Part shown: piece after piece, positions 1 to 27,042 of the stretch
Layout of the letters: each line of letters begins with the position of its first letter
Position numbering within the stretch: the stretch's first letter is position 1
Source: a virus
Taxonomy: Duplodnaviria > Caudoviricetes
Length of the DNA stretch: 27,042 nt
Direction: 5' to 3' (one strand)
IMG/VR virus record: IMGVR_UViG_3300045189_000033
Span: 1 to 27,042 of that record
The notes under the pieces: generated by a model
What the model saw: the letters and a program-made list of their open reading frames with translations, nothing else
Databases searched by the model: none
Told to the model about the DNA's origin: nothing
Translations under genes and position numbers: made by a program

Positions 1-225
1 ACTCGTCACGCCGGCAGGGTCGGACAGCAGCGAAGAGAAGACGTGGTCCGTCAGCCAGCGGGAATCGTCGAAGCGATTGTCGGCGCGCAGGGCTTGCTGG
101 ACAGCGGAATACGCCGCGCCCTGCGGGAATTTGGACTCGAACCACTGGCGGCCGTCATCGCAGGCCTGCCATTCGCGCAGCTTGCGCATGGTGATGGTGA
201 GTTCGGTGGTGGTGATGTTCGACAC
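1..225 (-). CDS. Phage early hypothetical protein (N-terminal 75 codons; runs off window)
   Basis: GTG at 225 with SD GGAGA upstream; open to the window edge (MSNITTTELTITMRKLREWQACDDGRQWFESKFPQGAAY...). Not in the ORF track because it is truncated. Confidence 0.8.
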   Translation of the reverse strand, partial: MSNITTTELTITMRKLREWQACDDGRQWFESKFPQGAAYSAVQQALRADNRFDDSRWLTDHVFSSLLSDPAGVTS

Positions 226-258
226 AGGTTTCTCCTAGCCCGCCACGCGGGCAGTGGG

Positions 259-474
259 TCAGGCGGGAAGGATCTGGCAGAGGTCTTGCGGGAAGGCGCG
301 GGACACCAGCACGGCCCAGGTCGGCGCCATCGAACCGCTGTTGCGGCTGTAGCGGTGGCGCGCGGCCTCAGGCGTGTTCGAGGTCAGGCGGGCAACGGCC
401 GGGCCCTTCGCGGTGGTGCGGATTTCGTACAGGTTCCTGACGGCGATGCCGTAGGTGTCGATGACGTGGTCCAT
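259..474 (-). CDS. Phage early hypothetical protein (71 aa), first ORF of the pL operon
   Basis: ATG at 474 preceded by AAGGGAGA SD; co-oriented with the gene at 1-225. Confidence 0.65.
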   Translation of the reverse strand: MDHVIDTYGIAVRNLYEIRTTAKGPAVARLTSNTPEAARHRYSRNSGSMAPTWAVLVSRAFPQDLCQILPA

Positions 475-514
475 GGTTTCTCCCTTGCTCACCGGGTGGT
501 GAGGTGTCTATCAA

Positions 515-940
515 GACAAGGAGAGATGGGGGAGGAGGTGCGTTGACCTTGGGCAGGGCTTCCGGCTAAAAACGTGCCAGGGTTCACTTTGGGAACCCAA
601 AAAGGAGGTCACCTTGACCCAATTTTTGGACTCCCTGATCCAGCGCAGGTGCGCTAACACCTGATCGCCAGCCATAAGGGAACCTAGAACGCAAACGCCA
701 GGAAGCGGATACCCCCGAAAGCATGTGCTGACAGGGCCCGCGCGTGGGCGGGGTTAGCGACCCACCCAAGCCCTTTGCTGGATACTGGCGGGCAGGTGCA
801 TGGTTGGCACCAAGGTAGGCCGCAAGTCCACGAGAGTGGGTAACTTGCAGCGCCAAGGTACGTTTGGAGCCCTGCCGCGTTCGCCCTCTCGGGTATCCAG
901 CTCGGGATGCCAGGCACCCCCTCTCCCATCTCAACTTGTC
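515..940 (-). ncRNA. Candidate large structured RNA in the pL leader
   Basis: 27-bp terminal inverted repeat (515-541/914-940, 23/27 matches), nested stems 552-563/866-876 and 570-578/857-865, at least six internal hairpins, and no convincing ORF. Confidence 0.7.
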
Positions 941-948
941 AAAGAACG
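936..948 (-). promoter_or_regulatory. boxA-like antitermination element (nutL-like)
   Basis: Minus strand reads CGTTCTTTGACAA, close to rrn/lambdoid boxA (GCTCTTTAACAA), about 40 nt downstream of the predicted pL start. Confidence 0.7.
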
Positions 949-992
949 TGCCTCGGTACTCGGTGATGCGTGAGTGGTGAGGCGTTGGGAGA

Positions 993-1021
993 ATTAAACA
1001 CGACGTTTATTTATAAGTCAA
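993..1021 (-). promoter_or_regulatory. pL-like sigma70 promoter
   Basis: -35 TTGACT (1021-1016), 17-bp spacer, -10 TTTAAT (998-993); overlapped by two operators. Confidence 0.8.
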
Positions 1022-1032
1022 CACAGTGTTTA
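995..1032. promoter_or_regulatory. OL operators (two 15-bp palindromic sites)
   Basis: TAAACACGACGTTTA (995-1009) and TCAACACAGTGTTTA (1018-1032); both match the OR sites. Confidence 0.85.
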
Positions 1033-1041
1033 TTTTTGAGC

Positions 1042-1069
1042 AAAAAAAAAGCCACCGGTTGAGGTGGCT
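1042..1069 (-). terminator. Rho-independent terminator of the repressor transcript
   Basis: Minus strand AGCCACC-TCAACC-GGTGGC followed by T9, just downstream of the 1086-1415 gene. Confidence 0.88.
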
Positions 1070-1085
1070 GTGCCGATGGCAGTGG

Positions 1086-1415
1086 TTACGGCCTTTCCCG
1101 GACCATCTGGAGGTGTCCCTGTGCGAGCGCTTTCGGACCTTCGGCATACGCTGTGCGCCACACCAGCCCATCTGGAGGGAAATCGTAGATTGTCTTGGCG
1201 ATTTCACGGAATGCGGATCGGCACACTGGGTCAGATGGGCTTAGGGAAACTCCCATGGTCTGTAGCTCGTCGGCTACAGCCCGGAAAAATTGCTTTTGAA
1301 TCGGGTGCGCGCGGCGTCGACCGCCGTGTTTATCCACCACGGTCAGCGCTCCCAGCCCGAACCAGTTCAGATGCATAGATATGGAGTCATCGGAATAGAG
1401 CACGAAGGAAAACAT
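1086..1415 (-). CDS. Hypothetical protein (109 aa) downstream of the repressor (rex-like position)
   Basis: AGGAGG SD upstream of ATG 1415; lies between repressor and terminator; AT-richer than the core genes. Confidence 0.7.
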   Translation of the reverse strand: MFSFVLYSDDSISMHLNWFGLGALTVVDKHGGRRRAHPIQKQFFRAVADELQTMGVSLSPSDPVCRSAFREIAKTIYDFPPDGLVWRTAYAEGPKALAQGHLQMVRERP

Positions 1416-1469
1416 ATTGCCGCCTCCTAGCGGATCTCTCTACCACAGGACCAAACCAATGCGATTTGC

Positions 1470-1877
1470 CTAGGCGGCGCGGTTTCCCGCTTGGCTTTTC
1501 TCAGCAATGACGCGGCCTTCAGCAAGCTCGACCGCTGCCTCCAGTTTCCCTTCGACAAACGCGCGGTCTTCGGGCGCTAGCCGCAGGACTCGACGAATGT
1601 CTAGGCGCGTGAACGGCCATTGCTCATCCCGAGGGGCCGCGCCGCCGATGAACATCGGACCCGCACCGGTCATCACCCATGTGGCATTCACACCGAATGC
1701 AGCCTGCGCATCGAGCAACGCTTCCTTTGAGGGACCGCGCTTTTCCCAGTTGTTGACGTTTTGCGGGGCGACGTTCAAGAGGCGGGCCATAGCTGTCTGA
1801 TCGGCGTCGCCAGTGATGCGGCCGGCGGCGCGCGCGGCTTCGTAGAGCCGTTCCATGTGGGCGTGCATTGCTTTCAT
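1470..1877 (-). CDS. cI: CI-like XRE HTH repressor (135 aa), no S24 peptidase domain
   Basis: HTH DQTAMARLLNVAPQNVNNWEKRG, then GVNATWVMTGAGPM; divergent from cro. Start moved to ATG 1877 because the longer ORF runs through the operators. Confidence 0.9.
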   Translation of the reverse strand: MKAMHAHMERLYEAARAAGRITGDADQTAMARLLNVAPQNVNNWEKRGPSKEALLDAQAAFGVNATWVMTGAGPMFIGGAAPRDEQWPFTRLDIRRVLRLAPEDRAFVEGKLEAAVELAEGRVIAEKSQAGNRAA

Positions 1878-1896
1878 GCCGCGATTGTGGCCGTGG

Positions 1897-1952
1897 TCAA
1901 CGCCTTGTTGATACACGCCGTGTTGACCAAACAATTAAACACAGTGTTTAAT
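1897..1952. promoter_or_regulatory. OR operators (three sites) and pR promoter
   Basis: TCAACGCCTTGTTGA (1897-1911), TACACGCCGTGTTGA (1912-1926), TAAACACAGTGTTTA (1936-1950). pR on + strand: -35 TTGACC (1923-1928), -10 TTTAAT (1947-1952), 18-bp spacer. Confidence 0.85.
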
Positions 1953-1972
1953 GAGGGCAAATTGGAGCCCTC

Positions 1973-2182
1973 ATGGACAACGACCTGCACCCTCATGCCG
2001 AAATCATCGATCGCCACGGCGGCCCCACGAAAGTGGCCGAGCTGATGGGGATCCTGGACGAGCCCGGCGCCGTTCAACGCGTGAGCAACTGGAAGCGCCG
2101 CGGTATCCCCGCCGAGGTTCGGCTGGAGTACCCGCATCTCTTCGTGAATCCGGTGGCCGCCCCTGCCCAGGAGGCGGCCTGA
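1973..2182 (+). CDS. cro: Cro-like HTH protein (69 aa)
   Basis: IIDRHGGPTKVAELMG...VQRVSNWKRRGIP motif, GGAG SD, divergent from the repressor. Confidence 0.88.
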   Translation: MDNDLHPHAEIIDRHGGPTKVAELMGILDEPGAVQRVSNWKRRGIPAEVRLEYPHLFVNPVAAPAQEAA

Positions 2183-2183
2183 G

Positions 2184-2600
2184 ATGAGCACCCACTCGAA
2201 AGGCGCCCAGATAGGCGCGCAGATCGCCGCAATTGAGGCTGCTCTCCAGGAGCTGCGCCGACTCCGATCCCATCCGGTCGCACAGATGGCGATGCGGTTA
2301 CGCGAGTCGGCGCGGCGCGTTGAACTGGCTGCGGAGGCCTTGCGCGACGTGGAGAACGGCGTTCTGAACGCCCTAGGGTTCGATGCCGAGCCGCCTAACC
2401 TGGACGATGTGATGTTGTTCCCGAGGGTGAGGCCAACAGATCCTGCAGGAGCTGCTGCATTTGCGCGAGCAGCGTTGAGAACTGCTCTACAGCGCCATCG
2501 GAAATACTTGCTCGAAGTAGAGCGGCTTCTTGAAACGCGCCCGTCTTCGTCAGATTTTCCTGAAGCGATGCCAATTGATCGTGATCCAGGGTGCGAATGA
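2184..2600 (+). CDS. Hypothetical protein (138 aa); 3' half overlaps an antisense gene
   Basis: Starts right after the cro stop with an AGGAGG SD inside the cro 3' end; helical, coiled-coil-like N-terminus. Confidence 0.5.
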   Translation: MSTHSKGAQIGAQIAAIEAALQELRRLRSHPVAQMAMRLRESARRVELAAEALRDVENGVLNALGFDAEPPNLDDVMLFPRVRPTDPAGAAAFARAALRTALQRHRKYLLEVERLLETRPSSSDFPEAMPIDRDPGCE

Positions 2601-2670
2601 TGCCGTTCATCACGATATTCAAGACGGCGGCCTGCGCGAATGCGCGCTCGGCCAGATCGTTCGATTCCAT
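2395..2670 (-). CDS. Hypothetical protein (91 aa), antisense moron-like gene between cro and cII
   Basis: Strong SD GGGAGGAG before ATG 2670; protein-like helical composition; possible -10 TATGCT at 2717-2712. Confidence 0.68.
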   Translation of the reverse strand: MESNDLAERAFAQAAVLNIVMNGIIRTLDHDQLASLQENLTKTGAFQEAALLRASISDGAVEQFSTLLAQMQQLLQDLLASPSGTTSHRPG

Positions 2671-2756
2671 GCCCAGCTCCTCCCGTAAGGGTTTCGTGTG
2701 TGAGAGCCGAAAGCATAGCCCGCATGGGCTGGGCGCCCATTTCGTAGGTGTTGGCG

Positions 2757-3095
2757 ATGTCCATACCTGAATCTTCCGCCGTTACATCTGCACGCGCACG
2801 CAGGATCCAGCAGGCCATCCTGCAACGCCTTGCGAGCGTTGGGCATGCGCATGTGGCCGCATGCGTGGGGCTGGACGAGTCTGCAATCAGCCGGTGGAAG
2901 GACAAGAAGACGGACGGCCGGCCCGGCGAGATTGAGCGCATGGCGCTGTTCCTTGCGTCGCTGGGCCTGAAGGCGACGCCCCAGGAATACAAGTGCTACG
3001 ACGAGGCCACGCTTGCCGCGATGCTGACCCTTGCGCGCCAGCGCATGGACCAGATCAACAACGTGGATCACCTGGCATTCGAGGACGACGAATGA
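2757..3095 (+). CDS. cII: CII-family transcriptional regulator (112 aa)
   Basis: RARRIQQAILQRLASVGHAHVAACVGLDESAISRWK...LASLGLK resembles lambda CII; located between cro and the replication genes. Confidence 0.85.
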   Translation: MSIPESSAVTSARARRIQQAILQRLASVGHAHVAACVGLDESAISRWKDKKTDGRPGEIERMALFLASLGLKATPQEYKCYDEATLAAMLTLARQRMDQINNVDHLAFEDDE

Positions 3096-3307
3096 AGACT
3101 GGCCCGATATGTTTGCTCGCCGTCCGGCTCAGCAAAAACCCCGATTTCTGGGCATTCGCCAGCGCACGCAGCGCCGACGAGGCCGCGGCCTTTATCCGGC
3201 GCGTGTGCCATGTCGAATCCCGCGCGCATCTGGACCACGATCAACAGGCCCGCGAACGCTTCCATGAACTGGTCCGCAAGCCGTTTGCCTATAGGACGGC
3301 CCCATGA
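3092..3307 (+). CDS. Phage hypothetical protein (71 aa)
   Basis: ATGA overlaps with cII and with the downstream gene. Confidence 0.75.
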   Translation: MKTGPICLLAVRLSKNPDFWAFASARSADEAAAFIRRVCHVESRAHLDHDQQARERFHELVRKPFAYRTAP

Positions 3308-4317
3308 ATTACTACGAGCACCACATCCGCGACTACGACGCGGCCACGGCGCACCTGTCCTGGGATGAGGACATGGCCTACACGCGCCTGATGCGCTGGT
3401 ACTACCGCAAGGAGCAGCCAATCCCGGCAGACATCAAGGAGGCGTGCCGTCAGGTCCGCGCTACCACCAAGATCCAGCGTGAGGCTGTGGCGGCGGTGCT
3501 GAACGAATTCTTCGTGCTGCAGGACGACGGCTGGCACCAGGAAACTTGCGACGATGCCATTGCGACATACCAGGCCGGCGAGCCGGAGCGCGTCGTCAAG
3601 AAGGCCAACGAGGACAACCGCCTGCGCAGGCACCGCGACGAGCGCGCGCGTCTCTTCAAAGTCCTGACGGATGCTGGGGAACATGCCCCCTGGAACATTC
3701 GAATGGAGGAGTTGCGGGCCATGGTCGAACGCATTTCAAGCGGTAATTCTGCAACGGCACCTGCAACGCAATCGGATCAACCTGCAACGGCACCTGCAAC
3801 GCCTGCAACGGCTACCCAATCACCAATCACCAATCACCAGACACCAGAATTAAAAGAAGATGAGGATAGCGCGGGCGCGCAAGGCACCTACCTGCCTGAC
3901 CCCACGCCCTACGGCGCCATGTCCAAGCTGCTGCGCGCCCAGGGCATCACCGATGCAAACCCTGGCAATCCCATCCTGCGGGCATGGGTCGACAAAGGCC
4001 TGGGGGCCGACGAAGCGATGGCCGGATTGCAAGCCGCGCGGGCAGCACGCTCTGCCCCGAACCCGATGACCTGGGCATACCTCGCCAGAGTGCTGGAGAC
4101 GCAGCGGGAGAAGGCCGCGCAAGTTGTCCCGGACAAGCCGAAGCAGGGCGCTGTGCCCAAGCCGGATCAGGACCGCTGGTGGATGTCCGACGGCGGCATC
4201 GACCGCAAGGGCCGCGAGCTGGGCATGTTCGCCCGTGGCGGCGAGTCCTACCCGGCGTTCAAGGACCGGATCTTCGAAGAACTGCGCCAGCGCGGCGCAC
4301 AGGAGCAAGCCGCATGA
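3304..4317 (+). CDS. YdaU/DUF1376-family replication initiator (O-like)
   Basis: N-terminal MNYYEHHIRDYDAATAHLSWDEDMAYTRLMRWYY signature; iteron-like repeats inside the gene. Confidence 0.85.
   Translation: MNYYEHHIRDYDAATAHLSWDEDMAYTRLMRWYYRKEQPIPADIKEACRQVRATTKIQREAVAAVLNEFFVLQDDGWHQETCDDAIATYQAGEPERVVKKANEDNRLRRHRDERARLFKVLTDAGEHAPWNIRMEELRAMVERISSGNSATAPATQSDQPATAPATPATATQSPITNHQTPELKEDEDSAGAQGTYLPDPTPYGAMSKLLRAQGITDANPGNPILRAWVDKGLGADEAMAGLQAARAARSAPNPMTWAYLARVLETQREKAAQVVPDKPKQGAVPKPDQDRWWMSDGGIDRKGRELGMFARGGESYPAFKDRIFEELRQRGAQEQAA
3749..3862 (+). repeat. Iteron-like repeats, probable replication origin
   Basis: CTGCAACG x5 (3749, 3761, 3782, 3794, 3803), CCAATCA x3 (3816-3836), then an A-rich tract. 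Confidence 0.75.
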
Positions 4318-4799
4318 GCTACGCCGACGAAGCCGCCGCCGTCAGCGGCCAACACCAGCCCGTCCAGGACCACGGCATGTGCTGCGTCCGAGGATGCTTT
4401 CTGCCCGGCAGCATCGCCGACAGCACGACCGGCTCGTCGGACTGGTTCTGCCACTTGCACCACGGCATGGCGTACGGCGAACTGGCCGGCATCACTGCCC
4501 GCATGCACAACCGGCGCAACCTGCTCGTCCTGGCCGCAAGGCTCAAAAACACACGGCCTGGCCAAACCCTGCCGGACAACGTGATCCCGTGGCTGCAGCG
4601 GCACAACCGCGGCGACATCGCCAGCGCTTACGCCGCGCTGCCGCGCCAATCCGCCCGCGCCCTCGGCGCGCTGATGCAGCGCATCCTCGGCGACGAATGC
4701 GCCATGCCTCAGCAGCGCCTGGCCGGCCCCGATTCCAAAGCCAAGGCCGTCAGCGATAGCTGGCACAAGGCCGTTGACCTCGTAGGTGACCTCGGATGA
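4314..4799 (+). CDS. Hypothetical protein with Cys/His cluster (161 aa)
   Basis: ATGA-coupled on both sides; CCVRGC...WFCHLHH could bind Zn. Confidence 0.75.
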   Translation: MSYADEAAAVSGQHQPVQDHGMCCVRGCFLPGSIADSTTGSSDWFCHLHHGMAYGELAGITARMHNRRNLLVLAARLKNTRPGQTLPDNVIPWLQRHNRGDIASAYAALPRQSARALGALMQRILGDECAMPQQRLAGPDSKAKAVSDSWHKAVDLVGDLG

Positions 4800-5524
4800 A
4801 CGATTTCATGGAACTGGAGGCTTACGAGCCGTTGGCGGCGACCGGCCGCATTGTGGTCGAAGACACGCCCCAGACCCGCGCCTTTTTGCGTGAGGTGCAG
4901 CAGAACCCTGGGTTGCTTGGCCCCCGGAAGATCGTGCCGCTTCCGGAGGGGATGAGCGCTGCTGACGTGCAGGCCATCGCGCGCGCGCACGTTTCGCCGC
5001 CCCTGGGCCTGGACGTGGCGCAGGCCGGCCTATTCGCGCCCGAGGCGCCGGCAGCCGCGGTCAACGTCTGCATCCTGGCGCTGGACCTGGGCACGAAGAC
5101 CGGCTACGCGGTGCGCAAGCGCGACGGCAAGGTGGTGCACGGGACTCAGAGCTTTGCGCCGCGCTCGAGCTGGAGCGCCGGGCAGCGCTGGCTGCGCTTC
5201 CAGTCCTGGCTGGGCGAGCTGCTGGACCTGCACCGCGTGGACCGGATCGCCTACGAGCACGTCAGCTTCCACGCCGGCGTGCGTGACGCCCACTGCTACG
5301 GCGCCTTCCGCGCGCTGGTGGAAATGGCCGCCGACCGCCGCAACATCGAGCTGGTGGGCACGAACGTGCAGACCGTGAAACGACACTGGACGGGGAAGGG
5401 CGGGGCAGACAAGGCGGCGATGATCGCCCAGGCCCGTGCCCGCGGCTTCCGTCCGGAGACGGACAACGATGCTGATGCCCTGGCCGTGCTGGACTGGGCC
5501 GTTGCACAGGAGCGCGCAGCATGA
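4796..5524 (+). CDS. RuvC-like Holliday junction resolvase with N-terminal extension
   Basis: Catalytic motifs ILALDLGTKTG, IAYEHV and DNDADALA; VKRHWTGKGGADK segment. Confidence 0.85.
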   Translation: MNDFMELEAYEPLAATGRIVVEDTPQTRAFLREVQQNPGLLGPRKIVPLPEGMSAADVQAIARAHVSPPLGLDVAQAGLFAPEAPAAAVNVCILALDLGTKTGYAVRKRDGKVVHGTQSFAPRSSWSAGQRWLRFQSWLGELLDLHRVDRIAYEHVSFHAGVRDAHCYGAFRALVEMAADRRNIELVGTNVQTVKRHWTGKGGADKAAMIAQARARGFRPETDNDADALAVLDWAVAQERAA

Positions 5525-5655
5525 ACGGCTGGTGGATCGTCCTGGCCGGGCTGGGATTCCTGGCCGCATGCCTGGGCTTGGCCGTTTGGGCCCTGGCCAG
5601 CGCCTACCGCCGCGACGCGGAAGAACACGGAGACAACGATGGCCAGAACCCCTGA
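5521..5655 (+). CDS. Small membrane protein (44 aa)
   Basis: AGGAG SD, ATGA overlap, one hydrophobic helix (WWIVLAGLGFLAACLGLAVWALA); below the ORF-track size cutoff. Confidence 0.65.
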   Translation: MNGWWIVLAGLGFLAACLGLAVWALASAYRRDAEEHGDNDGQNP

Positions 5656-6013
5656 GCAAATCGCCCATGCCCGCTACGTGCGCCGCGCGGCGGCTGCGAA
5701 GATCCGCCAGGCTGGGTACGATCTGGGCGGCCGGATCACCGATGCGATGGTGTGCGCCCAGATCCAGCGCCTGACGGGCGAACCGCTGCCCAGCCGTGGC
5801 GCGGTCATCGGCTACATGCAGCGCTTCGTGCTGGCGCCCATCGGTGAGCCAGCGCCCAGCCGTCAGCACGACGCCTTGCACGCGCCGGCGTACCGCCTGG
5901 ATCGCTTCCTGCGCACCATGGCTGCGCGCGCCGCTCTGGTGCAGCGCCCGCTGGTGCACGCCGTCAGCCGCGTGGACAACTGGCGGACGCTCGGGGAGGC
6001 CGAGGCATGGTGA
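5639..6013 (+). CDS. Phage hypothetical protein (124 aa)
   Basis: GGAG SD; overlaps neighbours in the operon. Confidence 0.7.
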   Translation: MARTPEQIAHARYVRRAAAAKIRQAGYDLGGRITDAMVCAQIQRLTGEPLPSRGAVIGYMQRFVLAPIGEPAPSRQHDALHAPAYRLDRFLRTMAARAALVQRPLVHAVSRVDNWRTLGEAEAW

Positions 6014-6273
6014 GGATCCAGCCGGCGCCGCGCATCGACTGGAACCGCGTGCTGCTGACGCTGCGCACGGAGGGGTATTCCTTGCACGACGTGTCATCGT
6101 TCACCGGCATCCCGCGGTCGACCCTGACGAGCTGGCAGGCCGGATGCAGCCCAGGGCACCAGGATGGGGAAACCCTGGTGAAGTTCTGGAGCGAGGCAAC
6201 CCAGCTTCCGCGCGAGTCCCTGCCCATCAGCGACAGCACCGTCGGCGCGCGTTTGTACGCCAACCGGGCATAG
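6007..6273 (+). CDS. Small HTH DNA-binding protein (88 aa), candidate late-gene activator
   Basis: HTH GYSLHDVSSFTGIPRSTLTSWQAG; last early gene, ending 3 bp before the first late-promoter motif. Confidence 0.75.
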   Translation: MVRIQPAPRIDWNRVLLTLRTEGYSLHDVSSFTGIPRSTLTSWQAGCSPGHQDGETLVKFWSEATQLPRESLPISDSTVGARLYANRA

Positions 6274-6276
6274 AAA

Positions 6277-6309
6277 GCCGAGATTTCGGCCAGTGCCGAG
6301 CCAGACAAT
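6277..6309 (+). promoter_or_regulatory. Putative late promoter 1
   Basis: GCCGAGATTTCGGC (6277-6290) - 13 bp - GACAAT (6304-6309). Confidence 0.75.
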
Positions 6310-6344
6310 CGGCTCCGATCTTTCCCCCAAAGACGGAGCCGAGC

Positions 6345-6602
6345 ATGGCCAAACGCAATCTCCAGGTCCAGACCCCGGGCGAAGTGCCCGCCACCGCGCC
6401 GGCGCCGGATGCGGCCCAGGACCAAGACATCCAACCTGCTGCTGCACCTGCGGAGCAACCTGTCGAGCCGCCCAAGGCCGCAAAGCCGCCCAAGGCGCGC
6501 GCCGACTACGCCAGCATGGCCGCAGCCGATATCGATCCCCACACCCTGACCGCGCCCGTGCTGTCCCGCGATGGCTGGGTCGTGCCGGCGAAGAAGGGCT
6601 GA
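6345..6602 (+). CDS. Pro/Ala-rich hypothetical protein (85 aa), first late gene
   Basis: GGAG SD, ATG 6345; C-terminus ends PVLSRDGWVVP. Confidence 0.75.
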   Translation: MAKRNLQVQTPGEVPATAPAPDAAQDQDIQPAAAPAEQPVEPPKAAKPPKARADYASMAAADIDPHTLTAPVLSRDGWVVPAKKG

Positions 6603-6604
6603 CC

Positions 6605-6880
6605 ATGTGTGGCAGCTTCGTGAAGAAGGTGTTGGACCCCATCGGCCTGAATAAGCGCTGGGACGATCCGCCCGATACGCCGGACACCGCGGCCGTTGAC
6701 CCTGAGGCTGAGCGCAAGAAGGCGGAGAACGAGGCCGCCGCTGCCGCCAATGCCAAGGTTGCGGAGCAGTCGCGCCAGCGCCGCGCCAACAGCTTGCTGT
6801 CATCGGGTGGTGGCGGCCAGACGCAGCAGGCCCAGACGTCCTCCGTCCTGGCCTACGGCAAGAACAAACTCGGGGAGTAG
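6605..6880 (+). CDS. Small virion-associated protein upstream of portal (91 aa)
   Basis: MCG start, Ala/Gln-rich helix, LLS...KLG end; occupies the position of T7 gp7.3-type proteins. Confidence 0.7.
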   Translation: MCGSFVKKVLDPIGLNKRWDDPPDTPDTAAVDPEAERKKAENEAAAAANAKVAEQSRQRRANSLLSSGGGGQTQQAQTSSVLAYGKNKLGE

Positions 6881-6886
6881 CCCGCC

Positions 6887-8512
6887 GTGTCGCAAGTGGA
6901 TCTTGCCACCTCGATCATCCGCCGCCTCGGCGAACTCAAGGGCGTGCGCACGCCGAACGAAGACACCTGGCGCGAGTGCGGCGACTACAGCTTCCCCATC
7001 CGGTCGCAGGGCTTCTACGGCGAGCGCGAGGAACTGAGCGGTACGCAGACCAAACAGGCCCAGATGTACGACTCCACAGCGCCGGACGCCGCGCGCATCC
7101 TGGCCTCCAGCACACAGACGGGCAGCACGCCGTCGAACACGCGCTGGTTCGGACTGACCGTGCAGGACCAGCAGGATAGCGAGCGCCAGTGGCTGGACGC
7201 ATCCGCACAGAGCCTATGGACTGAGATCCACGCCAGCAACTTCGATGCGGAAAGCATGGACGGCCTGCTGGACATGGTGGCCTTCGGCTGGTTCGTCATG
7301 TTCGTGAACCTGGCCCAGGACAACGACGGCGCGGTCAGTGGCTTTCAATTCGAGCTGTGGCCCGTCGGCAGTTGCTACTGCGCATCCTCCACGCCGGCCG
7401 GGCCCATCGATACGATATTCCGCCCTTATTGCCTCACGGTGGAGCAATGCGTTTCGCAGTTCGGTATGGCCAGCGTCAGCGAGAAGGTGCGCGAACTTTA
7501 CGATTCCGAGAAGTACGACGAGAAGGTCAACCTGATCCACGCGATCTACCCGCGCCGCCACGGACGCCAGGGCGCGGCGCGGGCGCGGAACATGCCGTTC
7601 GCTTCGGTGTACGTGGATTGCGACAACAAGCAGGTGGTGCGGGAATCCGGCTTTCATGAGCAGCCGTTCTTCGCACCGCGCTGGACCCGTATCCCGAATT
7701 CGGTCTATGCAGTCGGGCCGATGTTCGACGCGCTGCCCGACACCAAAACCATCAACAAGCTGGCTCAGATGGAGCTGGCCAACGCCGATATCGCCGTAGC
7801 GGGCATGTGGATCGCAGAGGACGACGGCGTCTTGAACCCGCGCACGGTGAAAGTCGGCCCGCGCAAGATCATCGTGGCCAACAGCGTGGACAGCATGAAG
7901 CCGCTGCAGACTGGGGCGGACTTCAACATTTCCTTCACGAAACGGGCCGACCTGGAAGCCAAGATCCGCAAGATCATGATGGCCGACCAGTTGCCGCCCA
8001 TGGAGGGGCAGCCGCGCACGGCCACCGAGTTCTACGCGCGCATCAACCTCATCCGCCAGTTGCTGGGCCCGGTCTACGGCCGGATGCAGTCGGAGTACCT
8101 GAAGCCGCTGATCAATCGCTGTTTCGGCCTGGCCTTTCGCGCCGGCCTGTTCGATCCTCCACCGCAGTCCCTGGCCGGCCGCCCCTACAGCATCGTCTAC
8201 CTGTCGCCGATGGCCAAGAGCCAGAAGCTGGAAGAGGTCAGCGCTATCGAGGGCACCTTCGCCGCGGCGGCGCAACTGGCGGCCGCCAAGGGCGATCCCA
8301 CGGTGTGGGACAACTATGACGTGGACGAGGGCATGCGGATCGCGGCTGACGGCCGCGGCGTTCCCGCCAAGATCGTGCGCAACGCGGATGACGTGGCCGA
8401 GATCCGCCGCATTCGCGCCGAGCAGGAACAGCAGGCCCAGCAGCAGGCCATGCAGCAGCAGATCGGCATGGAAGCGGCAAGCGCCGGCATTCAACGGATG
8501 GCACAGCAATGA
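6887..8512 (+). CDS. Portal / head-to-tail connector (T7 gp8-like family)
   Basis: 541 aa; YDSTA, PRW...VYAVGP...ALPD and RTATE motifs; Gln-rich C-terminus. Confidence 0.95.
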   Translation: MSQVDLATSIIRRLGELKGVRTPNEDTWRECGDYSFPIRSQGFYGEREELSGTQTKQAQMYDSTAPDAARILASSTQTGSTPSNTRWFGLTVQDQQDSERQWLDASAQSLWTEIHASNFDAESMDGLLDMVAFGWFVMFVNLAQDNDGAVSGFQFELWPVGSCYCASSTPAGPIDTIFRPYCLTVEQCVSQFGMASVSEKVRELYDSEKYDEKVNLIHAIYPRRHGRQGAARARNMPFASVYVDCDNKQVVRESGFHEQPFFAPRWTRIPNSVYAVGPMFDALPDTKTINKLAQMELANADIAVAGMWIAEDDGVLNPRTVKVGPRKIIVANSVDSMKPLQTGADFNISFTKRADLEAKIRKIMMADQLPPMEGQPRTATEFYARINLIRQLLGPVYGRMQSEYLKPLINRCFGLAFRAGLFDPPPQSLAGRPYSIVYLSPMAKSQKLEEVSAIEGTFAAAAQLAAAKGDPTVWDNYDVDEGMRIAADGRGVPAKIVRNADDVAEIRRIRAEQEQQAQQQAMQQQIGMEAASAGIQRMAQQ

Positions 8513-8742
8513 CCGTAGAACCCAGCGTCTACAAGGAAATTTTCGAGGATGACCGGCGCGGCGCCGCGGTGCTGGAGGACCTGATCCAGCGGTTTGCGCG
8601 GCCCCAGGTGAACAGCGGCGGCATCGATGCGGTCCTCAAGACCTACGAGCGCGGCGGCATGCGCCTGGTGCTGGACTTCATCACGGCGCAGATCAATCGG
8701 GCCAACGGCGTGCCCGACGTAAACGCCGAACCAGGAGAGTGA
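8509..8742 (+). CDS. Bbp19-like small protein
   Basis: YKEIFE...GAAVLEDL...F...GGMRLVLDFI pattern; between portal and scaffold. Confidence 0.7.
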   Translation: MTVEPSVYKEIFEDDRRGAAVLEDLIQRFARPQVNSGGIDAVLKTYERGGMRLVLDFITAQINRANGVPDVNAEPGE

Positions 8743-8745
8743 TCA

Positions 8746-9654
8746 ATGTGGATTCGTGGACTGATGCATCGCGTCATGCAGGAAGCTGGCGAGGATGGTG
8801 GCGGCGCTGGTGGCGGCACCGGGGCCGATGGCTCCGGCGGCAATGACGGCGCGCCCGCAGGTGGTGCTGACGCCCCTGCCACCGCGGGAGGTGATGGCGC
8901 CGCGCCTGCGGCCGGTTCCCTCCTGAAGCAGGGAGAGGGCGGTGCTGATCCCCTTCCGCAGGAATTCATCCCCGAGAAATACCGCGTGACGAAGGAGGGC
9001 GGGGATTTCGACCTGGAAGCCTCGGCACGAAAGCTCGCCGACGCCCATGGACATCTGGAAAAGCGCCTGGGGACGGGCGACGTTCCGCCGAAGGATGTGG
9101 GCGAATACAAGGTGCAGCCGCCGGAGGCGATGGCCGACTACCAGGCCGGGGATGATCCGGCCATGCAGGCCTTCCTGGCTGACGCGCACAAAGCCGGCTT
9201 GACGCAGGCACAACTGGACGTGGTCATGAAGCACCACTTCGAGGGCGCCCAGAAGATGGCGCAGGGTTTCCAGGCGTTGGACCAGCAGCAGGCCACCGAG
9301 CAACTGCAGAAGGTCTGGGGCAAGGACGAACAGGGGTTCAAGCGCCAGGCGGGGCTGGCCCATGCGGGCGCCGCTGCGGCCGCCGAGCGCGCGGGCGTGA
9401 CGATGAAAGAGATCGAGCAGGCCGGCCTGGGCAACAACCCCACCTTCCTGCGCCTGATGTCCGCCATCGGCTCCGAGTTCCAGGAAGATGCCGGCCCGGG
9501 CAAGACGTCGTTCCGCGCCTTCGGCGAAGACGACGTCCAGCAGTTGATTCTGTCGGACGCCTACAAGAACCCGCGCCATCCGGACCATGCAAAGGTCAGC
9601 GAGCGCGTGCGTACCTACTTCGAGCGCAAGCACGGCAAGGAAGTCGTGGCCTAG
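8746..9654 (+). CDS. Capsid assembly scaffolding protein
   Basis: Gly/acidic N-terminus, IPEKY, HLEKRLG, AHKAGLTQAQ, AYKNPRHPDH; directly precedes the capsid gene. Confidence 0.85.
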   Translation: MWIRGLMHRVMQEAGEDGGGAGGGTGADGSGGNDGAPAGGADAPATAGGDGAAPAAGSLLKQGEGGADPLPQEFIPEKYRVTKEGGDFDLEASARKLADAHGHLEKRLGTGDVPPKDVGEYKVQPPEAMADYQAGDDPAMQAFLADAHKAGLTQAQLDVVMKHHFEGAQKMAQGFQALDQQQATEQLQKVWGKDEQGFKRQAGLAHAGAAAAAERAGVTMKEIEQAGLGNNPTFLRLMSAIGSEFQEDAGPGKTSFRAFGEDDVQQLILSDAYKNPRHPDHAKVSERVRTYFERKHGKEVVA

Positions 9655-9668
9655 CCGCTCTTCAAATT

Positions 9669-9701
9669 GCCGAGATTTCGGCACCCCCACAGCGTGACCA
9701 T
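9669..9701 (+). promoter_or_regulatory. Putative late promoter 2 (capsid)
   Basis: GCCGAGATTTCGGC (9669-9682) - 13 bp - GACCAT (9696-9701). Confidence 0.75.
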
Positions 9702-9852
9702 TGCGGGCATTCACCGGCCCGCATGGCACGCGGACACCCGGTAAGAGCCCTCCCAGTGGTGCGGTAGCCGGCAGCAGTGGGCGACTTATGCGGGCCCCCC
9801 CAGGGACACCCCGCCAGGCGAATTGAACCGATCAATCCGTTTGGAGTTGTCC

Positions 9853-10722
9853 ATGTCGAACACCATTACCCAAGCGTTCGTGATCCAGTGGGACACGACC
9901 ATCCGCCTGCAGGCCCAGCAACTGGATTCCCGCTTCGCTGGCTGCGTCACCGACCGCGGCACGATCACCGGCGAATCCTTCACGGCCAACCGCCTGGCGC
10001 CGCTCGATGACATGCCCGAGAACACCGTCCGTCACGGCGACACCGTCTTCTCCGAGGCCACCCACAGCACGCGCGTCGCGCTGATGCGCGATTTCTTCCA
10101 GGCGCTGCCTGTCGACCGCAACGACGAGCCCAAGGTGCTGGCCAACCCCCTGAACGGCAGCTACATGTCGTCCCTGGTGGCGGCCCACAATCGCCGCAAG
10201 GACTCGATCATCTACAACGCGCTGATCGGAAACGCTCAGACCAAGGACGGCGCCCAGATCGCATTGCCGGCTGGCCAGATCATCACCGCCAGCGGCACGG
10301 GCTTCACCAAGGGCAAGCTGCTGACGGCGCGCAAGATGTTCCGCAAGAACGAGGCCGACTCGCACAACGGCGAAGAGCTGTACATCACGTACACCGCCGA
10401 AATGCTGGAAGACATCCTGGCGGACACGACGCTCACCAGCGCCGACTTCCTGGCCGTGAAGATGCTCCAGGACGGCGACGTCTCGGGCAACTGGATGGGC
10501 TTCCGCTGGAAGCCGTACGAAGCGGTGCAGATCACGGGCGGCAACACCGCGCGCACCGTGGCCTGGGCCAAGAGCGCCATCCATTTCGGTTCCGGCTACG
10601 TGGAAGGCACGGCGGGCCGGCGCAAGGACAAGAAGAACCTCATGCAGGTGGACATGGGCGCGTCCCATGGCGCCGTCCGCGTCGAGGAAGAGAAGGTCGT
10701 CGCCATCGACTTCACCTTCTAA
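9853..10722 (+). CDS. Major capsid protein (289 aa)
   Basis: GGAG SD, ATG 9853; LQAQQLDSRF, GNWMGFRW and GAVRVEEEKVV motifs typical of BPP-1-like capsids; strong codon bias. Confidence 0.9.
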   Translation: MSNTITQAFVIQWDTTIRLQAQQLDSRFAGCVTDRGTITGESFTANRLAPLDDMPENTVRHGDTVFSEATHSTRVALMRDFFQALPVDRNDEPKVLANPLNGSYMSSLVAAHNRRKDSIIYNALIGNAQTKDGAQIALPAGQIITASGTGFTKGKLLTARKMFRKNEADSHNGEELYITYTAEMLEDILADTTLTSADFLAVKMLQDGDVSGNWMGFRWKPYEAVQITGGNTARTVAWAKSAIHFGSGYVEGTAGRRKDKKNLMQVDMGASHGAVRVEEEKVVAIDFTF

Positions 10723-10758
10723 CCCTCGATCCCCTGATCGAAATTCCTGGAGAACACC

Positions 10759-11217
10759 ATGGCTGAAGTGAACAGCGTGCAAGCGCAAAAGGTGGCGGAC
10801 CGCAAGAAGCTGCTCCCCGCCGAATCCCACGGCCGCCAGCGTGTGCTGGTGGCGACCCTGCCGGCTACCCACGCCGCGTATGCCATCAACGACACGATCC
10901 TGCTGGGCGTGGTGCCGGTGAACAGCCGCTTCCTGACCGGCGGCGTGCTGTCGGTGGGCGGTACCGGCACGGCGTCTTCAACCGTCGACATCGGCATCCG
11001 CAATGCCAGCACCAAGGTCGTCATCGACGCAGACGGTGTGGCCGACGGCGTCGATATCTCGGCGGCCGGCAAGATCGACGCGGACACTGGCGTACTGGTG
11101 GCGGCCGCGGCCGACTACATCACGCCGGCGGACGTGGAGGTGTATGCGACGGTGCTGGGTGCTGTGCTGGCGGCCAACCAGCAAATCCGCTTCGAAATTC
11201 CGTATGTGACCGACTGA
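10759..11217 (+). CDS. Probable capsid cement/decoration protein (152 aa)
   Basis: Beta-rich; follows the capsid gene and precedes the terminator, so it would be co-expressed at high level. Confidence 0.65.
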   Translation: MAEVNSVQAQKVADRKKLLPAESHGRQRVLVATLPATHAAYAINDTILLGVVPVNSRFLTGGVLSVGGTGTASSTVDIGIRNASTKVVIDADGVADGVDISAAGKIDADTGVLVAAAADYITPADVEVYATVLGAVLAANQQIRFEIPYVTD

Positions 11218-11256
11218 CCGTATCCGTGGTCATCCCCTGGGTTCCAGCGGGACGTT

Positions 11257-11287
11257 GCCGGGGGCTTGTCCCCCGGCTTTTTCATTT
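11257..11287 (+). terminator. Rho-independent terminator after the capsid/cement genes
   Basis: GCCGGGGG-CTTGT-CCCCCGGC followed by TTTTTCATTT. Confidence 0.9.
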
Positions 11288-11298
11288 CAGGTGCCTGA

Positions 11299-11868
11299 AT
11301 GTCTACCGCCAGCGAAATATCCATCTGCTCCAATGCGCTTCAGCGGCTCGGTGCTGACCCGATCGCCAGTTTCCAGGAGAACTCGCGCTTCGCGGGGCGC
11401 TGCGCCAACATCTGGCCGACGGTGCGCAACATGGTGCTGCGCGCCCACCCGTGGAACTGCGCGACCAAGCGCGTGATCCTGGCCCCGCTGGTGGAGATTC
11501 CGGCCTTCGACTATGGCTATCAGTTCAACCTGCCCATGGACTGGCTCAAGACCGTGCAGGTTGGGCGCCGGAACTGCCCGCTGACGTACCAGCAGGAGGG
11601 CCGCCGGATTCTGGCGTGCGTGAACGCGCTGCCGCTGGTCTACATCTGGGAGAACAGCAATCCGGGCACTTGGGACGATTCCATGGTCGAGGCGGCAGAG
11701 ATCCTCATGGCTGGCGCCATGGCCTATCCGGTGACGTCGTCCACGACGCTGCGCGACAGCCTCAACCAGGAGGGGCAGTTCAAGCTGAAGGTGGCAAAGG
11801 CCATCGACGGCCAAGACCAGCCGCCGGAAGAGTTCGGCGATTCGCCCCTGACCATGGCTCGGTTCTGA
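11299..11868 (+). CDS. Tail adaptor (tail tubular protein A-like)
   Basis: ISICSNALQRLG...LRAHPWNCA...YQFNLPMDWL pattern; synteny. Confidence 0.85.
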   Translation: MSTASEISICSNALQRLGADPIASFQENSRFAGRCANIWPTVRNMVLRAHPWNCATKRVILAPLVEIPAFDYGYQFNLPMDWLKTVQVGRRNCPLTYQQEGRRILACVNALPLVYIWENSNPGTWDDSMVEAAEILMAGAMAYPVTSSTTLRDSLNQEGQFKLKVAKAIDGQDQPPEEFGDSPLTMARF

Positions 11869-11878
11869 GGGGGACGGC

Positions 11879-14320
11879 ATGCCGCGCATCAGCACCATCC
11901 AAACCAATTTCACGGCCGGCGAGATCTCCCCGAAGGTGCGGGGCCGCGTCGATATCGCACGCTACCAGAACGGCGCCGAGGCCCTGCGCAATGTCATCGT
12001 GAACGTGTACGGGGGGGCCGAGCGCACACCCGGCACGCGCATGATCAAGCCCGTGAAAAACGAAGCGGACCGGACGCGCTCGGTACCTTTCGTCGTCAGC
12101 CGGGACGTTTCTTATGTCCTGGAGCTGGGGAATTTCTACATGCGCGTCTTCAGGGCCAGCGCCGGCCAGATCGTCATCGGCTCCGTTCCCTATGAAATTG
12201 CCACCCCCTGGTCTGTGGCCGCGGTCTGGGAACTGCGATACGCCCAGAAGGACAACACGATGTTCTTCACGCATCCGCAGGTTCCGCCGCAGATGCTGCA
12301 GCGCCTGACGGAGACGAACTGGCGCCTGCGCGCGGTGCCGTTTTCTGTGCTGCCATTCGCCGAGATCGGAATTTCCCATCTGTTTCAGATGACAATCAGC
12401 GACCCCACGATCGGCCCCGCACGTACGGTCAGCACGCCGTCTCCCGCATTCTTGAATAGCGATGTGGGACGCCAGATCATCGCCGGCCCCGGCATCGCCA
12501 ACATCACCGGGTTCATCGACACCCAGAACGTCGTGGTGGATGTCGAATCCGAGTTCCTGTCCACGGTGGTGGGCGCCGGCGACTGGATCCTCGCCGGTTC
12601 GCCGCAGGCTCCCGTCAAACCTTCGGAAAAAGGGACCGTCGGCAAGACGATTTCCATCACGATGCAGTCCACCACGACGCCGGGCACACCGCAGCCCAAG
12701 AAGACGATCACCAACCTTGTGCTGCAGGCCCCGACGGTGGCGCGGGCGACCGTGCCGGCGCATGGCTACAGCTCAGGAAACCTCGTTCGGGTCGAGGATT
12801 GCGACCCCGTCGATTACAACCAGCAGGAAACCATCACGGTCGTGGACCCCAACCAGTTCGAATATGACGTCCCCGGCTCGCCGTCGCCGCCCACGGTGCT
12901 GGGCACCGCGCAGATGATCCCCGGATCGGTGACCACCGGCTACGACGGATTCCGGCCGGGCGATGTGGGGCAGTACCTGCGCATCAACCGCGGCCTGGTC
13001 CTGATCACCGAGTACGTCGACGCGCGAACCGTTCGTGGTGTCGTGCGTGCTGACCTGGATTCGGACGTGGAGGCGCCCGCTGGCGCCTGGTCGCTCGAGC
13101 AAAGCGTGTGGGGTGCGCAGTATGGATACCCCAAGGCGGTGGCCATCAACCAGCAGCGCCTGGTGTTTGGCGGCACGGAGCGCGATCCGAATGGATGCTG
13201 GGGCAGCCGCACTGGCCTGTACTTCGATTTCACCATCGGCGACTTGGACACCGATGCCTTCTTCTACGCGCTGGACGGCGAGAGCAATGGCATCCAGCAT
13301 CTCGCCAGCGTGCGCGCGCTGCTGGCGCTGACGCTGGGCACAGAATGGACGCTGGCCGGCGGCGTGGAGAAGCCGCTCACGCCCACGAACGTGCAGGCGA
13401 AGGACCAGAGCGTCTACGGCACGACGGACGTGCGGCCGGCCCGTATTGGAGACGAGCTGGTCTTCGTGCAACGGGCCGGCACCAGCGTGCTTGCCATGTC
13501 GTACAGCGTCGCGACGGATTCGTACCGCTCACCCGATTTGACGATCCTGTCTGAACACCTGCTGAGTTCGGGCGTCGTGGATATGGCCTATCAGCAAAAG
13601 CCTATGTCGATCCTGTGGTGCGTCTGCGCTGACGGTTCCCTGGCCACCATGACCATAGATCGGGACGAGGGTGTGATCGCCTGGACGCGACAGGAAACTG
13701 ACGGGGCCTTCGAAAGCGTCTGCGTGGTGCCGGCCGGCGCCGTGGATGAAGTCTGGGTGACCGTCCGGCGCTCCGTGAATGGAGCCACCCGCCGCTACAT
13801 GGAACGTTTCGACCCGGCGGCCTACTGCCATTCAGCGGCCTTCGGTGAGGATCCTGCGGGCAGGCGGGTCTGGGGTGGATTGGACCACCTCGAGGGCAAG
13901 ACGGTGGTGTGCAACGCCGACGGCGCGAAGCAGCCGCCGATGATCGTGAGCGGCGGCGAGGTCACCTTGCCGCGCGACGCCAAGAAGGTTCAGATCGGGC
14001 TGCAGGTCATCCCCCGCGTGAAGCTTTTGCGGCCTGAAATTGGTACGCCCACGGGAACCGCCCAGGCCAGCAGCATGCGGCCCCATGAGTTCTACGCGCT
14101 GTTCCTGAACACCGTGGGGACCTATATCAACGGCTTGCCCGTGGGCCTACGCAAGTTCGGCCCGGGGATTCTGGACGAGCCGCCCATGCCGTCTACGGGC
14201 TGGGAGGGCGTGGGCGCCACTGGTTGGGAGAAAGGCGAGATGCACACCGAATTCACGCAGCCCGACCCGCTGCCGTTCCACCTGCTCGCCGTCGTGCGGA
14301 AATGGACGACCAATGATTAG
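11879..14320 (+). CDS. Tail nozzle (tail tubular protein B-like)
   Basis: 813 aa; IQTNFTAGEISP start and GYPKAVAINQQRLVFGG motif. Confidence 0.88.
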   Translation: MPRISTIQTNFTAGEISPKVRGRVDIARYQNGAEALRNVIVNVYGGAERTPGTRMIKPVKNEADRTRSVPFVVSRDVSYVLELGNFYMRVFRASAGQIVIGSVPYEIATPWSVAAVWELRYAQKDNTMFFTHPQVPPQMLQRLTETNWRLRAVPFSVLPFAEIGISHLFQMTISDPTIGPARTVSTPSPAFLNSDVGRQIIAGPGIANITGFIDTQNVVVDVESEFLSTVVGAGDWILAGSPQAPVKPSEKGTVGKTISITMQSTTTPGTPQPKKTITNLVLQAPTVARATVPAHGYSSGNLVRVEDCDPVDYNQQETITVVDPNQFEYDVPGSPSPPTVLGTAQMIPGSVTTGYDGFRPGDVGQYLRINRGLVLITEYVDARTVRGVVRADLDSDVEAPAGAWSLEQSVWGAQYGYPKAVAINQQRLVFGGTERDPNGCWGSRTGLYFDFTIGDLDTDAFFYALDGESNGIQHLASVRALLALTLGTEWTLAGGVEKPLTPTNVQAKDQSVYGTTDVRPARIGDELVFVQRAGTSVLAMSYSVATDSYRSPDLTILSEHLLSSGVVDMAYQQKPMSILWCVCADGSLATMTIDRDEGVIAWTRQETDGAFESVCVVPAGAVDEVWVTVRRSVNGATRRYMERFDPAAYCHSAAFGEDPAGRRVWGGLDHLEGKTVVCNADGAKQPPMIVSGGEVTLPRDAKKVQIGLQVIPRVKLLRPEIGTPTGTAQASSMRPHEFYALFLNTVGTYINGLPVGLRKFGPGILDEPPMPSTGWEGVGATGWEKGEMHTEFTQPDPLPFHLLAVVRKWTTND

Positions 14321-14759
14321 GCACGCTACCCATTCCGACATCAATGCGCTGCTGCCGCTGGCTGCGGCGATGCATGCCGAGTCCAGGTTTCATGCTCTGG
14401 ATTTCGACCAGAACAAAATGCGCGCCCTGTTCGAGCACCTGGCCGGGAACGAGAACGGCTGCCTGCTCACGGTTGAGCACGACGGCGCCCTGCACGGAGT
14501 GCTGGCCGGCGGCCTGGCGCAGGACTTCTTCGGCAACACCGTGGCCGCCTTCGAATACGGCGTCTACGTGGCGCCGACGCGGCGCGGCTCGATGGATGGC
14601 GTGCGGCTGGTGAAAACGTATCTCGCCTGGGCCCGAGGCCGGGGCGCGGTCTACATCAACATGGGGGTCACGACCGGCGTGACGACCGACCGGACAGGCG
14701 CGCTTTACGAACGGCTGGGCGCGCGCAAGGTCGGGGATCTCTATTCCTGGGGGTTGTGA
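14313..14759 (+). CDS. GNAT-fold acetyltransferase-like protein
   Basis: MIRHAT..DI, VYVAPTRRGS (acetyl-CoA motif A-like), ALYERLG. Confidence 0.8.
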   Translation: MIRHATHSDINALLPLAAAMHAESRFHALDFDQNKMRALFEHLAGNENGCLLTVEHDGALHGVLAGGLAQDFFGNTVAAFEYGVYVAPTRRGSMDGVRLVKTYLAWARGRGAVYINMGVTTGVTTDRTGALYERLGARKVGDLYSWGL

Positions 14760-14760
14760 A

Positions 14761-15228
14761 ATGGGATGGTTTGCATTGGCCGCGATGGCGGTGGGAACGG
14801 TTCTTCAGGCCCAGAGCCAGGAGGAGCAGGGCAAGCAGCAGCAGGCGCTGGCGAACGCGCAGGCGGATCAGCAGGACATCCAGGCCGCGCAGGAGCGCGA
14901 CGCCGCGATGGCCCAGGCCGAGAAGATCCGGCGCGCTGGTCGGCGCCAGGCTTCGGAGGCAGAGGCCGCCTACGCCGCGTCGGGGGTATCGGTAGGCACC
15001 GGGACGCCTGTGCGGGTGAACGAATCGATCTACCGCGATTCCGAGGAGGACGCTTTCAATACGATTCTCACGGGTGAGCGCCGCGGCAGGTCGCTGAACA
15101 CCGAAGCCAATCTGACGCGCACCTCTGGCGCGAACGCGCGCAGCGCGGGCAACACGGCCGCCACCAGCAGCCTGCTGAGCGGCGCCGCGCAGTACGGCAT
15201 GTGGAAATACAAGGGGTCTACGAAATGA
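14761..15228 (+). CDS. Internal virion (ejection) protein, small
   Basis: Hydrophobic N-terminus, Gln/Ala helices, AASGV motif; T7 gp14 position. Confidence 0.75.
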   Translation: MGWFALAAMAVGTVLQAQSQEEQGKQQQALANAQADQQDIQAAQERDAAMAQAEKIRRAGRRQASEAEAAYAASGVSVGTGTPVRVNESIYRDSEEDAFNTILTGERRGRSLNTEANLTRTSGANARSAGNTAATSSLLSGAAQYGMWKYKGSTK

Positions 15229-17207
15229 GGATTCCTGTCGGGAACTTCGGAAACCAGGTCGCCCAGCCCGCGCCTGGCGTGAACGTGCCCACGGGCGCGT
15301 ATGTCACTGGCAAGGCCGCCGCCCTGCAGCAGGCTGGCCAGCAGATCGCTGGTATTGGGGCGGATCTGCTGGAGACGCACAGTCGCGCGCAGACCTTGCG
15401 CCAGCTCACCGAATCCAAGGGCGCGCTCATAGATCTACAGGATCGGATATCCCGGTCCGTGGAGGCCGGGGAGCTGGACCCCACCAAGGCGCAGGGCGCC
15501 TGGGATGAGCAGTCGCGTAAGCTGATGAGCGATCAGCTATCCAAAGTGGCCATGGGCCAGCGGGAGACCGTCGGCGCGCAGTTGGGTGAACTGGAGCAAT
15601 CCCTGGGTTTTCGGGTGCGGGACACGGCGACGAAGCGCGTGCAGCAGAATATCGGCGGCGAACTGACGGCGCTGGGCATTTCGCTCGAGCGCGAGCCGGA
15701 CCCGGCAACCGCCTCCCAGCGTTACGACCAGGCCGTGCGTGCCATGGGGCCGGCCGCCGGCTGGGCGCCTGCCCAGATCGAAAACAACATCAACACGTTC
15801 CGGGAGAAGGCCTACGCGACCAAGGCCTACAGCCTGATCAACGGCGCGCGCAACAGCATGGCCGACCTGAACAAGGTGGAATCCATGCTGAACTCGGACG
15901 AGTTCGCCGCCCTGGATCCCCAGCGGCGCGCCGTGCTGCTGAACACGACGGCCGGGTACAAGACGGCGCTGGAACAGCGCGCGGTGGCGGCGGCGCAGCG
16001 GGCCGAGATCGCCGCGGCGCGGCGCGACCGGCAGGCCGCTGGCGTCCTCGCCGAGGTGCAGCAGCTTTCCACGCAGGGGAAGAAGCTGGATCCGCAGTAC
16101 CTGGCCGGCGCGGCGTCGGCGATGCAGGGCACGCCCTACGAAGCCGCCTTCCAGGCAGCCGTCGCGCAGGCGCCGGCCGGCACGGCCTTCGCCATGCAGC
16201 CGCTGCGAAACCAACGCGAGATGCTGGACGGACTACTGGCCGAGGGCAATAGCCGCGGCTGGACACCCACGCGGCAGGACATGTTCGACAAGCTGCAGAA
16301 GTCCTACGAAACCTCCCAGCGCGAGTACAAGGAAGACCCGATGCGCGCCGCGGTCGACCGCGGCGTGCTGCCCGAGCTGGCGCCGCTGGATGTGGGCGCA
16401 GGCGTCCCTGGAATCGTTGAAGGTGTGCAGGCGCGCCTGCAGCAGGCCCAGCAGGTCGAGGTGGTAGTGGGGCGTCCGGTATCGCCGTTCACATCCGACG
16501 AGGCCCTGCAGGTCGCGTCTGCCTTCAATGCCTTGCCGCCCGACCAGCGCGCCACCAGCATCGCGACGCTGTCCAAGGCCGTGGGCACGCGCACCATGTC
16601 AGCCATCGCCGCCCAGCTCGATAGCAAGGACCGGACCTTGGCCCTGGCCGCTGCACTCGGTGACCAGCAGCGCCCCAACGGCGGCCTGGTGTCGGAGCAG
16701 GTCATCCGCGGTGAGCAGGCCATGAAGGACAAGCGCGTGACTGAGGCCGACGTGACGCGCTGGCGGTCGGAAATGGCCAAGATGGTGCGCGGTGTATTCG
16801 CCACGCCGGAAATGGAAGACGCGGTAATCGATGCCGCCGTGCGCGTGCGCGCGGATGCTGATGTGCGCAAGGAAGGTCGCAGCATCCGCAACGCGGTGGA
16901 GACAGTGGCCGGCGGCATCATCGACTTCAACGGCGGCAAGATCCCGCTGCCGCTGGGGATGACGGAGAGTCAGTTTGAGCGTGGGCTGACCGCGCTGACG
17001 CCCGAAAGCTTCGCGGATCAGGCGCCGGATGGCAATGTCTTAGTGGCCGGCCGGGCCGTCCCGGTGGCCGAGTTCGTCAGGGATCTCCCCAACGCCGTGC
17101 TGCGCCACGCCGGCCAGGGTCGCTACACCGTGTCGTCCGGCACGGGCGTCGTGCTGAATCAGGCCGGCCAGCCGGTCATCGTGAGGGTGAGCAATGGCAC
17201 TCGATGA
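15225..17207 (+). CDS. Internal virion (ejection) protein (660 aa)
   Basis: ATGA-coupled start MRIP at 15225; helical and Ala/Gln-rich; synteny. Confidence 0.7.
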   Translation: MRIPVGNFGNQVAQPAPGVNVPTGAYVTGKAAALQQAGQQIAGIGADLLETHSRAQTLRQLTESKGALIDLQDRISRSVEAGELDPTKAQGAWDEQSRKLMSDQLSKVAMGQRETVGAQLGELEQSLGFRVRDTATKRVQQNIGGELTALGISLEREPDPATASQRYDQAVRAMGPAAGWAPAQIENNINTFREKAYATKAYSLINGARNSMADLNKVESMLNSDEFAALDPQRRAVLLNTTAGYKTALEQRAVAAAQRAEIAAARRDRQAAGVLAEVQQLSTQGKKLDPQYLAGAASAMQGTPYEAAFQAAVAQAPAGTAFAMQPLRNQREMLDGLLAEGNSRGWTPTRQDMFDKLQKSYETSQREYKEDPMRAAVDRGVLPELAPLDVGAGVPGIVEGVQARLQQAQQVEVVVGRPVSPFTSDEALQVASAFNALPPDQRATSIATLSKAVGTRTMSAIAAQLDSKDRTLALAAALGDQQRPNGGLVSEQVIRGEQAMKDKRVTEADVTRWRSEMAKMVRGVFATPEMEDAVIDAAVRVRADADVRKEGRSIRNAVETVAGGIIDFNGGKIPLPLGMTESQFERGLTALTPESFADQAPDGNVLVAGRAVPVAEFVRDLPNAVLRHAGQGRYTVSSGTGVVLNQAGQPVIVRVSNGTR

Positions 17208-19110
17208 TGCTTATCAGGGCGAGATAAACGAAGCACTGCGCAACCGCGCGCAGCTCGCGCCCATCGCACCAGGCCCTGAACAGGGTTTTAGTGTTTGGGG
17301 AATGGTCATGGCGCCATTCACCGGCACAGCGGCCGGCGCGGTCGAAGGCGGCGCCTTCCTGTCCGACACCGTCGGTGCCTTCGGTGCCACCATGGCGGCC
17401 AGCGGCACCACCGGGGTGCTGCCGTTTGCCGAGACGGATGAGCAGCGCGCCTGGCGCGAGCAGGGCACCGCTGCCGCGCGCCGTAGCTTGGACGAGGGCA
17501 CGGCCTTCAGCAGCGATACCGGCGACACCTTGCGCGCCGCAAGCCGATGGCTGGGCCCGAATCCGCAGACGGCCAGCGCGGCCGAGCAGATGGTGTTCGG
17601 GTTCGCCAAGACGGTGACCAAGGCGGTGGGCTACACCGTGGCCACCGGCAACCCGCTCACGGGCGCGATGCTGACCGGCGCAGATGAGGGTGTCGCCGCC
17701 TCCGACGAGCTGCGCCGGCAGGGCGTCGACCTGGCCACCCGGGCAGGCGTCGGCGCCGTGACCGGCCTGACGACCGGCGTGGGCGTGGCGCTCCCAGTGG
17801 CCGGGCAGACCGTTCGGGGCACGCTGGGTTATGCGGCCGCGGGCGGCCCGGGCCTATTCATCGCCCAGCAGCAGATGACGCGCGACATCCTGAACAACGC
17901 CGACTACAGCAATCTGGCCGACCAGTACGACCCCTTCGACCCCGTGGGCCTGGCCGTATCCACGCTGGTGCCGGCGGCGTTCGGCGCCTGGGCGTTGCGC
18001 GGGCGCGCGCGGGCGGCAGCCAGGGAAGGGCAGGCGGCGCCGGCGCAGGCCGCCGAAACAGCGGAAGCGCCGCGCGGCCCGGCGGCGCAGGAACTGGTCG
18101 ACGCCGCCCGCGTGCAGCGCGTGCGCGAAGTCGTGGACTCCTGGAACCTGGCCGATGCCGGCGACATCCGCGCGGCCAACGACGCCATGATGTCGGTGAT
18201 GCGCGCCTCAGCGCAGATGGCCGACGGCCTGCCGGTCTACGTGGCCGACCAGTTCCCCATGAAGGACGCCTACGCGGCCCGCGCGCTGGAAACCATGGTG
18301 GCGCGGTCGGAGGTAGCGCGGGCGGAATTGCTGCCGCAGGCGGAGGCTCTGGCCGACCCAGGGGCCATCCGCGCGCTGCGCACGGAGATCCAGGCCTTGG
18401 CGCAGGGCCGTCGCTCATCGGCGGACGATGTCGAGGTCCGCGCGCTGGCGGATCAGATCCGCGCCGCCGAGCCGCGCACCGGCGCCCGCGCGGCGCTGAA
18501 CCGGGCGCGCAAGGAGCTGGACGCCCAGGCGGAAGAAACGGATGCGCGCATCGCCGCGCTGGAGGCCCAGATCGATACCAACGCCGAAGCCATGGCCGCG
18601 CGCCAGGCGCTGGCGGTGCTGGACGAGCGCATCCAGCAGATGAAGGCCGAGCGCGCGGCCATCGATGCTCCGGCCACCGCGATGACGCCGGTTGCCGCCG
18701 GGGTGCGCGAGGCGGCACGCGCTGGCGAGGCGCCGTTCCAGATCCCCGAGCGCGGCCGTGCTGCGCCTGCTGTCCGGGCGGAAGCTGGCGGCGCGGTACC
18801 GGGCGCCCAGGCCGTTGCCCCCGGCACGGACCTGGTCACGCCTGCCGCCGCGCGCGCCGACATCGACCCCATCGCGCCGCCGGCCAAGATGGCCGCCGCC
18901 ACGGCCGAGGCTACGAACGAGGCCTATGTATCGGGCCGCCTCGCCGATCTGGAGGCCACCCAGCCGGATATGCCCGTCCGTATGGACGGCGATGCCGAGG
19001 ATATCCCTCTCTCCGAAGCCATCCGCCGACTGAACGAGCAACTGGCGCGCGACGACGCCGACGCCGATCTGCTGGCCGTGGCAGCCAACTGCGCCGTGAG
19101 CGCCGCTTAA
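17194..19110 (+). CDS. Internal virion (ejection) protein (638 aa)
   Basis: Gly/Ala hydrophobic segments followed by coiled coil; synteny. Confidence 0.7.
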   Translation: MALDDAYQGEINEALRNRAQLAPIAPGPEQGFSVWGMVMAPFTGTAAGAVEGGAFLSDTVGAFGATMAASGTTGVLPFAETDEQRAWREQGTAAARRSLDEGTAFSSDTGDTLRAASRWLGPNPQTASAAEQMVFGFAKTVTKAVGYTVATGNPLTGAMLTGADEGVAASDELRRQGVDLATRAGVGAVTGLTTGVGVALPVAGQTVRGTLGYAAAGGPGLFIAQQQMTRDILNNADYSNLADQYDPFDPVGLAVSTLVPAAFGAWALRGRARAAAREGQAAPAQAAETAEAPRGPAAQELVDAARVQRVREVVDSWNLADAGDIRAANDAMMSVMRASAQMADGLPVYVADQFPMKDAYAARALETMVARSEVARAELLPQAEALADPGAIRALRTEIQALAQGRRSSADDVEVRALADQIRAAEPRTGARAALNRARKELDAQAEETDARIAALEAQIDTNAEAMAARQALAVLDERIQQMKAERAAIDAPATAMTPVAAGVREAARAGEAPFQIPERGRAAPAVRAEAGGAVPGAQAVAPGTDLVTPAAARADIDPIAPPAKMAAATAEATNEAYVSGRLADLEATQPDMPVRMDGDAEDIPLSEAIRRLNEQLARDDADADLLAVAANCAVSAA

Positions 19111-19119
19111 GGAGCCCCC

Positions 19120-21600
19120 ATGCTGCCGAAATGTATTGCCCAGGTGAACGCGGCCGCCGGCCGCACCCTCAGCCAGGCCGAGATCAAGTCCATCGATGAC
19201 CGGATTACCGGCACCATGCAGATGCTGGCCCGCCAGGACCGCGCCGCGTGGCTGGCGCTGACGCCGGAGCAGCGCATCCTCGCGGGCGCCGAGCGCGCGC
19301 TGCAGGATGCCCGGGCCGACGCTCGGCTGAAGTTGCAGCGCCAGCAGCTCCAGCTCGTGAAGCGGGCGGATGTGGAGAGCGAGATTGGCCGCATCCAGGA
19401 GCTATTCGGCGACAGCCGATCACGCGCGCTGGTGCGCCACATGGAGCAGACCGATGCCTACATCAAAGGGGTGAAGGACCAATACTGGTCCCAATTGCGC
19501 AGCCTCTTCGATGCCGCGGCGTCGACGGACGGTGTATCGGCCGGGCGCCGCGCCCTGCTGTTTCTGTTCGATGTCGAGAACCCCCAGATGACCCGCGACC
19601 TGGCAACCGAGATATTCGCCCGCGGCGAAGGCGGCACCGGCAATCGGCTGGCGGTGGAGGCGGCCCGAGCATGGGGCACCACCATCGACACGATGCGCCA
19701 GCGCTTCAACAACGCTGGCGGCGACATCGGCCAGCTCGAATATGGTTACGTTCCGCAGGGCAGCGACCAGGGACGCGTGCTGGGCGCCGGTCAGGACGCC
19801 TGGGTGCAGCGGACCATGCCGCTGCTGGATCGCAGCCGCTATGTGCGTCCCGATGGCCGACAGATGGATGATGCGGAAATGGCGGCGTTCCTTCGCTCTG
19901 CCTGGGAGACGCTTTCGTCCGGCGGACTGAACAAGTTGGAGCCCGGACGCTTCCAGGGGAATGGATCGCGAGCAAACCGTGGTAGCGATGCGCGGCAGTT
20001 GCACTTCCGAGATGGTCGGGCATATGTCGAGTACATGGGAGAATTCGGCCACGGCAGCATGTACGATGCCATGACTGGCCACATTTCTGGTTTGGCGCGC
20101 GATATCGGTCTGGTCGAGCGCTACGGGCCCAACCCGACCCACCAGTTTCAGGTGCAGGCTGACATTGCCGAGATTCAAGATGGCGGCATACGGAACTCGT
20201 TTGGAAGTTCTCCCCAGGTATATTTCGACCTGATAATGGGAACGGCCGGTAATGCGCAGAATGCCAATCTGGCGCGCGTCGCGGCCGACGTTCGCAATCT
20301 GAACGTCGCGTCCAAGCTGGGCCGAGCCGTCTGGGCGTCCATTTCAGACATCCCGACCTACCTGGTGACGGCGGGCTACAACAAGCTTCCCTACTGGCAG
20401 GCGCTCAAGAACATCGGCGGCCAGTTCAGCGGTGAGACGCGCGAATTCCTGAGCGCGCATGGGCTGATCGCCGAATCGCTGGTTTCCGACTTGAACCGGT
20501 TTTCGGGCGACCACATCCGAAACAACTGGTCCGGCAAGGTCGCGAACAGCGTTATGAAGCTTTCCTTCATGAACGCCTGGACCGACAGCATGCGCCGCGC
20601 CTTCCAGATGACCATGATGGGCGGCCTGGGCAAGATGGCCGGAAAGGACTGGGGTGCGCTGACGGAATGGGACCGCACGCACCTGGCGCGCAAGGGGATC
20701 ACTGGAGATGATTGGGCGGTGATAAGCCGCGTGCAGCCGACCGAGTACCGCGGGCAGCAATACCTGACGCCAGAGGCGATCATGGCCACGGGCGTGGACA
20801 ATGCACCGCAACTGGTGTCAAAGGTGCTGGGCCTGATCCGGGACGAGTCGGAATATGCGGTGATAAATCCTGATCTTGCGACTCGTGGCGCACAGACCTG
20901 GGGGGGGCTGCAGGCTGGCACCAAGCGCGGTGAGCTTGCGCGGTCCGTCATGCAGTTCAAGAGTTTTCCTCTCGCTATGATTTCGCGGCACTGGCGCCGA
21001 ATGATCGACACGCCTCGTGGGGTGGACGGCGCGCCGGCGGCGGCCAACCGCTTGGCTTATACCGGCGCAATGCTGGTGGGCACCACCATTGCTGGCGGCA
21101 TCGCGTTCCAGATTAAGGAAATGCTGTCGGGGCGCGACCCACTGGCAATCAACAGCGGAAGATTCTGGACCGAAGCCTTTTTACAGGGAGGCGGGGCGTC
21201 GATCCTCGGTGATCTGCTATTCCAGGATCCGCGCGAGGATCCCGGAGGGTTTGCAGGGATGGCGGGTAGCACTGCGCTGGGCCCGACGGCGGGCACCCTG
21301 TTCGACGTCGTGGGCCTGGGCGTGGAGAACGCCTGGCGCGCGGCCAGCGGCGACGACTTGAACCTGGGCGCCGGCGCGGCGCGGACTGTGCGCGGGACGC
21401 TGCCGTACCAGAATCTCTGGTGGCTGTCCGGCGCCATCGATCACACCTTCTTCCACGCCTTGCAAGAAAACCTCAGCCCGGGATACTTGAGCCGAGTGGA
21501 ACGCCGCGCCGCGCGGCAGCATGACCAGGATTACTGGTGGCAACTGGGGCCTGGACTGCCGGAGCGTGGGCCCGATCTTTCCCGCCTGTGGAGTCGATGA
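19120..21600 (+). CDS. Large internal virion (ejection) protein (826 aa)
   Basis: AGGAG SD; QFKSFP motif and hydrophobic C-terminal region typical of podovirus core proteins. Confidence 0.75.
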   Translation: MLPKCIAQVNAAAGRTLSQAEIKSIDDRITGTMQMLARQDRAAWLALTPEQRILAGAERALQDARADARLKLQRQQLQLVKRADVESEIGRIQELFGDSRSRALVRHMEQTDAYIKGVKDQYWSQLRSLFDAAASTDGVSAGRRALLFLFDVENPQMTRDLATEIFARGEGGTGNRLAVEAARAWGTTIDTMRQRFNNAGGDIGQLEYGYVPQGSDQGRVLGAGQDAWVQRTMPLLDRSRYVRPDGRQMDDAEMAAFLRSAWETLSSGGLNKLEPGRFQGNGSRANRGSDARQLHFRDGRAYVEYMGEFGHGSMYDAMTGHISGLARDIGLVERYGPNPTHQFQVQADIAEIQDGGIRNSFGSSPQVYFDLIMGTAGNAQNANLARVAADVRNLNVASKLGRAVWASISDIPTYLVTAGYNKLPYWQALKNIGGQFSGETREFLSAHGLIAESLVSDLNRFSGDHIRNNWSGKVANSVMKLSFMNAWTDSMRRAFQMTMMGGLGKMAGKDWGALTEWDRTHLARKGITGDDWAVISRVQPTEYRGQQYLTPEAIMATGVDNAPQLVSKVLGLIRDESEYAVINPDLATRGAQTWGGLQAGTKRGELARSVMQFKSFPLAMISRHWRRMIDTPRGVDGAPAAANRLAYTGAMLVGTTIAGGIAFQIKEMLSGRDPLAINSGRFWTEAFLQGGGASILGDLLFQDPREDPGGFAGMAGSTALGPTAGTLFDVVGLGVENAWRAASGDDLNLGAGAARTVRGTLPYQNLWWLSGAIDHTFFHALQENLSPGYLSRVERRAARQHDQDYWWQLGPGLPERGPDLSRLWSR

Positions 21601-21968
21601 TGAGGCAAGACCAATTCGAGCGCCTGATTGCGCTGCAGGAAAAGCTGGTGGACGTGCTGCTGCAGGAAATGGACCCGGAACTGTGGCCGGGCTCCGGCCT
21701 CGCGCCTGGCGCCATGGACCAGCAGACGCGTGGGGATCGGTACTGGTGCAAGAAGAACGTAGCCGCGACGCAATCGGTCCTCACGCGCAACGCCAGCCTG
21801 ATCGGCCTGGTCCAGCGCCAGACGGCGGGCGACGGCGGCGGCGTCGAGGTGACGCCGGACGCGCCGGGCGCGGATGAAGGCGGCCTGGACGCGGAAATCC
21901 GCAAGGCCGAGAAAGAGGCCGAACGCGTGCTGGCACAAGCCAGGAAGGCGGCCGGCGCGGCCCGATGA
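21597..21968 (+). CDS. Probable terminase small subunit (123 aa)
   Basis: ATGA-coupled directly upstream of TerL; the call rests mainly on position and size. Confidence 0.55.
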   Translation: MMRQDQFERLIALQEKLVDVLLQEMDPELWPGSGLAPGAMDQQTRGDRYWCKKNVAATQSVLTRNASLIGLVQRQTAGDGGGVEVTPDAPGADEGGLDAEIRKAEKEAERVLAQARKAAGAAR

Positions 21969-23617
21969 AAAAGAAGATTTCCTTCCTGGCCTTCTTCCTG
22001 ATGTGGGCGAAGGTCCAGGGCTGGACTGTGCCGGACCTGCACGTCCGGATCTGCGACTGGCTGGAGCATTGCCGCGACCCCATGCGCGTGCTGCAGGTGT
22101 TCCGCGGCGCGGCGAAGTCGACCCTGTACGCCGTATATAAGGCCTGGCAGCTATACTGCGATGGCACCTGGGTATCCCTGATCTGGGCGGCCGACGGGCC
22201 GCTGGCCAAGAAGCTGACCCGGGACACTATCAACGTGCTGCGCAGGCACCCGCTGTGCGGCGGCATGCTGCCCACCAAGCCCGGTTCGCAGATGTTCTGG
22301 GTGTCGGGCGCCATCGATCCGCGCAACGCCAGCATGACCGCGGTGGGTGTGAACCAGAACGTCACCAGCGCCCGGGCCCGGGACATCGACTATGACGACG
22401 TCGAGGTCCCGAAGAACATCCGGACGGCCGAGGCGCGGGAGAACCTGCGCGCCAAGATCCAGGAGGCGACCTTCATCCTGGTGCCCGGCGGCCAGGAAAC
22501 CTACATCGGCACGCCGCACACGCACGACTCCATCTACCCGGAAATGATTGCCGCCGGCGCGGCGTCGCTGACCATTCCCCTGTTCGAAGACTCCATCCGC
22601 TACGAAGATACGGACAGGGCCACGTCCTACCGCGTGCCGTTCAAGCCGGGGCCAGACGGGTTGTACATCATGGTGGGCGTCCATAAGCACGCGCGGTTGC
22701 TGGTCGAAGGGAAGGACTATCGGTTCGAGAGCGGCTGCATCATCTTCGCCGCGCCGCCGCGCGCGGTGCTGGACATCTACGGGCGCTGCGCCTGGCCAGA
22801 ACGATTTACCCGGCCGGAAATCGAACTGCGCCGCCAGAAGACCCGGACCCTGAACTACTGGGATTCCCAGTACCAGTTGCAGGCCAAACCCATCAAGGAG
22901 TCGCGCTTGGATCCCGAACTCATCCGCCCCTACGACGTGCACCCGCGCGTCGAGCGCGCGAACAAGGGTGTGCGCATGATGCTGGGCAATGTCCAGATCG
23001 TCAGCGCCCGCGCCTATTGGGACTGCTCGCTCGGGAAGGTGACCAGCGACGCGTCGGCCTTTTCCCTCATGCTGGACGACGCCGCTGGGAACGTGTACTG
23101 GCATGTCTGCGATGGACTGGTTGGCGACTTCGCCGAGTTCAGCGACAGCCGCAACGCCAGGATCGAGGGCGGCCAGGTCATGCAGGCCTGCGCGCTGATC
23201 GAGCGTTTCAACATTCCGAACGTCTATGTCGAGACGAACGGGAACGGCGCTTTCGTCCCGCAGCTCCTGCAGCAGGCACTGAAACAGCAGGGTCTGCACT
23301 GTGGCGTGAAGGCTGTGCAGGTCACCGGGCCGAAGAATCCACGCATTCTGGACGGCCTGGAACCTCCCATGAAATCCGGCGTCATGTGGGCGCACGTCGA
23401 CGTGCTGAACGGCCCGATGTGGGACCAGATGAAGGACTGGGATCCCTCGATCATCAACCAGCCCGACGACTACCTGGATAGCGGTGCCGGCGCGGTGTTG
23501 CAGGCGCCGGTGCGGATTGGCCGCATGGTCAGGGAAAAAGCCGAGATTTCGGCCGTGGGTGGGCGGGAAGATTGGCGCCCAACAGGGGGTGTGCACGAGG
23601 TCACCCTCGAAACCTAG
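21965..23617 (+). CDS. terL: Terminase large subunit
   Basis: Walker A VFRGAAKST, Walker B IDYDDVE, YIGTPH motif; nuclease acidic residues YWDCS, VETNG, DDYLDS. Confidence 0.93.
   Translation: MKKKISFLAFFLMWAKVQGWTVPDLHVRICDWLEHCRDPMRVLQVFRGAAKSTLYAVYKAWQLYCDGTWVSLIWAADGPLAKKLTRDTINVLRRHPLCGGMLPTKPGSQMFWVSGAIDPRNASMTAVGVNQNVTSARARDIDYDDVEVPKNIRTAEARENLRAKIQEATFILVPGGQETYIGTPHTHDSIYPEMIAAGAASLTIPLFEDSIRYEDTDRATSYRVPFKPGPDGLYIMVGVHKHARLLVEGKDYRFESGCIIFAAPPRAVLDIYGRCAWPERFTRPEIELRRQKTRTLNYWDSQYQLQAKPIKESRLDPELIRPYDVHPRVERANKGVRMMLGNVQIVSARAYWDCSLGKVTSDASAFSLMLDDAAGNVYWHVCDGLVGDFAEFSDSRNARIEGGQVMQACALIERFNIPNVYVETNGNGAFVPQLLQQALKQQGLHCGVKAVQVTGPKNPRILDGLEPPMKSGVMWAHVDVLNGPMWDQMKDWDPSIINQPDDYLDSGAGAVLQAPVRIGRMVREKAEISAVGGREDWRPTGGVHEVTLET
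23540..23572 (+). promoter_or_regulatory. Putative late promoter 3 (tailspike/lysis), inside the terL 3' end
   Basis: GCCGAGATTTCGGC (23540-23553) - 13 bp - GAAGAT (23567-23572). Confidence 0.7.
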
Positions 23618-23655
23618 CCGCCGGCAGGGCCGGCGCGTGCGCCGGAGTCCCTGCC

Positions 23656-25605
23656 GTGACTGTCCCCGAAAATTCGAACATCCGGACCGAAGCCGTAGGC
23701 AACGGCATCACGGTCGTTTTCCCCTTCGACTTTCTGTGCCTGGAGGCCCGGGATCTTCAGGTTTCCGTCTCGGGCACGGTTCTCCCGCCATCGCAATACA
23801 GTGTCAGCGGCCTGGGCCAGTTGCAGGGCGGATCCGTCACCTTCGCTTCCCCGCCAGCCGCTGGGGCGCCGATCCTGATGGAATTGGCAGTTGTCGCGGC
23901 ACGCGCCATTGACTACCAGGACTACGGCGACCTGTTCGCCGGTACGGTGAACTTCGATTTCGACCGCCTGTGGCTGGCGATCAAGAGCGCCTTCGGCTGG
24001 ATTCGGCGCGCCCTGGTGCTGGGCCCGTACGACGTGGACGGCCATGGCAGCTACCGCGCCAACAACAACCGCATCCAAGACCTGGCCGACCCTGCGGCGG
24101 ACCAAGACGCCGTCAACCGGCGCTCCATGTTCGCGTTCGTCACGGACTATGTGGACAAGGCTATCGCCGGCGTCGTCGGCGGCTTCGGCTGGTTTCTGCA
24201 AGCTGGCATTGGCGCGATCTTCCGCACGTTCCAGGACAAGATGCGGGACTTCGTCAACGTGAAGGATTTCGGCGCGGTTTTGGACGGAGTGACCGATGAC
24301 ACTATCCCGCTCCAAAGGGCTCTCGCCACAGGCAAAAAAGTGCGTGTGTTAGGGATTGCCAACGTCACTGACACCCTGACGTGGGCCGTAGACGGGCAGG
24401 TGCTATCAGGTGATGGCAAAGACGGCCAATCTGTGATCATCAATAACACGAATGACAAACCCCTGTTCGCCAGTTCTGTCGGGTCCGGGGCTGTCTATCG
24501 TCGGCGATGCGGGATCGAAGGCATTTCATTTGTAGGAAATCCCCTTACTACTCGGGGCGTTGACTTTCGCGGGTTGTCCGATGGTTTGACAGGGGACGCT
24601 GACAAATCATGCTTCATGCGAGACGTGCGGATATTTGGTGTAGGCGCAGGGCCCGCGTTCCGTGTGAATAGCTGGTCCAACAATTTCTACAACGTCGAGT
24701 TGTGGGAGAACTACCAGGGGCTGCATGTTGACACGGGCGGCAACGCCTTAGGTTTTGATGGGCTTTACGTCAGCAATTGCACTGCCGAGGCGCTGCTTAT
24801 CACGGGAACGCCGGGTTCGATAACGTTCAAAAATTGCGTATTCCAATACAGCGGCGGCACCAACTATATGTTGGATATCCAGGGCGGATACTCGATCAAT
24901 TTCATCGGCACCTACCTGGAACAGAGCACGGCGCCCCTCGGAGTTGTTGGCGTTTCCAACTTGGCAAAGAGTGTCAATTTCAAAGGCACGTTTCACAACC
25001 TGGTTGCGGGCACGGCGAACGTTCCGATTATCACGTCGAGCATCAAGCAGGTCTCCGTGGACGATATCTTCCACGCTGGCGGCGCGATGGCGAGCTTCCT
25101 TCAACTTACCGGCACGCTACCCCTCGGCCGCCTGTCTGGCTACTTCGTGGGCGCTGGCTCTGTTACTACGCCACTCGATGATCAATCCACGCGCAAGGCC
25201 GGAATTCTTATTGAGGGTTCAGGTAGTCGCTTTGGGCCTACCGCATATCGCGGTCTGATCGGTGAAAGCCTGATCGAACTGCGCCGCAGCGACACGGACG
25301 CCGTCGTCGGCTTCTGGGATGGCACCGGGAAGATGTTCTTCGGGCCTGACACCACGGTGCCTGCGTTGTCGCGCTCCGGGGGCACCCTGTCCATGACCTA
25401 CGGCGCGGGCACCGGCACCTTCCGCGCACCACAACTCGGGCTTGGCGCGACGGGTGGCCCTATTTGGCTTTCAGGAGCAACAAGCCCGGAAGGCGCAAAT
25501 ACCGCGTCTCCTGGCAGCCTCTACTCGCGCACATCTGGTGGGGCAAACACGACGCTGTACGTCAAGGAAATCGGAACGGGCAATACGGGATGGGTCGCAA
25601 AATGA
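23656..25605 (+). CDS. Tailspike/tail fibre: T7-gp17-like N-terminal anchor plus pectate-lyase-like beta-helix
   Basis: GTG 23656 with GGAG SD; GNGITVVFPFDF anchor; VNVKDFGAVLDGVTDDT motif; Asn/Gly-rich beta-helix rungs. Confidence 0.88.
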   Translation: MTVPENSNIRTEAVGNGITVVFPFDFLCLEARDLQVSVSGTVLPPSQYSVSGLGQLQGGSVTFASPPAAGAPILMELAVVAARAIDYQDYGDLFAGTVNFDFDRLWLAIKSAFGWIRRALVLGPYDVDGHGSYRANNNRIQDLADPAADQDAVNRRSMFAFVTDYVDKAIAGVVGGFGWFLQAGIGAIFRTFQDKMRDFVNVKDFGAVLDGVTDDTIPLQRALATGKKVRVLGIANVTDTLTWAVDGQVLSGDGKDGQSVIINNTNDKPLFASSVGSGAVYRRRCGIEGISFVGNPLTTRGVDFRGLSDGLTGDADKSCFMRDVRIFGVGAGPAFRVNSWSNNFYNVELWENYQGLHVDTGGNALGFDGLYVSNCTAEALLITGTPGSITFKNCVFQYSGGTNYMLDIQGGYSINFIGTYLEQSTAPLGVVGVSNLAKSVNFKGTFHNLVAGTANVPIITSSIKQVSVDDIFHAGGAMASFLQLTGTLPLGRLSGYFVGAGSVTTPLDDQSTRKAGILIEGSGSRFGPTAYRGLIGESLIELRRSDTDAVVGFWDGTGKMFFGPDTTVPALSRSGGTLSMTYGAGTGTFRAPQLGLGATGGPIWLSGATSPEGANTASPGSLYSRTSGGANTTLYVKEIGTGNTGWVAK

Positions 25606-25799
25606 AAGTCATCAGACTGAACGGCATCGTCATCAATATCGGCGACTGGGATTACGGCCTGGTCGAGGTCGACCACGGACTGACCGACATAACAAATCCA
25701 CTCCCCGAAGGCGCAGTGGAATCCGACGAAGAGGTTGTGACGGGCTGGGATGGCGGCCTGTACCTGCACGATGATCCGCGGCGGCTGGGACCGGCATGA
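25602..25799 (+). CDS. Small acidic protein coupled to the tailspike (65 aa)
   Basis: ATGA overlap with the tailspike stop; sequence starts MKVIRLNGIVINIGDWDY. Confidence 0.7.
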   Translation: MKVIRLNGIVINIGDWDYGLVEVDHGLTDITNPLPEGAVESDEEVVTGWDGGLYLHDDPRRLGPA

Positions 25800-25841
25800 G
25801 CGACCAATATCTGACCGACGCGTTTACCGACGGGAGTCACC

Positions 25842-26108
25842 ATGCCCCAAAGGATCATAAAAATGAAGTTCAGTGATTCGGCCGTTGACGCCCTTGGGAT
25901 CGCACTGTCCTCGCGCGCCACGCCCGTGGCCGGTGCCGCCAGCCTGGTGGCATCGATGGCAGATTGGAATTGGACGGCGATCATTGCCGGCGTGGCCACA
26001 GTCGTGGGTCTGGCCGCAAACCTGTATTTTCAGGTTCGTCGTGACCGCCGGGAAAGTGCCGAGAGCCGGGAGCGGGTTGCCGCGCTGCGCGAACGGTGTG
26101 GTCTATGA
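25842..26108 (+). CDS. Holin (probable pinholin)
   Basis: Hydrophobic helices, basic C-terminus RRDRRE; overlaps the endolysin start. Confidence 0.82.
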   Translation: MPQRIIKMKFSDSAVDALGIALSSRATPVAGAASLVASMADWNWTAIIAGVATVVGLAANLYFQVRRDRRESAESRERVAALRERCGL

Positions 26109-26620
26109 GCTTGCGCCAACGGCTTGCGGTGGGCCTACTGTCGCTGAGTGCAGTCGGCTTTGCTGCCTGGCAGGCGTCGGAGGGCTTTACGCCTACGCCT
26201 GTCATTCCAACCAGGGGCGACGTGCCGACGATAGGCCACGGCAGCACGCGCTACGAGGACGGCACGCCGGTGCGCATGACCGATCCGCCCATCACCCGGC
26301 AGCGGGCGGCAGAACTGGCGCGCAACCTGGGCAGCGACCAGCACCGATGCTTGGTGCGCACGCTGCCGGGCGTGAAGTTGAGCCAAGCCGAGTACGACGA
26401 ATATCACGATTTCGTCGGGCAATACGGTTGCGGCAACTGGCAGAAGCCGAAATCGCCACGCACTTGGTTGCTTCGTGGCGACTACCGGCAGGCATGTGAC
26501 GCACTGCTGAACTGGCGATTTGTCGACGGGTTCGATTGCTCGACGCCGGGGAACAGGATCTGCCGCGGCGTCTGGACGCGCCAGCTTGAGAGGCATGCCA
26601 AGTGTATGGCGGCGCAATGA
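26105..26620 (+). CDS. GH24 lysozyme endolysin with SAR-like N-terminus
   Basis: RQRLAVGLLSLSAVGFAAW followed by catalytic EG...GDVPTIGHGST; C-terminal GVWTRQ. Confidence 0.92.
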   Translation: MSLRQRLAVGLLSLSAVGFAAWQASEGFTPTPVIPTRGDVPTIGHGSTRYEDGTPVRMTDPPITRQRAAELARNLGSDQHRCLVRTLPGVKLSQAEYDEYHDFVGQYGCGNWQKPKSPRTWLLRGDYRQACDALLNWRFVDGFDCSTPGNRICRGVWTRQLERHAKCMAAQ

Positions 26621-27042
26621 TCGCCGGTTGGAAGGGCTATGTCGTTGCCGCCGTGATTGGTGCAGCGCTGCTAGCCGCGGCGGTGCTGGAACGCCAGTGG
26701 TACGGGGCGCGCCAGTTCCTCGCCGGTGGTGACGCCCGGCAGGTCGAGATCGAAAAGCGCCAGGCCGCCATCGAGCGAGCTTGGCAGGAGGAAAGAGACC
26801 GTGCTGATGCCAAACACCGCAGCGCCGTCCTTGCGCGGCAGAAAACTGAATCGAAGTTGGCCCAGGTTGAGCGCGATCGTGATGCCGCTTTTGTCCGTAT
26901 TGACGGGCTGCGCAAGCAACTTGCCGCCCGGGGCACCGAGGCATCCTACGCCGGCCGCAGACCTGATGGCGCCAGCCCCGACTGGTTCGGCTTATTTGGA
27001 GAGTGTCTCGCCCGCGCTGAAAGCCTTGGACGACGACTTGGC
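26617..27042 (+). CDS. Rz-like inner-membrane spanin (partial)
   Basis: ATGA-coupled; N-terminal transmembrane segment (YVVAAVIGAALLAAAVL) then coiled coil; open to the window end. Confidence 0.75.
   Translation, partial: MIAGWKGYVVAAVIGAALLAAAVLERQWYGARQFLAGGDARQVEIEKRQAAIERAWQEERDRADAKHRSAVLARQKTESKLAQVERDRDAAFVRIDGLRKQLAARGTEASYAGRRPDGASPDWFGLFGECLARAESLGRRLG

Follow-up and report, generated by a model that had tools for sequence, protein, structure and literature searches.

Directly behind the predicted early-left promoter (pL) of a temperate phage lies a large, conserved, non-coding and structured RNA, encoded on the strand that pL would transcribe. It represents a real, apparently undescribed RNA family carried in an exchangeable frame of rRNA style. 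The window (the whole stretch of DNA analysed, 27,042 nt) corresponds to the 27-kb virus record examined. An earlier note, made from the letters of the window, had proposed a structured RNA of about 430 nt on the pL (minus) strand, and folding, covariation and open reading frame (ORF) tests bear out its large, conserved, non-coding and structured character. The functional unit is narrower than the proposed extent: a core of about 365 nt (543–913) lies within the exchangeable frame. The strongest feature of the core, a kissing interaction between two hairpin loops, was missing from the fold in that note.

The pL leader and the RNA behind it

The window phage is temperate, with cI, cro, cII, replication genes, a T7-like head–tail adaptor, capsid and tail genes assigned by PHROGs. 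Relatives of its repressor are found in Achromobacter and Bordetella ansorpii genomes, and all 24 sequencing runs listed with the window stretch are ant metagenomes. The following features bear on the RNA and its promoter:

259–474, minus strand: first early-left ORF, 71 aa, without a family, with a Shine-Dalgarno-like AAGGGAG; no link to the RNA
496–504 and 974–982: 9-nt direct repeat around the whole cassette, read from the sequence
515–541, minus strand: 3′ arm of the closing stem (inverted repeat)
543–913, minus strand: conserved core RNA, 371 nt here (alignments A6/A7, pair counts)
914–940, minus strand: 5′ arm of the closing stem, a predicted RNase III processing stem (inverted repeat)
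936–948, minus strand: boxA-like CGTTCTTTGACAA, present in 6/6 full copies
992–1037: two operator-like 23-nt repeats over pL (repeat family D1, palindrome I7)
993–1021, minus strand: pL-like sigma70 promoter, TTGACT (1021–1016), 17 nt, TTTAAT (998–993), read from the sequence
1041–1069, minus strand: intrinsic terminator-like site directly before pL, at the end of the transcript from the cI side
1470–1868, minus strand: cI-like repressor (PHROGs)
1973–2182: cro (PHROGs)
2748–3095: cII (PHROGs)

Several other elements of the window lack an assignment. A 109-aa ORF in a rex-like slot between cI and the terminator before pL (1086–1415, minus strand) has no PHROG or Pfam family, and neither of two orphan ORFs that overlap each other between cro and cII (2184–2600, plus strand; 2395–2670, minus strand) has a PHROG family. 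Sub-gathering Rfam matches to guanidine-II (17051–17094, minus strand) and SorX (11232–11283, a terminator-like hairpin) are probably due to chance.

The promoter stands where the earlier note had placed it, upstream of the element and pointing into it, with a predicted transcription start near 986. Its hexamers are identical in the related phages L036–L039; a consensus promoter scanner did not report the site because of the scanner's rule for position 2. From the operator-like repeats that overlap pL, we infer that CI represses this promoter; a third copy of the 23-nt repeat lies between cI and cro (1933–1955).

The boxA-like 13-mer CGTTCTTTGACAA (948–936) has its sole exact match in the 27 kb at this position, the other match, with two mismatches, being at chance level. 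A single base separates it from the spacer boxA in rRNA operons of the host family, and a single base from the consensus GYTCTTTAANA (PMC5725501). Among the six full copies of the RNA, two match that consensus perfectly and four carry A8>G. The boxA had been described as preceding the stem; the 13-mer is present but shares 5 nt with the start of the stem arm. The closing stem itself is an inverted repeat of 27 nt with 85% (23/27) complementarity, the longest within positions 1–3000, as had been claimed. Although the arm sequences differ among members, all six full copies can form a duplex of about 20–30 bp, at −36.8 to −58.1 kcal/mol. Support for the stem comes from these per-sequence duplexes, since its column covariation is weak and slid controls score alike (the arms align poorly).

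The layout of promoter, boxA and long closing stem is thus rRNA-like on the minus strand, as the earlier note had read it. In rRNA, boxA adjoins the upstream stem arm, and tethering by NusB/E is a proposed aid to the meeting of the arms (PMC4807359). The phage leader resembles the leaders and spacers of rRNA operons, with their NusB/E/A/G–SuhB and RNase III stems, in that boxA adjoins the upstream arm and a folded RNA is enclosed. It differs in its phage early promoter, in its exchangeable non-rRNA cargo (L049, below) and in its cleavage, which is only predicted. By analogy with rRNA, it is quite probable that RNase III would release the core from the closing stem.

Folding on the minus strand reaches −221 kcal/mol (z −8.24), which none of 100 shuffled sequences reaches, as against z −5.34 on the plus strand. 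When the closing stem is left out (542–913), the values are z −4.4 (minus) and −2.7 (plus). The antisense folds as well or better in L047, L063 and L095, so that the folding score does not always favour the pL strand; one-sided exchanges between G-C and G-U fit the minus strand. ORFs across the region had been called spurious, and every frame on both strands indeed contains stops in all six full copies. A 54-aa minus-strand ORF (511–675) was rejected, its start codon being lost in 4/8 members.

A search with cmscan (E up to 5) finds no Rfam family on the element in the window, the two sub-gathering matches lying elsewhere, and eight further loci, six homologues among them, give no match on the element at E up to 2. 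The view that the element is not a tRNA, tmRNA or RNase P RNA holds, there being no ARAGORN or Rfam match and no conserved ORF; SRP and 6S RNA are likewise without a match on the element in Rfam. The literature searched, from which most subscription journals fall outside, contains no description of the RNA or of any of six conserved 15–18-mers. Viral candidates in the catalogue of Fremin et al. measure at most 151 nt (PMC10690425), and three of its six listed supplementary files contain no match, although a fragment could be catalogued there.

Homologues and the exchangeable cassette

The family is rare within the genomes searched. Among 401 host-family genomes (GTDB), blastn finds a single full match, 77% identical, whereas 0/401 genomes of the host order have one; further GTDB relatives, largely the same genomes, add no new member. 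A first, separate pattern scan gave 27 stretches, of which one, the window's twin, is real. Blocks shared by the window and the 77% match then served as seeds for pattern searches in IMG/VR and JGI metagenomes, with filtering by nhmmer. Viral scans held true copies at 5/9, 3/3, 3/10, 7/89 and 7/12, and a metagenome scan at 4/32, the remainder being dropped as chance. No homologue is found by blastn in INPHARED phages (five 32-bp chance matches in a coding gene) or in PLSDB plasmids and E. coli genomes.

A sequence-only model gives weak matches in 5/151 and 6/150 genomes, and the best three were rejected: L253 is an AT-rich chromosomal spacer that shares mainly a 15-mer, and L254 and L255 are diffuse GC-rich matches. 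In L253 (1500–1625, G809) the 15-mer CAAAAATTGGGTCAA sits in a similar hairpin, judged to be chance, in a spacer between what we take from translations to be NadA-like and YebC-like genes. The loci L186, L158 and L056 are unrelated to the RNA.

The earlier note had called for homologues in related prophages, and eight distinct members are now known, in temperate phages that include those of GTDB hosts near Bordetella. Six are full, L095 is truncated at the 5′ end by an inserted gene and L208 is cut by a contig edge; the core is 66–88% identical among them. In each of the six full copies, the RNA lies behind boxA in a pL leader and is enclosed by a long stem whose sequence varies; flanks and repressors are unrelated from copy to copy. 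There is one match per phage record and none at pR (5/5 records). Core length is 344–371 nt in the full copies. Conservation begins abruptly at UUGGC (913) and stops at GUCAA (543); the core ends, (U/C)UGGC...GUCAA with GGUCAA at the 3′ terminus, pair as a short basal helix.

The frame can be empty, can be added to another leader or can hold another cargo. L036 is an empty site, where the promoter is joined straight to the downstream flank, with both flanks back to back, and it matches the 9-nt repeat 974–982/496–504. The cassette is absent from the 10 related leaders read (L002 and L032–L039, except for the window's twin); L002 carries a 92% identical counterpart of the 259–474 gene behind a different leader. 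In L067, the cassette precedes a complete common leader with its own boxA. In L095, it is placed behind such a leader, also with its own boxA, and an inserted gene replaces the 5′ end of the RNA, the core being retained behind that gene. In L049, a prophage in G146, nearly the same frame ends enclose an unrelated folded cargo of about 250 nt. The unit is therefore an optional cassette of boxA, processing stem and cargo. The L049 cargo has no Rfam match and is probably another undescribed phage RNA. Pattern matches to the frame in 371 genomes were also inspected, and 3/5 were rejected, having no strong closing stem.

Other leaders show related arrangements. The L049 locus (1505–1830; G146:C16, about 1087330–1087660) has boxA, a long stem and TTGTCTTGATA, with z −4.2 when the frame is included. 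In L048 (1470–1545, G324), that pL leader with its 5′ stem arm survives as a remnant next to a tRNA-like gene and a sigma-factor-like ORF, and the cargo has apparently been lost. A recurring leader module, CCCCACGGACCC... followed by boxA and often by GGCCGCCCGCCC..., is present in L038 (6190–6500), L067, L095 (2400–2200) and L233; this is the leader normally present, to which the cassette comes as an addition; it lies downstream of the cassette in L067 and has no Rfam match in L038. In L002 (2600–3000), a chain of hairpins follows boxA in the pL leader (z −2.8), before the same first gene as in the window. The short motif GCCCGGATGCCCA...GGCTGCAAC is common to the otherwise different pL leaders of L034 (4990–5090) and L037 (6600–6700); as look-alikes of the RNA, these two leaders were rejected, since they fold no better than shuffles and give no model match. 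A CRISPR spacer (L242:1501–1535, G084:C24) starts with GTTCTTTGACAAC, like the start of the cassette's boxA, and then diverges. G084 is a host genome carrying the RNA, and a second CRISPR array there (L251) has a boxA in its leader.

Among phage leaders, that of lambda pL holds nutL, with a boxA, and an RNase III site. The window leader shares its boxA with nutL and, like the lambda leader and HK022 put, places a structured RNA directly after the pL of a temperate phage. According to PMC9378689, put elements are about 70 nt long with two stem-loops, occur as putL and putR, bind the beta-prime zinc domain of RNA polymerase and suppress termination, and are active untethered from the transcript; the window RNA is five times larger, single and optional. 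The core could act as an RNA antiterminator, binding RNA polymerase, with or without Nus factors, so that the pL transcript reads through terminators without a recognised N. We regard this as unlikely. The element does follow pL and boxA directly, and neither an N-like family (the window operon being extended via L001) nor boxB/N is recognised in the left arm. Excision of the core would not exclude antitermination either, because put acts untethered (PMC9378689). What weakens the reading is that the cassette is added to leaders that already bear their own boxA (L067, L095), and only once per record, with none at pR, as opposed to the putL/putR pair; related phages also manage without it.

Loop–loop pairing and the architecture of the core

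The core is described by the following helices and hairpins:

742–772, minus strand: hairpin with kissing loop 1, CGCUAA at 759–754; 31 nt in 8/8 members
640–673, minus strand: hairpin with kissing loop 2, UUAGCG at 657–652; 34 nt in 8/8 members
705–741, minus strand: helix 741–737/709–705 and a variable arm; 3/5 pairs double-changed, 95% paired
791–876, minus strand: GGCAGG/CCUGCC helix 876–871/796–791, with a conserved internal loop and a length-variable arm
591–635, minus strand: hairpin with the 15-mer CAAAAAUUGGGUCAA (628–614), invariant in 8/8 members
548–554, minus strand: 3′ strand of an alternative helix with 770–764, which competes with the kissing-loop-1 hairpin

When column pairs are searched without bias, the top-ranked helix is one that nobody had predicted, 754–759/652–657. 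Its 6 bp are Watson–Crick in 48/48 cells, with 4/6 pairs double-changed, and none of 500 column shuffles yields a 6-bp helix that is paired throughout and has at least two double changes. The loop occurs in six versions, and loops from different versions fit at only 2–5 of 6 positions. The two loops are complementary to each other and not self-complementary, and both are unpaired in nested ensembles (loop 1 with a probability of 0.63–0.99). The covariation in the alignment thus shows a 6-bp contact between the loops of two hairpins whose lengths do not vary; the contact may form inside a single molecule or link separate copies. The hairpins that present the loops covary as well: in 742–772, 6/10 pairs are double-changed and 83.8% of cells are paired, and in the upper stem of 640–673, 3/6 pairs are double-changed and 95.8% are paired.

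The GGCAGG/CCUGCC helix changes from G-C to A-U on both sides in 2/8 members, and the 591–635 hairpin has one-sided G-C/G-U changes that fit the minus strand. The arm 856–812 varies from 21 to 45 nt and another arm from 27 to 32 nt. A 90-pair model with three pseudoknots pairs 94.6% of 691 cells, as compared with 29–41% for slid controls, and is reached by 0/500 shuffles; it was drawn from the same alignment on which it was tested, and its pair counts, from eight related sequences, are not independent events. Covariation, which the earlier note had asked of homologues, is present in the form of 20 double-changed pairs in this model. Six of its 15 helices are without covariation support because they have neither single- nor double-sided changes. 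Among the 378 alignment columns, 172 are invariant, and segment lengths are fixed. The invariant core allows several mutually exclusive pairings, unranked by present data, and a short unpaired segment near 578–567 varies freely. A loop-E motif formed by the invariant AGUA and GAA strands has been considered; L095 has GGUA.

The nested fold of the earlier note fares differently in the window and in the homologues. Its listed complementarities exist in the window but the fold fails across members: helix 552–563/866–876 pairs in only 75.7% of cells and helix 570–578/857–865 in 58.3% (8 homologues), and 733–774, which the note had enclosed in helix 696–701/785–790, has a pairing probability of 0.01. 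Together, four of the proposed helices do not beat shuffles (142/500 for pairing, 96/500 for the covariation score). Conversely, helix 696–701/785–790 and the hairpin inside the stacked helices at 631–682 hold across homologues. The CCC-GAGA-GGG hairpin keeps its three pairs in 5/7 copies, although the GAGA tetraloop occurs in only three.

Strand 770–764 takes part in two mutually exclusive registers, both of which covary. The alternative helix 548–554/770–764 forms 41/42 pairs in the six full copies, with 2/7 pairs double-changed, and is lost in L095 and L208. The two registers may represent a switch, a strand exchange between copies or an effect of too few sequences. A cis-acting switch, in which the sensing of a ligand or protein would flip helices and so control RNase III cleavage or early-left expression, would draw on these registers and on the position of the element upstream of the first ORF. 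We consider it quite unlikely, given that the closing stem (−37 to −58 kcal/mol) shuts the core off from the ribosome site further downstream, that the 3′ end of the core has no U-tailed terminator, that downstream genes differ among carriers and that the core persists in L095 with a gene inserted ahead of it.

Pairing between two different loops also occurs in phi29 pRNA, where it builds a ring on the packaging motor. ARRPOF and OLE RNAs form dimers through loop–loop pairing, according to PMC12990946. As in these RNAs, two different loops of the window RNA pair and could in principle join copies, but its sequence is unrelated to theirs, and nothing ties it to a packaging motor, to a plasmid origin or to Oap proteins. 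A virion-assembly RNA of the phi29 kind, joined into a ring by its two complementary, non-self-complementary loops on arms of fixed length, is highly improbable. Portal, capsid and terminase families are unrelated among carriers (three have a portal and capsid family in common, that of the window is a second one, and a fifth carrier differs in its terminase), the large terminases are ordinary and most related phages lack the RNA.

ROOL (about 581 nt) and GOLLD (often >800 nt) are pseudoknotted RNAs of phages and prophages for which no protein partner is known, and the kissing loop of ROOL, first seen by covariation, proved to be intermolecular, joining copies into cages (PMC12286853 for both points, PMC5737381 for the first). 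The window RNA is like them in being large, multi-junction, pseudoknotted and phage-borne, without a known partner and with a covarying kissing loop. It differs in having no Rfam match, a core of 344–371 nt (as against about 550–850 nt) and more invariant positions. It is fixed after pL in a frame of boxA and long stem, instead of the tRNA islands in which ROOL and GOLLD often occur; all members with context sit in temperate phages, and 2/7 carriers have a tRNA downstream. As judged from these sequence comparisons, it is ROOL/GOLLD-like in kind, has an unrelated sequence and is not a member by model match or size. The parts of the ROOL/GOLLD literature consulted do not mention an rRNA-type frame or a fixed position after pL.

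It is very improbable that the element is a relic, whether functionless or selfish, that merely rides along in the pL leader. Rarity (1/401 host-family genomes, 0/401 of the order) and the 5′ truncation of one member by an inserted gene would suit a relic. Compensatory changes and invariant junctions at 66–88% identity, kept despite unrelated flanks and repressors, argue against it, as does the lack of a mobility gene.

Transcripts, partners and possible roles

Four of six listed ant RNA-seq runs were examined, all chosen for holding the window stretch, and their contigs are uninformative on strand, level and true ends. In three of the four, the deepest contig lies wholly within the element (X20, 598–913, depth 27; X22, 527–821, depth 179; X24, 547–914, depth 68), other phage contigs having depths of 2–7. 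The X20 and X24 contigs, from two studies, stop at the border of stem and core (913/914) without loose letters. In X19, a contig at 443–979 runs through both stem arms, at a near-background depth of 12 (neighbours 5–9). These contigs are a weak hint of a stable processed RNA; stretches without coverage are given no weight.

The genes around the RNA differ from carrier to carrier. Contig L001 (G005) carries an identical copy, and its early-left operon continues up to the integrase with RecT, YqaJ, a methylase and genes of unassigned family. A 286-aa early protein with many tandem AQIGSSG-type repeats is encoded at 3–224 of the window (minus strand) and in L060 (9469–10329), and repeat proteins of other kinds occupy the same operon in other carriers. 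The early-left operons of L063 (4694–4769) and L078 (5275–5351) include tRNA-Arg(TCT) genes; in these 2/7 carriers, the tRNA lies on the same strand as the RNA, 1.3 and 2.1 kb downstream.

The seven carrier records hold 1,670 ORFs, and the only ones with matches in at least four other carriers are spurious ORFs that lie over the RNA; several of the records are fragmentary, and a gene common to the carriers could have escaped the comparison. By this comparison of gene content, the RNA is shown to be independent of phage protein, and any partner would be a host molecule or the RNA itself, because no phage protein is common to the carriers.

Guide and template RNAs are similar to the core in size and pseudoknot content. 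If the RNA served as guide, template or mimic for an enzyme whose gene lies elsewhere, such as a host defence reverse transcriptase, a nuclease or a recombinase, it could use the freely varying unpaired segment near 578–567. This reading is improbable: the neighbours differ, no reverse transcriptase, nuclease or recombinase is common to the seven carrier records, and the RNA, unlike retron, DRT, OMEGA and bridge RNAs, has no adjacent cognate enzyme gene common to them. The variable arms are base-paired, and no conserved antisense target was found, no core 11-mer recurring elsewhere, at the same column, in more than two of the seven carrier phages.

A ribozyme that cuts or joins itself or another RNA, for instance a tRNA, with the invariant junctions as its active site, would agree with the 172/378 invariant columns, the fixed segment lengths, the several pseudoknots, the lack of a protein partner and the downstream tRNA-Arg(TCT) of two carriers. 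It is nevertheless rather unlikely. The window and eight other loci give no match to a ribozyme or intron family (E up to 2–5), and 5/7 carriers have no nearby tRNA in the same operon. The claim of the earlier note that the element is no catalogued intron stands: besides the missing Rfam match, the flanks are stem arms and not exons, and inspection by eye reveals neither the P7 signature of group I nor the domain V signature of group II.

The reading that we prefer, tentatively and at somewhat less than an even chance, is that the RNA is an optional pL cassette, folded with the help of Nus factors and released by RNase III, which acts in trans as a stable, protein-free particle and neutralises a host factor early in lytic growth. 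CI would repress pL until induction turns on transcription of the cassette. By analogy with rRNA, NusB/E on boxA would tether the 5′ arm to RNA polymerase until the far 3′ arm arrives. After the RNase III cut, trimming would leave a 5′ end near 913, and the paired kissing loops would give a compact or oligomeric particle. This particle may serve as a decoy or scaffold by binding a host factor, which is a guess based on position and on elimination. Lambdoid phages keep host-takeover and counter-defence genes in the early-left operon, and because of this a decoy or scaffold is the most likely use.

Large ornate RNAs are seldom met in bacteria and phages, and no function is known for ROOL or GOLLD. 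More speculatively, and at well under an even chance, temperate phages may have borrowed the rRNA production line of the host (boxA, Nus chaperones and RNase III stem) as a plug-in cassette for stable RNA machines. Its protein-free cargo, self-assembling by way of the kissing loops, would disarm a bacterial defence or take over a host enzyme within minutes of the onset of lytic growth, or would itself be a new catalytic RNA. The frame suggests a general search rule, namely boxA and a long closing stem in pL leaders. The RNA is smaller than ROOL and GOLLD, its core is highly conserved, its location behind an inducible promoter of a familiar kind does not vary, and it comes with natural controls: an empty site, a swapped cargo and six kissing-loop versions for compensatory tests. 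Thus, what phages use such RNAs for becomes directly testable.
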